Shown here: piece by piece, positions 1-64,000 of the stretch
Numbering within the stretch: position 1 is the stretch's first letter
How the letters are laid out: every line of letters begins with the position of its first letter
From: Gammaproteobacteria bacterium
GTDB lineage: Bacteria; Pseudomonadota; Gammaproteobacteria; JAABTG01
Direction: 5' to 3'
Assembly: GCA_034522055.1 (NCBI GenBank)
Contig: JAXHLS010000006.1
Span: 962,790 to 1,026,789 of the forward strand
Length of the DNA: 64,000 nucleotides
The notes under the pieces: generated by a model
What the model was told of the DNA's origin: nothing
The model's database searches: none
What the model saw: the letters and a program-made list of their open reading frames with translations, nothing else
Translations under genes and position numbers: made by a program

Positions 1-233
1 AGGGCCGCCCCCTTGTCCCCGGGCACGGTGCCGAAGCCCTTGCCGATCTGCCAGTCGGCGGTATGGAGGAGCCTCACGCCCATGAAAAGGGCCCCCGGCG
101 CCGGCACGGCCGCGTCATCCCTGCGCCGCCGTTGCCGGGGCCTTGTATAGTGACTTCTACCATGGACTCATACTCGCAGGCTGGGCGCCGTTCATCTAGG
201 CTTAGGGCCATCAACCCGTCGCCGGAACCGCCC

Positions 234-794
234 ATGACCTCGTCCGCCGAGCGCACCGCCAGCTACCAAGACATCATCGCCCTGCCCGAGAACCTGGTGG
301 GCGAGATCCTCCACGGCCAGCTGCACACCCATCCCCGTCCCGCGCCACGACACAGCCGGGCCTACTCGGCATTGGGGTACACCCTCGGCAGCCCATTCGA
401 TGGTGGACACGGAGGCCCGGGGGGCTGGTGGATCCTCGACGAGCCGGAGCTGCACCTGGGCCCAGACGTGGTGGTCCCGGACCTGGCGGGCTGGCGCCGC
501 GCGCGTATGCCGGAACTCCCCACCACCGCCTGGTTCGAACTCGCACCCGACTGGGCCTGCGAGATCCTCTCCCCCTCCACGGCCCGCATCGACCGCGCCG
601 TGAAGATGCCCCTGTATGCCCGCGAGGGCGTACAACACCTGTGGCTGGTGGACCCGGACGCCCGCACCCTGGAGGTCTACCGGCTCCAGCCCGACGGCCA
701 CTGGCTGCTGCATCGCACCCTCACCCAGGACGATGCGGTGAGCGAGCCGCCCTTCGAGGCCATCACCTTCGGGCTCGACGTGCTGTGGGCGTGA
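234..794 (+). CDS. Uma2-family (DUF820) putative restriction-endonuclease-like protein
   Basis: ORF 63..794 carries Uma2 hallmark motifs (ENLVGEIL, PDWACEILSPST, LWLVDP, EVYRL). The start is trimmed to the internal ATG at 234 (~187 aa, typical length); ATG 162 or 63 are alternatives. Confidence 0.65.
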   Translation: MTSSAERTASYQDIIALPENLVGEILHGQLHTHPRPAPRHSRAYSALGYTLGSPFDGGHGGPGGWWILDEPELHLGPDVVVPDLAGWRRARMPELPTTAWFELAPDWACEILSPSTARIDRAVKMPLYAREGVQHLWLVDPDARTLEVYRLQPDGHWLLHRTLTQDDAVSEPPFEAITFGLDVLWA

Positions 795-841
795 TGGCGG
801 CGGGCCCGGCCGATCCCGGCCGGCGCCCGATCATCGGCGCC

Positions 842-2267
842 TCAACCCGCCCCATCCAGGGCCCCGTCGGCCTGCGCCAGGAGTTGTTCGCCGCGGTCCA
901 ACAGCCCCCCGGCCTCTGCCCCTTCGGCCATGCCCCCGGCCTCCCGCAGGCGGGCCACCACGGCAGGGGTATCGGCGGCCAGCAGGCCCGTGGCCACCAG
1001 CGCCGACTCCACGACGGCGAGGCCGGGCGCACCATCGGCGTCGTGACCCTGCCAGTGGAGCAAGGCCCCGAGGGCGCCCTCCACGGCCTCGGCCATGGGC
1101 GCGACGGCCTCGACGGTAAAGCCCCCCTGATGGAGCAGCTGCGCCATCTCCCGTGGTCGCCGGCTGCGGGCCATGCGTTCGCGGGCCTCCCCGAGGCGGC
1201 GTGACGCCACCCTCTCGGGGGCCTCTTCCGGCGCGGCCTGGTAGAGGGGGGTGGCGTCGCCGGTGAGCTGCAGCACCCCCGCCTCCACCAGCCGTTCCAC
1301 CGCCGCCAGGGTATCCCTGTCCAGCACCTGAATCTGGCGGGTGTCATCGGGCAGCTGTTCCTGGAGGCGGCGCTCCAGGGCGGCTTGGAGTTCATGGTCG
1401 CGGTCCCGGGTCACCACCAGCACGGTGCGGCGGCCCGCCTGATCATGGACATCCATGCGCTCCACGCCGTCACCGGCCGCGGCCAGCACCGTCTCCCGCA
1501 GCCGCTCCATGGGATCGGCGCTGGCGAGGGCGGGCGCTCCCCCATCTCCCGCCATCAGGGCATCGAGGCGTTCCAGAAAGGCGGCACGACCCGACGGCAG
1601 CGCCATCTCCCGTTCGCCCCGGCCGTCCACCACGCCGGCGGCGAGGGCGCGCTTCTGTTCCAGCAGGCCGAGCATACGGTGCTCGATGGTATGCTCGGAC
1701 ACCAGGTTGATCACCTGCACCGGGCGCTTCTGATGCTTGCGCCAGGCGCGGGCGATGCGCTGCTCCAGCTTCGCCGGATTCCACGGCAGGTCCAGGTTGA
1801 TGACCACGTCGGCGGCCTGCAGATTGAGTCCCACGGAGCCGGAATCGGTGGACAGGAACAGCCGGCACTCCGGGTCCTCCTTGAAGCGGCGGATCTCGGC
1901 TCGCCGGCGCGGCTGGGGCACCTTGCCCGTATGCCAGGCGTGGCCCAGGCCCCGGGCGGCGGCGTGCTCCCGCACCAGTTCCAGCATGCGCTCCCATTCC
2001 GAGAACACCAGGACCTTGTGATCGCCGTCCGCCATGAGGTCCCCGAGGATGGCCTCGAGTTCCTTCAGCTTAGGGGAGACGCGGGTCTCACGGTCGAGGA
2101 TATAGGGCGTGTCGCACAGCATCCGCATGCACGCCAGGTACCCTTGCAGGCGTTCCATCTCCTCCTTCTTGAGGGGCCGCTTGCGGGCCGCGGCGGACAG
2201 GCGGGCCACCTTGGCCTGGTACTCCTCGTAGGGCCCGGTCTGTTCCTCGTGCATGGGGACGAAGTAG
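842..2267 (-). pseudogene. C-terminal fragment of a SNF2-family helicase (helicase C-terminal domain), separated from its N-terminal half by an IS insertion
   Basis: ORF 842..2287 carries SNF2 helicase-C motifs (LVFSEWERMLELV, LSTDSGSVGLNLQAADVVINLDLPWNPAKLEQRIARAWR). The reading frame continues seamlessly with the fragment at 4174..5614 across the 8-bp duplicated codons (YFVP). Confidence 0.75.
2260..2267. repeat. 8-bp target-site duplication CGAAGTAG (left copy) of the IS element
   Basis: Identical octamer at 2260..2267 and 4174..4181, immediately outside the inverted termini TGCCTGCACGA / TCGTGCAGGCA. Confidence 0.7.
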
Positions 2268-4173
2268 TGCCTGCACGAGAAACTCAAAAGAGTTTATTGA
2301 TCAACGGCATAAGCTAATAATCGCGACGCGAAGAATGCGACGGTTCCGTTTGCTGGATTGCAAGATAAATCTGTAACGCATTGATCTGCATTGATATAAT
2401 GGCGGCGTAACCGGTGAGGGCCGGACGGTACAGGCGCACAAGGCCCTTGAGAGACGCAATCTTCGCCAGGATGAAATTCGTATGCGCAAGGTGATCGAGC
2501 CGCAAATGCAGATCGGCGAGCAGGACATCGGCGCGATTTGGCTCGATCCCAAATCGCGCGATGACATCCCGCAGCTCCTGCGGGGACTGCAGCACATCTA
2601 CACCACGCCCGCGTTGCGCGAGCGGGTTTTCGCGATCCTTGAAGAGGTGCGCCCGGTACGTGATAGCGAGGCAGAAAATGTCCTGGTGGCCCCTAACGCC
2701 GGTCGGCCGGGGATGTCGCAGTGGAAGATCCTGGTGCTTGGCGTACTGCGCCTGGGGCTCAGTGCCGACTACGACAGGGTCCGGGAACTGGCCAACGAGC
2801 ACAACACGATCCGCCAGTTCCTCGGGCACGGCGACTGGACCGACACCTATCTCTACCCGATGCAGACGCTACGGGATAATCTGCGCCTGTTCACCCCGGA
2901 GCTCCTGGACCGGATCAATCAAGAGGTGGTGCGTGCGGGGCACAAGGCGCTAAAAAAAAACCTAGAAGAAGGGCTCGTCGGGCGCTGTGACTCGTTCGTG
3001 GTGGAGACCGATGTGCATTTCCCCACCGACATCAACTTGCTGCTCGACGCCATCCGTAAGGTCATCGATTTGAGCACCGAACTGGCCGAACTCCACGCGC
3101 TGCCCGGTTGGCGTCAGCATGCCCACCATCAGCGCCAGTTTAAGCGCCAGTACCGAATCGTCCAGCGGCTCAAACACTCCACCTCCAAGGACGAAGACAA
3201 GCGTCAAGCCAAACTGCAGGATATCGCCGAGGCCCACGGCACCTACCTGGAACTGGCCGAGGACCACCTGACCCGTGCCGAGCAGATCCGCCAGAAAGTG
3301 CCGGCCTCCTGTGCGCTGAGCGAGGGGCTGCTGCGCGAGCTTGATGAATTCATGACCCACGCCAATCGGCAGATCGATCAGATCCGCCGCCGCGTGCTCC
3401 AGGGCGAGCGCATCCCCCACAATGAGAAGGTCTTCTCGTTGTTCGAGCCCCACACCGAGTGGATCAGCAAGGGCAAGGCCGGGGTGCCGGTGGAGTTGGG
3501 GTTGCGGGTGTGCGTGATGGAGGACAGCGACCGTTTCATCCTGCACCACCAGGTGATGCAGATGTGCACCGATGATCAGGTGGCCGTACCGATGGTTGAG
3601 GAGACGAAGGAGCGATTTGCGCCACTGCGCGCTGTTAGCATGGACAAGGGCTTCCACAGTCCAGCCAACCAGGCGGCCTTGGCTGAGCGTCTGGAGCGGG
3701 TGGTCCTGCCGAAGAAGGGTCGTCTCTCTCAGGCCGACAAGGTGCGCGAGAGTGATGAGGAATTTCTGCGCCTGCGCCATCGCCATTCGGCGGTGGAGTC
3801 GGCCATCAATGCCCTGGAGGTTCATGGTCTGGACAAGTGTCCGGACCACGGCATCGAGGGCTTCAAGCGCTATGTGGCGCTGGCCGTGCTCGCACGCAAC
3901 ATTCACCGCCTTGGCGCGCTGCTGCGTCAGCAAGAACAAGAGCGGGAGCGGCGAAGGCGCGGCCCCTACCGAAAGGCTGCCTGAGCAGCGCTCCGAAGCC
4001 GATACCGCGCCACGCGGACAGGAGAGGAGCGTCTGCACATCACCATCAATGCGAAGCATTCGCATTGGATGACGCCACGCATCTCAAAACAGTCGCCAAG
4101 GTGGAACACCGGCCATCAGTACCTGAGTGTCACGCTGGGAATTTGCCGGGAAATACGGGTTTTCGTGCAGGCA
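2268..4173 (+). mobile_element. Insertion sequence (1906 bp, IS4/IS5-superfamily, possibly IS1182-like) with ~11-15-bp terminal inverted repeats beginning TGCCTGCACGA
   Basis: A single 500-aa DDE transposase ORF is bounded by inverted termini (left TGCCTGCACGAGAAA; right, reverse-complemented, TGCCTGCACGAAAAC) and an 8-bp direct repeat. It interrupts an otherwise continuous helicase ORF. Confidence 0.7.
2482..3984 (+). CDS. DDE transposase, IS4/IS5 superfamily (DDE_Tnp_1-like)
   Basis: 500-aa ORF with DDE-transposase-like motifs (FVVETDVHFPTD, VSMDKGFHS, HSAVESAINALE, KRYVALAVLARNIHRLG); GC content is lower than the flanks. Confidence 0.75.
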   Translation: MRKVIEPQMQIGEQDIGAIWLDPKSRDDIPQLLRGLQHIYTTPALRERVFAILEEVRPVRDSEAENVLVAPNAGRPGMSQWKILVLGVLRLGLSADYDRVRELANEHNTIRQFLGHGDWTDTYLYPMQTLRDNLRLFTPELLDRINQEVVRAGHKALKKNLEEGLVGRCDSFVVETDVHFPTDINLLLDAIRKVIDLSTELAELHALPGWRQHAHHQRQFKRQYRIVQRLKHSTSKDEDKRQAKLQDIAEAHGTYLELAEDHLTRAEQIRQKVPASCALSEGLLRELDEFMTHANRQIDQIRRRVLQGERIPHNEKVFSLFEPHTEWISKGKAGVPVELGLRVCVMEDSDRFILHHQVMQMCTDDQVAVPMVEETKERFAPLRAVSMDKGFHSPANQAALAERLERVVLPKKGRLSQADKVRESDEEFLRLRHRHSAVESAINALEVHGLDKCPDHGIEGFKRYVALAVLARNIHRLGALLRQQEQERERRRRGPYRKAA

Positions 4174-4181
4174 CGAAGTAG
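4174..4181. repeat. 8-bp target-site duplication CGAAGTAG (right copy)
   Basis: See the left copy. Confidence 0.7.
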
Positions 4182-5614
4182 GTGTTGATAGTGCGTCCCG
4201 GCAACTGCCCCTCCACCTCGTCCTTGCGCCGGCGCAGCATGACGGGGCGCAGCCGCTCGTGAAGTTGGTCGAGGTTTTGGTAGCCGATGGCCCGCCCCTT
4301 GTCGTCCAACTGATAGAAGTCGCGGTTGAAGCGGAACAGCGGGCCGAAGATGTGGGGATCGAGAAACTCCGCGATGGAATAGATCTCGTCGATACGGTTC
4401 TCCACCGGGGTGCCGGTGAGGACGAAGGCATAGGGACTCTGCAGGCTCTTCACCGCCGCCGCGGTGCGCGTCTGCCAGTTCTTGATGCGCTGGGCCTCGT
4501 CGAGGATGACCACATCCGGGGCCAGGATGGTGTTGATGGCCGTCACGTCGGGGCGGATCTGCTCGTAGTTGGCGAGGTAGAAGAATGCCGGGGCCGCGTA
4601 CTCGCGCTCCCGCTCGGCCCGCGGCCCGTGGATGATGCGCGAAGGCAGGGTCGTGAACTTGGCGATCTGCTCCTCCCATTCGCCCTTCAGGGAGGCCGGC
4701 GACACCACCAGCACCCGCCGGATCCCGGCGCTGCGGCGCAACAGCTCGCAGGCCGCCACCGCCTGCACCGTCTTGCCCAGACCCATCTCGTCCGCCAGCA
4801 GGGCGCGGCCGGTGAGGGCCAGGTGCAGCATGCCCTCCTGCTGGTAGGGATAGAGGGCATGGTGCACCAGGTTGAGGTCGAGCCTGCCCGCCGCGATCTC
4901 CGCCTCCACGTGTTGGCGGTGGCGGCGCCGCTCCTCGCACCGATCCTGCTCTTCGAGCCAGGCGCGCAGGGCCGGCGAGATGCGGATGCGGCGGCGAGTC
5001 GCCGGATGGGCAGCGTCCACCGCCCGCAGCAGGGCGGGCAGGGTATCGAGGGGGTTGCCGGCGAGGATACCGTCCCCGCCATCGTACCCGGCAAGCAAGG
5101 CGCCGGCCCGGGAGCGGCCCTTGTCATGGGGTGCTTCCAGATGCACCCGTTGGTCCCGCCGGTCGAGGTATACCTCGAACCACGGGCTCCCCGCGGCGGC
5201 GGCCCGGACGAAGGCGCGACGCTGGCGGCTGCCAAGCCACTGCAGCACGGCCTCCACATGCTTGCAGGTACCGAGCCCGTTGACGCGGTGATCGGCGCAG
5301 TCGCAACTGTTGACCAGTGCCCCCAGGGAGCGGATCTCCACCCGATAGGCCTTGGCCCCCGATTGGACCCGGAAGTCCCCAAAGAAGGGATCGGCGCCGT
5401 CCACCGGCTCGATGGCCATGGGCTCCTGCTCGGCCCGCAGGCGCCGCCGCTCCACCTCGTCGGCGTCGGTGGTCAGCCATCCCGTGGGCCGGGGGCGTGC
5501 GCGCGGAGTCTTCGACTTCCTGGTCGTCCTGGGCCTGGTCTTGGGCGTAGTCCTGGGCATGACGTTAGACGTCCTCGTCCTGTGCGATACGGGGCATGGC
5601 CATGGGGTGTCCAC
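4174..5614 (-). pseudogene. N-terminal fragment of the SNF2-family helicase with a SWIM zinc finger and DEXH ATP-binding domain
   Basis: ORF 4130..5614 has a SWIM finger (CDCADHRVNGLGTCKHVEAV), Walker A/DEXH motifs (LADEMGLGKTVQAVA, VVILDEAQRIKN) and a K/R-rich N-terminus. The ORF ends 14 codons into the IS. The start may be the internal ATG at 5560 or 5419. Confidence 0.75.
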
Positions 5615-5751
5615 GATGGCCGGGGCCGAAAAGCGCGGGCAACGCTAGCACGCCCCCCCGACGCGGGCAAATAGCCCGCGCATACCTGCTCAAGTTGCAG
5701 CTCTGCAAGACCCAGACGTACCAGCCCCACGACCGCGAGCAACGTCAGCGC

Positions 5752-5835
5752 GTAGGTTGGGGTGAGGAACGAACCCCAACATGACCATGAATTCGACCAA
5801 AAATCGTTGGGGTTCGCAAGCTCACCCCAACCTAC
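5752..5835. other. 84-bp nested palindromic element with alternative pairings
   Basis: Outer arms GTAGGTTGGGGTGAG and CTCACCCCAACCTAC are a perfect 15-bp pair. Inner arms GAACCCCAAC and GTTGGGGTTC are a perfect 10-bp pair. The outer 5' arm can alternatively pair with the inner arm. Confidence 0.4.
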
Positions 5836-5842
5836 CATGCTC

Positions 5843-6420
5843 CTGGCAGCCGACGGGATCCCGGCGGGTGGCGGGCGGGATGTCGGTTGCCAGGAGCAAC
5901 CGACCTACATCCGTGCCCCGGGAACGGGCGGTGGGCGTACCTACGGGCCGGGATGTCGGGATGAATCCCGACCTACAAAAGCGCACCGAAATACGCGAGT
6001 GACGCGAAAAGGGAAAAGGTCAGGGAGGAGTGGCCGTTCGAAAAGGCGCAGCGGATCCACCGTTTCGGCGTCAGCAGAGCGGACGCACGGGTGGTAATCT
6101 TTTCCCATTTCCCATTTCCCATTTCCCATTTCCCATTTCCCATTCCCCCTGGGGAGAAGGACAGAGGCGTAGGTCGGCTGCTCTTGGCAGCCGACGGAAA
6201 CTCGGCGCTTTGCGGGCGCGGATGTCGGTTGCCAGGAGCAACCGACCTACATTCGTGCCGAAGGAACGGGCGGTGAGCGTATCTACGGGCCAGGATGTCG
6301 GGATGAATCCCGACCTACATTCGTGCCGAAGGAACGGGCGGTGGGCGTATCTACGGGCCGGGATGTCGGGATGAATCCGGACCTACATCCGTGCCAAAGG
6401 AATGGGCAGCGTATGCAGCC
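5843..6420. repeat. REP/BIME cluster (units GATGTCGG[GATGAATC/TTGCCAGGAGCAA]CCGACCTACATCCGTGCC, ~68-bp periodic sub-array)
   Basis: At least seven palindromic units occur between the helicase gene and fliK. Identical units recur at 26845..27058, 46189..46260, 46527..46552, 57201..57326, 60733..60767 and 61003..61028. Confidence 0.8.
5951..6210. repeat. Copy 1 of a ~300-bp MITE-like dispersed repeat (element A) containing a (GGGAAAT)5 microsatellite
   Basis: About 90% nucleotide identity, in reverse orientation, to 46189..46552 and 60733..61033. Contains TCCCATTTCCCATTTCCCATTTCCCATTTCCCATT. Bounded by REP palindromes. Confidence 0.8.
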
Positions 6421-6424
6421 TCGC

Positions 6425-7582
6425 TCATACGTAGGCATCCACCAGCCCCCGTGACGGGCCGGCGGTGGGCGGGGAGAGGCCGGGACCCTCATCGGCGCCG
6501 CCCGCCCCATGCCGGCCTCCGGTCCCTGCCCCACCGCCACCGCGTTCCTGATTCGCCGCAGCGTCACCGCCCGGATCGTCCCGCCCACCCGACACCGTGG
6601 CTTCGGCCAGTTGAATGCCATTCGCACCGAGCATGTCACGCAACCGGGGCATGGCCTGCTCCAGGGCCTCCCGCGTCGAGGCATGATTGGCATTGAAGAA
6701 GACACTCACCTCCTCGTTGCGCACCACCACCTTGACCTCCAGGGGACCGAGCTGGGGCGGGTTGAGTCTGATCTCGGCGTGCTGGGTACCCTGACCTGCA
6801 GTCATCCACAGCACCCGCTGACCCAGCTCATTGCCCCATTCGGGGCGGCCGACGGGGGTCTGGATGGTGGCTGCCGGCAGGTTCTGAAGCGGGGGTTCCG
6901 CGGCCCGCGTCACCGGCAACCCGGCCTGCTCGGGCCCCTTGGTAGCGCTTTGGCCCTGGGACGCGGCGGACTCCAGGGCGGCGAGGATATCTCCTCCCCC
7001 ACTCGCCAATCTGAGGCCTTCACCACCGGCGGCCGGCTGGAGGGACGTGATGGCAGACTTGTCGGGGCCACCCGCCGCCGGCAACGCAGTTTCCCTGCCT
7101 CCATCTGCCACCGTGTCCCCACCGCCCCGAGCAAACAATGCCGCCGGAACCATCTCCGCCTGGTCTTGCCCAACAGGCGGTGGTCCCTGTCCCGGGACAC
7201 CTGCTACCTTTCCCTCCGGTGCGCCGGGCGAGGGGGATGGCAGGGACGGCTGGGCACCGAGGAAAGCCAGGATGGCCTCCAGATCCGCCGCGGGGTCGCC
7301 ACCGGGCGACCCGCTGCCGTCCTGCAGCGGCAACGTCTGTGGCGGTAATGTCTCCAGCGGCAACGTATTGCCATCGCCGCCGGCAAGGAGTGGCAGCAAT
7401 ACTTGGGGCACATCTGCGTTGCGCAGGTCCTCCAGGGTCAGATCCCCGCCGGCCAGCAGCTGGGACAGCAGGTCCTGGAAACCGTGATTTTCCGCCGCCT
7501 CGCCCGTGACCTGCCTGGCGGGCAACAAGCCCCCAAGCAGGGCCATCAGGCCCTGGGGTACCGGCAAAGCCCCGTTGTCCAT
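6425..7582 (-). CDS. fliK: Flagellar hook-length control protein FliK
   Basis: Pro/Gly/Ala-rich N-terminus and a FliK C-terminal domain (WGNELGQRVLWM, AEIRLNPPQLGPLEVKV); downstream of fliJ. Confidence 0.75.
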   Translation of the reverse strand: MDNGALPVPQGLMALLGGLLPARQVTGEAAENHGFQDLLSQLLAGGDLTLEDLRNADVPQVLLPLLAGGDGNTLPLETLPPQTLPLQDGSGSPGGDPAADLEAILAFLGAQPSLPSPSPGAPEGKVAGVPGQGPPPVGQDQAEMVPAALFARGGGDTVADGGRETALPAAGGPDKSAITSLQPAAGGEGLRLASGGGDILAALESAASQGQSATKGPEQAGLPVTRAAEPPLQNLPAATIQTPVGRPEWGNELGQRVLWMTAGQGTQHAEIRLNPPQLGPLEVKVVVRNEEVSVFFNANHASTREALEQAMPRLRDMLGANGIQLAEATVSGGRDDPGGDAAANQERGGGGAGTGGRHGAGGADEGPGLSPPTAGPSRGLVDAYV

Positions 7583-7686
7583 GCCCGCTGCCTCTCAGAT
7601 GAAATGGTGACACCATCGGGAATGCAAATTGCGCGCCAACCACACCACCGTAGGACGCCCGTCATCCCTCGAGGGCGCCCCGCCGG

Positions 7687-8115
7687 CTACTTCTTGCGCA
7701 GATTGCGCTCGTCGGTCTCCCGATCCTCCCGCAGCAGCTGGTCCAGGTCTTCGGCCCGGCGCAGGCCGTCGATGGCGCCGTCCAGGGCCTTGGTGCGGGC
7801 GCGTTTGGCCAGCCACAGGGTGCGGTCGCGCTCCATCTGCCTGTGCTCGCCCGCCACCAGGCCTTCCAACTGCCCGATGGTCTCGTCCAACTTCGCCACG
7901 AAGTCCTGAAAGCGTTTGATCTCGTCGCCGCGCAGCCCCTGGCGGCCGCGTTCGCCGAAGCCGTCGAGGTACTCGGCCCGGTAGCGCCGCATCTCGTCCA
8001 GCTTGGCCTGATAGAGGCCGAGGCGCTCCCTGCTCTGCTCGAAACGCCCCGCGGCATCCTGTTGCCGGTGCTCGGCGATGCGGGCCAGGGGCTCCAGGCG
8101 TTTGGAGCGGGCCAC
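7687..8115 (-). CDS. fliJ: Flagellar export protein FliJ
   Basis: 142-aa charged coiled-coil protein (YQAKLDEMRRYRAEY) between fliI and fliK. Confidence 0.7.
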   Translation of the reverse strand: MARSKRLEPLARIAEHRQQDAAGRFEQSRERLGLYQAKLDEMRRYRAEYLDGFGERGRQGLRGDEIKRFQDFVAKLDETIGQLEGLVAGEHRQMERDRTLWLAKRARTKALDGAIDGLRRAEDLDQLLREDRETDERNLRKK

Positions 8116-8234
8116 CTAGCACCCCGTCCCGGCATCGCGGCCGGCCGGGCCCGGCGGTGGCGAATGACCGCCGCGCGCCGTGCCCATCCCGCCCTGCGGC
8201 ATGGTGGCAGTCATGGCCCGGTGGCTCCTCATCG

Positions 8235-9623
8235 TCATGCGTGCTGTGCCGTGGACTGCCGGTCCTGGCCGAGCCCCGTGGAGGTCCGCTCCAGCACCGT
8301 GTCCAGGTCGTGCAGGCTGTCCTTCAGGGACACCCGCTGATCCATATCCTGGGCCAGGAAGGACATGAAGGCGGGGTAGGCGGCGATGGCATGGTCCACT
8401 CGGGGCTCGGTGCCGGGGCTATAGGCCCCCACGTTGATGAGGTCTTCGTTGCGCCGGTACAGGGAATAGACCTGCTTGAAGCGCCGTGCCTTCTCCAGGT
8501 GGTCCTTGGCGGTGATGGCGGTCATGGCACGGCTGATGGACGACTCGATGTCGATGGCCGGGTAGTGGCCGGCATCGGCCAGATCCCGGGACATCCGGAT
8601 ATGGCCGTCGAGAATGGCCCGCGCCGCATCGGCGATGGGGTCCGCCTGCTCGTCCACCTCCGTCAGCACGGTGTAGAACGCGGTGATGGAACCACCCCCC
8701 TGCTCGCCGTTGCCGGCCCGCTCCACCAGTTGGGGCACGCGGGCGAAGACCGAAGGCGGGTAACCGCGGGTGGCGGGCGGTTCGCCGATGGCGAGGGCGA
8801 TCTCGCGCTGGGCCTGGGCGAACCGGGTGAGGGAATCCATCAGCAACAGTACCTGGTGACCCTGGTCACGGAAATACTCGGCGATGGTAGTGGCCAGCAC
8901 GGCCCCGTGGACCCGCATCAGCGGCGGGTCGTCGGCGGGGGACGCCACCACCACGGCACGGGCCATGCCCTGGGCCCCCAGGATCTGCTCGATGAACTCC
9001 TTCACCTCGCGGCCGCGCTCACCGATGAGCCCCACCACCACCACGTCCGCGGTGGTGAAGCGGGTCATCATACCCAGCAGCACGCTCTTGCCCACGCCGC
9101 TGCCCGCGAACAGCCCCATGCGCTGGCCCCGCCCCACGGTGACCAGGGCATTGATGGAGCGCACCCCGACGTCCAGGGGCTGATGGATGGGATGGCGGGC
9201 CAGGGGATTGATGACCCGCCCCCTCAGAGACACCTTGTGGCCCGACTTGACCACGCCCTTGCCGTCGAGGGGGCGCCCGGTGCCGCCCAGCACCCGGCCC
9301 AGCAGTTCATCGCCCACGAACACCTCGCCGCCCCGGCCTACTGGAACCACCCGGGCATTGGGCTCCATGCCGCGAATGTCGCCAATGGGCATGAGGTAGA
9401 GCCGATCACCCGCGAAGCCCACCACCTCGGCCTCCACCTCGCCGGTGGGCCCGGCGATGCGACAGCGGTCGCCGATGGCGGCTTTGCACCCCTCCGCCTC
9501 CAGGGTGAGGCCCACCATGCGTGTCAGGCGCCCCGCCACCGTCAGGGGCGGCGGCGTGGTCGCCCGTTCCACGAAGGGCTGCAGCCGCTCCAGCACCTGG
9601 TCGCTACGCTTCGATTCCGCCAC
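8235..9623 (-). CDS. fliI: Flagellum-specific ATP synthase FliI
   Basis: Walker A ([11 protein letters not shown]), Walker B ([12 protein letters not shown]) and an F1-ATPase-like fold. The start is set to the GTG at 9623, overlapping the fliH stop by ~20 nt. The ORF is open up to 9731, so the start is uncertain. Confidence 0.8.
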
Positions 9624-10287
9624 CCTGCCGTCCCCGTTCTTCGCCCATGATGTGGGCCACCGCCTCGGCCACCCGGCGCTCGATGGTGGCATCCACCTGG
9701 GAGGACTCGCTGGCGACCCGGCATCCGCCACGGGTGATCATGGGTTTCTCCACCACGGTCCATGCCGACTCCCCGTCGCCCACGCCCACGGTCTCGCGCA
9801 CCAGCGCGGCATCCTCCGGATGGAGGTGGATCTCCACCCGGGGCGTCACCTCGGGCAGGGCGGCCACCGCCTCCCGCACCACGGCGATCACCTGCTCGGG
9901 GTCGGTGCGCAGTTCCCGCCGAATGATGTGACGAGCCACGCTCACGGCCAGTTCCACCAGGGTCTCCACCACACGCTCGTCCAATTCGGCGTAGGGCTGG
10001 GACATGCCGTCGAGGAGGGCCTTCAAACGTTTGGTCACATCGGCGTTGCGTTGCTCGGCACGGCGCAGGCCCTCCTGGCGTCCCTGGGCCTCGCCCTCGG
10101 CATGGCCCTGGCGGAAGGCCTCCTCGCGCACCTGCTTTTCGAGTTGCTCGATGTCCCCCGCGGTTGGGGGACGCGGGCGATTGCCCCCGCCGCCCGCCTT
10201 CGCCTTGCCGGCCCCGCCCACCTCGGGCAGCTCCCAGGACCGAAAGCGACCCGCGCCGTCGGATATGACACGTCCGCCGCTCGCCAT
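9604..10287 (-). CDS. fliH: Flagellar assembly protein FliH
   Basis: 227 aa with a FliH-like charged central region ([26 protein letters not shown]); position between fliG and fliI. Confidence 0.75.
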
Positions 10288-10296
10288 GGGCCGTCT

Positions 10297-11316
10297 CTAG
10301 ACGAATTCGTCGCCGCCGGCACCGCCGAGGGCGATGGTGCCCTCGTCGGCCATGCGGCGGGCGATGCCCAGGATTTCCTTCTGGGCCGCCTCGACCTCGC
10401 TGAGGCGCACCGGGCCCTTGGCTTCGAGGTCGTCCCGCAGCATCTCCGATGCACGCTTGGACATGTTCTTGAAGAACTTCTCGCGCAGTGACTCGTCCGT
10501 GCCCTTGAGGGCGATGAGCAGGGTGTCCGAGGAGATCTCCCGCAACAGGGCCTGGACGCCGGTATCGTCCACATCCATCAGGTTCTCGAACACGAACATC
10601 AGGTCCTCGATCTGCTGGCTGAGGTCCGCATCAACCTCCTTGACGTGTTCCATGATCTCCTGTTCCGAGGCGGTCTCCACGAAGTTGAGGATCTCGGCTG
10701 CGGCACGCGCACCGCCCACCGAGGAGGCCTTGACGTTGGAACCCGAGACCTGGGCCTCAAGGATCTGGTTGAGTTCATTGAGGGCCTGGGGCTGCACCGT
10801 ATCCAGGGTGGCGACGCGCAGCATCAGATCCGGACGGGTGCGTTCGGGCAGGTACGACATCACCTCCGCCGACTGGTCGGCGTCGAGGAAGGCGAGCACG
10901 ATGGCAATGATCTGGGGATGCTCGTTGCGGACCATGTCCGCGATGCCCCGCGGGTCCATCCATTTCAGGGTATCGAGACCGTTGGCCGAACCGCCGACGA
11001 GGATCCGATCCATGAGGCCGCTGGCCTTCTCGTCGCCCACCGCCCGCACCAGCATGTTGCGGATATAGCTCTCCTGGTCGACGCCGAGGGAGGTATGGGT
11101 GCCCAGGGCATCCACGAACTCCTGCATCACCCGCTTCACCTGGGCCTGGGTGATGCCCGCCACCTCCGACATGGCGGAACCCACCTTCTGCACGTCCTTC
11201 GGGCCCAGATGCCGCAGCACCTCGGCGGCCCCTTCCTCGCCGATGCTGAGCAGCAGCACGGCAGCCTGCTGGGGGCCGGTGAGGCCCTTTTCCGTGATAT
11301 TATTGTTCTCAGCCAT
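10297..11316 (-). CDS. fliG: Flagellar motor switch protein FliG
   Basis: FliG motifs (AAVLLLSIGEEGAAEVLRHLGPKDVQKV, MFVFENLMDVDDTGVQALLRE); start at MAENNNITEKG. Confidence 0.85.
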   Translation of the reverse strand: MAENNNITEKGLTGPQQAAVLLLSIGEEGAAEVLRHLGPKDVQKVGSAMSEVAGITQAQVKRVMQEFVDALGTHTSLGVDQESYIRNMLVRAVGDEKASGLMDRILVGGSANGLDTLKWMDPRGIADMVRNEHPQIIAIVLAFLDADQSAEVMSYLPERTRPDLMLRVATLDTVQPQALNELNQILEAQVSGSNVKASSVGGARAAAEILNFVETASEQEIMEHVKEVDADLSQQIEDLMFVFENLMDVDDTGVQALLREISSDTLLIALKGTDESLREKFFKNMSKRASEMLRDDLEAKGPVRLSEVEAAQKEILGIARRMADEGTIALGGAGGDEFV

Positions 11317-12985
11317 CGGCATTCACCCAATCTCTGACCACCTGCGCCACCCGTTTCGGATCGTCCTGGACCAGCTTCCTCACCACCTCCAGACGGCGCT
11401 CGTGGGTGGCCGTATCCGGTAACTGTAGCACCTCGTCGTCGCCCTCCACCTGTCGTACGACGCCATCGTCATCCTGGCGCTGCCCGTGACCCCGCTGCGT
11501 CATGGTGGCCTCCAGCTTGGCTTGCATGTCACGCAGCTCCGCATCCGCGCCCGTGAGACGGCGCATGGCCGGACGCAGCACCCCGAGGATCAGGAACAAC
11601 ACCAGCAGCACACCCAGTACCTGCTTGGACAAGGTGAGGACCCAGGATTGTTCCCACAGCGGCTGTGCCTCCACGGGTGGGGCGGGCAGGGGCTCGGTGA
11701 AGGAGACGTTGGTCACCTGCACCCTATCGCCCCGTGCCTGGGTGAAACCGATGGCCTCCTTCACCAGGGTCTCGATGCGGGCCGTCTCCTCGGGCGTCAG
11801 GGCCTGCCGCTGCACGGTGCCGTCGGCGGCCGCCGTGCGATGGTCATCCACCACCACCGCCACCGACAGCCGCCGCAGCACGGCGCTCGGCATCACCGTG
11901 TGACGGATGGTCTTGTCGAGTTCGAAGTTCCGCGTGGAGCGGCGCCGCGACGACTCGCCGGCGCCCCCCGCGGCACCCTCGACGCCCGCCGCCTGCTCGG
12001 GGGCCGCGCCGGCGCCGGGCGGCTGATTGGCGAGAGCCCCCGGGATCCCGGCCGCCCCCGCCGCGCCCTGCTCCTCCAGCACCTGCTCGCTGCGCAGGGC
12101 CGGCAGATCCGGATTGTAGATCTCGCGCGTCTGCTCGGTGCGGGTGAAATCGACATCCGCCGACACCTGGGCCTCGAGGCCGTCCAGCCCCACCACGGGC
12201 CTGAGGATATCCTGGATGCGACGCACGTAGCCCTGCTCGAGCTTGTTGACGTAGTCCAGCTGATCGGAACTCATGGCGAGGGCGGAATCCGCCTCGGGCC
12301 GGGTCAGCAGGCGACCCCGCTGGTCCACCACCTTGACGTTGCCGGGTTCCATCCGCGGCACCGCCGCCGCCACCATGTGGGCGACGGCACTCACCTGCCC
12401 CTCCCCCAGTTTGCCCATGCCGGTCAGGGTCAGGAGCACGGAGGCCGTAGGCGGCCTGCGCTCCCGCACGAAGGCGGACTCGCGGGGCTGGGCCAGGTGG
12501 ACCCGGGCGCTGCGCACCCCGTTGACGGTGCTGATGGAACGCCCCAGTTCCACCTCCAGGGCGCGCTGGAAGCGCGCCCGCTCCACGAACTGGCTGGTGC
12601 CGAAGCTCTGCTCCTCTTGAAGGATCTCGAAGCCCATGTCCCCGCCGCCGGGCAGATTCTGGGCCGCCAGGCGGAAGCGCACGTCGTAGACCTTGTCGGC
12701 CGGCACCATGATGGAGTTATTGCGCTCATCCAGACGGTAGGGCACGCCGGTGGCATCCAGGGCCTCCAGCACCTCGCTGGCCGCCCCCGGTGACAAGCCC
12801 CCGTAGAGCAGGGCGTAATCGGCCTTGGCGGTCCACAGGGCGATGGAGACCCCGAGGGCGATGGTGGCCGCCAGGGCCACCAACAGGCCCATCTGACGCA
12901 GCGCCGAGAGCCCCAGCAGACCCCGCCAGGCATTGGGGTTGCCCACCGGCGACGGCAATGCCTGGGTACCTTGAACCTCCGCCAT
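11309..12985 (-). CDS. fliF: Flagellar MS-ring protein FliF
   Basis: 558 aa with an N-terminal TM segment, a YscJ/FliF domain (VPADKVYDVRFRLAAQNLP) and a C-terminal TM segment; overlaps the fliG start. Confidence 0.85.
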   Translation of the reverse strand: MAEVQGTQALPSPVGNPNAWRGLLGLSALRQMGLLVALAATIALGVSIALWTAKADYALLYGGLSPGAASEVLEALDATGVPYRLDERNNSIMVPADKVYDVRFRLAAQNLPGGGDMGFEILQEEQSFGTSQFVERARFQRALEVELGRSISTVNGVRSARVHLAQPRESAFVRERRPPTASVLLTLTGMGKLGEGQVSAVAHMVAAAVPRMEPGNVKVVDQRGRLLTRPEADSALAMSSDQLDYVNKLEQGYVRRIQDILRPVVGLDGLEAQVSADVDFTRTEQTREIYNPDLPALRSEQVLEEQGAAGAAGIPGALANQPPGAGAAPEQAAGVEGAAGGAGESSRRRSTRNFELDKTIRHTVMPSAVLRRLSVAVVVDDHRTAAADGTVQRQALTPEETARIETLVKEAIGFTQARGDRVQVTNVSFTEPLPAPPVEAQPLWEQSWVLTLSKQVLGVLLVLFLILGVLRPAMRRLTGADAELRDMQAKLEATMTQRGHGQRQDDDGVVRQVEGDDEVLQLPDTATHERRLEVVRKLVQDDPKRVAQVVRDWVNADG

Positions 12986-13021
12986 ATCAATGTCTCCGGC
13001 GATGTCGCGCGTTCATGGTCA

Positions 13022-13351
13022 TCAGATGCGCATGTTGCTGATGTCCTGGTAGGCCTGCACCAGGCGGTTTCTCACCTGGAGCAGGCCCTGGAAGGAGATG
13101 CTGGACTTCTGCACGGCGATCATGACCTCCGCCAGCTCGACGTTGGGATCCCCCTGCTCGAACGCGGCGGTCAACGCCTTGGCCTCCTGGGCCCGCCCGT
13201 TGACGCTGTCGAGCGACTGCTTGAGCAGCGCATTGAAATCCGCGCCTCCGGCCTTGTCGCCAGACTCGCCGGCGGCGGGCGCCTGGGCCTGCGCGGCCAT
13301 CGCCCGCATCTGGGCCAGCACGTTGTCGATCCCGCTGGTATCCACTTTCAT
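13022..13351 (-). CDS. fliE: Flagellar hook-basal body protein FliE
   Basis: 109 aa with FliE C-terminal signature (EVMIAVQKSSISFQGLLQVRNRLVQAYQDI). Confidence 0.8.
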   Translation of the reverse strand: MKVDTSGIDNVLAQMRAMAAQAQAPAAGESGDKAGGADFNALLKQSLDSVNGRAQEAKALTAAFEQGDPNVELAEVMIAVQKSSISFQGLLQVRNRLVQAYQDISNMRI

Positions 13352-13379
13352 GTCCCATACCTCTTCATCGTTTCAAAGG

Positions 13380-13580
13380 TGGGTCCGCTGCGCTCGACCC
13401 ACCCTACGTAAGCTGAGCGCTGGCGCGAAACCCCGCGTAGGGTGGAACAAGCGCAGCGGTTCCACCGCTCCGGGCCCCGGGCATCGCCCCGGCGGCCGCG
13501 ATGGGTCCGCTGCGCTTGATCCGCCCTACGTAACCCGGACTGCGGCGCGCGACCCAGCGTCGGGTGAAACGAGCGCCTCG
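13380..13580. repeat. Tandem duplication of a ~95-bp unit in the fleR-fliE intergenic region
   Basis: Unit 1 (GGGTCCGCTGCGCTCGACCCACCCTACGTAAGCTGAGCGCTGGCGCGAAACC...TGGAACAAGCGCAGCGGTTCCACCG) and unit 2 (GGGTCCGCTGCGCTTGATCCGCCCTACGTAACCCGGACTGCGGCGCGCGACC...TGAAACGAGCGCCTCGCTTCCACCG) are ~75% identical. Confidence 0.7.
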
Positions 13581-13590
13581 CTTCCACCGG

Positions 13591-14943
13591 CTACTCCGCC
13601 ACCGCCATGCCGGCCTCACGGAGCTTCTGCAGCTTGTAGCGCAGAGTCCTGGGGCTGATGCCGAGCAGCTTCGCGGCATTCTTCTTGCTGCCGTTACCGC
13701 GCTGCAAAGCGTCCATGATCAACTCCCGCTCCTTGTCCCGCAGATCCATCCCCAGGGGGGTCTCGGCGTCCTGCTCCATGGCCGGCGCCAGGGCTGCCGG
13801 GTGCTGCGGCCGGGGCGCCTGAAAATGCAGATCATGGAGGTCGATATCGCCACTGCCGTTGAGGATCAGGGCGCGTTGGATGACGTTGGCCAGCTCCCGC
13901 ACGTTACCCGGCCAGTGATAGGCCACCAGGGCATCCCGGGCCGCCTCGCCGAGGCGAGGCGTCTCGCCCGTCCCGCCATGGAGCCGCAGCAGATGCGCAG
14001 CGAGGGCGACGATATCCCCCGGGCGCTCGCGCAGGGGCGGGATGTGCAGGGGAAAGACATTGAGGCGATAGTAGAGGTCCTCGCGGAACGTACCCTCGCG
14101 CACCAGCTCCGCCATATCACGATTGGAGGTAGCCAGCACCCGCACGTCCAGGGGGATCATGCGCTGGCTGCCCAGGCGCTCCACCTCCCGTTCCTGAAGC
14201 ACCCGCAGCAGCTTGGCCTGCAGGCCCAGCGGCATCTCAGAGACCTCGTCCAGCAACAACGTACCGCCGTGGGCCTGCTCGAACTTGCCGGGCGCCGCCT
14301 TGTAGGCCCCGGTGAAGGCCCCTTTCTCGTAGCCGAACAGCACCGCCTCCAGCATGTTCTCGGGGATGGCCGCGCAGTTGATGGCCACGAAGGGGCCGCC
14401 GGCTCGGGGCGAGTGGGCATGGAGGTAACGGGCATAGACCTCCTTGCCGGTACCGCTCTCGCCGCTGATCATCACCGTCGCCTCGCTGCCCCCCACGCGG
14501 GCGGCGAGAGCCAGGAGATCGCGGGACACGGGGTCCTCCGCCACGGGGTCGCCGGTGGCCGCGGTCTCCGCCGGCAGGTGGCTCACCACCTTGCTCACCA
14601 GCACCTCGCCCTCGAAGGGCTTCACCAGATAATCCACCGCGCCCATCTTCATGGCCTCCACCGCCTGCTGGACCGTGGCATAGGCCGTCATCAGCAGTAC
14701 TGGGGTATCGGGGGCGGCGGCGCGCACCGCCTTCAGAAAGGCCATGCCGTCCATGGGACGCATCTGGATGTCGCTCACCACCAGGCGCGGGCGCTCCTCC
14801 CTCAGCACCGCCAGGGCCTCCTCCCCGTCGCCCGCGGTGACCACGTCCAGTCCGGCCAGCCCCAGGGTCTCGGCGAGGGCGTCGCGCAGGGGTACGTCGT
14901 CCTCCACGATGAGCACGTGGGCCTCCACCTTAGCCTCCCCCAC
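13591..14943 (-). CDS. fleR: Sigma54-dependent flagellar response regulator (FleR/FlrC)
   Basis: REC domain (LIVEDD, SDIQMRPMDG), AAA+ sigma54-activator motifs ([29 protein letters not shown]-like), and a C-terminal Fis-type HTH. Confidence 0.85.
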   Translation of the reverse strand: MGEAKVEAHVLIVEDDVPLRDALAETLGLAGLDVVTAGDGEEALAVLREERPRLVVSDIQMRPMDGMAFLKAVRAAAPDTPVLLMTAYATVQQAVEAMKMGAVDYLVKPFEGEVLVSKVVSHLPAETAATGDPVAEDPVSRDLLALAARVGGSEATVMISGESGTGKEVYARYLHAHSPRAGGPFVAINCAAIPENMLEAVLFGYEKGAFTGAYKAAPGKFEQAHGGTLLLDEVSEMPLGLQAKLLRVLQEREVERLGSQRMIPLDVRVLATSNRDMAELVREGTFREDLYYRLNVFPLHIPPLRERPGDIVALAAHLLRLHGGTGETPRLGEAARDALVAYHWPGNVRELANVIQRALILNGSGDIDLHDLHFQAPRPQHPAALAPAMEQDAETPLGMDLRDKERELIMDALQRGNGSKKNAAKLLGISPRTLRYKLQKLREAGMAVAE

Positions 14944-16111
14944 CGGCGGCCGCGGGCGGTGCCTCGCGGCGGCTCACCGGCAGCGCGAGGGTGAAGCGCG
15001 CGCCCTGACCGGGCGCGGTGGCGAGGTCGATGCGCCCGCCATGGGCCTGAACCACCGCGTGGGCCACCGCCAGCCCCAGACCGGTGCCGCCGGAACGCGC
15101 GCTCACGAAGGGCTCGAAGACCCGCCGCGCCTGCTCCTCATCCATGCCCGGACCGTCATCCCCGACTTCGATGAGCAACTCGTCGCCCTCGCCCCGCAGC
15201 CGCAGCTGGATCCCGACCTCCGGACCGCCGGCCTCGACGGCGTTGTTCACCAGGTTCTGAACCACCGTGCAAAGGGCATCGGTATTGCCCTGCACGTACA
15301 GCCCGGGGGCCTCGCACCGGCAGCCGAAGCGGCCGCCCCGCTGGGCGCAGATGGCGGCGCCGGCATGCTCCAGGGCCGCGCACAGGGTCTCCGGCTCCAG
15401 TTCCACCACCTCGAACGCGCCGGTGTGGGCGAAGTCGAGCATGTCCTTGACCAGGCGCTCCATGTAACGAAGCACATCCCGCAACCTGCCGCCCAGCTGC
15501 TCGCGGCGCTCCCCGCTGACGCCGCCGCCGCTGAGGTTGCCGGCATGGAGCAGCGCGGTGGCGATGGGGGTGCGGATCTGATGAGCCAGGGATGCGGCCA
15601 TGCGGCCGATGTCCGACAACCGCCGCAAGTGGGCGATCCGGGTCTGCAACTCGCGGGTCTCGGTGACATCGTTGAACAGCAGGATCTGACCGGGTTCGCT
15701 GCCCAGGGAACAGGTGGAGATGCTGACGCGCCGGCCGTTGGCCAGGCTCACGTCATGGCCGTCGTCGGGCTGAGGCCGGAAGCCCCGCTGTACCACCTCC
15801 AGCCAGGACTGCCCGGTGAGGGCCTCCCCGAACAACGCCCGTGCCGCCGGGTTGCACTCCGCCACCCGCCCGTCGCGGTCCACCACCACCACGCCGGCGG
15901 GCAGGGACTCGATGAGCAGGGTGAGGCGGTGTGCCAGCCGTTCCTTCTCGTCCAGGTCACGGGCCCGGGCATCCCGGGCCCGAGCGAGTTCGTCGCTAAG
16001 GCTACGAACCTGGGCCTGCAAGGCCTCGTAGGCCTCCACCAGAGTACTGGAGTTCTCGTTGAACTCCTCGAAGGCCTTTGCCAGATCCACGGGTGAGGTA
16101 CCGGAGGTCAT
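14930..16111 (-). CDS. fleS: Flagellar sensor histidine kinase (FleS/FlrB) with a PAS domain
   Basis: PAS domain, HisKA (H-box ASLAHQIRTP) and HATPase_c (GLGLAVAH, DDGPGMDEE). The start is trimmed to ATG 16111 (MTSGTSPVDL); the ORF is open to 16306. Confidence 0.8.
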   Translation of the reverse strand: MTSGTSPVDLAKAFEEFNENSSTLVEAYEALQAQVRSLSDELARARDARARDLDEKERLAHRLTLLIESLPAGVVVVDRDGRVAECNPAARALFGEALTGQSWLEVVQRGFRPQPDDGHDVSLANGRRVSISTCSLGSEPGQILLFNDVTETRELQTRIAHLRRLSDIGRMAASLAHQIRTPIATALLHAGNLSGGGVSGERREQLGGRLRDVLRYMERLVKDMLDFAHTGAFEVVELEPETLCAALEHAGAAICAQRGGRFGCRCEAPGLYVQGNTDALCTVVQNLVNNAVEAGGPEVGIQLRLRGEGDELLIEVGDDGPGMDEEQARRVFEPFVSARSGGTGLGLAVAHAVVQAHGGRIDLATAPGQGARFTLALPVSRREAPPAAAGGGG

Positions 16112-16274
16112 CACCGACCCGTCACCCGTGGCGGCACGCGTGCTGGGCGCGTGCCGCGGCCCCGGTCTCGCGCCCCCGACTGATCCGCCGCTTCGACTCC
16201 ACTGACATGCCCCCCCCGGGTCCAGGAAATACCGGTCTGTTATGGCGCGGCCTCGAGCCGCACTACAGGGAGCG

Positions 16275-16293
16275 AATGCAATACCCATGCCCG
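16275..16293 (-). promoter_or_regulatory. Candidate sigma54 (-24/-12) promoter for fleSR
   Basis: The minus strand reads CGGGCATGGGTATTGCATT, with GG and GC separated by the canonical 10 nt and a TTGCA -12 box. It lies ~165 nt upstream of the fleS start. Confidence 0.4.
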
Positions 16294-16356
16294 AGCCTAG
16301 GGACATTTAAATTCATAGACTTATGGAAGACCCGGTGGTGCCCCGGGGATAAGGCG

Positions 16357-17766
16357 TCAGAAGTCCGTCACGTCTTCCGGGCGCCTGATGCCGTGCTTGC
16401 GCATCTTTTCCACCAGGGTGGTGCGCCCCAGGCCGAGACGTTTGGCCGCCCGCGCCACCACGCCATCCACCTCGTCCAGGGCCTGCTTGATGAGGGTATA
16501 TTCCAGCTGATTGATGTATTCCTTGAGGTCCAGGCCATCCGCCGGCAGGTGATGTCCAACGCCTGCCGCCACCCCCATCGCCGCCGTGCCGGCCTCGGAC
16601 TCCGGCAGATCCGGGATGTCCTCTCCGAGGTGGGCCCGGAAGCGCTCGGGAAGCTCCGGCACATCCACCACACCGTAGGGATGGAGGATGGCCAGCCGCT
16701 CGATGAGGTTGGCCAGTTCGCGCACGTTGCCCGGCCAGCCGTAGCCCATCAGCGCCCGCACCGCGCGCTCGTGCAGGCGCACCGAGCCGCGCCCCTCGGC
16801 CTCGATACGTTCCGCGAGGGTGGTGATGAGGTGGGGCAGGTCCTCGGTGCGTTCCCGCAGCGGCGGCATGTTCATGGGAAACACATTGAGCCGGTAATAA
16901 AGATCCTCGCGGAAACGGCCCGCCGCGATGCCCTGCTCCAGGTCGTTGTGGGTGGCGGCGATGATGCGCACGTCTGCCCGCAGACTCTTGTTGCTGCCCA
17001 CCCGCTCGTAACTGCGTTCCTGTAACACCCGCAACAGCTTGACCTGCATCGCCAGAGGCATATCGCCGATCTCATCCAGAAACAGGGTGCCCCCTTCGGC
17101 GATCTCGAAGCGCCCCCGCCGGGCACTGATGGCCCCGGTGAACGCCCCCTTCTCATGGCCGAAGAGTTCGCTTTCCAGCAGTTCGGCGGGAATGGCGCCG
17201 CAGTTGACCGGCACGAAGGGCCGGTGGCGGCGCGGCGACAGGGCATGGATGGTGCGCGCCGCCACCTCCTTGCCCGTACCCGACTCCCCCAGCACCAGCA
17301 CCGTGGCCTCGGACCCCGCCACCTGCTCGATCATGCGGCGGACCCCCATCATGCTGCGGCCTTCCCCCACCAGCCCGCCGCCGTCGCGGGCCTGGCCCCC
17401 TGCGGCCCGTGGCGCCTCCCGCTGGCCGCCAAGGGCCTCCTTGAGGTGTTCGAGCTTGAGGGGGAACGGCACCACCGCCACATCCGGCGAGCCCGCCGGG
17501 GCTTCCTCGACTCCGGTCACGATCACCCTGGCATCCGGAAACAAGGCCGCCAACTCCGCGAGCCCGCCTTCCCCACCCGCCACCAGGGCCCCGGGCCCGA
17601 CAAGCACCACCCCCGGCGCGGCGTCGCCCTCCACCACGACGCGCACCTCGTCGGCGCCGGGGCGCGCGCAGACCAGTACCCGGTAATCCATGAACCCGAA
17701 CACCGCTTCGATGCGCGCGCGGCACTCATCGTCCGGCTCGATCACGAGAACTGTGGGCATATGCAC
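16357..17766 (-). CDS. fleQ: Sigma54-dependent flagellar master regulator (FleQ/FlrA)
   Basis: Strong similarity to FleQ over the AAA+ domain ([14 protein letters not shown]-like [60 protein letters not shown]) and a C-terminal HTH. Confidence 0.85.
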
Positions 17767-17906
17767 CCTGTTTTATGGCTTTATGGTCGGAACACCCCAT
17801 CCCGGGATACGAGGGCCGCCGCATCACAGCAACGGAACGAAGAGCTTAGACCACATGCCACCAAGAGGGAACACGCAACGTCAAGAATCTGGCGCGCCGC
17901 ACCCCC

Positions 17907-17985
17907 GCCCTACGGGCCACCAGCGAAAAGCGTAACCACGAAAGACGCGAAAAGGGAAAGGGGAAAAGGCCGGGGGGGTCGATTA
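17907..17985. repeat. Partial copy of dispersed repeat A (the GCGAAAAGCGTAACCACGAAAGACGCGAAAAGGGAAAGGGG end)
   Basis: Matches the terminal ~70 bp of element A. Confidence 0.6.
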
Positions 17986-18149
17986 CCCGCAGGAGCGACG
18001 CCCCCGTCGTGATTTTCCGGCTGCGCCGGTCCCCCTCACCCTGGCACGCAAGAAACCATCGAAGTAGGGGCCGTTCCCATCAAGCAGCCCATTGGGGGAG
18101 GCGACCAAGGGTAAAAGACAGCCCCACCCCCGTCATGCCGAGGGCAAGA

Positions 18150-18190
18150 GACACCCCACCTCGTCATGCCGGGCTTGACCCGGTATCCAG
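18150..18190. repeat. Second small REP-like palindrome family (CGTCATGCCGGGCTTGACCCGGTATCCAGGGC)
   Basis: Near-identical copy at 37045..37085 (GTCATACCGGGCCCGACCCGGTATCCAGGGGC). Confidence 0.55.
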
Positions 18191-18295
18191 GGCGGCGAGT
18201 GCCGTGGCCGGGGTGGTGCCTCTGACCCACGCGGCTGTGGCGGCCCTGGATTACGCCTTACGTCTCTGCGCTGACCCGGATCTGGAAAGGATCGG

Positions 18296-18690
18296 CTAAT
18301 CGTCCCACGGGTTGATCACGTCCATCGGCAGCGAGTAGAAATCCCGGAAGTTGCGCGTGGCCAGGCGCCCCCTGTTCACGATAGTGATGGCCGCGATCCT
18401 CCCGTCGGGCACGGCGAGGGCGGTTCCGCTTCGCGATGCCTCCCCCATGAGCTCACCGTAGACCAGTGCTGCCTGCTCGGTGAAGGCGAAGATTCGGTCC
18501 GAGAAGCGCCCACGCCAGGCGTCGAGGCCTTGCCGCAGCAACTCGGAGCGCTGGTCGGAGTGGATCTTGGCGATGCCAAACACGATTTCGCAATCGTGAC
18601 AGTGAACATGGCCAGTTCCTGGTCATGGGCGGCCAGCCAGCTGAGCACCCGCCGGCTCGGCTCTTTGCGCAGACTTTCGGAGATGACGTT
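18296..18690 (-). pseudogene. VapC-type PIN-domain toxin gene with internal frameshift
   Basis: The N-terminal PIN signature (LIFLDTNVISESLRKEPSRRVLSWLAAHDQELAMFTVTIA) and the C-terminal part (FGIAKIHSDQRSELLRQGL...NFRDFYSLPMDVINPW) are in different frames. The shift is at GCGAAATCG (~18585). There is no ATG start and no adjacent vapB. Confidence 0.5.
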
Positions 18691-18798
18691 GGTATCGAGG
18701 AAGATCAGACGAGAAGTCCCATCAAAAGGAATAAACGAGGAGGTTTGCGGGTCTCTAGGCCCATCATGCGTTCAATCAATCCCACGAGAGGCACATCC

Positions 18799-19299
18799 AT
18801 GACCCACCGTATCCACGGGAGTCTGCTGTTCGTACTGCTGTTCTTCGGCGTCGCCGTCCACGGCCAGCCGGCCGGGGTGGACCTCGAAGGCAATCCGGCG
18901 GATCTGTCCCGACACACGGGCCAGGGCAAGTGGCTGCTGGTGAAGTTCTGGGCCTCGGACTGTCACGTGTGCGCCCAGGAGGCGCCATCGGTCACTGCAT
19001 TTCACGAGCGCCACCGCGAAGACGACGCCGAGGTGCCGGCCGAGGTATTGGGCATCGCCCTGGACGGGCCGGACAATATGGCCGCGGTGCAGGCCTTCCG
19101 TGAACGTCACGGGGCCCGCTTCCCCAGCCTGGTCATGGAACCGGAGGCCGGCTGGCGACTGTTCCAGCAGCTCACCGGCCAGCCCTGGCTCGGCACCCCC
19201 TCCTACCTCATCTACGGGCCGGATGGGCAACTGCTGGCCCAGCAGGTGGGCGCGGTACCGATGGCGATGGTGGAAGACTTCATCAGTCGCAAGCCCTGA
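18799..19299 (+). CDS. TlpA/ResA-like periplasmic thiol-disulfide oxidoreductase (thioredoxin fold)
   Basis: Signal peptide (MTHRIHGSLLFVLLFFGVAVHG) and a WASDCHVCAQEAP CxxC motif. The start is chosen at ATG 18799, which has a GAGAGG RBS. Confidence 0.7.
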   Translation: MTHRIHGSLLFVLLFFGVAVHGQPAGVDLEGNPADLSRHTGQGKWLLVKFWASDCHVCAQEAPSVTAFHERHREDDAEVPAEVLGIALDGPDNMAAVQAFRERHGARFPSLVMEPEAGWRLFQQLTGQPWLGTPSYLIYGPDGQLLAQQVGAVPMAMVEDFISRKP

Positions 19300-19313
19300 C
19301 AGCAGCCACGCCA

Positions 19314-19841
19314 TCAGTCGGCGGTCGCTACCGCCACGATGGCGTAGCCGTCGCGCCGGTACTGCGCCAGCGCCCCCACCGCCTCCGCCACGGGGGTCAC
19401 TAGGGGAGTGAAACGGCGGCTGTCGTAACCGGACATCACCGCGTAACCGCCACACACCTGGATCACGACATCGTCACGATGCAGGGCCTCGACGATGGAG
19501 CGTAACTGGGGACGCCGGTTCAGATGGCCCTGCATGAAGCCGAACTGTTCCTCGCCATGGGACATCACCACCACCGGCAGGTTGGGACGCCGGGCGCGCA
19601 CCCGTGCCACCAGGGCCTCGATGCGCGGCATCACCGCCTGAAGCTGGTCGATATCCCATTCCACCACCTCGAATACGATGCCCCGGGGCTCAGGGCCCGC
19701 CAACAATTCATCCACCCGCGCCTCCGGCGACGCGGCCATGGCGGTCGCCACCCACAGCAGGGTGACGGACAACAGTGCCCATACCATGGGGAACCGCCAC
19801 GCGCCGGCCCCATGTTTCGCCGCATCACCGGCGGGCATCAC
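19314..19841 (-). CDS. Secreted DsrE/DsrF/TusD-like (YchN-fold) protein
   Basis: Signal peptide, then VVVMSHGEE...VIQVCGGYAVMSG...YRRDGYAIVAV. It is paralogous to the periplasmic domain of the anti-sigma factor at 23334..24083. An ATGA overlap with the upstream gene implies co-transcription. Confidence 0.55.
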   Translation of the reverse strand: MMPAGDAAKHGAGAWRFPMVWALLSVTLLWVATAMAASPEARVDELLAGPEPRGIVFEVVEWDIDQLQAVMPRIEALVARVRARRPNLPVVVMSHGEEQFGFMQGHLNRRPQLRSIVEALHRDDVVIQVCGGYAVMSGYDSRRFTPLVTPVAEAVGALAQYRRDGYAIVAVATAD

Positions 19842-21244
19842 TCTACCCTCAGGGCCAGTGACTTCAGCAGGGCCATGGCCGCGCCGCCGCTGGGGGGCTC
19901 GTCAACCCATGCGAGGCGACTGCTGGAGGAGTCGGGGGTGGTATCCACCAGGCGCTGGCTGTCCATGTGGTAGGCCTTCACCACGCTGGCCTGCCCGCCA
20001 TTGGCCGACAACACCAGCACCTGAAAGCGCTGGCGCGCCCGGCCGCCGTCGAAGAGACTAAAGGCCCAGCGCGGGCCGCCGCCGGCTTCGTCCCGCTCCA
20101 GGCGCCCCGCCTCGCCGTCGTAACGGGCATCGATCCAGCCGGTGCGCAGCATGTGCTGCCCCGGGTCCTGGCGCTCCACCGGGATCCCCTGGCGCTGCAG
20201 GGCCTGCAACAGGGCATCCCAGGTGGCTGCCGGCGGGGCGTAAACCAGGAGGCCGTCGGTGGACAGGGACGCTGTGGTTGCAGGCGGTGCCAGGCGGGGT
20301 TCCCGTAGCGGCGCGGGCGCCGAGCGCCCGGCGAAAGGTAGCGGCGTCGCGTTGGGAGCATTGGCGGCCACCCGCGGGGCGTCCTGGACCTGTGGACGAG
20401 GCCGCCGTGGGACCGGGGCCGAAACAGGCGTCTGGCCGTCGCCCACGGTGCGTGAAGCCTGTGGCGCCGGCCGTGGAGACTCGGCCCGCAGAGACTCGCG
20501 TCGAGCGGCAGCGACCGGCGCCGCGGCCGGTGCCGGGGCATCCAGGGTCACCCCCGGCGTCTCTGCGTCCATCACCACCGCCTCCCGGGTAGTCCCGGCG
20601 CCGGGATCCACCACTACCAGGCGGGAGGACATGGCCGCCTCCAGGGTGCCCTGGATGCGGCGCAGGAAGGCCTCCAGGGTGGCGCGGTCGGTGGGTGCCG
20701 GCGCCCACTCGAACCACGAAGTGGTGCTGTCAGGCGCCATCTCCCGTTCCACCTGGCGCTGGCGATCGGCAATGCGAATCAGGGAGGTCCCGGGGCCCTG
20801 CCCCGGCATCACCTCGAAGGCGAAGCGATGGCGCTCCCGCAGGAGATTACCGAACAGGCCGGTCTTCTGCAGCGAGGCACTGAGGCCCCGCCCCTCCCCG
20901 GCGTCCAGGCGCCACAGCACCCAATCCGTGACCAGGGTGTTGCCTTCTCCGGCAGAAGCTTTGGTCGCAATGGCCAGGCGGTCCAGGGTATCCATCAGCA
21001 GGTCCCGGGCCGCCGCCGGGGCCAGGGGCACTGCCAGGGCGGGAGCGCCATCATGGCTGACGATGCGGGTACGCGTCGTCCCGGATACCTGGTACTGGCC
21101 CTGGTCCGGCAACACCGCCATGGTTTCCCGAGCCTCGCCCCCAGCCGGCAGGGTCCCGCCGGCGGCCAGCAGCAGGAGGGCAGTCAACCATGGGCCGCTT
21201 GATCTGCGGGCCGTGTCCTTGTCTTTGTCCGTGTCTCTGGGCAT
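19838..21244 (-). CDS. Hypothetical secreted protein with a Pro/Ala-rich linker
   Basis: 468-aa ORF with an N-terminal hydrophobic segment and two globular regions separated by a low-complexity PAPA-rich stretch. No confident family assignment. Confidence 0.45.
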   Translation of the reverse strand: MPRDTDKDKDTARRSSGPWLTALLLLAAGGTLPAGGEARETMAVLPDQGQYQVSGTTRTRIVSHDGAPALAVPLAPAAARDLLMDTLDRLAIATKASAGEGNTLVTDWVLWRLDAGEGRGLSASLQKTGLFGNLLRERHRFAFEVMPGQGPGTSLIRIADRQRQVEREMAPDSTTSWFEWAPAPTDRATLEAFLRRIQGTLEAAMSSRLVVVDPGAGTTREAVVMDAETPGVTLDAPAPAAAPVAAARRESLRAESPRPAPQASRTVGDGQTPVSAPVPRRPRPQVQDAPRVAANAPNATPLPFAGRSAPAPLREPRLAPPATTASLSTDGLLVYAPPAATWDALLQALQRQGIPVERQDPGQHMLRTGWIDARYDGEAGRLERDEAGGGPRWAFSLFDGGRARQRFQVLVLSANGGQASVVKAYHMDSQRLVDTTPDSSSSRLAWVDEPPSGGAAMALLKSLALRVE

Positions 21245-21478
21245 GTCTGGGTCCCATCGCTAAAGGCGCGTCGGCGGCCTCCAGGCCGTGCCGGCACACC
21301 GGTTTTGAATTCGTCGGGTTCGCCCCCCCAGGCCAAAAACACCAAGGGCAAAAAGCCAGGGCAAAAAAACCGCCGCCCCGGCCTTGGAGGATGCCGGGAC
21401 GGCGGTGTCGGAGGTTACCCCGAAGGAACAGCGGCGGGCCACCAAGGCACGTCACGCCCGCCATGGTTCACGTCCCTG

Positions 21479-22649
21479 TCAGCGCAGGAGCACATTCTTG
21501 AATATGAAGGTCACCTGGACACCGATGCGATGGTCGATGCCATCGAGGATCTCATTGCCCACCGCCCTGGGTCCGGCTATATCGCGGTCGTTGGCATCGA
21601 AATCCCGCGCCTGGTAGGTGAAGGCCAGACGTGCCTTTTTATGGAAGAAGTACTCGCCGGTGAGGGACAGGGTATCGAACTGCACGGCGCGGGCCGGGTC
21701 GTCCTTGTTGCGGCGCAGGCGATCATAGCGGGCGTTGATAGTGGTGCGGTTCTTGAGTCCCAAGTGCTGGTGGATGTCATAGCCGAGGTCCACATACCAG
21801 CCATCGCTCTCGCCGTCCACGTTGTAGCGCACGCCATCGAGCCGCCTGAACCGGGTGGCCGAGGGAGAGATTGACGTCATCGTTGAACTCGCGATCGCCA
21901 TTCTGGTAGAAGCCATAAATCATGGCATCGTGGCGCCGCGCCCCGCGGGTGCTGTCGAAGAGCTTGGCGAAAGACAGCCAGGCATAGGTGCGCAGGTTGT
22001 CGTCACGGTTCTGGCCGCCGATGGTGTCGCCGTTGCCCAGAGCAGCCGAGTAGGTGAACTCGTAAGGGGCCGCCGGATCACCCCACTCCACCCAGTCGAA
22101 GACCTCGATGCCGATGTCCCGGGCCCCGTTCACCGAGACATCACCGGGGAAGTTGTCGTTGGCGTTGTCGAAGGTGGGCCGGTTCAAGGCGAAGGCCAGG
22201 GTGGCCTCGGGCATGAAGATATGTACCCGGCGCCCCGGCGTGGAGTGGGACAGGGCCTCGGAGGTCTGGGAGAACAGGAACTGGCCTACCCGCAAGCGCG
22301 CCCCCAGGTTGGCCAGGCCATCGTCGTCCACCCCGCGGGAGAGCTGGTTGAAGGTCACCGAGGCATCCAGCAGATGGGCGGCGCCGCCACCGCGGGTGAT
22401 GCCATTCTCGCCCCATTCCGTGAGGAAGAAGTAGTCGATGTCGTTGCTGATGGGAATCATGGTGCCGCGGATACCGAAGCGGGCACGCCGCATGAAGAAG
22501 CTCTCGTCCGAGCCGCGATCCGGCGGGATGGTCCCCGGTGTTATGTCTTCGCCGTTGAGGCCCTGCAACGGCGGCGGCCCCACACCCACGGGGATGTCGA
22601 TGGTATCCGAAAAATCCTTGGCATAGGTGGGCTGCAGGAAGCCCCACAT
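21479..22649 (-). pseudogene. Outer-membrane porin-like beta-barrel gene with an apparent internal frameshift
   Basis: Two overlapping ORFs (21777..22649 and 21479..21916) together give ~390 aa of beta-strand-rich, aromatic-rich sequence (GNGDTIGG, YNVDGESDGWYVDLGYD, VQVTFIFKNV). The frames switch near 21850-21880. No signal peptide was found on the first ORF. Confidence 0.45.
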
Positions 22650-22758
22650 CTGCAGGGTGTGAGCGATCCCGCGCCATCCCGTCTAGATAAAAGACATATC
22701 GATAAAAGGCCCGCCGGCAACGTACCGGCAGGGACCATCACGGGAGGAGAATCAATCG

Positions 22759-23337
22759 ATGAGTGGACTGCTGAAGTTCGGCCGCCGCGCGGCCCTGGAG
22801 AAGGCGGTGGAGGAGATCCGGCAACCCCTGTACGTGACGGCCTACTCCTGGTGCCAGGACGCAGCCCTGGCGGACGACATCACCCACGAGACGGTGTTGA
22901 AGGCTCTGGAGCGCCTGAACAAGCTCAAGAATCCAGACGCCTTCCGGCCGTGGATTTATAAGATTCTGCTAAACTGTTTCCGAGACCACTGGCGCAGCAC
23001 GCGCCCGTCGGTGGAATACGACGAGAACCTGGGCCGGGACCCGGGCGAGTCGGTGGAAGACAACCGCTATCGGGCGGAACTGCGCCGCAAGCTCAACCGG
23101 GGCCTCGCCAGGTTGCCCCTCGGCCAGCGCCAGGTGCTCATCCTGGTGGATCTCCAGGGGCTGTCCTATGCCGAGACCGGCGAGGTGCTGGAGATACCCA
23201 TCGGCACCGTCATGAGCCGGCTCTCAAGGGCCCGCCATACCATGAAGGGTCATCTGGCCGGCGATATGGTGGCGGGCGAAACGGTCAATGGACGAATGAA
23301 GGACGCGAGCCCGGGGAATGTCAGGAGATTTAAGTGA
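22759..23337 (+). CDS. ECF (sigma-70 family, RpoE-like) RNA polymerase sigma factor
   Basis: Sigma-2 region (ITHETVLKALERLNKL, FRPWIYKILLNCFRDHWR) and sigma-4 region (LPLGQRQVLILVDLQGLSYAETGEVLEIPIGTVMSRLSRAR). Confidence 0.85.
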   Translation: MSGLLKFGRRAALEKAVEEIRQPLYVTAYSWCQDAALADDITHETVLKALERLNKLKNPDAFRPWIYKILLNCFRDHWRSTRPSVEYDENLGRDPGESVEDNRYRAELRRKLNRGLARLPLGQRQVLILVDLQGLSYAETGEVLEIPIGTVMSRLSRARHTMKGHLAGDMVAGETVNGRMKDASPGNVRRFK

Positions 23338-24083
23338 CTGCCAGCGACGACAAAGAGAAGATCTTCTGCGACATGGAAGCGAGTCTGACGGGCGACCTCG
23401 CCCCGGAAGACCAAGTGCGTCTGCTGGAGATCCTCAGTCGCGACCCGGAGCTGGCGCGGGAGTATTGTGCCCAACGCTATGCCCGCGAGGCCCTCAAGCT
23501 GGTGTACGGCACCCCGCCGTCCCCACCCTTCGATCACCATAACGGCAAGCACGGGCAACAGAAGGCGCGCTCCCGAGGCGCCTTGTTTTCCCTGGCCACC
23601 GCCGCCGGCCTGACGCTCCTGGTGGCGGGCGGCTTCATGGGGGCATGGCTGGAATCCGCGCGCACCGGCTTCTCACCCGCCTCCTTCGAGACCGCGATGG
23701 ACGAGGCCCAGCCGCGGCTGATGAACACCGTCCTCAATATCTCCACTGACGACGAGGCGGAAGTGCATGAGTTGTTGCTACGGGTGGACGATCTCATGGG
23801 TCGCTCCACGGAGGCCGGGGTGCCGGTGAAGGTGGAGATCGTATTCCACGGCAGCGGCCTGAATCTGGTGCGAAAGGATCATCCCGACCAGGCCCGGCCC
23901 CTGCTCGCCATGATGCGCAACCATCCCAACCTGAAGCTCTACGCCTGCAACCGCACCCGCGCCCGCATGGAGCGAAACCAGGGCAGCATCGAACTCATAT
24001 CACCGGTGCAGGTGGTGAGCCCGGGGGCCCTGGAGTTCGTCATGAAACGGGTCCAGGCCGGCTGGCAGCACTTCAGCACCTGA
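23334..24083 (+). CDS. Membrane anti-sigma factor with a periplasmic DsrE/TusD-like sensor domain
   Basis: ATGA overlap with the sigma gene. N-terminal anti-sigma helix region, one TM segment (LFSLATAAGLTLLVAGGFMGAWL), and a C-terminal domain (VEIVFHGSGLNL...KLYACNRTRARMERNQ...ISPVQVVSPGALEF) aligned to the DsrE-like protein at 19314..19841, with a conserved Cys. Confidence 0.6.
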   Translation: MTASDDKEKIFCDMEASLTGDLAPEDQVRLLEILSRDPELAREYCAQRYAREALKLVYGTPPSPPFDHHNGKHGQQKARSRGALFSLATAAGLTLLVAGGFMGAWLESARTGFSPASFETAMDEAQPRLMNTVLNISTDDEAEVHELLLRVDDLMGRSTEAGVPVKVEIVFHGSGLNLVRKDHPDQARPLLAMMRNHPNLKLYACNRTRARMERNQGSIELISPVQVVSPGALEFVMKRVQAGWQHFST

Positions 24084-24122
24084 AGCGTACAGCCCTTCAG
24101 ACCTTAGAAAAAGGAGAAAAAG

Positions 24123-24146
24123 GGACGGAGGAATTAACCTCCGTTC
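24123..24146. terminator. Hairpin between convergent genes (ACGGAGG-AATTAA-CCTCCGT)
   Basis: 7-bp perfect stem with a 6-nt loop in an AT-rich stretch between the anti-sigma gene and the cytochrome gene. There is no clear U-tract. Confidence 0.3.
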
Positions 24147-24273
24147 GGCTAGCCCCCGGGGCCACGGAGTATTGAACAGGCCACCTATACAACGAAAAAC
24201 AATAAGCTGAAGCTTTCTTGGCGTTCTTCGAGAGAGCCTGTTGTTCGTCGCGGCAAAACCAAACCGCAAAGTA

Positions 24274-24912
24274 TCAGGGACGAAGGCCGAGGTCACGCTT
24301 CAGTTGTATCTCCACCGTTTCCCAGATGAGGGAGCGGCCGTGGCAGGCACGGCAGATCTCCAGGGTGGGTTCCCTGGCCATGAAGGACGTGCCCGCCGCA
24401 GGTTTCTGATCGTGGACCACGTGGCATTCGGTGCAGCCGATCACCCGGTCCATCACTTGCATCTCACCATGCCCCCACGATGAGTGAAAGGACTGGAACG
24501 GCGCCTTTTTGGCCACATCGGCGTGGCAGCGGTTGCAGAAATGATCGGGAATGGGCACCCGCATCTCGTCCGGTTCGCGGAAGTCGCCGAAAAAGTACTG
24601 GAAGGTATTGCGGGCGGCGTGGCTCATGATGATCAACCGTTCCCGCCAATCGGCACCATGGTGGCAATCCGGGCAGCGCAGCCGCTCCTCCTCCGGCTGG
24701 TGATAATGAAGCCCAGCCAGGCTCTGGGGCGGCTCGGCCACCGTGGTGGCCATCTTGGGTCCGTGCAAGGGCCCGCCGTCGGGCAGGTGACAGGAATGAC
24801 AGAAGCCCTCGCCATGGATGCGGTGGTCGAGGGCCCAACCACCACCGAGGGTCCCGACAACCGCCACCATCAGGATCAGGGCCACGAGTCCCGTTCCCCT
24901 GCTCATCAGCAA
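24274..24912 (-). CDS. Membrane-anchored multiheme cytochrome c, NapC/NirT/NrfH family (five CxxCH)
   Basis: N-terminal TM helix, then heme motifs CHSCH, CPDCH, CNRCH, CTECH and CRACH. Confidence 0.75.
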   Translation of the reverse strand: MLMSRGTGLVALILMVAVVGTLGGGWALDHRIHGEGFCHSCHLPDGGPLHGPKMATTVAEPPQSLAGLHYHQPEEERLRCPDCHHGADWRERLIIMSHAARNTFQYFFGDFREPDEMRVPIPDHFCNRCHADVAKKAPFQSFHSSWGHGEMQVMDRVIGCTECHVVHDQKPAAGTSFMAREPTLEICRACHGRSLIWETVEIQLKRDLGLRP

Positions 24913-24940
24913 CTCGGTACTGGACGGTCAGAGCGTATCA

Positions 24941-26146
24941 TTACACCAGTCCACGGGTCCTCCTCAGCAACAGCGGCATGGTCGGCGCCTGCACGAACAG
25001 GGTGAACAGCACCACGCCGTAGGCTATGGCCTGGACGGTGTACCACCACGGGTGCTCCAGGGGAATGGACAGGGCCAGGGCAATGGTGATCGCGCCGCGC
25101 AACCCACCCCAGTAGAGGATGGGCCGGAAGGCGGCGGGCACCGGCTCCACACCGGGCAGCAGGTTCGCCAGCGGGATCCCGGCGAACACCACCGCGCCAC
25201 GGGCCACCAGGGCGGCGCCGATGCCCATGAGCATGGCCAGCCAGCGGTCGCTGAACATGGCCACCGTGATGGTGGCCCCCATGAGCAGGAACACGGCGCC
25301 GTTGGCCAGGTACGCCATGACCTCCCAGCTCTGATGGGCCAGCCGCGACACCTCGCGCCGGGCGTTCAGACCCACCGCGGCGCAGAGCCCCGCGGCCAGC
25401 ACCGCCATCACCCCCGACAAATGCAACACTCCCTCCGCCAGGGCGAAGGCCAGGAATGCCCCGGAGACCGTTAGCCCGACCCGTGCCGGCGGCTCCTCCG
25501 TGACCCTGAACAACACCACCAGCAGCCCCCCCACCAGCGCCCCCACCGCCAGTCCGCCTGCGAACACCCGCAGGAATTCCAGGGTCGCAGCCGCCACCGA
25601 CACCGGGGCCCCAGCGCCGGCCGCGATCCCAAGCAACAGGGCCGCCAGCACGATGGCCGTGGCGTCATTGAACAGGCTCTCGCCATCCATCAGTACGGCG
25701 AGCCGCGGCGACACCCCCATCTTGCGAAACAGGGCGAGCACCGCCACCGGATCGGTGGCGGACAGGATGGCGCCGGCAAACAGGGCCGCCATCCAGGGAA
25801 AGCCGGGACCGATGGCGCTCCGCAACAGCAGGGCGATGACGGCGGTGGAGACCAGCAACAGCGGCACCGCCAGCACCAGGATCATGGGCAGATGGCGTTT
25901 CAGCTGCCCGACATCGAGGTTGAGTGCGGCCTCGAACACCAGGACCGGCAGGAGCACGAAGAACACGATGTCATGAACCGCATCCCAGCGCAGGCCGATG
26001 TCTCCGCCCAGGCCCGTAACCACTTCCGAGGCCACGAAGCCCACCACCACCAGACCCGCGCTCCAGGGGATGCGCAGGCGCGCGAACACGCCCTCCAGGG
26101 CGATGCCCATGACCAGGGTCGCCGTGATGAAGAGCAGCAGATTCAT
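24941..26146 (-). CDS. Na+/H+ (cation:proton) antiporter, CPA1/NhaP type
   Basis: 401 aa with ~11 TM segments and the conserved ATDPVAVLALF motif. Confidence 0.75.
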   Translation of the reverse strand: MNLLLFITATLVMGIALEGVFARLRIPWSAGLVVVGFVASEVVTGLGGDIGLRWDAVHDIVFFVLLPVLVFEAALNLDVGQLKRHLPMILVLAVPLLLVSTAVIALLLRSAIGPGFPWMAALFAGAILSATDPVAVLALFRKMGVSPRLAVLMDGESLFNDATAIVLAALLLGIAAGAGAPVSVAAATLEFLRVFAGGLAVGALVGGLLVVLFRVTEEPPARVGLTVSGAFLAFALAEGVLHLSGVMAVLAAGLCAAVGLNARREVSRLAHQSWEVMAYLANGAVFLLMGATITVAMFSDRWLAMLMGIGAALVARGAVVFAGIPLANLLPGVEPVPAAFRPILYWGGLRGAITIALALSIPLEHPWWYTVQAIAYGVVLFTLFVQAPTMPLLLRRTRGLV

Positions 26147-26162
26147 TGGCGAATCGGACCCG

Positions 26163-26816
26163 TCAGTAAGGCACGACCGCGGTCAGGTCCGCGAGCCGGT
26201 CCCGGGCCACCGCCCGCCGTCGCTCGTACTCCAGGGTCTCGGCCTCGAGTTCGCCGAGCTGACGTTGGAGATCTTTGATCTCCTCCAGCAGCGTCCGCCG
26301 GTCGTCCTTGGAGGTCCCGTCCCCCACCAGTCGCCGCTCCCGGCTGGAAACCTCTTCATGGACGCGCTCCATCCGGCGCTCGTTGGCACGAATGGCGGAG
26401 CCGAGACGGCTGACCTCACGCTGGTGCTCGTGGACCCGCCGGCCGAGGTCATAGCCATCCAGAAAGGCCCCCTCCAGCCGCGGGGGACAGACCCCTTCGT
26501 AGTCCCTGCCGCGGCGGCCCACCTCGTAACCCCTGGCGGGCGTACAGAACTGGGCCAGCCCCTCCCGGTGTCCCCGGCGATAGGCGGCCAGATCGGGGGT
26601 GATACCGAACTCCGCGCAGGCGGAGCGATGGCTGCCCACCTGGGATGGCGGTTCGCCCGCGGCGCCGTCCTCAAGGCCGATGATATGCCAGTCCGCGAAG
26701 CGGCATTCGGATTCGTCGAGGGTGGCACAGCCGGCCAGGACAACGACGGCCAGCAGGGCCCACAACCTGAGCGCGGGCGGGCGGGGAAAAATCGGATCGG
26801 GGCGCGGCGTGGTCAT
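26163..26816 (-). CDS. Lipoprotein with a C-terminal coiled-coil (DUF2799-like)
   Basis: Lipobox LAGC after the signal peptide (start trimmed to ATG 26816, MTTPRPDPIF). Cys-rich globular part, then a charged coiled-coil. The ORF's upstream extension runs into the REP cluster. Confidence 0.55.
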   Translation of the reverse strand: MTTPRPDPIFPRPPALRLWALLAVVVLAGCATLDESECRFADWHIIGLEDGAAGEPPSQVGSHRSACAEFGITPDLAAYRRGHREGLAQFCTPARGYEVGRRGRDYEGVCPPRLEGAFLDGYDLGRRVHEHQREVSRLGSAIRANERRMERVHEEVSSRERRLVGDGTSKDDRRTLLEEIKDLQRQLGELEAETLEYERRRAVARDRLADLTAVVPY

Positions 26817-27022
26817 GGGGGGAAGGATAATGCATATGGGGCGGGTTGTCGGACTGAAGTCCGACCTACAGTCCGACCTACAGCCCGACCTACAGAGACA
26901 CCACCACCGTCTGTTCCTGCGGCACCCGTGTAGGTCGGGATTCATCCCGACATCAAACCCCACCGCATGCACCACGGGCCGGATCGGAACCCCTATCCTT
27001 AGGTGTCGGGATAAATCCCGAC

Positions 27023-28159
<1,137 letters not shown>

Positions 28160-28162
28160 GGC

Positions 28163-28642
28163 TCAGGGGCGGGTGCCGCGAGGCTCGTGGTAGGAGAACT
28201 CCCGCACCACCCCATGCTTGTCGAAGGACAGCACTTGGTAGGCCTCGGGGTTCGGCCCCTCCATGCCGGGCGAACCGATGGGCATGCCCGGCACGGCGAG
28301 GCCCCTGACGTCGGGCCGTTCCTCGAGCAGCCGCATCACGTCGGCGGCGGGGACGTGGCCCTCGATGAGATAGCCATCCACCACGGCGGTGTGGCAGGCC
28401 TCCAGTTGTCGGGGGATGTTGAAGCGATCGAATCCGTGTTCCATGTCCAGCACCTTCTCCGCCTGCACCTCGAAGCCGTTGGCCTTGAGGTGCCGCATCC
28501 ACAGGGAACAGCAGCCGCAGCTGGGGTGGCGGTAAACGGTGATGGGCGGCAGGGCCTCCGCCGACTGCAGGTCGCTGCAGCCGGGGGTGGCGATGACGGC
28601 CAGGACCAGAAGCAGGAGGGGAGTCAGGAATCGTGGGAGCAT
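28163..28642 (-). CDS. DUF411 (CopG-like) periplasmic metal-binding protein
   Basis: Signal peptide, then YRHPSCGCCSLW and AVPGMPIGSPGME, which are characteristic of DUF411. Confidence 0.65.
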   Translation of the reverse strand: MLPRFLTPLLLLVLAVIATPGCSDLQSAEALPPITVYRHPSCGCCSLWMRHLKANGFEVQAEKVLDMEHGFDRFNIPRQLEACHTAVVDGYLIEGHVPAADVMRLLEERPDVRGLAVPGMPIGSPGMEGPNPEAYQVLSFDKHGVVREFSYHEPRGTRP

Positions 28643-28683
28643 CGATGGAGACCTCGGTGGCGCGGTGGAGATGGATGATGAGC

Positions 28684-28850
28684 ATAGAGTGAATAGTGAA
28701 TAGTGAATGGTGAATAGTCGAGCCTCGCTCAGTGGTTGCTTTTACCATTCACTATTCACTATTCACTATTCACTGAATTGCACTATTCACTGCATTTCAC
28801 CATTCACTGAATTGCACCATTCACTAACGCCCCCTACTCCCCCCCCTTTC
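28684..28850. repeat. Heptamer array forming a large palindrome: (AGTGAAT)x4 - 30-bp centre - (ATTCACT)x4, followed by GAATTGCAC-(C/T)ATTCACT repeats
   Basis: Read directly: GTGAATAGTGAATAGTGAATGGTGAATAG...CATTCACTATTCACTATTCACTATTCACTGAATTGCACTATTCACTGCATTTCACCATTCACTGAATTGCACCATTCACT. It lies immediately upstream of the DUF411 gene start. Confidence 0.75.
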
Positions 28851-29322
28851 CATACCCCAATCGCCGGGCCGCGGCCTCTATGCCGCCCAGTTCGCCATCC
28901 AGGTCCGTGTCGTCGCAGGCGCAGTCCGGGCCGAGGGGGATGCCGGGCTCGGGGGCCATGTCCAGCTTCTCCTCCACGGGCATGAGGTCGAACATGAACT
29001 CGTTGGGATCGATGAAGCCGCAGGCTCGCAGGTCGCCGAGGGTGCGGGCGTGGCGCAGGGAATCGAGGAACAGGGCCCGATCGGCAGCGGCTGCGTGGCG
29101 GCCGTAGGCGGCGAACCGGGTCCAGCTGAACCACAGCAGCCCCGCGCCCGCCAGTCCGGCGGCCAGCACCGGAACCAGGCCGCCGGCGCCAGCCGCGAAC
29201 GCCATGCCGCCGCCGCCCACCAACAGGCCGCCCGCCGCCAGGCCGGCAACCGCCTGCCATCGCGCCTGCCGCACGGCCGCCGCGCGGCGCCCATGCTCGG
29301 GCGAGCGGCGGATATCCGCCAT
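28834..29322 (-). CDS. Hypothetical membrane protein (Gly/Ala-rich TM segment, Cys/Asp-rich C-terminus)
   Basis: Start trimmed to ATG 29322 (MADIRRSPEHG). The upstream part of the ORF is repeat B sequence, not coding. Confidence 0.45.
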   Translation of the reverse strand: MADIRRSPEHGRRAAAVRQARWQAVAGLAAGGLLVGGGGMAFAAGAGGLVPVLAAGLAGAGLLWFSWTRFAAYGRHAAAADRALFLDSLRHARTLGDLRACGFIDPNEFMFDLMPVEEKLDMAPEPGIPLGPDCACDDTDLDGELGGIEAAARRLGYGKGGE

Positions 29323-29344
29323 CACTGCATCGAAATCCCGCACA

Positions 29345-29560
29345 TCAACCCCCTCTGAACCAGTAACGTGAAAGTTGCGAAGCACGATCTGCCCCTCTCC
29401 CTCTGGGACAAATCCGTCGGGAACGGATTTGAACGCGCCCTGGCGCGGCCTGCAAGGCGAAGGGCAGGATGCCCGGAGTACAGGGATGGGGTGAGGGAAC
29501 GAACATGGCGATACGCATTCCTCTTTCATCATTTCGGGCGGCGCGTATCGCCATGAGAGT
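29345..29560. repeat. Copy 1 of the ~200-bp dispersed repeat B (two stem-loops)
   Basis: ~88% identical, in inverted orientation, to 40800..41010. Contains CATGGCGATACGC(n24)GCGTATCGCCATG and AAATCCGT-TCCCGA-CGGATTT. Confidence 0.75.
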
Positions 29561-29567
29561 TAATTCC

Positions 29568-29822
29568 TCATGTTTGCACCAGTATCCGCCAGGCCACCAG
29601 CCCCAGGGCCACCATCACCAGCACCACCACCAGGGGCAGCCACAGCCGCCATACCAGGCGCCGCTTTGCCCGCTCGTCCCGTTCGTGCTCCTCCACCAGT
29701 TCGCCGAGTTCCCGCAGGGCGCGACGCCCCACCGCCTTGCGGATGCCGCGTCGCTTGATGGCCTCCACCTCGGCCGCGCTCTGGGGCCGGTCCGGGGAGG
29801 CCTGGGAATGCCCGCCGTTCAT
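29568..29822 (-). CDS. Small hypothetical membrane protein
   Basis: 84 aa with a charged N-terminal half and a single C-terminal TM helix (LWLPLVVVLVMVALGLVAW); divergent from mtaD. Confidence 0.35.
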   Translation of the reverse strand: MNGGHSQASPDRPQSAAEVEAIKRRGIRKAVGRRALRELGELVEEHERDERAKRRLVWRLWLPLVVVLVMVALGLVAWRILVQT

Positions 29823-29872
29823 GGTTTCTTATGACACTTCCACCGCCGTTTTGCTTCATCCATACTGCATCG

Positions 29873-31216
29873 ATGCCCGAAATGACCGCCGATACCGCCA
29901 TCCTGGCACCCTGGATCATCCCGGTGGAGCCGGACGACCGCGTGCTGGAGGACCATGCCCTGCTGATCCGCGACGGCCGTATCGTCGACCTGGTGGCACG
30001 CTCCCGCCTCGACGGCTATACGGTACACGAGCGCGTGGAGCTTGCCGACCATGCCCTCATCCCCGGGCTGGTGAACGCCCACGGCCACGCCGCCATGACC
30101 CTGTTCCGCGGCCTCGCCGACGACCTGCCCATGATGCACTGGCTCACGGAGCACATCTGGCCCGCCGAGGGGCGCTGGATAGACGAGGCCTTCGTGCGTG
30201 ACGGCACCCGGCTGGCCGTAGCCGAGATGTTGCGGGGCGGCACCACCTGCTTCAACGACATGTACTTCTTCCCCGATGCCACCGCCGCGGTAGCGGCGGA
30301 GGCGGGCATGCGGGCGGTGGTGGGGCTCATCATGGTGGATATGCCCACCGCCTGGGCGCGCGACGCCGACGAGTACCTGTCCAAGGGCACCGCGCTGCAC
30401 GACCGGCTGCGGGACGAGCCCTTGGTGCATACCGCCTTCTCCCCCCACGCCCCGTACTCCGTCTCCGACGGTCCCCTGGAGCGCATCCGCGTCCTCGCCG
30501 AGGAACTGGACATCCCCATCCACATGCATGTCCACGAGTCCCCCGAGGAACTGGCCCACAGCCTCAAACACTACGGCTGCCGCCCCCTGGAGCGCCTGGA
30601 ACGCCTGGGACTGCTCACGCCGCGCCTGATGGCGGTACACATGACCCACCTGGAGCCCGACGAGATCGCCCGCGTCGCCAACTGCGGGGCCAGCGTGGTG
30701 CACTGCCCCGAGTCCAACCTCAAGCTGGCCAGCGGCTTCTGCCCGGTGCACGCCCTGGCCGCGGCCGGGGTGAACCTGGCGCTCGGCACCGACGGCGCCG
30801 CCAGCAACAACGATCTGGACATGTTCGCCGAGATGCGCACCGCCGCCCTGCTGGCCAAGGGCGTGGCCGGGGATCCCACCGCCCTGCCCGCCCATGCCGC
30901 CCTGCGCATGGCCACCCTGGCGGGCGCCCGGGCCCTCGGCCTGGAGGACATCACCGGCTCCCTCATAGCGGGCAAGGCGGCGGACGTGACGGCGGTCCAC
31001 CTCGGCGCCGTGGAGACCCAACCGGTCTACTCTCCCGTATCCCAACTGGTCTACGCCGCGGGCCGCCACCAGGTCAGCGACGTGTGGGTGGCGGGAAGAC
31101 GGGTGTTGAAGGACCGCCTCCTCACCACCCTCGACACCCGGGACGCCATCGTGAAGGCCGCAGCCTGGCGCGATAAGATCCACACATTCGATGCCAAGGA
31201 GCCTCAGTCAGCCTGA
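29873..31216 (+). CDS. mtaD: 5-methylthioadenosine/S-adenosylhomocysteine deaminase (amidohydrolase, MtaD-like)
   Basis: Metal-dependent amidohydrolase motifs ([43 protein letters not shown]). The mtaD-ubiG-gph synteny is conserved in gammaproteobacteria. Confidence 0.8.
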
Positions 31217-31221
31217 CCGCC

Positions 31222-31929
31222 ATGAACGACTATCACCACAACGCCGATCCCGTCGAGTTGGAGAAGTTCTCCGCCCTCGCCTCCCGCTGGTGGGACCCCA
31301 CCAGCGAGTTCAAGACCCTCCATGACATCAACCCGTTGCGCCTCGGCTACGTGGAGCGCTTCGCCCCCCTGGCGGGCAGCACCGTGGTGGACGTGGGCTG
31401 CGGCGGCGGCGTGCTGGCGGAGGCCATGGCCCGAGTCGGGGCCACCGTCACCGGCATCGACCTGGCCGCCCCCAGCCTCGACGTGGCCCGGCTGCACGCC
31501 ATGGAGTCGGACCTGGAACTGGAATACCTGCACACCTCCGCCGAGGCCCTGGCCGACGAGCGGCCCGGCACCTTCGACGTGGTCACCTGCATGGAGATGC
31601 TGGAGCACGTACCGGACCCCGCCAGCACCGTGGCCGCGTGCGCGCGGCTGGTGAAACTCGGGGGCCATGTGATCCTGTCCACCCTCAACCGCAACCCCAA
31701 GAGCTACCTGTTCGCGGTGGTGGGCGCCGAGTACCTGCTGCAGATGCTGCCCCGGGGCACCCATGACTACGCCCGCTTTATCCGGCCCTCGGAGCTGGAG
31801 GCCTGGACGCGGGCCGCCGGCCTCACCCTGGACGACCTCACCGGCCTCAGCTACAACCCCCTGACGAAGCAGTACCGGCTGGGGCGGGACATCTCGGTAA
31901 ACTACCTGGCCCACGCCCGGCGTGACTGA
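31222..31929 (+). CDS. ubiG: Ubiquinone biosynthesis O-methyltransferase
   Basis: UbiG N-terminus ([33 protein letters not shown]) and SAM motif ([13 protein letters not shown]). Confidence 0.85.
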
Positions 31930-32578
31930 ACCCGTGGGCACGGTGCTGTTCGATCTGGACGGCACCCTGCTCGACACCGCCCCGGACCTCGGCGCCGCCC
32001 TGAACCGCCTGCTGGCGGACATGGGCCGGGCGCCCCTGCCCCTGGAGCAGATCCGGCCCCACGTCTCCCATGGCGCCAGGGCCCTGCTGCGCCTCGGCCT
32101 GGGGCTGGAGCCGGGTGACCCCGGCTATGATGACCACCGGGCCCGGCTCCTGGACCATTACGTCAACGATATCGCCACCCACAGCCGCCTGTTTCCCGGC
32201 ATGGAGCAGGTGCTGGAGCACATGGCCGCCCACGGCATAACCTGGGGGGTGGTGACCAACAAGCCGGGCTGGCTCACCGGGCCCCTGATGGACGCCCTGG
32301 ACCTCACGCGCCACGCCGCCTGCATCGTCAGCGGCGACACCACGGCACACCCCAAGCCCCATCCCGCCCCCCTGCTCCACGCCTGCCGGACGGCCGGCAC
32401 GCCCCCCGCACGCTGCCTGTTCGTGGGGGACGCCGAGCGCGACCTGGTGGCCGGGCGGGCCGCCGGCATCCCCACCCTGGTAGCCCTGTTCGGCTACATA
32501 GACGCCGGGGAATCCCCCCATACCTGGGGCGCCGACGGCTACCTGGAAGGCCCCCTGGACCTGCTGCGGTGGCTGTAG
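31922..32578 (+). CDS. gph: Phosphoglycolate phosphatase (HAD superfamily)
   Basis: HAD motifs ([27 protein letters not shown]). Confidence 0.8.
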
Positions 32579-33471
32579 GGGGACCCGCGGGCGACGCGGA
32601 AGGCGACCTGCGCCACTGCGAGGCCATGGCCCGCAGCCACTACGAGAACTTCCCCGTGGCCTCCCTGGCCCTGCCGCGGCGCATCCGCCGCCCGGTGGCG
32701 GTGATCTACGCCTACTCCCGCACCGTGGACGACCTCGCCGACGAGGGTGACCTCGGGGACACCGAGCGCCTCGACCGCCTGGCGGCCACGGCGGACGACC
32801 TGGAGCGCGCCCTGGCCGGGGAGCCGGTAACCAGCCCCGTGCTGCGGGCCACGGCCCGGGTGATCCGGGATTTCCACCTGCCCACCCGTCCCTTTCATCA
32901 CCTCGTCAGCGCCTTCACCCAGGACGTGGTGAAGAAACGCTACGAGGACTTCCCCGAACTCATGGACTACTGCCGACGCTCCGCCAATCCCGTGGGCCGC
33001 CTGTTGCTCCATCTCACGGCCAACGACAGCCTTCGCAATCTGATCGACTCGGACCACATCTGCAGTGCCCTGCAGCTCATCAACTTCCTCCAGGACCTGG
33101 AGCAGGACCTCCACGAGCTCGGGCGCATCTACCTGCCACGGGACGAGATGGAGTCCTTCGGGGTCACGGAGGGCCACCTGTGGAACCGTATCAGCGACGA
33201 GGCCATGGTGGACCTCTACCGCTTCCAGGTGCGCCGCGCGCGGGACCTGCTGCTGGAAGGCGCACCCCTGGGCGCGCGCCTCGGCGGCATGTTCGGGGTG
33301 GAGATTAGGACCATCGTGACCGGCGGCCTCGCCGTGCTGGACCGCATGGAGACCCTGGAAAACGACGTCTTCGCGCGGCCCCGCCTGAGCCGCGGCGACC
33401 GCCTGCGCATCCTGTGGCGCGGAATCAGCGGCACCCGCGGCCGCGGCCGCGCCACCATGCCCGGGACGTGA
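32569..33471 (+). CDS. hpnC: Squalene synthase HpnC (squalene/phytoene synthase family)
   Basis: HYENFPVAS, YAYSRTVDDLADEG and QLINFLQDLEQD motifs; overlaps the gph stop. Confidence 0.75.
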   Translation: MAVGGPAGDAEGDLRHCEAMARSHYENFPVASLALPRRIRRPVAVIYAYSRTVDDLADEGDLGDTERLDRLAATADDLERALAGEPVTSPVLRATARVIRDFHLPTRPFHHLVSAFTQDVVKKRYEDFPELMDYCRRSANPVGRLLLHLTANDSLRNLIDSDHICSALQLINFLQDLEQDLHELGRIYLPRDEMESFGVTEGHLWNRISDEAMVDLYRFQVRRARDLLLEGAPLGARLGGMFGVEIRTIVTGGLAVLDRMETLENDVFARPRLSRGDRLRILWRGISGTRGRGRATMPGT

Positions 33472-33524
33472 CGCCGGCGGCATTCTGGTAACCTGGGGCC
33501 CTACCCCGCCACCGTGGTCCCGCC

Positions 33525-33908
33525 ATGTCCCGCCTCGCCGCCTACCTCGCCCTCTGGCCCGTGCTCGCCGTCATCGGCGTCGCCAACGGCATCCTGCGCG
33601 AGGCCACCTTCGGGCCGCACCTCACGGAGATCCATGCCCACCAGCTCTCCACCCTGCTGCTGATGGCCCTGTGCGCCATCGCGGTGTGGCTGTTCGCGCG
33701 CCGGGAGGCCCCGCTATCGTTCGAGGAGGCCCTGACCGTCGGCCTCGCCTGGCTGGTCCTCACCGTGGCCTTCGAGTTCACCTTCGGGCGCCTGGTGGCC
33801 GGCCATTCCTGGCACCACCTGTTGCAGAACTACGACCTCGCCAACGGCCGCCTATGGCCCCTGTTCCTGGGGTGGCTGGCCCTCCTGCCCTGGCTGATGG
33901 GCCGCTGA
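33525..33908 (+). CDS. Small integral membrane protein (4 predicted TM helices)
   Basis: 127-aa hydrophobic ORF between hpnC and hpnD. Confidence 0.45.
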   Translation: MSRLAAYLALWPVLAVIGVANGILREATFGPHLTEIHAHQLSTLLLMALCAIAVWLFARREAPLSFEEALTVGLAWLVLTVAFEFTFGRLVAGHSWHHLLQNYDLANGRLWPLFLGWLALLPWLMGR

Positions 33909-33969
33909 TGGCCGGCGCCTGTCCATCGCGGGCGGCATCCGGCATCATAGGCGCAGCCCCCGCCACCCC

Positions 33970-34860
33970 TTGCCCATGACCCCCGACCAGTACTGCCAGC
34001 AGAAGGCCGCCCGCAGCGGCTCCAGCTTCTACTACAGCTTCCTGTTCCTACCGCCCGAGCGCCGGCGCGCCATCATCGCCCTCTACGCCTTCTGCCGCGA
34101 AGTGGACGACGTGGTGGACGAGTGCAGCGACGCCGCCCTGGCCCGCACCAAGCTGGCCTGGTGGCGGCAGGAGGTAGAACGGATCTTCGCAGGCGGGGCC
34201 CAGCACCCCGTGGCCGTGGCCCTGGCCCATACCGTGGAGCACTTCGACATCACCGCCGGCCAGCTCCACGAGGTCATCGACGGCATGGAGATGGACCTGG
34301 AACAGTCCCACTACGAGACCTTCGGCGAACTCGCCCTCTACTGTCACCGGGTGGCCGGCGTGGTCGGCCTGATGTCGGCGGAGCTGTTCGGCTACCGCAA
34401 TCACCAGACCCAGAAGTACGCCCACAACCTGGGCCTCGCCTTTCAGCTCACCAATATCCTGCGGGACGTGCGGGAGGACGCCATGCGGGGCCGGGTCTAC
34501 CTGCCGGCCGAGGAGCTGGCCCGCTTCGACGTGAACCCCGACGGCCTGCGCCGCGGCCAGGCCGGCCCCGGGGCCATCGAACTCTTCCGCTTCCAGGCGG
34601 ACCGCGCCGAAAGCTACTACACAAGGGCCCTGGAGCTGTTGCCGGAGGAGGACCGTTACGCCCAGCGCAGCGGCATCATCATGGCGGCCATCTACCGTGC
34701 CACCCTGGAGGAGATCCGCCGCGACGGCTTCGCCCTCCTGGACCATCGGGTCTCCCTCACCCCCCTGCGCAAGCTGTGGATCGCCTGGCGTACCGCCAAC
34801 GCCGAGAGGCGCCGCCAGCGCCGCTACCTGCGGGGCCGGCCCCAGGTGGAGTCCCGCTGA
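33970..34860 (+). CDS. hpnD: Presqualene diphosphate synthase HpnD (phytoene/squalene synthase family)
   Basis: SSFYYSFLFLP, YAFCREVDDVVDE and LTNILRDVRED motifs. Confidence 0.75.
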   Translation: MPMTPDQYCQQKAARSGSSFYYSFLFLPPERRRAIIALYAFCREVDDVVDECSDAALARTKLAWWRQEVERIFAGGAQHPVAVALAHTVEHFDITAGQLHEVIDGMEMDLEQSHYETFGELALYCHRVAGVVGLMSAELFGYRNHQTQKYAHNLGLAFQLTNILRDVREDAMRGRVYLPAEELARFDVNPDGLRRGQAGPGAIELFRFQADRAESYYTRALELLPEEDRYAQRSGIIMAAIYRATLEEIRRDGFALLDHRVSLTPLRKLWIAWRTANAERRRQRRYLRGRPQVESR

Positions 34861-34904
34861 CCCAGGAAGCGCGAGATGGACTGCCGGCCCGCGGCAACGG
34901 ACTG

Positions 34905-36215
34905 ATGCCGCTGCTAGTGGTGGGTGCCGGCTGGGCCGGGCTGTCCTGTGCCGTGGAACTCGCGCGCATTGGCCACGAGGTGACGGTGCTGGAGGCCGCC
35001 GCCGAGGTGGGCGGCCGGGCGCGCCGGCTGGAGGTCAATGGCATGCCCCTGGACAACGGCCAGCACCTGCTGCTGGGGGCCTACGCCCATACCCTGGCCA
35101 TGATGGAGACCGTGGGCGTCGACCCGGCCGAGGCCTTCCTGCGCCTGCCCCTGGGGTTGCGGGTGCTGGAGCGCGACGGCCCCGTCGTGGCCCTGCGCGC
35201 GGGCCCCCTGCCGGCCCCCCTCCACCTCGCCTGGGGCCTGGCCACCTGTGAAGGTCTGTCCATCAAGGAGCGGCTCGGTGCCCTGGGCCTGGCGGTGCGC
35301 GGCTTCTCGAGGCCGCCGACCGCCGCCCGCGACTGTACCGTGGCCCAGTGGCTCGACGGCCAGCCGCCGCGGGTGCGCCGCACCCTGTGGGAGCCTATGT
35401 GCCTGGCCGCCCTCAACACCCCGGTGGAGCAGGCCTCCGCGGCGGTGTTCCTGCGGGTCCTGGCAGACGCCTTCCACCACCGGCGGCGGGATGCGGACCT
35501 GCTCATCCCCCGCGGGGATCTTGGCGGCCTGCTGCCACGACCGGCCCGGGCCTTCATCGACGCCCACGGCGGCCAGGTTCTCACGGGCCGCCGGGTCACG
35601 GGGCTGGTGCAGGAGGCGGGCCGTATCGCCGGCGTCGCCACCAGCGCGGGCGTGCTGCGCGCCCGCCACGTGGTGGTGGCCACCGCCCACCATGGCGCGG
35701 CGCGGCTGCTGGCACCCCTGCCCGGCGGCGCCGCGCTGGCGGCGGACCTGCGGCGCCTGGGCCACCAGCCCATCTGCACCGTCTACCTCCAGTACCACCC
35801 CGCCACCCGCCTGGGCTTCCCCATGGTGGGCCTGGCCGGGGGCATCGCCCAGTGGGTGTTCGACCGCGCCGCCGACGGGCGCCGGGGGCTGATGGCGGTG
35901 GTGGTCTCCGCCGCGGGCCCCCACATGGCCCTGGATCGGGACACCCTGGCGGCGCGGGTCCAGGCCGAGCTGGCCCACCATTTCCCGGCCTGGCCGCCCC
36001 CCCTCTGGAGCCGGGTGATCCGGGAACGCCGCGCCACCTTCGCCTGCCGCGCGGGGGAACAGGACCTGCGCCCGCCGCACCGCGGCCCCCTGCCGGGGCT
36101 GTGGCTGGCGGGGGACTATACCCGCACGCCCTATCCCGCCACCCTCGAAGGGGCGGTGATGAGCGGGCTACAATGCGCGCGGGAAATCCATCACCACACC
36201 GAGGCCCCCCCTTGA
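34905..36215 (+). CDS. hpnE: Hydroxysqualene dehydroxylase HpnE (FAD-dependent amine-oxidase family)
   Basis: Begins with an FAD dinucleotide-binding fold (LLVVGAGWAGLSCAVELARIGHEVTVLEAAAEVGGRA). The longer 34122..36215 ORF is an upstream read-through in the same frame. Confidence 0.75.
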   Translation: MPLLVVGAGWAGLSCAVELARIGHEVTVLEAAAEVGGRARRLEVNGMPLDNGQHLLLGAYAHTLAMMETVGVDPAEAFLRLPLGLRVLERDGPVVALRAGPLPAPLHLAWGLATCEGLSIKERLGALGLAVRGFSRPPTAARDCTVAQWLDGQPPRVRRTLWEPMCLAALNTPVEQASAAVFLRVLADAFHHRRRDADLLIPRGDLGGLLPRPARAFIDAHGGQVLTGRRVTGLVQEAGRIAGVATSAGVLRARHVVVATAHHGAARLLAPLPGGAALAADLRRLGHQPICTVYLQYHPATRLGFPMVGLAGGIAQWVFDRAADGRRGLMAVVVSAAGPHMALDRDTLAARVQAELAHHFPAWPPPLWSRVIRERRATFACRAGEQDLRPPHRGPLPGLWLAGDYTRTPYPATLEGAVMSGLQCAREIHHHTEAPP

Positions 36216-36970
36216 ACAACCAAGACCCACGGCGCTACCAGGCGCCGCCGCACCTGCTGGCGGATCGTGTCATCCTGGTCACCGGTGCCGGTGGCGGCAT
36301 CGGCCGGGAGGCCGCCCTCGCCTACGCCCGCCACGGCGCCAGCGTGGTCCTGCTGGACCGCTCCGTGCCCGGGCTGGAAGGGGCCTACGACGACATCGAG
36401 GCCGCCGGCGGACCCCAACCGGCCATCTACCCCATGGATCTCCTGGGGGCCACGCCCGACGACTACGCCGACCTGGCCGCCAATCTGACGTCCAACTTCG
36501 GTCGCCTCGACGGCCTGTTGTCCAACGCCGCCGTCCTCGGCGACCTCACCCCCATCGACCACTATCCCCCCGAGACCTGGGCCCAGGTGCTCCATATCAA
36601 CCTCAATGCCCCCTTCCTGCTCATTCAAGCCCTGCTGCCCCTGCTGCGCCGGGCCCCGGACGCCGCCATCCTCCTCACCACCGCCGCAGTGGGCGCCCGG
36701 GGCCGCGCCTACTGGGGTGCCTACGCGGCGGCCAACGCCGGGCTCGAGAACCTGGGCCAGGTGCTCGCCCATGAGTTGGAGGACACCACCGTGCGGGTCA
36801 ACGCCATCGACCCCGGCCCCGTACGCACGGCCCTGCGCAAGCGCGCCTACCCGGGCGAGAACCCGGCCCACCTGGCCCTGCCCGCGGACATCATGCCCGC
36901 ATACCTGTTCCTCATGGGGGCGGATAGCATGGGCATCACAGGACTACGCCACCTCGCCCAGGACGCCTGA
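36173..36970 (+). CDS. SDR-family oxidoreductase (YciK-like)
   Basis: Rossmann motif (ILVTGAGGGIGREAAL) and the SDR catalytic region. The start is ambiguous: ATG 36173 overlaps hpnE; TTG 36212 is an alternative. Confidence 0.7.
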   Translation: MRAGNPSPHRGPPLNNQDPRRYQAPPHLLADRVILVTGAGGGIGREAALAYARHGASVVLLDRSVPGLEGAYDDIEAAGGPQPAIYPMDLLGATPDDYADLAANLTSNFGRLDGLLSNAAVLGDLTPIDHYPPETWAQVLHINLNAPFLLIQALLPLLRRAPDAAILLTTAAVGARGRAYWGAYAAANAGLENLGQVLAHELEDTTVRVNAIDPGPVRTALRKRAYPGENPAHLALPADIMPAYLFLMGADSMGITGLRHLAQDA

Positions 36971-37044
36971 ATGGCGTACCTCCCCGAGGGTCGATGAGCG
37001 GGACCACCACTCCTACCGACCGCCGCCCCCGCGAGTCGGGGCCA

Positions 37045-37085
37045 ACCACCCGTCATACCGGGCCCGACCCGGTATCCAGGGGCCG
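37045..37085. repeat. REP-like palindrome, family 2 (second copy)
   Basis: See 18150..18190. Confidence 0.55.
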
Positions 37086-37272
37086 GTGGCAGCACGAACG
37101 ACCCCGCCCCCCAAAGCGCACCGCGTCACCACCCGCCGCAGGAACGGTGGCGGCAGTTTGCTGCCGCCCGGCGGCAATCGAGGAACGTCAAAACTTTGAC
37201 CATCGCGCCCCGCGCAACGAAGAACAGAGTTTAACTTATTGTAAATAAAGGATTATCACCATCCTCTTTGGT

Positions 37273-37289
37273 TGGCACGCTATTCGCTA
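37273..37289 (+). promoter_or_regulatory. Candidate sigma54 promoter TGGCACGCTATTCGCT upstream of the GGDEF gene
   Basis: TGGCACG-N4-TCGC with exact -24 GG / -12 GC spacing. It is preceded by an AT-rich tract (possible IHF site) and followed by a hairpin (GAGGCTT-GCAG-AAGCCTC) plus TTTTCT at 37299..37330. Confidence 0.4.
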
Positions 37290-37415
37290 GGAGTACCGCG
37301 AGGCTTGCAGAAGCCTCCGACTTTTCTCCATTGCCTTCTGACCATGGACGTCCTTTTTTTTCGCGCGGTCACGCGCCGGCAATAGCGTGCTCACGAGCCA
37401 GCAAGAGGCGGTATC

Positions 37416-38336
37416 ATGCAACTGAACGCGATATGGGATGTGATGGATGATGGCGGCGCCATGACAAACGATGTCCCCGAGGTGCCGGAGTCGCCCCGGC
37501 GGGCCGTGGTGGGCAACGACGACCTGCTGCGCCTGACCCAAACCCTGCAGACCACGCTCAATGTTCAGCGGCTGCTGGAGCTCTTCACCCAGGAATGCGC
37601 GAAGGTGATCCCCTTCGATGGCCTCGGCTTCGTCAACGAGGCCGACGGCATGCAACTCCTCATCGGCACCACTGCACGCCACTCCTGCGGCTACCGCCTG
37701 TCCCTGGAGACGGAATGCCTGGGCGAGATCACCTTCAGCCGCGCCATCCCCTTCACCACACGGGAGACCATGGCTCTCGACTTCCTCGGCAGCCACCTGC
37801 TCTACCCCCTGCGCAACGCCCAACTGTATCAGCGGGCGCTGCTGGTGGCGGCCAAGGATCCCCTCACGGGGGCCTTCAACCGCGCCACCCTGGAGCAGAG
37901 TCTGCACCGTGATACCAGCCTGGCGAAACGCCACGGCACCCCCTTCTCCGTGATCATGCTGGACCTGGACCACTTCAAGGATATCAACGACCGCCATGGC
38001 CACATGACCGGCGATTGCGTGCTGAAGTCGGCGGCCCGCCTGTTCCAGGAATGCGTGCGCGATAGCGACACCCTGTTCCGCTTCGGCGGCGAGGAGTTCA
38101 CCATCCTCCTCAGCAACAGCGACCGCGAGGGGGCCCGCCAACTGGCGGAGCGCATACGGGGCTTGCTGGCCGGGCGCACCATCCACTGCGACGGCCATGA
38201 CATCCAGATCACGGTGAGCGCCGGGGTGGCCCAATGGTCCGGCGACGAATCCCCGGACCGGGTGCTGCTGCGGGCCGACCAGGCCCTGTACGCAGCCAAA
38301 GACCAGAGCCGCAACCGGGTGGCCCTGGCGCCCTGA
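37416..38336 (+). CDS. Diguanylate cyclase (N-terminal GAF-like sensor + GGDEF domain, active-site GGEEF)
   Basis: LTGAFNRATLEQ, DHFKDINDRHGHMTGD and LFRFGGEEF motifs. Confidence 0.8.
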   Translation: MQLNAIWDVMDDGGAMTNDVPEVPESPRRAVVGNDDLLRLTQTLQTTLNVQRLLELFTQECAKVIPFDGLGFVNEADGMQLLIGTTARHSCGYRLSLETECLGEITFSRAIPFTTRETMALDFLGSHLLYPLRNAQLYQRALLVAAKDPLTGAFNRATLEQSLHRDTSLAKRHGTPFSVIMLDLDHFKDINDRHGHMTGDCVLKSAARLFQECVRDSDTLFRFGGEEFTILLSNSDREGARQLAERIRGLLAGRTIHCDGHDIQITVSAGVAQWSGDESPDRVLLRADQALYAAKDQSRNRVALAP

Positions 38337-38377
38337 ATGCGTCCCGGGGCGCCAATGGACCGCGGTGGCCCCGGTCC

Positions 38378-38517
38378 TACATCAGCAGGACCATCAGCCC
38401 CACCACCACCAGGATCACCACGATAACCACCCCCTTGGCGATGATGAGGTTGCGCAGGAAGGCCTTGTCCGCCGGCCCCGGGTCGGTATTTCGCGTCTCT
38501 TCATGCTCGTTTTCCAT
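38378..38517 (-). CDS. Small (46-aa) single-TM protein not in the ORF track
   Basis: GGAGATATGGAAAAC start context with a perfect SD. Sequence MENEHEETRNTDPGPADKAFLRNLIIAKGVVIVVILVVVGLMVLLM. Downstream of ligA on the same strand. Confidence 0.35.
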
Positions 38518-38544
38518 ATCTCCGCACCTCAGGTCCGCGTTGCA

Positions 38545-40991
<2,447 letters not shown>

Positions 40992-41010
<19 letters not shown>

Positions 41011-41711
41011 TCCACCGTGGACACCACCCGCACCTTCTTGATGTGGGGGTTGTTGCGGTCCCGCGGGCTGATGGAGAACTGGCCCTGGGAGGCGCGGCGG
41101 ATCTTGCCCAGCCGGCTCGCGGAGTCGGCGGCGAACTTCTCCGCCACCTCGCGGGCCTTGGTGGTGGCCTCCTCGATCATCTCGGGCTTGACCTCGTTCA
41201 GGCGCGTGAACAAATATTCGGGCTGGGTGTCGTAGTTGCCGCCCGAGAACACGATGCCCTGGCGGCCGAGATCGGACAGGCCCTTCATCATATCGCGCAC
41301 CTCCCTCACCCTGCCGGAGTACACGGTGACGCTCTGCTGGGCGCTGTAACGGAACTCCGCCCGCGGCCCGCCGCCATACTGCTGGGCCGACTTGTCGTTG
41401 ATCACCGGCGGCGTGACCGACACCTCGCTGTCCTCCAGGCCGCGGGCCGCCAGGAAGGCGCGGATCTTGCTCGAACTCTCGTCCAGGGAGGTATACAGGG
41501 CCTGCAGGTCGTTGCCGGCGTCGGTGTACTGGATGGGCCAGATGACGACGTCGGCCGGATACTCCCGTTCCGACAGGCCCTTGACGGTGACGCTGCGCTC
41601 CAACAGCTTGACGTCGACGGCCGCGCGGCCGGCCTGCCAGCCCAGCACGGCCAGGCCCAGGAACAGGAAGGCCCCGAGGACGAAGGCGCTACCGACGTTT
41701 CGCTTTTCCAC
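40992..41711 (-). CDS. SIMPL-domain periplasmic protein (YggE/DUF541-like)
   Basis: Start at GTG 41711 (GGGAGA RBS), signal/TM segment VGSAFVLGAFLFLGLAVLGW, then a SIMPL-like domain. The N-terminal 158 codons of the track ORF are repeat and intergenic sequence. Confidence 0.6.
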
Positions 41712-41850
41712 CTTAGAATCTCCCGGCCACTGCGGCCAACGGTTAATGTACCCCACGCCCGACGCCCGGGGACAGGCGGGCCCGACGGATCCTAAACGGG
41801 GTCGGGATGGAGCGCCACGCGCCGGCCCCCACCACTCAGGGAACACGACC

Positions 41851-42039
41851 ATGGACACCACGAAGATAGTCATCGGCGGCTCGAACAGCGGCCAGGTGAT
41901 GCTGGCCATCTCCGAGTTCGGTGTGGGCGAGGCCATCGCCAAGTTCGTGGCCCGCGGCGTCGGCTCGAGTATCGGCCGCCAGATCGGCGCCCGGCTGGTG
42001 CGCGGGCTCCTCGGCTCCCTCCTGGGCGGGCGGCGCTGA
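41851..42039 (+). CDS. Small Gly-rich membrane protein (YeaQ/YmgE-like?)
   Basis: 62 aa: MDTTKIVIGGSNSGQVMLAISEFGVGEAIAKFVARGVGSSIGRQIGARLVRGLLG. AGGGA RBS 8 nt upstream of ATG 41851. Confidence 0.35.
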   Translation: MDTTKIVIGGSNSGQVMLAISEFGVGEAIAKFVARGVGSSIGRQIGARLVRGLLGSLLGGRR

Positions 42040-42101
42040 GGACAGCATGGTGGAGCCATGCCCCGCCCCCGCCGGCCCCAGAAACCCCGCCTGCCCCTGA
42101 C

Positions 42102-43571
42102 ATGACCGGCCTCGAACTCCTGCCCGTCTTCCTCGCGGCCCTCAACGTCGCCATGGTGTTGATAGGCGTCTACAACGTCCTGTACCACCCGCGGGAGCCG
42201 CGGGCCATGCTGGCGTGGATACTGCTGTTCCTGCTGCTACCCGTGGTCGGCGTGGTGCTGTTCTTCCTCATGAGCGACCCCAAGCGCCGGCGCAACCGCC
42301 GCCGCCTGGCGCGCCATCGCCAGCGCCTCAACCCCACCCTGTGGCGGGTGCTCCACGAGGCCCAGCGGGACTTCTCTCCCCAGGCCGGCCCCCATGAGCT
42401 GCCTTCGGCCCTCATCAAGTTCGTGCGCCTCGCCACCCGCATCAACGACCGCGAGCCCCCCACCATCGGCAACGCGGTGGAGATCTATCACGACCGTGCC
42501 GCCGACTCCTGGCGTGCCCTCCTGAACGCCGTAGCCGGGGCCCGCCACCACGTCCACGTGGAATATTTCATCTTTCGCGCCGACACCACGGGCCGGAAGC
42601 TGGCGGCGCTGCTCCTGGAGAAGGCCCGGGAGGGCGTGAAATGCCGGCTGCTGCTCGACTTCATGGGCTCCTGGCGTTTTCCCGCCGGCCTAGCCCGGGA
42701 GCTGCGCGCCGGCGGCGTGGAGGTGGTGTACTACATGCCGCCCCTGCCGTGGCTGGGCAAGCGCTGGCGGCTGCGGGTCAACCTGCGCAATCATCGCAAG
42801 ATCGCCGTCATCGACGGCCGCGTCGCCTTCACGGGCAGCCAGAACATCGGCGACGAGTACCTCGATGCCAGCCACCCCCTGGGGACCCGCATCGACACCC
42901 AGCTGCGCATCACCGGCCCGGCAGTCTACAAGTTCCAGGAGGTGTTCATCGAGGACTGGCATCTGTCCACCGGCGAGGACCTGTTCGCCGAGGCCTACTT
43001 CCCGCCACCCGCCACCGCCGATGGGCCGGGGGAGATCGTGCAGGTGATCCCCTCGGGCCCCGATTACGACACCCGCATCATGCATCATCTGCTCATCGCC
43101 GCCATCGCCGCCGCCGAGGACTCGGTGTGCATCGCCACCCCCTATTTCGTGCCCGACACCACCATGGTCCTGACCCTCGAGGCCGCCGCCTTCCGCGGCG
43201 TCAGGATCCGCATCCTGGTACCGGCACATTCCGACCATGTCATCGCCCTGTGGGCGGGCCGCAGCTACTACGAGGAGATGGTGAATGCCGGAGTCGGGAT
43301 CTACGAGCACGTCGGCAGCTTTCTCCACTCCAAGGTGGCGATCATCGACGAGCACTGGGCCATGGTGGGCTCCGCCAACATGGACGAGCGCAGCTTCCGC
43401 CTCAATTTCGAGATCACCACCGTGCTCTACTCCACCGGCGCCGTGACCGAACTGCAGCAGGCCTTCGAGGGTCTGTTCGCTACTGCCAGCCCGCTGCAAA
43501 ACCCGGCGCCAAGAACCCGTCTCGAGCGCCTCAGGCTCGGCCTCGCCCGGCTGTTCGGGCCCATCTATTGA
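42102..43571 (+). CDS. cls: Cardiolipin synthase
   Basis: Two N-terminal TM helices and two HKD motifs (NHRKIAVIDGRVAFTGSQNIGDE; LHSKVAIIDEHWAMVGSANMDERS). Confidence 0.85.
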   Translation: MTGLELLPVFLAALNVAMVLIGVYNVLYHPREPRAMLAWILLFLLLPVVGVVLFFLMSDPKRRRNRRRLARHRQRLNPTLWRVLHEAQRDFSPQAGPHELPSALIKFVRLATRINDREPPTIGNAVEIYHDRAADSWRALLNAVAGARHHVHVEYFIFRADTTGRKLAALLLEKAREGVKCRLLLDFMGSWRFPAGLARELRAGGVEVVYYMPPLPWLGKRWRLRVNLRNHRKIAVIDGRVAFTGSQNIGDEYLDASHPLGTRIDTQLRITGPAVYKFQEVFIEDWHLSTGEDLFAEAYFPPPATADGPGEIVQVIPSGPDYDTRIMHHLLIAAIAAAEDSVCIATPYFVPDTTMVLTLEAAAFRGVRIRILVPAHSDHVIALWAGRSYYEEMVNAGVGIYEHVGSFLHSKVAIIDEHWAMVGSANMDERSFRLNFEITTVLYSTGAVTELQQAFEGLFATASPLQNPAPRTRLERLRLGLARLFGPIY

Positions 43572-43659
43572 TGGTCGGCGCCCGCCGGGACGTTGCACCG
43601 GCCCGGCCCCCATGTTCTACCCTGAAGGTGAGGACCAACGGACAACGAGGAGGCCCACC

Positions 43660-44136
43660 ATGACCCTCACCCTGCACTCCCCGGCCTTCGGCCACGAAGA
43701 CGAAATCCCGCGCCGTTACACCTGCGAAGGCGAGGACATCTCCCCGGCCCTGGAGTGGACGGGCGTGCCCGGCGGGGCCCGTAGCCTCGCCCTCATCGTG
43801 GACGACCCGGACGCCCCGGACCCCGCGGCGCCGCGCATGACCTTCGTCCACTGGGTGCTCTACAACCTGCCCCCCGACAGCCAGAGCCTGCCCGAGGCCT
43901 GTACCGCCGCCCTGCTGCCACCCGGCACGGGAGATGGCCTGAACGACTGGCAGCGCAGCGGCTACGGCGGCCCCTGCCCACCTATCGGGCGGCACCGCTA
44001 TTTCTTCAAGCTCTACGCCCTGGATCGGCGCCTGGAAGGCCTCGAAGCGCCCACCAAGGAGGAGTTGCTGCGGGCCATGGAGGGCGCGGTGCTCGCCCGG
44101 GGCGAACTCATGGCCACCTACGAAAAGGGAGATTAA
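43660..44136 (+). CDS. YbhB/YbcL-family PEBP (Raf kinase inhibitor-like) protein
   Basis: LIVDDPDAP, HWVLYNL and GPCPPIGRHRYFFKLYALD motifs. Start trimmed to MTLTLHSPAF. Confidence 0.75.
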   Translation: MTLTLHSPAFGHEDEIPRRYTCEGEDISPALEWTGVPGGARSLALIVDDPDAPDPAAPRMTFVHWVLYNLPPDSQSLPEACTAALLPPGTGDGLNDWQRSGYGGPCPPIGRHRYFFKLYALDRRLEGLEAPTKEELLRAMEGAVLARGELMATYEKGD

Positions 44137-44163
44137 GGCCCGGTAAAATCCGGGGCCGCGCCC

Positions 44164-46116
44164 TCAGGCGTCGAGGAGTTCCCGCACCCGCCGCGCCAGG
44201 TCCGCCATCATGTAGCGCTTGTTCAAGATCTCGTCGCCGTCGGGGTGCAAACCGGCGGAGTGGGACAGGGCGTCGAAGGAGTATCCCGAGGTATACAGGA
44301 CCCGCATCCCGGGCTTGAGGGCCCGGGCCTCGCGGCCGACGTCGAAGCCGGTCATCCCCCCCGGCATGATGACGTCGGTGAACACCAGGTTCACGGGGGA
44401 GCGGGCCAGGACCCGCAGGGCCGAGGCGCCATCCACGGCCTCGAGTATTTCATACCCCAGGTCCCGCAGATAGCAGGCCACGGTGTCCCGCAGGTTGTCG
44501 TCGTCCTCCACCACCAGGATGGTCTCGCCACCACCGCTGACGGCACCCTCGGCGGGAGCGGTCTCCCGGGCCTCCGTCTCGCCCCTGAAGCGCGGAAAGT
44601 AGAGCTTGAGGGTGGTGCCGAGGCCGACCTCGCTGTAGATATTGACGCCCCCGCCGGACTGCTTGACGAAGCCGTAGACCTGGCTGAGACCGAGGCCCGT
44701 ACCCTTGCCCGTGTCCTTGGTGGTGAAGAAGGGTTCGAAGGCCCGGGCCTGCTCCGTCTCGGTCATGCCCTTGCCGTCGTCGCTCACCGTGACCGCCACG
44801 TAGTCCCCCGGCTCCATGCCCTCGTAGGAGCGGGTGTAATTGTCATCGAGATGTACGTTGGCCGTCTCGATGACCAGGGAACCACCATCGGCCATGGCGT
44901 CGCTGGCATTGACCGCCAGATTGATGAGGGCATTCTCGGCCTGGCCAGGGTCGATGGAGACGGGCCACAGGTCCTCCGCGGGCTCGAGCCGGAGGTCGAT
45001 GGACTCGCTCAGGGTGCGTTTAAGAAGCTCCCAGGTACCCGTCACCAGCGCGTTGAAATCCGTAACCTCCGGCTCCAGGTGCTGGCGGCTGGCGACGGCC
45101 AGCAGCCGGCGGGTCAGCTCGGAGCCCCGCCGCACGGCGTCGATGGCGACCCGCAGGCGGGAGAGCACCTGCTCCTGCAGCGGCGATTTGTCGCGCTCCA
45201 GATAGCGCTCCGCCAGTTGCAGATTGCCCAGCATCACGCTCAACAGGTTGTTGAAATCGTGGGCCACCCCTCCCGTGAGCTGGCCCAGAGCCTGGATGCG
45301 TTCCACCTGGCGCTTCCGATCCTCCACGGCCTTGAGCTCCGTGACCTCCCGCAATACGCCGGTGACGGCCATGGGTCTGGCCTCGCGATCCACGCTGAGG
45401 GCAATGCGCACGTCGAACCACCGGTAATCCGCCTCCCCCCGGGGCCGCAGCCGGCCCTCCACCCATGCGGGACCGCCGTGGTCGATGGCCTGCCGGAAGG
45501 TCGCCAGGATCCCTTCCAGGTCCTCCGGGTGGACCAGGGACTGCCACAGGGCCGGGTCGTTCACCAGCTCGTCCGGCCCGTAGTGCAGGATGGGTTCCAC
45601 TACCGGGCTGACGTAGGTGATGGCGAAGGTCGCCGGGTCCAGGCTGAAGAGCACGTCGGGGATGGCCGCCACCAGGCCCTGGAGGGTGGCCTCCTGGGCC
45701 TCCAGGCGGCGCTGGCTCTCCGCCACCTCGAGATACTTCTTGTAGAGCTTGTCGGACAGCCGCGCGCCGGTGCGGCGGTCCAGATCGTCCTCGTCCAGGC
45801 CGCCGCCGGGCACGTGGGCCGGGGCCGGGCCCTCGGCCAGGACCTCGTCCAGGGCCTCCAGCAACTCGTCCGGCGGCATGGGCTTCAGCAGGAAACGGGA
45901 GGCCCCCAGGTCCATGGCCAGCCTGGCGTCCTCGCCATCCACGAAGGTCCCGGTGTAGAAGACGAAGGGGATGTCCCGCAGCCGCGGGTCCCGGTTCAGG
46001 GCGCGCCGCAGGCCGAAGCCGTCCATGTTGGGCATGAGGATGTCGGAGATGATGAGGTCGGGCAGCCAGTCGCCGGCCTTCCCGAGGGCCTCGACCCCGT
46101 CCCTGACCACGGCCAC
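44164..46116 (-). CDS. Hybrid sensor histidine kinase/response regulator (REC-PAS-HisKA-HATPase-REC) with a disrupted 5' end
   Basis: HisKA (GGVAHDFNNLL), HATPase (GLGLSQVYGFV) and a C-terminal REC (ILVVEDDDNLRD...FTDVIMPGGMTGFD). The N-terminal REC domain extends in frame upstream to 46188 (ILCADDDESSRLIVEAAL), but an ATG-TAG pair at 46189..46194 precedes it. 46116 is the track's GTG start. Confidence 0.7.
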   Translation of the reverse strand: MAVVRDGVEALGKAGDWLPDLIISDILMPNMDGFGLRRALNRDPRLRDIPFVFYTGTFVDGEDARLAMDLGASRFLLKPMPPDELLEALDEVLAEGPAPAHVPGGGLDEDDLDRRTGARLSDKLYKKYLEVAESQRRLEAQEATLQGLVAAIPDVLFSLDPATFAITYVSPVVEPILHYGPDELVNDPALWQSLVHPEDLEGILATFRQAIDHGGPAWVEGRLRPRGEADYRWFDVRIALSVDREARPMAVTGVLREVTELKAVEDRKRQVERIQALGQLTGGVAHDFNNLLSVMLGNLQLAERYLERDKSPLQEQVLSRLRVAIDAVRRGSELTRRLLAVASRQHLEPEVTDFNALVTGTWELLKRTLSESIDLRLEPAEDLWPVSIDPGQAENALINLAVNASDAMADGGSLVIETANVHLDDNYTRSYEGMEPGDYVAVTVSDDGKGMTETEQARAFEPFFTTKDTGKGTGLGLSQVYGFVKQSGGGVNIYSEVGLGTTLKLYFPRFRGETEARETAPAEGAVSGGGETILVVEDDDNLRDTVACYLRDLGYEILEAVDGASALRVLARSPVNLVFTDVIMPGGMTGFDVGREARALKPGMRVLYTSGYSFDALSHSAGLHPDGDEILNKRYMMADLARRVRELLDA

Positions 46117-46188
46117 ATCGTGGCCGCGGGCGGTCAGGGCCGCCTCGACTATCAGCCGGGAACTCTCGTCGTCGTCGGCACAGAGTAT

Positions 46189-46552
46189 CTACATCCGTGC
46201 CGTAGGAACGGGCGGAGGGATGTCTCTGTAGGTCGGGATTCATCCCGACATTACCGCTCCGATTCTGTCGGCTGCCAAGAGCAGCCGACCTACGCCTCTG
46301 TCCTTCTCCCCAGGGAAAATGGGAAAGGGGAACGGGGAAAAGATTACCACCCGTGCGTCCGCTCTGCTGACGCCGAAACGGTGGATTAGCTGCGCCTTTT
46401 CGAACTGCCACTCCTCCCTGACCTTCTTCCTTTTCGCGCCTTTCGCGACTTTCGTAGTTACCGCTTTTGTTTTTTTAATAACCCTGACCTTCTCCCTTTT
46501 CGCGTCTTTCGCGGTTACGCTTTTAGTAGGTCGGGATTCATCCCGACATCCC
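46189..46552. repeat. Copy 2 of dispersed repeat A (MITE-like), with only 2-3 GGGAAA(T) units
   Basis: About 90% identical to 60733..61033, in the same orientation. Carries an extra internal duplication (CCTGACCTTCTTCCTTTTCGCGCC...CCTGACCTTCTCCCTTTTCGCG). Confidence 0.8.
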
Positions 46553-46566
46553 AAGCCCAGCCGGGA

Positions 46567-47235
46567 TCACCAATCCAGTTTCATCTGCACGCCCACGGCC
46601 GGAGCGGGCTCCAGGGAGCCATCGTCATCGAAGAGGGCGTCGCCTTTGCCTCCATGGCGCCATCCCCGGCCACGCCCCAACTCGCTGGGTCGGCCATAGT
46701 GCATGCGCCAGGACATCCCCTCGCCCGTCACAAGCTCTGAATGCAGATGTTCGGTGATGCCCCGCAGTGGGCTGCCAAGGAATTGCAGCAGCGGATCCGG
46801 GCCGTCAGCGGCGCTCGCATCCGGGTCCGTCAGAAGCTGCGGATCCGTGGCCACGGCGGCATCGGACTCGAATACCACCGGGGCCAGGGTCCGATACCAG
46901 GGGCCGCTACCAGCCCCAGGGGTCACATCCGACCCTTTGATGGCCTCGGCCAGCAACCGCGACAGGCTGGCGAGGGCGGGGCGCGGATCCCACGGCGCCG
47001 GGGCTGCGTGCGCTTCGGCCACTCCCCCGGGGGCCTTGAGTTCCGCTCGCGTGCCGGCCTCGGCGTTGGCCACCCTCACGCCACCATCCAGACCCAGGAA
47101 CAAGCCGTCCTCCACCCCGTGGTCGGGGTCGCCGTCAGCCGCGACCGCCCCTGGGGATACGGCCACCACCAACAGCATCAGAGTCCACGCCAAGCCGAGG
47201 GACAGGCGCCAGTTGAGCGATCGGAAGGGCAACAT
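46567..47235 (-). CDS. Hypothetical secreted protein
   Basis: Signal peptide (MLPFRSLNWRLSLGLAWTLMLLVVAVSPGAVAA) and an Asp/Gly-rich mature part ending VQMKLDW. No family assignment. Confidence 0.45.
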   Translation of the reverse strand: MLPFRSLNWRLSLGLAWTLMLLVVAVSPGAVAADGDPDHGVEDGLFLGLDGGVRVANAEAGTRAELKAPGGVAEAHAAPAPWDPRPALASLSRLLAEAIKGSDVTPGAGSGPWYRTLAPVVFESDAAVATDPQLLTDPDASAADGPDPLLQFLGSPLRGITEHLHSELVTGEGMSWRMHYGRPSELGRGRGWRHGGKGDALFDDDGSLEPAPAVGVQMKLDW

Positions 47236-47419
47236 GGCCGTAAGAATAGCACCGGATCTCGGAAATGCCGCCCCTGTCACACTCCAAGCACAGGCCGTTC
47301 TGGACCTTCGCGGCGGCAAGGGCTATCCGCCCCGGAGTGCTCCCGCCACGGGCAGGAACACGACCGGGGCATATACCCTCGTTTCCCTGCCCCCGGCCCT
47401 CGTCTCCCTGACCCCGGCG

Positions 47420-49681
47420 TCAGGAGGCGCGCACCGCGGCTAGGGCGGTCATGTTCAGCAGGCCGCGCACGGTAATGGACGACGTGACGATATGGGCGGA
47501 TCGCGCAGTGCCGAGGAGCAGCGGCCCGATGGCAATGCCCTCCCCTACCTGCTTCAACAGGTTGAAGGCAATGTTGGCGGCGTCCTGGTTGGGCATCACC
47601 AGCAGGTTGGCGCGGCCCGTGAGGCGCGAGCCCGGGAAGCGCGCCAGGCGCATGGCCTCGGACAGGGCCAGATCGCCGTGCATTTCCCCCTCCACCTCCA
47701 ACTCCGGCTGCTCCGCCCGTACCATGGCCAGGGCTTCGCGCATCTTGCGGGCGCTGGCCGAATCATGGCTACCGAAATTGGAGTGGGACAGCAACGCCAC
47801 CTTGGGTTCCAGACCGAACCAGCGTACGCCCTCGGCGGCCAGCCGGGTGATGGCGGCCACCTCCCGGGCATCGGGTTCCTCCAACACCCGGGTATCGGCG
47901 ATGAAGATGACGCCGGAGGGCATCACCAGGGCATTCATGGCAGCCAGACAGGGGGCCTCCGCGGCCCGCCCGATAACCTCCCGAATGGCCTCCAGATGCT
48001 GCAGATACCGGCTCACGGGCCCGCACACCAGGGCATCGGCGTCGCCCTCGGCCACCATCATGGCGGCCAGGGTGGTGGGGCTGTCCCGCAACTGGTCCCG
48101 GGCCTCGCCAGGGGAATAACCGCGGCGGGCCACGCGTTCATAATAGGCATCGCCGTAGACCGCGTGGTCAGCCAACAGGTGGGGCTCGGCGACCTCCACG
48201 TCGTCGTCGAGACGAATCGACAGGCCGATATCGGCGATGCGTTCCTCGATCACCCCGCGCCGCCCCACCAGCACCGGCCGTGCGATGCCCTGGTCCACCG
48301 CCTGCTGGGCCGCTTCCAGCACGCGCTGATCCTCGCCTTCCGAGTACACCACCCGCCGTACCTGGGCCTGAGCGCGCTCGAACACCGGCCGCATGGTGAG
48401 ACCGGTGACAAACACCTTGTCCTGCAGGCTGTTGCGGTAGGCCTCCAGATTGGCCAGGGGGCGGCTCGCCACCCCCGAGTCCATAGCCGCCCGGGCCACC
48501 GCCAGGGGCACGTATTCCATGAGGCGCGGGTCGAAGGGCGTCGGCAGCAGGAAGTCCGGTCCGAAACGTGGCGTCCGGCCGCCGTAGGCGCGACGCACCA
48601 CGTCCGAGGGCTCGGCGCGGGCCAGGGCGGCGATGGCCTCCACACAGGCCAGCTTCATGGCCATGTTGATGTCCGTCGCCCCCACGTCCAGGGCACCCCG
48701 GAACAGGAAGGGGAAGCACAGGACGTTGTTCACCTGGTTCGGGAAGTCCGAGCGCCCGGTGGCCAGCAGGGCATCGGGGCGCACCGCCCGTGCCAGGTCG
48801 GGCATGATCTCGGGCACCGGGTTGGCCAAGGCCAGGATGATGGGGTGTTCCGCCATGGTCTCCAGCCAGAGGGACTGAAGGACTCCGCCCGCGGACAGGC
48901 CGAGGAAGATATCGGCCCCTTCCAGGGCCTCCGCCAGGGTACGGCACGCGGTGGCCCGGGCGTAGCGGGCCTTGTAGGGGTCCATCTGCTCGCTACGGCC
49001 CTCGTGGACCACCCCGGCGATATCCGTTACCAGGATATTGCCCGGATTGAGGCCCAGGGCCACCAGCAGGTCCAGGCAGGCCAGGGCGGCGGCACCCGCC
49101 CCCGCGGTCACCAGGCGCACCTCGCCGATGTCCTTGCCCACCACCGTCAGGGCGTTCCTCACCGCCGCCGCCACCACGATGGCGGTACCGTGCTGGTCGT
49201 CGTGGAACACCGGGATCCCCATGCGTTCCCGCAGGCCCTGCTCGATGATGAAGCACTCGGGGGCCTTGATGTCCTCCAGGTTGATGCCGCCGAAGGTGGG
49301 CTCCAGGCGGGCCACCGTGTCGATGAAGGCTTCCGGGTCGGTCTCGTCCACCTCGATGTCGAAGACGTCGATGCCGGCGAACTGCTTGAACAGTACCGCC
49401 TTGCCCTCCATCACCGGCTTGGCCGCGAGGCCGCCGATGGCCCCCAGGCCGAGTACTGCCGTGCCGTTGGAGACGACCGCCACCAGGTTGCCGCGGGCCG
49501 TATAGTCGGCGGCGCTGGTGGGCTCGGCCTGGATGGCTTCGCAGGCCGCCGCCACCCCCGGCGAATAGGCCAGTGCCAAGTCACGCTGGGTGGCCAGCGG
49601 CTTGGTGGCGCGGATCTCCAGCTTGCCCGGTCGCGGTTGGCGATGGTAGTCCAGCGCCGCCTGGCGCAGATCTTCTGCCAT
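47420..49681 (-). CDS. maeB: NADP-dependent malic enzyme (malic enzyme + phosphotransacetylase-like domain)
   Basis: [25 protein letters not shown] and C-terminal PTA-like domain motifs. Start trimmed to [13 protein letters not shown]. Confidence 0.85.
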
Positions 49682-49727
49682 AGGATCGGTGCTCCCGTGG
49701 GTTGTGATGACGGCCGTGACCCGGGGC

Positions 49728-50864
49728 TCAGCCGGCGATGGCGGTGGGAATCCAAGGGGTCTGCTCGCTGAAATCCCCCAGGAAGGCGTTCTCCAGTTCC
49801 TCGTCCGGGCAATAACCGAGACCGGCCACCGCCCCGATATGCATATGTCCCGCCCGGGCATCCAGAGCCTCGCCCACGTCCCCCGCCAGCCAGTTGTCCG
49901 TCACCAGGCCGTGGACGCCCGCACCGGGCAGGGCGGCCGCCAGATGCAGGGCGCCACGGGTTCCCACGACGCTCTCGATGGCGGAGGTGATCACCGCCTC
50001 CTTACCCTCGCCGTAGGCCTTACGGGCGAGGGCCAGACAGCGCCGGGGCCCGCCGTGGGCGATGGGTTTCAAGACCAGCCGGCGCACCGGGCAGCGCTCC
50101 AACAGGTCCTCGGCGTTGCGCCCCGACAGGGATTCGTCGAGGGCGATGGGAAAATCCACCAGGCCCTGGAGGCGGCTCAGCATCTCCGGGCTGCAGGCAT
50201 CGAGGGGCTCCTCCAGGGACTCCACCGCCAGCTTGTTCAGCGCCGTGAGCACCCGGACCGCGGTCTCGCCGTCCCACATGCCGTTGGCATCCAGGCGCAA
50301 ACGGATACCGGGCTCGAGATGGGCCGTCAGGTCCTCGAGACGTTCGATGGCATCCCCCGGCGGCACGGTGATCTTGATCTTGAGCACCGTGAAGCCCTGG
50401 CGGGTCGCGGCCAGGGCGCGGGACTCCAGGCCTTCGTCCATGGGTCCGAGACGGGCGCTCACCGCCACCGATGGGGCGGCGTCAGGATCCAGCAGCCGAG
50501 CCAGCGGCACGCCGGCCCGCTTGGCCGTCAGGTCCAGCACCGCCGTCTCCACGGCGTTGCGGGCCGCCGGCGTCTCCCGCCATTGAGCGCCCAGGTGATC
50601 GACCAGGGCCAGAAGATCCGCCGCCTGACGGCCGGCACAGCCGAGGATGAACTGCTCGAGCTGGCGGCGCGCCACCATGGCGGTCTCGGTGCCGAACTCC
50701 GGCCATGGGGCACAATCGCCGTAACCCGTCACACCCGCCGCATCCTCGAGGCGCAACAGTAGGCCGCAACGTCCCACCCAGCGTCCCCGCGAGGTCACCC
50801 AGGGCGCCAACAGGGGCAGCCGGTAGGGCAGGAGTCGGGCACAGCGCAATGGCGGTTCGGCCAT
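49728..50864 (-). CDS. Enolase-superfamily enzyme, o-succinylbenzoate synthase (MenC)-like
   Basis: KIKI, LRLDANGMW and LEEP motifs of the MR/MLE family. Start trimmed to MAEPPLRCARLL. Confidence 0.6.
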   Translation of the reverse strand: MAEPPLRCARLLPYRLPLLAPWVTSRGRWVGRCGLLLRLEDAAGVTGYGDCAPWPEFGTETAMVARRQLEQFILGCAGRQAADLLALVDHLGAQWRETPAARNAVETAVLDLTAKRAGVPLARLLDPDAAPSVAVSARLGPMDEGLESRALAATRQGFTVLKIKITVPPGDAIERLEDLTAHLEPGIRLRLDANGMWDGETAVRVLTALNKLAVESLEEPLDACSPEMLSRLQGLVDFPIALDESLSGRNAEDLLERCPVRRLVLKPIAHGGPRRCLALARKAYGEGKEAVITSAIESVVGTRGALHLAAALPGAGVHGLVTDNWLAGDVGEALDARAGHMHIGAVAGLGYCPDEELENAFLGDFSEQTPWIPTAIAG

Positions 50865-51141
50865 GGTCGATAGTCTGGTTACGGTTGCGGGCGGTCCATG
50901 TGCCACATCAATGGAACAATCGAGGGATATACTGCCAGGGAGAAGATAAATGTCTGCGTTTGTCCGCCCTGTGTCAACGACCGCACCCCGACTGCCCGGA
51001 TTTGAGCTATGCTGTGGCCGCGCCGCCAGCATAGCTGGTGCGGACGCTGAAATGTCCATGATGGGCCCTTCCGGAATGTTAGTCGACAGGTCACGATAGA
51101 TGTATCGCGAGTCCCTCATCACCCCTTCACCAGAGCAGTCC

Positions 51142-51600
51142 ATGTACAGACAGTCCCGACTCCCCAGGCGATTGCGCCGTGTCACCGGTTTCACCCTCAT
51201 CGAGGTGATGGTGGTGGTGGTCATCCTGGGCGTGCTGGCCGCCATCGTGGTGCCCAAGATCATGGACCGGCCCGATGCCGCCCGCATCACCAAGGCCCAG
51301 CACGACATCCGTGCCCTGGGCAGCGCGTTGAACCTCTACAAACTGGACAACTTCCATTACCCCAGCACGGACCAGGGCCTCGAGGCCCTGGTGACCCAAC
51401 CCGGTGGCTCGCCGGAGGCCCGCAACTGGAAATCCGGCGGCTACATGGACAACGTGCCCAAGGACCCCTGGGGCAATGAGTACCTGTACCTGAGCCCGGG
51501 CGAGCACGGGGACTTCGACCTCTACACCCTGGGGGCGGACAACCGCCCCGGGGGCGAGGGCGTAAATGCCGACATCGGCAACTGGAACATCGGCGGCTGA
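51142..51600 (+). CDS. gspG: Type II secretion major pseudopilin
   Basis: Prepilin motif [23 protein letters not shown] and the GspG signature DPWGNEYLY. Confidence 0.85.
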
Positions 51601-51610
51601 GATCCCGCCA

Positions 51611-53164
51611 ATGTCGGCCAACCCCGAGCTCACCCTCGTCGGCGACACACCGCCCGCAGTGGCGCCGGTGCCCGACGACGGCCCGCCTGCCGGCACCTTC
51701 CGGCGTCCGAGCTTTTCCTTCGCCAAGCGTCACGGCGTACTGGTGACGGCATTGCGCGACGGCCGCGCCCACGTCATATACCGGCCGGGCCTCAGGCTCG
51801 CCATCGTCTCGGAGCTGCGCCGTTTCATGGACTGTCCCCTGACCCTGGAAGCGGTGAGTGAGGAACATTTTCAGCGCCTCCTCACCGAGGCCTACGAGCA
51901 GGGCTCCGACGAGGCCATGCACTCCATGGAGGGCCTGGACGAGGAATTGGACCTGTCCACGGTGGCCCAGCAACTCGCCGAGCCCGAGGACCTGCTGGAC
52001 GCCCAGGACGACGCGCCCATCATCCGCCTCATCAATGCCATCCTGTCGGAGGCCATCAAGCAGGGGGCATCGGATGTCCACATCGAGCCCCAGGAGGGGC
52101 GCCTCATGGTGCGTTTCCGCATCGACGGCGTGCTGCGGGAAGTGCTGGACCCCGCCAGCGGCCTGGCTCCCCTGGTGGCCTCCCGCATCAAGGTGATGGC
52201 CAAGCTCGACATCGCCGAGAAGCGCCTGCCCCAGGACGGGCGCATCTCCCTGCGCCTCGCGGGTCGGGCGGTGGATGTGCGGGTGTCCAGCCTGCCCTCG
52301 GCCCACGGCGAGCGCATCGTGCTGCGGCTGCTGGACAAGAACGCCGGGCGCCTGGACCTCGAGCACCTGGGGATGCCGCCGGACACCCTGGCCCATGTCA
52401 ACACCCTGATCCACCGTCCCCACGGCATCGTGCTGGTGACCGGCCCCACGGGCTCCGGCAAGACCACCACCCTGTACGCCGCCCTGGAACGCATCAACGA
52501 CAAGCGCCGCAACATCATGACGGTGGAGGACCCCATCGAGTACTACCTCCCCAACATCGGCCAGACCCAGGTCAACACGCGGGTGGACATGACCTTCGCC
52601 CGCGGCCTGCGGGCCATCCTGCGCCAGGATCCGGACGTGGTGATGGTGGGGGAGATCCGCGACCTGGACACGGTGCAGATCGCCGTCCAGGCCAGCCTCA
52701 CCGGCCATATGGTGCTCTCCACCCTGCATACCAATACCGCCGTGGGGGCCATCACCCGGCTGCGGGACATGGGCGTGGAGCCCTTCCTGCTCTCATCCAG
52801 CCTCATGGGGGTGCTGGCCCAGCGCCTGGTGCGCATGCTGTGCCCCCACTGCAAGACCCCCTATCAGCCCAACGAGACGGACCGCACAAAGCTCGGCGTG
52901 GCCCCTGATGCCGTCACCACCCTCTACCACCCGGCGGGCTGCACGCGCTGCCGTAACACCGGGTATCAGGGCCGCAAGGGAATCTACGAACTGGTGCTGG
53001 TGGACGAGACCATGCGCACCCTCATCCACGATGGCGCCGGCGAGGGCGAGCTGTTCCGCCATGCCCGCACCCTCACACCGGGGATCTGGAGCCACGGCAA
53101 GGCGCGGGTGCTGGCCGGCGAGACCTCCCTGGAAGAGGTGCTGCGGGTCAGTGAGGCGGATTAG
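51611..53164 (+). CDS. gspE: Type II secretion ATPase
   Basis: Walker A ([13 protein letters not shown]), a tetracysteine motif (CPHCK...CTRCRNTGY) and a GspE N-terminal domain. The start is ambiguous between 51566 and 51611. Confidence 0.85.
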
Positions 53165-53216
53165 CCCGATGCTTCGGGCCGCGATCCCTGCGGGCGCTGG
53201 CGGCGAGACCTGAACC

Positions 53217-54431
53217 GTGGGTGCCTACGAATACTCCGCCCTCGACCCCCGCGGGCGCACCCGCAAGGGCGTGATGGAGGGCCAGACGGCCCGCCAGGTG
53301 CGGGCCCGGCTGCGCGAGAGCGACCTCCATCCCCTGGATGTCGTCGAGGTGGAGCGCCACAGCACCCGCAAACCTCGCAGCGGCCTGATCCTGGGCGGCC
53401 TGGGGGCCAACGAACTCGCGCTCGTCACCCGCCAGCTCGCCACCCTCACCCGCGCCGCCCTGCCCCTGGAGGAATCCCTGCGGGTAGTGGCGGAACAATC
53501 GGAGAAGGCCCGCACCCGCAAGATCATGCTGGCGGTACGGGCTCAGGTGCTGGAGGGGCATACCCTGGCCAGCGGCCTCGACGAGTTCCCCGCCAGCTTC
53601 TCGGAGCTGTTCCGCGCCACGGTGGCGGCCGGCGAGCAGTCGGGACGCCTCGATATCGTTCTCGAACGCCTGGCGGACTACACCGAGCAGCGCCAGCAGA
53701 TGACCCAGAAGGTGCGCCTCGCCCTCTTCTATCCGGCCCTGCTGACCCTCATGGCGGTGCTGGTGACGGGCGGCCTGATGGGCTTCGTGGTGCCCGAGGT
53801 GGTGAAGGTGTTCGACACCATGGGCCAGCAGTTGCCGGCTCTCACGGTGGGGCTCATCGCCGTGAGCGACTTCCTGCGCGACTACGGCCTGGTACTGGTG
53901 GGGGCCGTGGCTCTGGCGGCCATCGCCCTGCGCTACCTGCTGCGCCTGCCCGGCCCGCGCTTCGCCTTCCACCGCCTGCTGCTGCGCCTGCCCCTGATCG
54001 CCAGGCTGGTGCGCGGCATCAATGCGGGGCGCTTCGCCCGCACCCTCAGCATCCTCACCGCCAGCGGCGTGGATGTATTGAGTGCCCTGCGCATCTCCGG
54101 CCAGGTGCTCACCAACCAGCCCATGCGGCGCACCGTGGAACAGGCATCCCGGCGGGTGCGCGAGGGCACCAGCCTCAGCGTGGCCCTCAAGGCAGGCAAC
54201 CTGTTCCCACCCATGATGGTCCAGCTCATCGCCAGCGGCGAGGCCACGGGGGAGCTGGAGGCCATGCTGGGGCGGGCCGCGGACCATCAGGACCGCGAAG
54301 TGGAGGGTCTCATCGCCACCTTCCTGGGGCTGTTCGAGCCCCTGCTGATCCTGGTGATGGGTGCGGTGGTGCTGGTGATCGTCCTGGCCATCCTGCTGCC
54401 CATCTTCGACCTGAACCAGCTGGTGAAATAG
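53217..54431 (+). CDS. gspF: Type II secretion inner-membrane platform protein
   Basis: Two GspF repeats (ELFRATVAAGEQSGRLD; MMVQLIASGEATGELEAML) and three TM segments. Confidence 0.85.
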   Translation: MGAYEYSALDPRGRTRKGVMEGQTARQVRARLRESDLHPLDVVEVERHSTRKPRSGLILGGLGANELALVTRQLATLTRAALPLEESLRVVAEQSEKARTRKIMLAVRAQVLEGHTLASGLDEFPASFSELFRATVAAGEQSGRLDIVLERLADYTEQRQQMTQKVRLALFYPALLTLMAVLVTGGLMGFVVPEVVKVFDTMGQQLPALTVGLIAVSDFLRDYGLVLVGAVALAAIALRYLLRLPGPRFAFHRLLLRLPLIARLVRGINAGRFARTLSILTASGVDVLSALRISGQVLTNQPMRRTVEQASRRVREGTSLSVALKAGNLFPPMMVQLIASGEATGELEAMLGRAADHQDREVEGLIATFLGLFEPLLILVMGAVVLVIVLAILLPIFDLNQLVK

Positions 54432-54446
54432 CCCGGCATTCGGGAA

Positions 54447-54507
54447 GAGCGAAAAGCGTAACCGCGAAAGACTCGAAATTACGCGAAATGGGACAAGGTC
54501 GGGGGCG
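54447..54507. repeat. Partial copy of repeat A terminus
   Basis: GAGCGAAAAGCGTAACCGCGAAAGACTCGAAATTACGCGAAATGGGACAAGGTCGGGGG. Confidence 0.55.
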
Positions 54508-54513
54508 GTTACA

Positions 54514-54573
54514 GTGAAAACGGTGTCAGGAACCGTTTCCACGCTCGGAAACGGTTCCTGACACCGTTTTCAC
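54514..54573. terminator. Perfect 26-27-bp hairpin downstream of gspF
   Basis: GTGAAAACGGTGTCAGGAACCGTTTCC-ACGCTCG-GAAACGGTTCCTGACACCGTTTTCAC. There is no downstream U-tract. It sits between convergent genes. Confidence 0.45.
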
Positions 54574-54683
54574 GCTACAGGGGGCATTCCCGGACGCCGA
54601 TAGGGAGCGCGCTTGCGCGCGAACCCGGGGCCCGGCACAGGCCACGGTGGGTCGTTCGCGCCCAAGGGCGCTCCTGCAGGGGA

Positions 54684-57074
54684 TTATTCCCCGGCGCCGG
54701 CCAGATCTGCCAGGGTCTGCTCGGCCAGGGCCTTTTCGCGGAACTGTACCTCCTGGGCCAGGGCCTTCTCCAGATGCTGCCGGGCGCCGGCCTGGTCGCC
54801 GGTCTCCAGCAACGCCATGGCGAGGTGAAAGTTCATCTCCGCCGAATCGGGGGCCTTGTCCACCGCCGCGCGTAGATGCTCCAGGGCGGCTTCGTGGTCC
54901 CCCTGCTTGTGGCGCACCCAGCCCAGGGTGTCCAGATAGGCCGCCTCGCTGGCCCCCTCCAGCACCGACACCAGCTCGCCGGCCCGCGCCAGGCCTTCGT
55001 CATCCGCCTGGTAGGTCACCAGCAGCATGGCCAGATTGTTGGCCGCGGCCCTGGAATCCGGGCTGTTTTCGACGGCCCTCTCGTAGACCGCGATGGCCTC
55101 GTCGGTGCGCCCCATCCCCTCGTAGAGACCTGCCAACCCCACCTGCAGCAACGCCGAGTCCGTGCCCTCGATGCCTGCCTTGAAGGCCTCCACCGCGCCC
55201 TCCCGATCCCCCTGGGCGAAACGCGCCAAGGCCAGGTTGCGGTGGGCGGACACCATGTCCGGCTTGCGCTCCAGGGCGCCGGCGAAGGCCTCCGCCGCGG
55301 CGCCATATTGCTGCTGCAGCAACAGCACCTCGCCCTTCAGATTACGGGGCGTGGCATTGTCGGGGTCCTCATCGATGGCGGTGTCGAGGCGTGCCAGAGC
55401 CTCGTCGTATTGCTGCTGCACGATGTAGGCCTTGATCACCGCCGCCAGGGGCTGGGAGGCAGTGGGCCCGCGCTCCAGGGACGCCTCGAAGGAGGCGATG
55501 CCCGCGTCCATGTCGCCCTGGGCCTGTTGGATCAGGCCCAGGAAGTAGTGGCCCTGGGGGCGGTCCGGATAGGCCTGAAGATAGCGATCCGCATACTGGC
55601 GGGCCCGGTCCAGCTCGTTGCGGGACATGTGGAGCTTGACCAGGCCCTCCAGGGCCCGGGCATCGGTGGGCGCGGTAGCCAACACCTTCTCCAGCTGCTC
55701 CCGGGCACCGTCCACGTCGCCCTGGCGCAACAGGGTCTCGGCGTAGGAGAAGCGCGTCTGCACGTCGTCAGGCGCGGCGGCCACCGCCTTGGCCATGGCC
55801 TCCTCCGCCAGGTCGTCTTCGCCGTTCATGCGATGGGCGGAGGCCAGGGCCCGCAACACCTTGGCGTTGTCAGGCGCGCTACGCAGCACCGCGCGATAGT
55901 CGGCGATGGCCGATGATGCGTCACCCTGGAGCATGGCCAGATCGCCCCGCAGGGCCAGGGCGTCCGCGTCCTTGGGATTCTCCTCTAGCACCTCCTCCGC
56001 CAGGCGGGCCGCCTGCTCCAGGTCCTTTTCACCCAGGGCCAGGCGCGCCAGTTGGTTGCGGGCCTTGAGACCGGACACCCCCAGGCCGTCGGCCGCGATG
56101 ATCTTGCGATAGGCGGCCTTGGCGTCGTCATGGCGATCGACGCGGGTGTAGAGCTGGCCCAGGGTGAGCCGCAGCTCATGGTTGTCCGGGGACGCCGCCA
56201 CGAAGTCCTCCATCACGCCGATACCCGCCGGCGTCCCTTCCGTCTTGGCCACCAGTTCCACCACGGCCAGCTTGGGTGTCATTTCGTCGGGATGCTCCGC
56301 CACCGCCCGATCCAGGATTTCCCGGGCCTTGGCGGTGTCGCCGGTCGTGGCGAAGAAGGACGCCAGCCTCACCTTGGCTCCCAGATCCTCCGGCTGCAGG
56401 GCCACCATCTCCTCCAGTACCCGGCCGGCCTCTTCCACGCGACCGCTATTGGCGTAGACATTGGCCAGGGTGAGGCGCAGGGCGGTGTTTTCGGGATGGG
56501 CCCCGATGCCCCGCTGCAGCAGGGCCTCGGCCTCGCCGGCAGCGCCGTCCCGCAGATGCAGGGAGGCCATGAGGGAGATGGCCTGGGCATGGTTCGGATC
56601 CGTGGCCAGGGCGGCCTCCGTGCTCTGCCGGGCCCCCGCCATGTCCCCTTCCTTGGCCAGCACGCCTGCCTTGATCACATGGGCATCGGCATTGGCCGGG
56701 TCGCCGGCCAGCACCTCTTCCACCAGTTCCAAGGCCTGGTCCGGCGCGTTGCCCACCAAATAGAGCTTGGCCAGGGCGTTACGCGCCTCCAGGTGCGCCG
56801 GGTCCTGCTCCACCACGGCCTTGTAATGCCCCACCGCGCCCCGCCACTGCTGCAGCTTCTCCAGGGTCTGGGCCAGTCCGAAGCGTCCCTCGATGTCTTT
56901 CGGGTCGATCTGCAGGACGTTCTTGAATTCGAGACGCGCCTTCTCGTAGTTCTCCGCCGCGAACAGGGTGCGCCCCTTCTCCAGATACTCCGCCTTGCGG
57001 TCCTCGGAACCGCCGCAGGCCGCCAGGGTTACCGCCATGGCCAGGGTGGCTATCAACTTCGTTGCGTATTTCAT
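54684..57074 (-). CDS. TPR-repeat lipoprotein (PrsT-like, PEP-CTERM-system-associated family)
   Basis: Lipobox LAAC after MKYATKLIATLAMAVT, then ~20 TPR units over 796 aa. Confidence 0.7.
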   Translation of the reverse strand: MKYATKLIATLAMAVTLAACGGSEDRKAEYLEKGRTLFAAENYEKARLEFKNVLQIDPKDIEGRFGLAQTLEKLQQWRGAVGHYKAVVEQDPAHLEARNALAKLYLVGNAPDQALELVEEVLAGDPANADAHVIKAGVLAKEGDMAGARQSTEAALATDPNHAQAISLMASLHLRDGAAGEAEALLQRGIGAHPENTALRLTLANVYANSGRVEEAGRVLEEMVALQPEDLGAKVRLASFFATTGDTAKAREILDRAVAEHPDEMTPKLAVVELVAKTEGTPAGIGVMEDFVAASPDNHELRLTLGQLYTRVDRHDDAKAAYRKIIAADGLGVSGLKARNQLARLALGEKDLEQAARLAEEVLEENPKDADALALRGDLAMLQGDASSAIADYRAVLRSAPDNAKVLRALASAHRMNGEDDLAEEAMAKAVAAAPDDVQTRFSYAETLLRQGDVDGAREQLEKVLATAPTDARALEGLVKLHMSRNELDRARQYADRYLQAYPDRPQGHYFLGLIQQAQGDMDAGIASFEASLERGPTASQPLAAVIKAYIVQQQYDEALARLDTAIDEDPDNATPRNLKGEVLLLQQQYGAAAEAFAGALERKPDMVSAHRNLALARFAQGDREGAVEAFKAGIEGTDSALLQVGLAGLYEGMGRTDEAIAVYERAVENSPDSRAAANNLAMLLVTYQADDEGLARAGELVSVLEGASEAAYLDTLGWVRHKQGDHEAALEHLRAAVDKAPDSAEMNFHLAMALLETGDQAGARQHLEKALAQEVQFREKALAEQTLADLAGAGE

Positions 57075-57200
57075 TGAAATTCCGGTCGTTATCCAGGGTT
57101 GAACGTGCGGGGATTATAACCCCTTTGGGCCGGCGGGCACGGCCATGCTGGCGACCATCTCGCGGGCCGCATCACAACCCGCCACCAGGCTTCCGTTCCC

Positions 57201-57326
57201 GTGGCACGGATGTCGGGAGTCATCCCGACATTCAACCCGGCCGCACACACCATGAGTCGGGCAGGAAATCCCGCCGGCGGGCTGTCGGGCTGTCGGGCTG
57301 AAGCCCGACCTACAGCCGACCTACAG
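57201..57326. repeat. REP cluster (GTCGGGAGTCATCCCGAC, GTCGGGCTGAAGCCCGACCTACAG, CCGACCTACAG)
   Basis: Same family as the other REP clusters. The last unit is the insertion target of the TniAB element. Confidence 0.8.
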
Positions 57327-57507
57327 TGTTGTATCTCAAATTATTCCACCAGTAATTTCCCGGTTTATTCCGAGCGAGTAGGCTGCAGTTTTCTCGGTTT
57401 GAGCGCTCCGGTGGAAGAGCGCGGGCAGGATAGGATGAGAAGAAGCTGGAGGTCTGGCGAGATGGGCGCCGCTTGTGGCGGCGGTTGCGGTTGGGAAAGA
57501 CTGGGAT

Positions 57508-57693
57508 TCAGTCCCAGAGGTCGGGCTGTCTGGGATTGGTGTTCTGGTAGTAGCGCGTGATCTCGGCGAAGTAGCGGTTTTCGAGGGTCTGGGCGATGGC
57601 GTAGAGGAGGTCAACCATCTGAGCGGCGGCCTCGTCGGAGAGGTGGTCGGGCAGGGTCTGATCGTCGTCGTTCATGGTGGTGTGGTGTCTCAC
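57508..57693 (-). CDS. Small element-borne hypothetical protein (61 aa)
   Basis: Overlaps the tniB-like stop (ATGA) at the distal end of the element. No family assignment. Confidence 0.35.
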   Translation of the reverse strand: MRHHTTMNDDDQTLPDHLSDEAAAQMVDLLYAIAQTLENRYFAEITRYYQNTNPRQPDLWD

Positions 57694-58490
57694 GGTTGCA
57701 GCTCGTCGAGCGCTGTCTGGAGGTGGGTCTCGGTGACGTGGTGTTGGTTGTCCAGCGCGGCGGCAGTGAGGGCGTAGTGGGCGATGCGGTTGACCTTGCG
57801 CGGAAGCCCGCGCGAGGCCTGGAACAGGGCCTCGGTTGCGGGTGGGGTGAAGATGGGGGCCTCGGCGCCGGCGAGGCGCAGGCGGTGAATGAGATAGTCA
57901 TCGAGTTCGTCGCGCGAGAGGCCGGGGAGGTGGTGGCGCACCACCAGTCGCTGGCTCAACGACTCGTGCACGGCCATGGCGAGGCGTCGGCGCAGCTCGG
58001 TGAGCCCGACCAGCAGCAGGCACAGGCGGTTGTCGGCATCCATGGCGTAGCTGGTCAAGAGGCGCAGATCCTCGAGCACGTCATTGCGTAGGTGCTGCGC
58101 CTCGTCGACGATCAACACGGGCAGCTGCTTGGCCTCCTGCACCAGGCGGGTGATCTCGACGCGGATGGCGCGGTAGGCGGTAGCGCGGGACCGCTCCGTG
58201 GGCAGGCCGAGTTCCCAGGCGATGGACTTGTACATATCGAGCACGTTGCCGGTGGACAGGGAGACGTAATAGACGCGGTACAGGCCGGGATGGAGTCCGG
58301 CGGTGACGTGCCGGCAGACGGTGGTTTTGCCGGAGCCGACCTCGCCGGTCAGCAGGCCGATGCCGCGCAGATCGATGAGGTGCGTGAGCCGGGCCTCGGC
58401 CTCGCGGCGGGCGGTGGAGGCATAGAGTTCATCGGCCTCGAGGGTATTCTCGAAGGGGAAGCGAGTGAACGCGAAGTGGCGCAGATACAT
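57690..58490 (-). CDS. TniB/ExeA-like AAA+ ATPase (transposition helper)
   Basis: Walker A (LLTGEVGSGKTT) and Walker B (VLIVDEAQHL). Its start overlaps the transposase stop. Confidence 0.75.
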   Translation of the reverse strand: MYLRHFAFTRFPFENTLEADELYASTARREAEARLTHLIDLRGIGLLTGEVGSGKTTVCRHVTAGLHPGLYRVYYVSLSTGNVLDMYKSIAWELGLPTERSRATAYRAIRVEITRLVQEAKQLPVLIVDEAQHLRNDVLEDLRLLTSYAMDADNRLCLLLVGLTELRRRLAMAVHESLSQRLVVRHHLPGLSRDELDDYLIHRLRLAGAEAPIFTPPATEALFQASRGLPRKVNRIAHYALTAAALDNQHHVTETHLQTALDELQP

Positions 58491-59836
58491 TAGTCGTTCT
58501 CCTCATTGTGCGGGTTGTCGAAGGCCCCGAGGGTGAGACGCGACGGGGGCGGTTCGGAGGCTGGGGTATCGGTGTCGAGGCGCCAGGAGGGCCGGTCGCG
58601 GCGCACGGTGGTGTTGGCATAGGCATCGAGCGGCGTGGCCTGTCCTGCCGGCTGGCCTTTATGGACCACGGTCAGGGGCCGGGTGGGCGGCACGGCGGGG
58701 TCGTACTGTAAGGTCACGGTCTCGCCGACGAGCACGGCGTCGACCTCATAGACGTGGCCGTTCAGGCTCACGGTGCGGTCGTTCATGACCCGGCGCTTGG
58801 TCTCGCAGAGGAACAGCGCATCGAGGCCGGGATCGGGGAAGCGGATCTGATCGCCGACCAGGGCCCACTGTTCGAGGGGCGTTTTGCCGTCGAGGCCGCG
58901 GTGCGGGGTGTGGTGATACTCGCCCTCGATGAAGGCCCACAGGCGTCGGTTGAGGGCCTCGAGGCTCACCGTATCCTCAGCGGTGAGCTGGGTGAGCAGC
59001 TGTGCTCGGACGGTGCGGAACCAGCGTTCGATTTTGCCCTTCCCCTGAGGTTGATGGGGTCGGGCGTGGATCAGCGCCGTGCCGAGCCTGGCGCAGACGA
59101 GGGCGAGTTGGCGGGAGCGGTAGTTGGCGCCGTTGTCGACGTAAAGGCGCTGGGGGATCCCGCGGCGGATGAGAGCCTGCTTGAACACCGGCAGGAAGGC
59201 GCCGGTGTTTTCGGCGAAGGCGAAGGCCGCATAGGGGATGACGCGGGTGGCGTCATCGATGAAGGCGATGAGATAGGTCTTTCTGCGCCGGCCCCGCCCA
59301 TCAGCGGCGGTGATGCCATGCATCACATCGCTCATCCACAGCTCGTCGGCGTACTGGAAGGCGAAGCGCCGCCGATCGGTGCCGATGGGTGCATCGGTCT
59401 TCTTGACCATGAGCCCTTCGCGGGTGAACAGACGGTGCACGGTGGAGGCGGGCAACGGCTGCTCGGCCGGGACCAGGCCCTGCTCGCGTGCGTGTTTGAT
59501 CACTGCGCGCACTGACAGCTTCGGATGCCCCTCTTTGATGGCGCACAGCGCTTCGGCCACGGAGTCGGGCAGTCGCCGGGGCTGCCCCCGATCGGCCCGT
59601 GGCTTGGGCAACAGCGCGTCGAAGCCGCCGCGCCGATAGTGCTTGAGCCAGTCGCGGATCGTCTCGGCGGCCACGCGGGAGCGACGGCTGCCGGGGATCA
59701 CATAGTCCTTGTCTGCCTTGGCGCGCAGCCGCTCGGTGATGCCGGCACTGCCCGGGGGCCAGTGTACGAGGTCGGCGATCAGGCCGTAGCGGAACAGGGC
59801 CACCGCCTGGCGGTGGTCATCATCAGGATCAGTCAT
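58490..59836 (-). CDS. Mu-type DDE transposase (retroviral-integrase catalytic core + Mu-transposase C-terminal domain; TniA/TnsB-like)
   Basis: N-terminal HTH, DDE residues (WMSDVMHG, LYVDNGANY, HQPQGKGKIERWFRT) and a C-terminal beta-barrel (DRTVSLNGHVYEVDAVLVGETVTLQYD). Confidence 0.8.
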   Translation of the reverse strand: MTDPDDDHRQAVALFRYGLIADLVHWPPGSAGITERLRAKADKDYVIPGSRRSRVAAETIRDWLKHYRRGGFDALLPKPRADRGQPRRLPDSVAEALCAIKEGHPKLSVRAVIKHAREQGLVPAEQPLPASTVHRLFTREGLMVKKTDAPIGTDRRRFAFQYADELWMSDVMHGITAADGRGRRRKTYLIAFIDDATRVIPYAAFAFAENTGAFLPVFKQALIRRGIPQRLYVDNGANYRSRQLALVCARLGTALIHARPHQPQGKGKIERWFRTVRAQLLTQLTAEDTVSLEALNRRLWAFIEGEYHHTPHRGLDGKTPLEQWALVGDQIRFPDPGLDALFLCETKRRVMNDRTVSLNGHVYEVDAVLVGETVTLQYDPAVPPTRPLTVVHKGQPAGQATPLDAYANTTVRRDRPSWRLDTDTPASEPPPSRLTLGAFDNPHNEEND

Positions 59837-59882
59837 CGGATCTTCTCTCGGTTATGAGCCCTTGGGCCCGGGAGAGGAGACG

Positions 59883-60392
59883 TTACGGCGGAGAACGCGG
59901 CGGATCAGGCCCCAGGGGTTGTTGGGTGGCCAAATTGGGATCACCGTGGGCGGTTGCCCGGGGACAAAACCCCACCGGCGTCGGCAGTTGAGGCAGCTGC
60001 CGGGCCGCCGAAGCACGCAGCGCCATCAGCACGGTCTCATGGCCGAGATGGCCACGAAGGTGAGTGACGGTCGCGAGGCAGCCGGCCAGTTGGTCAGGCA
60101 GAAGAGCGATGACGATGAGCAAGAAACGGTGCACCAAGACAATGCGCCGGCGTATCCAGCGCAGCGCCCCCGGCAGCTCGATATCCAGGCGCAAGGTGCT
60201 TGCCGCCGCTTCCATGCTCGGCGCCTGCTCGGCGACGGCCACCACGTGTTCCAGCTCGTTGAGCGTACCGGGCAGCCGTGCCGCCAGATGGTCCGGCAAC
60301 AGACTGAAGGTGGTGTGACTCTCAGGGCAGTACCAGCGGGCGATTCGTGTCCCCGCCGGCGTCTTGCGCTCGTAGGTGCCGTGGCGGGCCAA
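59883..60392 (-). CDS. Element-borne hypothetical protein (169 aa)
   Basis: First ORF of the four-gene unit, 47 nt upstream of the transposase gene. Contains YCPESHTTFSLLPDHLAARLPGTLNELEH. No family recognised. Confidence 0.4.
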   Translation of the reverse strand: MARHGTYERKTPAGTRIARWYCPESHTTFSLLPDHLAARLPGTLNELEHVVAVAEQAPSMEAAASTLRLDIELPGALRWIRRRIVLVHRFLLIVIALLPDQLAGCLATVTHLRGHLGHETVLMALRASAARQLPQLPTPVGFCPRATAHGDPNLATQQPLGPDPPRSPP

Positions 60393-60732
60393 CGAGCAAC
60401 CACCACGAGGATGGTTTGGGCAGCGAGAGAACTTGCCTCCCGCCAGGCTTGGCGGTTAACGTAATCCTCGCTGGTGTGCCCCGTTTGGAATCGAAGCTGC
60501 ACCGGCCACGGCCCGGCGGCTGTCACCGCGCGGGCCTTTTCCTTTCTTCTCACTTATCGGTAAGTAGAGATTACCGGCTCTGCCCCGATCAGCGAAAGCC
60601 TCAACATCCACCGGCGACACCCCTGCCCGACGACTTCCCGGAATACTCTCTCTGACCAGAGGCTTCACCAGCGGGACAAACCGAGAAGATCCGACTGGTA
60701 TCCAACGCTTTAATCTGCGAAACAACATACAG

Positions 60733-61033
60733 TCTGTAGGTCGGTTGCTCTCGGCAACCGACATCCGCGCCCGCAAAGCGCCGAGTTTCCGTCGGCTGCC
60801 AAGAGCAGCCGACCTACGCCTTTGTCCTTCTCCCCAGGGGAAATGGGAAAGGGGAAACGGGAAATGGGAAAAGATTACCATCCGTGCGTCCGCTCTGCTG
60901 ACGCCGAAACGGTGGATTCGCTGCGCCTTTTCAAACGGCCACTCCTCCCTGACCTTCTCCCTTTTCGCGTCATTTCGCGTCTTTCGCGGTTACGCTTTTA
61001 GCCTGTAGGTCGGGATTCATCCCGACATTCAAC
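60733..61033. repeat. Copy 3 of dispersed repeat A (MITE-like), with (GGGAAA(T/C))~4
   Basis: Bounded by the REP units CTGTAGGTCGGTTGCTCTCGGCAACCGACAT and CTGTAGGTCGGGATTCATCCCGACAT. Immediately adjacent to the TniAB element's TSD. Confidence 0.8.
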
Positions 61034-61106
61034 CCCCGCGCTTCAACAGGATGTTGGCTTTCATTATGATTGCTTCCATCCGACTACGATCACGCGGGAC
61101 GGGGTA

Positions 61107-61460
61107 ATGGACGAGAATGAACCGGGGCAACCCTATGGCCCGGCCGCGGCCGCGGCGGCTCCTCCGCCCGACGCCGCAACCCTGCGTGCCAGGCTCAACC
61201 TGGAGACGGCCGTCATCGCCTGGGAGGAGCTGGCCCGCCACTTCGCGCGGGGCGCCGTCCTCACCGTGGATCGCGAGCTGGACCTCATCGAGGCAGCAGC
61301 CGCCGTCGCCGAGGACGACCGCCAACGAGTGGGGGCCTGGCTGGAGGAGAACAGGCTGCACCCCACCACCATCGCCGAGGCCCGGGAGTGGACCGAAGGC
61401 AGGGCCGACGTATGGTCCGTGGTGGTAGCTCCCTGGGTGCTGGTGCAGGCTATTGCCTGA
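61107..61460 (+). CDS. DUF2288-like small protein
   Basis: 117 aa (LNLETAVIAWEELARHFARGAVLTVDRELDLIEAA...ADVWSVVVAPWVLVQ). Confidence 0.5.
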   Translation: MDENEPGQPYGPAAAAAAPPPDAATLRARLNLETAVIAWEELARHFARGAVLTVDRELDLIEAAAAVAEDDRQRVGAWLEENRLHPTTIAEAREWTEGRADVWSVVVAPWVLVQAIA

Positions 61461-61479
61461 TCACCATCGGGGCCGGGGG

Positions 61480-61800
61480 CTGCCGATCCCATGTCGGTAG
61501 TTTTTACACTTGCGCTTGAGTCCGACTCAGAAATACCCCGTAACGCATTGTTATGAATAGACGTTAGTAATTAGCACGATTATTGCATTAAGTCCCCGAG
61601 GTCGGATAGATTGAGCCGATTCGTGTGGCCGGCTCAATATCCGTTTCATCCCTCCTAAGGATCCGTCGTAAAGGAAAGCGCGTGCCGCCCATCGATTCAA
61701 AGTGCTCCAACGAATCCATGGGAATGGCTCCAATCGCATGGGTCGCCGTGTGCTCGCGAGTCTCCGGGGGCGGGCATCGTTTACGGCGGAGAGCCGCCAC
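61480..61800. promoter_or_regulatory. AT-rich (~45% GC) intergenic region with an imperfect palindrome CGGATAGATTGAGCCG-N11-CGGCTCAATATCCG, upstream of the TPR gene
   Basis: The base-composition drop against the ~65% GC background can be seen directly in the sequence. The palindrome is at 61601..61645. Confidence 0.35.
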
Positions 61801-64000
61801 TCACCTCGTACTGATGGCCCTGCTGGCCGTCGCCGTCGGGTGCAACGACCAGGAGGCCCGTAGCGGGCAGGACCTCATCCAGCACGTGCAGGACCTGCAG
61901 ATCTCCGGTCGATTCGAGGAGAGCATGGATCCCCTCCGCGACCTGCTGTTGGACGAACCGGCCCATATCGACGCCCGCCTCATGCTTGCTCGGGCCTACC
62001 TCGAACTCCAGGATGGCGCCACGGCGGATTCCCATATCAGACGGGCAGTGAAGCTGGGGGCGACTCCCGACTCCGTAAGGGCCATGCGGGTGCATGCCCT
62101 GGTTCTGAAGAAGGCCTATGGCGAGGCCATCGCGCTGTTGAGGCCGGGTGATACCGAGAACGGGGACATCAATCTGCTTTTGCCCGCAGCCCAGGCCCAC
62201 CTGGGGCACCGCCAGCTGGTTCAGGCGCGGGCTCTGTTCCGGATAGTACTGCAGGCCGGCTCCCATGATGCCGCGGCCCACACCGGGCTGTTCGAGATCG
62301 CCATGATCGAGGGTGATTACGAGGCTGCCGAGACCCAACTGGCGGCTCTGGCGAAGAACCTGGATTCCACACGTCATCTCGAGGGCCGAATCGCCCTTGC
62401 CCGCAATCAACCGCAGCGGGCTGCCGAGGCCTACCAACGACTGATTGCCCGCAACCCCGCGGATACCACCGCCTCCGTAGGCCTGGTTCAGGCCAGACTG
62501 GCTCTGGGAGAACAGGCGGCGGCCCGCAGGGTCCTCGAGCAACTGCTCGCGGACGATCCGGAATCTGCCGATGCCCACTATCTGCTGGCCGTTGCCGAAT
62601 ATCTCGACGGCAACACCAAGGCGTCCCTCGACCAGGTGCGGGAAACCCTGAGCCATGCCCCCCACTATGGACCCGCGCTGCGTCTGTTCGGGATGCTCAA
62701 CCTGAGGCTCGGCTACTCCGAACAGGCGGTAGAGGCCCTCAAACGTTATCTGTCCGGCGCGCAGGAGGACCTGGAGACCCGCAAACTGTTGGTGGCGGTG
62801 CTGCTACAGTTGAAACATACCTACGAGGCGGATGACCTGCTTCGCGAGGTCAGCGAACTCAGGGATGACCCCACCCTGGTTACCCTGAGAGGCCTCAGCC
62901 ATCTGCAACATGGCGACTACGTGACCGCCATCGAATTGCTCAAACAGGTCGCCGCCGTCCATGCGGAACCGGACGCGCCAGCGGCGGTGGCCGGCGATCT
63001 GTATGCCGAGGCCGGTATCACCGCCGACCCTTGGAGACCGGACGCGGCCGCGGCATTGATATCGGAACGGACCGGTCTGGAAGGCACGGAGCGCCTGTCG
63101 CAACTCATAACCATCGATAGCGGGCTCACAGGCGATGAAGAAACCGGGTTGGTCCTGCGGCTGGTCGAAGATCACGAGGCGACGAAAGACTATCTGGCCC
63201 TCGCCAAACACGCGGCCGAACAGGGCGATTTGGTAGAGGCCTGCGCCCTCTACGCGCGGATGCTGACCCGCGCCGAACATGACGAGGCACGGCAGCGCTT
63301 CCGTGCCCTCGAATGCGAGGAGAAATACGGCAGCATCGAGACGCAACAGGCCCGGGCACCCGGCGATACCCGCTTTGAACCCTCCTCCGGACCCCTCGCC
63401 CCCCCACCACAGAAGGCACAGATGAGCCGCCTCGTTCATCGATTGCGGGCATCCCTGGATAAAGTGCCCGCTGCAGGGTCCGAGGAAACGCGCCCTCCCG
63501 GCGACACCTCTCCTCCTCGGTCCCGTGCCAACGCGGAACTCCTGGCATCGAGCCTGTCCACCGAACTTCTCGCCCACATGGTCTCCACGCAGATCGCCGT
63601 CGTGGGTCACACCGCGCTATCCGGTGTCCAATCGACCTACCCTTTACATCTCATCCCGCCGGACCTGAAGGAACAACTCAAGGAAATGCGCGACCGCCTG
63701 CCGACCTGGGTCCGTGCCCTCGATGACGGTCCCGAGGGCACTGCCGCCGGTCCTTCGGGTGGCGATCCCGCCGCTGGCGGCGGCTCCCAATTCGTCGCCG
63801 ATACGATCACCACGATCACACCGGAATCAGGAGAGACCACGGGAGGGTTCCGTTGGCTGGTGGCCGTTTTCGATGGCGGCAGCGAACTCATCGGCTGGCT
63901 GGGAGACACCATGCGTAATAACGAGGCCCTACTGTTCATCTTCGCCATCCCCGTGATACTCGCCCTGTTTCTACGCGATGTGCTCGGCAATCGCCGGCGC
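61718..64000 (+). CDS. TPR-repeat lipoprotein (5'-partial in window; continues past 64000), C-terminal TM segment
   Basis: Continuous plus-strand reading frame from the stop at 61607 to the window end; it is not in the ORF track. Lipobox-like LLAVAVGC, helical Ala/Leu-rich TPR-like repeats (AHYLLAVAEYLDGNTKASLDQV, ALRLFGMLNLRLGYSEQAVEAL), and GC3-rich codon usage. The start is ambiguous between ATG 61718, ATG 61724 and ATG 61814. Confidence 0.6.
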   Translation, partial: MGMAPIAWVAVCSRVSGGGHRLRRRAATHLVLMALLAVAVGCNDQEARSGQDLIQHVQDLQISGRFEESMDPLRDLLLDEPAHIDARLMLARAYLELQDGATADSHIRRAVKLGATPDSVRAMRVHALVLKKAYGEAIALLRPGDTENGDINLLLPAAQAHLGHRQLVQARALFRIVLQAGSHDAAAHTGLFEIAMIEGDYEAAETQLAALAKNLDSTRHLEGRIALARNQPQRAAEAYQRLIARNPADTTASVGLVQARLALGEQAAARRVLEQLLADDPESADAHYLLAVAEYLDGNTKASLDQVRETLSHAPHYGPALRLFGMLNLRLGYSEQAVEALKRYLSGAQEDLETRKLLVAVLLQLKHTYEADDLLREVSELRDDPTLVTLRGLSHLQHGDYVTAIELLKQVAAVHAEPDAPAAVAGDLYAEAGITADPWRPDAAAALISERTGLEGTERLSQLITIDSGLTGDEETGLVLRLVEDHEATKDYLALAKHAAEQGDLVEACALYARMLTRAEHDEARQRFRALECEEKYGSIETQQARAPGDTRFEPSSGPLAPPPQKAQMSRLVHRLRASLDKVPAAGSEETRPPGDTSPPRSRANAELLASSLSTELLAHMVSTQIAVVGHTALSGVQSTYPLHLIPPDLKEQLKEMRDRLPTWVRALDDGPEGTAAGPSGGDPAAGGGSQFVADTITTITPESGETTGGFRWLVAVFDGGSELIGWLGDTMRNNEALLFIFAIPVILALFLRDVLGNRRR

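Follow-up and report, generated by a model that had tools for sequence, protein, structure and literature searches.

A probable Tn6049-like transposon inserted between two REP units of a gammaproteobacterial MAG

The window, a 64,000-nucleotide stretch of DNA from a gammaproteobacterial MAG, contains a cargo-free 3401-bp transposon that probably is Tn6049-like and for which REP targeting is not obligatory. Its four genes should be annotated as one mobile unit. Tn6049-like transposons are a known but uncharacterised kind, to which the window element adds a member.

Results

Extent and termini of the element

By direct reading, the transposon occupies positions 57327-60727, carries four co-directional minus-strand genes and is bounded on both sides by TACAG. 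Its features are as follows.

57322..57326, no strand: target-site duplication copy 1, TACAG (direct reading)
57327..57420, minus strand: gene-distal element end ("right" in gene orientation), with a terminal repeat and two subterminal motifs
57327-57343: right-end terminal repeat TGTTGTATCTCAAATTA
57357-57366 and 57391-57400: right-end subterminal motif TTYYCGGTTT, two copies
57508..57693, minus strand: ORF4, small helical protein, 61 aa from GTG or 55 aa from the ATG chosen by gene callers
57690..58490, minus strand: AAA+ ATPase, 266 aa, ExeA/GspA-like (Pfam AAA_22, 1.6e-24)
58490..59836, minus strand: DDE transposase, 448 aa, with N-terminal HTH, RNase-H (rve) core and C-terminal six-strand beta domain
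59883..60553, minus strand: ORF1, divergent DUF6431-type zinc-ribbon and helical protein, 223 aa in intact copies
60633..60727, minus strand: ORF1-proximal element end ("left" in gene orientation), with a terminal repeat and one subterminal motif
60678-60687: left-end subterminal motif TTYYCGGTTT
60711-60727, minus strand: left-end terminal repeat TGTTGTTTCGCAGATTA
60728..60732, no strand: target-site duplication copy 2, TACAG (direct reading)

The element tips read TGTTGT...ACAACA. Comparison of TGTTGTATCTCAAATTA with TGTTGTTTCGCAGATTA (reverse complement) showed identity at 14/17 and 15/21 positions, and these terminal repeats were the sole two matches within the window (chance expectation 0). 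The subterminal repeat TTCTCGGTTTG is present in exactly two copies, inverted, 64 and 40 nt inward of the two ends. An Rfam search of the window found nothing. These results confirm the preliminary description of a four-ORF, co-directional 3401-bp transposon with imperfect inverted-repeat ends (15/21), a 5-bp TACAG duplication and a subterminal repeat at both ends.

Independent support for the termini is provided by Logan contig L081 (SRR26473340, 3402 bp, public short reads), which spans exactly terminus to terminus, starting with TGTTGT and finishing with ACAACA with zero flank. It was the only contig returned by exact-protein look-ups with the window transposase and the 169-aa ORF. That L081 breaks off on either side where its flank would begin indicates additional, differently flanked copies in the same sample. 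Relatives in multi-copy genomes have the same TGTTGT/ACAACA ends, so that the termini also held in the comparison with other copies that had been suggested as a check. About 95 nt at each end are kept among close relatives, and the asymmetric subterminal repeats are conserved in the relatives of the element. Relatives have recently been active in other genomes, with copy number reaching at least 22 identical copies in one MAG.

The insertion site lies between two convergent REP units

The element is flanked by two REP units in opposite orientation.

57291..57326, plus strand: REP unit, hairpin GTCGGG-CTGAAG-CCCGAC, tail CTACAG, then CCGACCTACAG, an 11-nt half-copy in tandem; the stretch ends in the duplicated 5-nt target TACAG
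60734..60763, minus strand: second REP unit, CTGTAG tail and hairpin GGTCGGTTGC-TCTC-GGCAACCGAC; inverted repeat I1

Within the window, 18 occurrences of the REP core CCGACCTAC were counted where 0.41 would be expected, and no other tail-to-tail REP pair was found there. Removal of the element with one TACAG yields CCGACCTACAG-T-CTGTAGGTCGG. The insertion had been placed exactly at the centre of a single REP palindrome. The palindrome is indeed restored, but it consists of the tails of two convergent units, and the duplicated 5 bp lie directly left of the central T, indicating insertion ~3 bp off the palindrome centre. Look-ups with the flanking genes (PrsT, DUF2288) returned contigs that break at REPs short of the element, and no empty site was obtained.

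Relatives insert mostly outside REP sequences

The target sites of relatives are mostly ordinary DNA, coding sequence included. None of the ~46 paired sites of distant relatives and none of the ~28 flanks of an element with an 85% identical transposase was in REP-like DNA, nor were ~10 sites of other close relatives, giving non-REP flanks or sites of ~80 in total. These counts cover the sites of relatives and not the 3.72-Mb contig of the source MAG. In MAG loci with a single copy, many of them chimeric, automatic pairing of ends by their duplication gave spurious matches or none. A metagenome scan with the 17-mer TGTTGTTTCKCAGATTA, which is too short to avoid chance matches, placed relatives at 2 of 120 loci among the matches listed. 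At the ~46 paired sites the duplication was 5 bp in 26, 4 bp in 14 and 6 bp in 6; the 5-bp duplication predicted for relatives was thus found in 26/46, and the remaining 20/46 departed from it. No sequence specificity was detected in the relatives' target sites except a weak C bias at the first duplicated base.

One exception was found, an independent close relative inserted into a similar REP at the same register (CTGTR|GGTCGG). In this element, whose left flank is contig L088 and right flank L090, the duplication (C)CTGTG precedes GGTCGGTCGCTTTCGGC, in the same orientation as in the window, where in gene orientation GGTCGG follows the duplication CTGTA. The L088/L090 insertion lies inside a 59-bp tandem REP-like array, and its neighbouring genes differ from those of the window. 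Two independent same-register REP insertions are more than we would expect from pure chance. Obligate REP targeting by the element's family is nevertheless refuted: REP-centre targeting as a rule, as initially proposed, is contradicted by the ~80 flanks and sites outside REPs, against one same-register relative. The REP-pair position is most plausibly one of the intergenic sites where insertion is tolerated, perhaps with help from a mild structural preference.

A facultative preference of this subfamily, in which broad insertion is combined with a bias for the junction between tail and stem in GTAGGTCGG-type REP hairpins, is in our judgement rather unlikely. The bias could arise if the ATPase senses DNA structure or if ORF1 binds there; this reading is favoured by the window and L088/L090 insertions and by L213, whose right flank starts with CACGGTCGGACC. 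Clear cases, however, number only two among ~40 flanks of close relatives, and REP clusters are neutral intergenic DNA in which insertions survive, so that selection alone can enrich them; the denominator is itself affected by hosts of other copies that may be without such REPs.

The insertion sequences IS1397 and ISKpn1 are found almost exclusively in REP/BIME. The window copy and the one independent relative resemble them in lying inside REP-type repeats, whereas the window element's relatives lie mostly in ordinary DNA; in place of most copies at a fixed REP/BIME position, we found the two same-register cases only.

The transposase and the ATPase

Among curated models the transposase matches IS481 (NCBIfam) best, although its 203.5 bits fall below the cut-off of 224 and the match covers residues 50-323 only; the IS481 and IS3 models score best for its N-terminal and catalytic regions. 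Of the solved structures, TnsB is the closest in both sequence and fold, and the transposase carries an extra ~125-aa beta-barrel and tail of the TnsB/IstA/Mu-like type. These comparisons uphold the earlier assignment as a DDE enzyme whose C-terminal beta-barrel is of the Mu/TnsB type; the transposase consists of an IS481-like DDE core with an added TnsB/IstA/Mu-like barrel. The transposase has >6000 relatives.

The ATPase, whose start overlaps the stop of the transposase gene, contains the Walker A motif GEVGSGKT and the Walker B motif LIVDEAQ. It matches PHROG 296 "DNA transposition protein" (93 bits), and its best PDB match is MuB (8xvb, 1.5e-4), a distant similarity. Of the two names proposed in "TniB/ExeA-like AAA+", ExeA-like was upheld by the AAA_22 match and TniB was not, Tn402 TniB showing no similarity to the window ATPase (E 0.71). 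The best NCBIfam match is a PEP-CTERM ATPase (158 bits, under the cut-off). Membership in the adjoining PEP-CTERM system was considered and rejected, as the ATPase accompanies the transposon across many phyla; the annotation "XrtA/PEP-CTERM-like ATPase" here does not denote a part of the neighbouring PEP-CTERM locus.

ORF1 and ORF4

ORF1 is frameshifted in the window, with one C missing between 60430 and 60431 relative to the intact L081. The "169-aa unknown" of the preliminary description is the 3' part of the 223-aa ORF1 and should be annotated as a frameshift fragment. A programmed -1 frameshift was rejected, since the ORF is continuous in relatives and in L081. Profile comparison (hhalign) matched ORF1 to DUF6431 with a probability of 97.3% (E 1.8e-11), and its homologues form 990 clusters at 50% identity. 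ORF1 represents a divergent branch below the Pfam DUF6431 threshold, with the ligand pattern CxxH...C...CxxxH versus CxxC...CxxC in DUF6431 proteins. Its AF2 model has a pLDDT of 92, and no relative of the model was found among solved structures.

ORF4 has a conserved motif, LPxxLSDEAAAQMVxLLYxIAxxLExxY...RYY, in relatives that span three phyla, and has no match in Pfam, NCBIfam or PHROG. Profile searches of the two ORFs described as unknown therefore identified one, ORF1, as a DUF6431 homologue and left the 61-aa ORF4 unmatched. The reported lack of a TniQ/TnsD-like protein was borne out: the window proteins have no TniQ match in Pfam, and Tn402 TniQ aligned to the ORF1 profile with a probability of 0.8%.

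Relationship to Tn6049 and to DUF6431-containing units

Tn6049 of Cupriavidus metallidurans CH34 is 3.5 kb long, is present in 12 copies and carries a "gspA" ATPase (PMC2864759); its 12-bp inverted repeats begin with TGT and its direct repeats are 4 bp long (PMC4739549), and its transposition module "could not be categorized" (PMC6210171). Tn6049 is also present on P. aeruginosa pHS87a. Its gene order, from the annotation in L221, is a small accessory ORF, an "IS481 family" DDE transposase, a "gspA"/AAA_22 ATPase and a small ORF. The window element shares with Tn6049 four co-directional genes in the same order, a size of ~3.5 kb, multi-copy occurrence, TGT-initiated imperfect inverted repeats and short direct repeats. 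BLASTP aligned the transposases at full length (27% identity over 451 columns, E 4e-29) and the ATPases over 209 columns (28% identity, E 5e-15). The elements differ in that the core proteins are only 27-28% identical and in their terminal sequences (TGTGCATAAGCA versus TGTTGTTTCGCA). No similarity was detectable between the two ORF1 proteins (hhalign probability 0.2%), and BLASTP gave no alignment of the ORF4 proteins. The two core proteins and the architecture thus point to a Tn6049-like grouping.

The order DUF6431, "IS481 family" DDE, AAA ATPase and small ORF is also found on plasmids of Cupriavidus necator (pBB2), Acidithiobacillus caldus and Geobacillus. These units share the four-gene synteny with the window element, and their transposases and ATPases are ~40% and 33-35% identical to those of the window. 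The DUF6431 proteins of the pBB2/Geobacillus branch are homologous to the window ORF1 profile, whereas window ORF1 is divergent in its CxxH...C...CxxxH ligands. Literature searches on IS481 with ExeA and on DUF6431 returned no account of the window element's family.

Comparison with other transposon families

By the ISfinder definition, an IS481 element is about 1-1.3 kb long and has a single transposase gene. IS481 and IS3 relatives move by copy-out/paste-in. The window element resembles IS481 in its best-scoring curated transposase model (HTH and RNase-H core), its TGT/ACA tips and its variable short duplications. It differs in a transposase score under the NCBIfam cut-off, in size and gene number (3.4 kb with four conserved genes, versus about 1 kb with one), and in the extra ~125-aa beta-barrel/tail and the obligatory ATPase partner. 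Movement in the IS481/IS3 style, with the ATPase as a regulator or passenger and not a target activator, appears distinctly improbable. It is consistent with the IS481 and IS3 models being best for the N-terminal and catalytic regions, with the absence of a resolvase and of a TnsA-like nuclease, and with variable duplication length, which is typical of IS481 relatives (PMC10045372). Against it stand the translational coupling of the ATPase to the transposase and their invariable synteny across phyla, the extra beta-barrel and tail as in the ATPase-dependent TnsB, IstA and MuA, and the ATPase matches to MuB and the phage "DNA transposition protein".

With Mu, Tn7, Tn5053 and IS21 the window element shares the two-component logic of a DDE transposase and an AAA+ ATPase, ~5-bp duplications and several transposase-site-like repeats at asymmetric ends, and, in the case of Mu, no solved ATPase is closer in sequence than MuB. 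It differs from them in having no TnsA, TniQ/TnsD, TniR or phage genes, and in the duplications of its relatives, which are 4-6 bp and not a fixed 5. Similarity to Tn7 is at the fold level of TnsB only, with no TnsA or TniQ domains in Pfam. The Pfam search of the window proteins returned no TniB, TniQ, resolvase or IstB match; IS21 has a DnaC-like IstB ATPase and an IstA over the family threshold, and the possibility raised earlier of an IstB-like ATPase with IS21 ends was not realised. The proposed membership in the TniA/TniB (Tn5053/Tn402) group did not hold: R751 (Tn402) TniA matches the window transposase over a 115-residue catalytic-core stretch only (35 bits), TniB is dissimilar, no resolvase is among the window ORFs and the best curated match is IS481.

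The initial model of a TniA/TniB (Tn5053/Tn7-class) element that targets REP-palindrome centres with the unknown ORFs as target selectors is largely refuted for the family and very improbable for the window element: the 5-bp duplication, TGT ends, perfectly restored palindrome, TnsB match and one same-register relative fit it, but the weak or absent Tn402 and Pfam similarities, the IS481 match, the 4-6-bp duplications, the relatives' sites outside REPs and the lack of any shared flank in L081 do not.

Discussion

We propose that the Tn6049-like window element is expressed as one minus-strand operon with four putative products: ORF1, the transposase, the translationally coupled ATPase and a helical protein of ~55 aa. 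The transposase would bind the terminal and subterminal repeats, cut at the TGT/ACA tips and link the 3' ends to target positions staggered by ~5 bp. Like MuB, TnsC or IstB, the ATPase may bind target DNA in an ATP-dependent manner and there recruit and activate the transposase, a role suggested by the weak MuB/phage B similarity of the ATPase and by the structural relationship between the transposase and enzymes that depend on an ATPase. ORF1 may be a DNA-binding accessory or regulatory protein.

A wider proposal is that the Tn6049-like/DUF6431 elements constitute a distinct, very large, unnamed heteromeric family that joins an IS481-like core and TnsB-type barrel to an ExeA-type ATPase resembling MuB and to a new DNA-binding protein of the zinc-ribbon type, and that is steered to REP-hairpin tail/stem junctions in REP-rich hosts by the zinc-ribbon protein or the ATPase. 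As a whole, we regard this as speculative and unlikely.

The window element is ordinary genome baggage, and it belongs to a group that is abundant and named (Tn6049) yet without a mechanism or family assignment. The group unites an IS481-type catalytic core with ATPase assistance as in Mu, Tn7 and IS21, and adds in ORF1 a confidently folded protein without a solved structural relative. Characterising the group would help to close the gap that separates regulated systems such as Tn7 and Mu from simple insertion sequences.

Structure of the transposon and its insertion site

Direct reading of the window sequence placed the transposon unit, its ends and the flanking TACAG duplication as follows.

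57322-57326: TACAG flanking duplication, first copy
57327-60727: transposon unit, 3401 bp, with genes on the minus strand and the terminus sequences TGTTGTATCTCAAATTA at one end and the reverse complement of TGTTGTTTCGCAGATTA at the opposite end; element junction sequences TGTTGTTTCGCAGATTA and TAATTTGAGATACAACA
60728-60732: TACAG flanking duplication, second copy

A pattern search of the window found the terminal pattern in only two places in 64 kb, the element ends, where none was expected. The window has just two occurrences of TTCTCGGTTTG, inverted relative to each other, which lie 64 and 40 nt inward of the ends. The direct reading and the pattern counts bear out what the preliminary description had observed in the sequence, namely the 3401-bp unit, its ends and the TACAG duplication.

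The core of the REP, a short repeat unit (CCGACCTAC), was observed 18 times in the window versus 0.41 expected. Comparison of other REP copies showed that the unit consists of a hairpin, GTCGG-loop-CCGAC, followed by a tail, CTACA(G/T). The empty site as reconstructed reads CCGACCTACAG-T-CTGTAGGTCGG and is therefore the meeting point of two convergent REP tails, not a single REP, with the duplicated 5 bp immediately left of the central T. No further tail-to-tail REP pair was found elsewhere in the window. Insertion had been proposed to lie at the centre of a REP palindrome; the REP context and the TACAG duplication stand, but the site joins two REP tails and the duplicated bases lie to one side of its central T.

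Other repeats were also observed in the window. The 3' half of the REP was duplicated in tandem (11-12 nt, (T/C)CCGACCTACAG) three times at 26861-26896 and twice at 57305-57326, which suggests that REP tails expand locally, independent of the transposon. A repeat of ~180 bp, with no Rfam match, was present at 46263-46443, at 60787-60974 and as an inverted copy near 5985-6200 (copies 91-94% identical), one copy directly adjoining the transposon. It begins with a REP hairpin, then has a GGGAAA(T/C)-rich tract and then a conserved block (GATTACCA.CCGTGCGTCCGCTCTGCTGACGCCGAAACGGTGGATT...), and may represent a composite element of MITE-like or REP-associated type. A second, unrelated family of 88-nt repeats (TGGGTCCGCTGCGCTCGACCCACCCTACG...) was found at 13380-13589 as two copies 122 nt apart.

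Proteins encoded by the transposon

In Pfam the transposase (448 aa) matches HTH_32 and rve and, at the borderline, Mu-transpos_C. Among curated families it scores highest against IS481 (203.5 bits, residues 50-323, under the cut-off of 224), and its best solved relative by sequence is CAST TnsB. PF09299 is present in most of its 6078 relatives, and in the AlphaFold model (pLDDT 74) residues 344-402 form a six-strand beta domain. The ATPase (266 aa), coupled to the transposase in an operon, is an ExeA-like AAA_22 protein, with MuB as its sole PDB sequence match and 'DNA transposition protein' as its best phage family; no TniB or IstB match was found for it. ORF4 is a conserved helical protein of ~55 aa. 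ORF1, whose homologues form 990 clusters at 50% identity, all unnamed, has a confident fold prediction (pLDDT 92) and was identified by profile-profile comparison as a divergent member of DUF6431 (probability 97.3%, E 1.8e-11), sharing with that family the motif C..H/C...HG.Y.R...I.R..C...T.S.LP.

The best model for the ATPase gene (57690-58490) was 'XrtA/PEP-CTERM system-associated ATPase', under its cut-off, and the neighbouring gene (54684-57074, minus strand) encodes the 796-aa PrsT protein of the XrtA/PEP-CTERM system (366 bits, exceeding the cut-off). This juxtaposition is coincidental, yet could mislead annotation.

A matching contig and the ORF1 frameshift

The exact transposase sequence of the window was also found on a 3402-bp Logan contig (L081) of SRR26473340, a data set that also holds the flanking genes of the window on contigs breaking in REPs. 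L081 contains one additional C, which gives a continuous ORF1 of 223 aa; the C missing from the window copy falls between 60430 and 60431. The 169-aa ORF previously taken as a gene is the downstream fragment of ORF1. From the sequences compared, a programmed frameshift appears unlikely because relatives carry the long ORF.

L081 runs from TGTTGT to ACAACA with zero flanking bases and so gives independent support to the termini. Since a contig of a de Bruijn assembly here equals the repeat exactly, we infer that there are multiple copies with flanks that diverge at the very first base. The lack of flank argues against a TACAG/REP context common to all copies.

Relatives and target sites

A search that covered a single genome for each species yielded 374 relatives, with many identical copies in some genomes, and recent transposition bursts were evident in other genomes. 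Alignment of copies showed units of 3.5-4.4 kb, all ended by TGTTGT...ACAACA. Across 46 paired sites the duplication was 5 bp in 26, 4 bp in 14 and 6 bp in 6, with C weakly favoured as its first base; none of the 46 had a REP-like context, and many were in coding DNA. One element, with a transposase 85% identical to that of the window, occurred on 18 metagenome contigs with about 28 different flanks, none of them REP-like.

About 10 additional sites came from other close relatives, with a single REP-like exception, an element common to the loci L088, L089 and L090. Its one site, with the duplication (C)CTGTG then GGTCGGTCGCTTTCGGC in gene orientation, is inside a tandem array of 59-bp REP-like units whose neighbouring genes differ from those of the window, and it matches the window site, CTGTA|GGTCGG, in both register and orientation. 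Two REP insertions in the same register are suggestive, but not conclusive. Targeting of REP centres had been proposed; as an obligate trait it is refuted across the family and lacks support in the case of the window element, and a mild preference for REP tails is rather improbable.

About 95 nt per end are conserved within the subfamily. The module ACCAGT-N5-TTCYCGGTTTRT recurs within these stretches, in a single copy on the ORF1 side and in two copies on the opposite side; these modules are plausible candidate transposase-binding sites, matching the earlier guess.

Several relatives showed variant structures. In an alphaproteobacterial MAG (CBDEUT), locus L040 and 21 sister loci carry a 4380-bp variant (element 4116-8495; identical in at least 22 copies within a single genome) with two additional ORFs 3' of the ATPase gene (241 and 171 aa, no Pfam match). 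In Halochromatium glycolicum (L034, about 6600-8799), the ATPase region is split by foreign DNA of about 2.2 kb, and likeness to the window element picks up again 2.2 kb on. In L092 (6673-10768), three tyrosine-recombinase genes in a row, reminiscent of a recombinase-in-trio element, truncate the transposase gene at 276 aa, and another relative, in L233 (5882-7347), has two such genes directly downstream. A 78%-identical relative in L017 (3736-4029, 7523-8383) lies between two inverted copies of a group II intron-type reverse transcriptase gene, with no duplication common to its two flanks, which points to recombination between copies or to insertion into an intron that is itself repeated. In L226 (110-367), a Y1_Tnp (PF01797) gene adjoins a close relative whose flanks are not REP-like; the Y1_Tnp family includes REP-associated tyrosine transposases.

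Proposed transposition mechanism and family assignment

The element has defined termini, conserved multi-site ends and short, variable staggered duplications, and it lacks a resolvase and TnsA. In the proposed mechanism, the DDE transposase would cleave at the TGT/ACA tips and catalyse strand transfer with a stagger of ~5 bp, the ATPase may act as a target-bound activator like MuB, TnsC or IstB, and ORF1 may be an accessory DNA-binding protein.

The element had been classified as TniA/TniB-type. However, similarity to Tn402 TniA was limited to the catalytic core (35 bits), and Tn402 TniB and TniQ had no match among the proteins of the element. The gene order DUF6431 protein, DDE 'IS481 family' transposase, AAA ATPase and small ORF is also present on Cupriavidus necator, Acidithiobacillus caldus and Geobacillus plasmids. 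The closest described element, Tn6049 of Cupriavidus metallidurans CH34, has its four genes in the same order, with core proteins 27-28% identical to those of the window element. Tn6049 is present in 12 copies of 3.5 kb, each with a 'gspA' ATPase (PMC2864759), and has 12-bp inverted repeats starting with TGT and 4-bp direct repeats (PMC4739549); its transposition module 'could not be categorized' (PMC6210171). No description of the DUF6431 branch was found in the literature searched. The window element should be classed as Tn6049-like (IS481-related DDE transposase, ExeA-type ATPase and DUF6431 protein), not as TniAB, and it adds a member to a known yet uncharacterised group.
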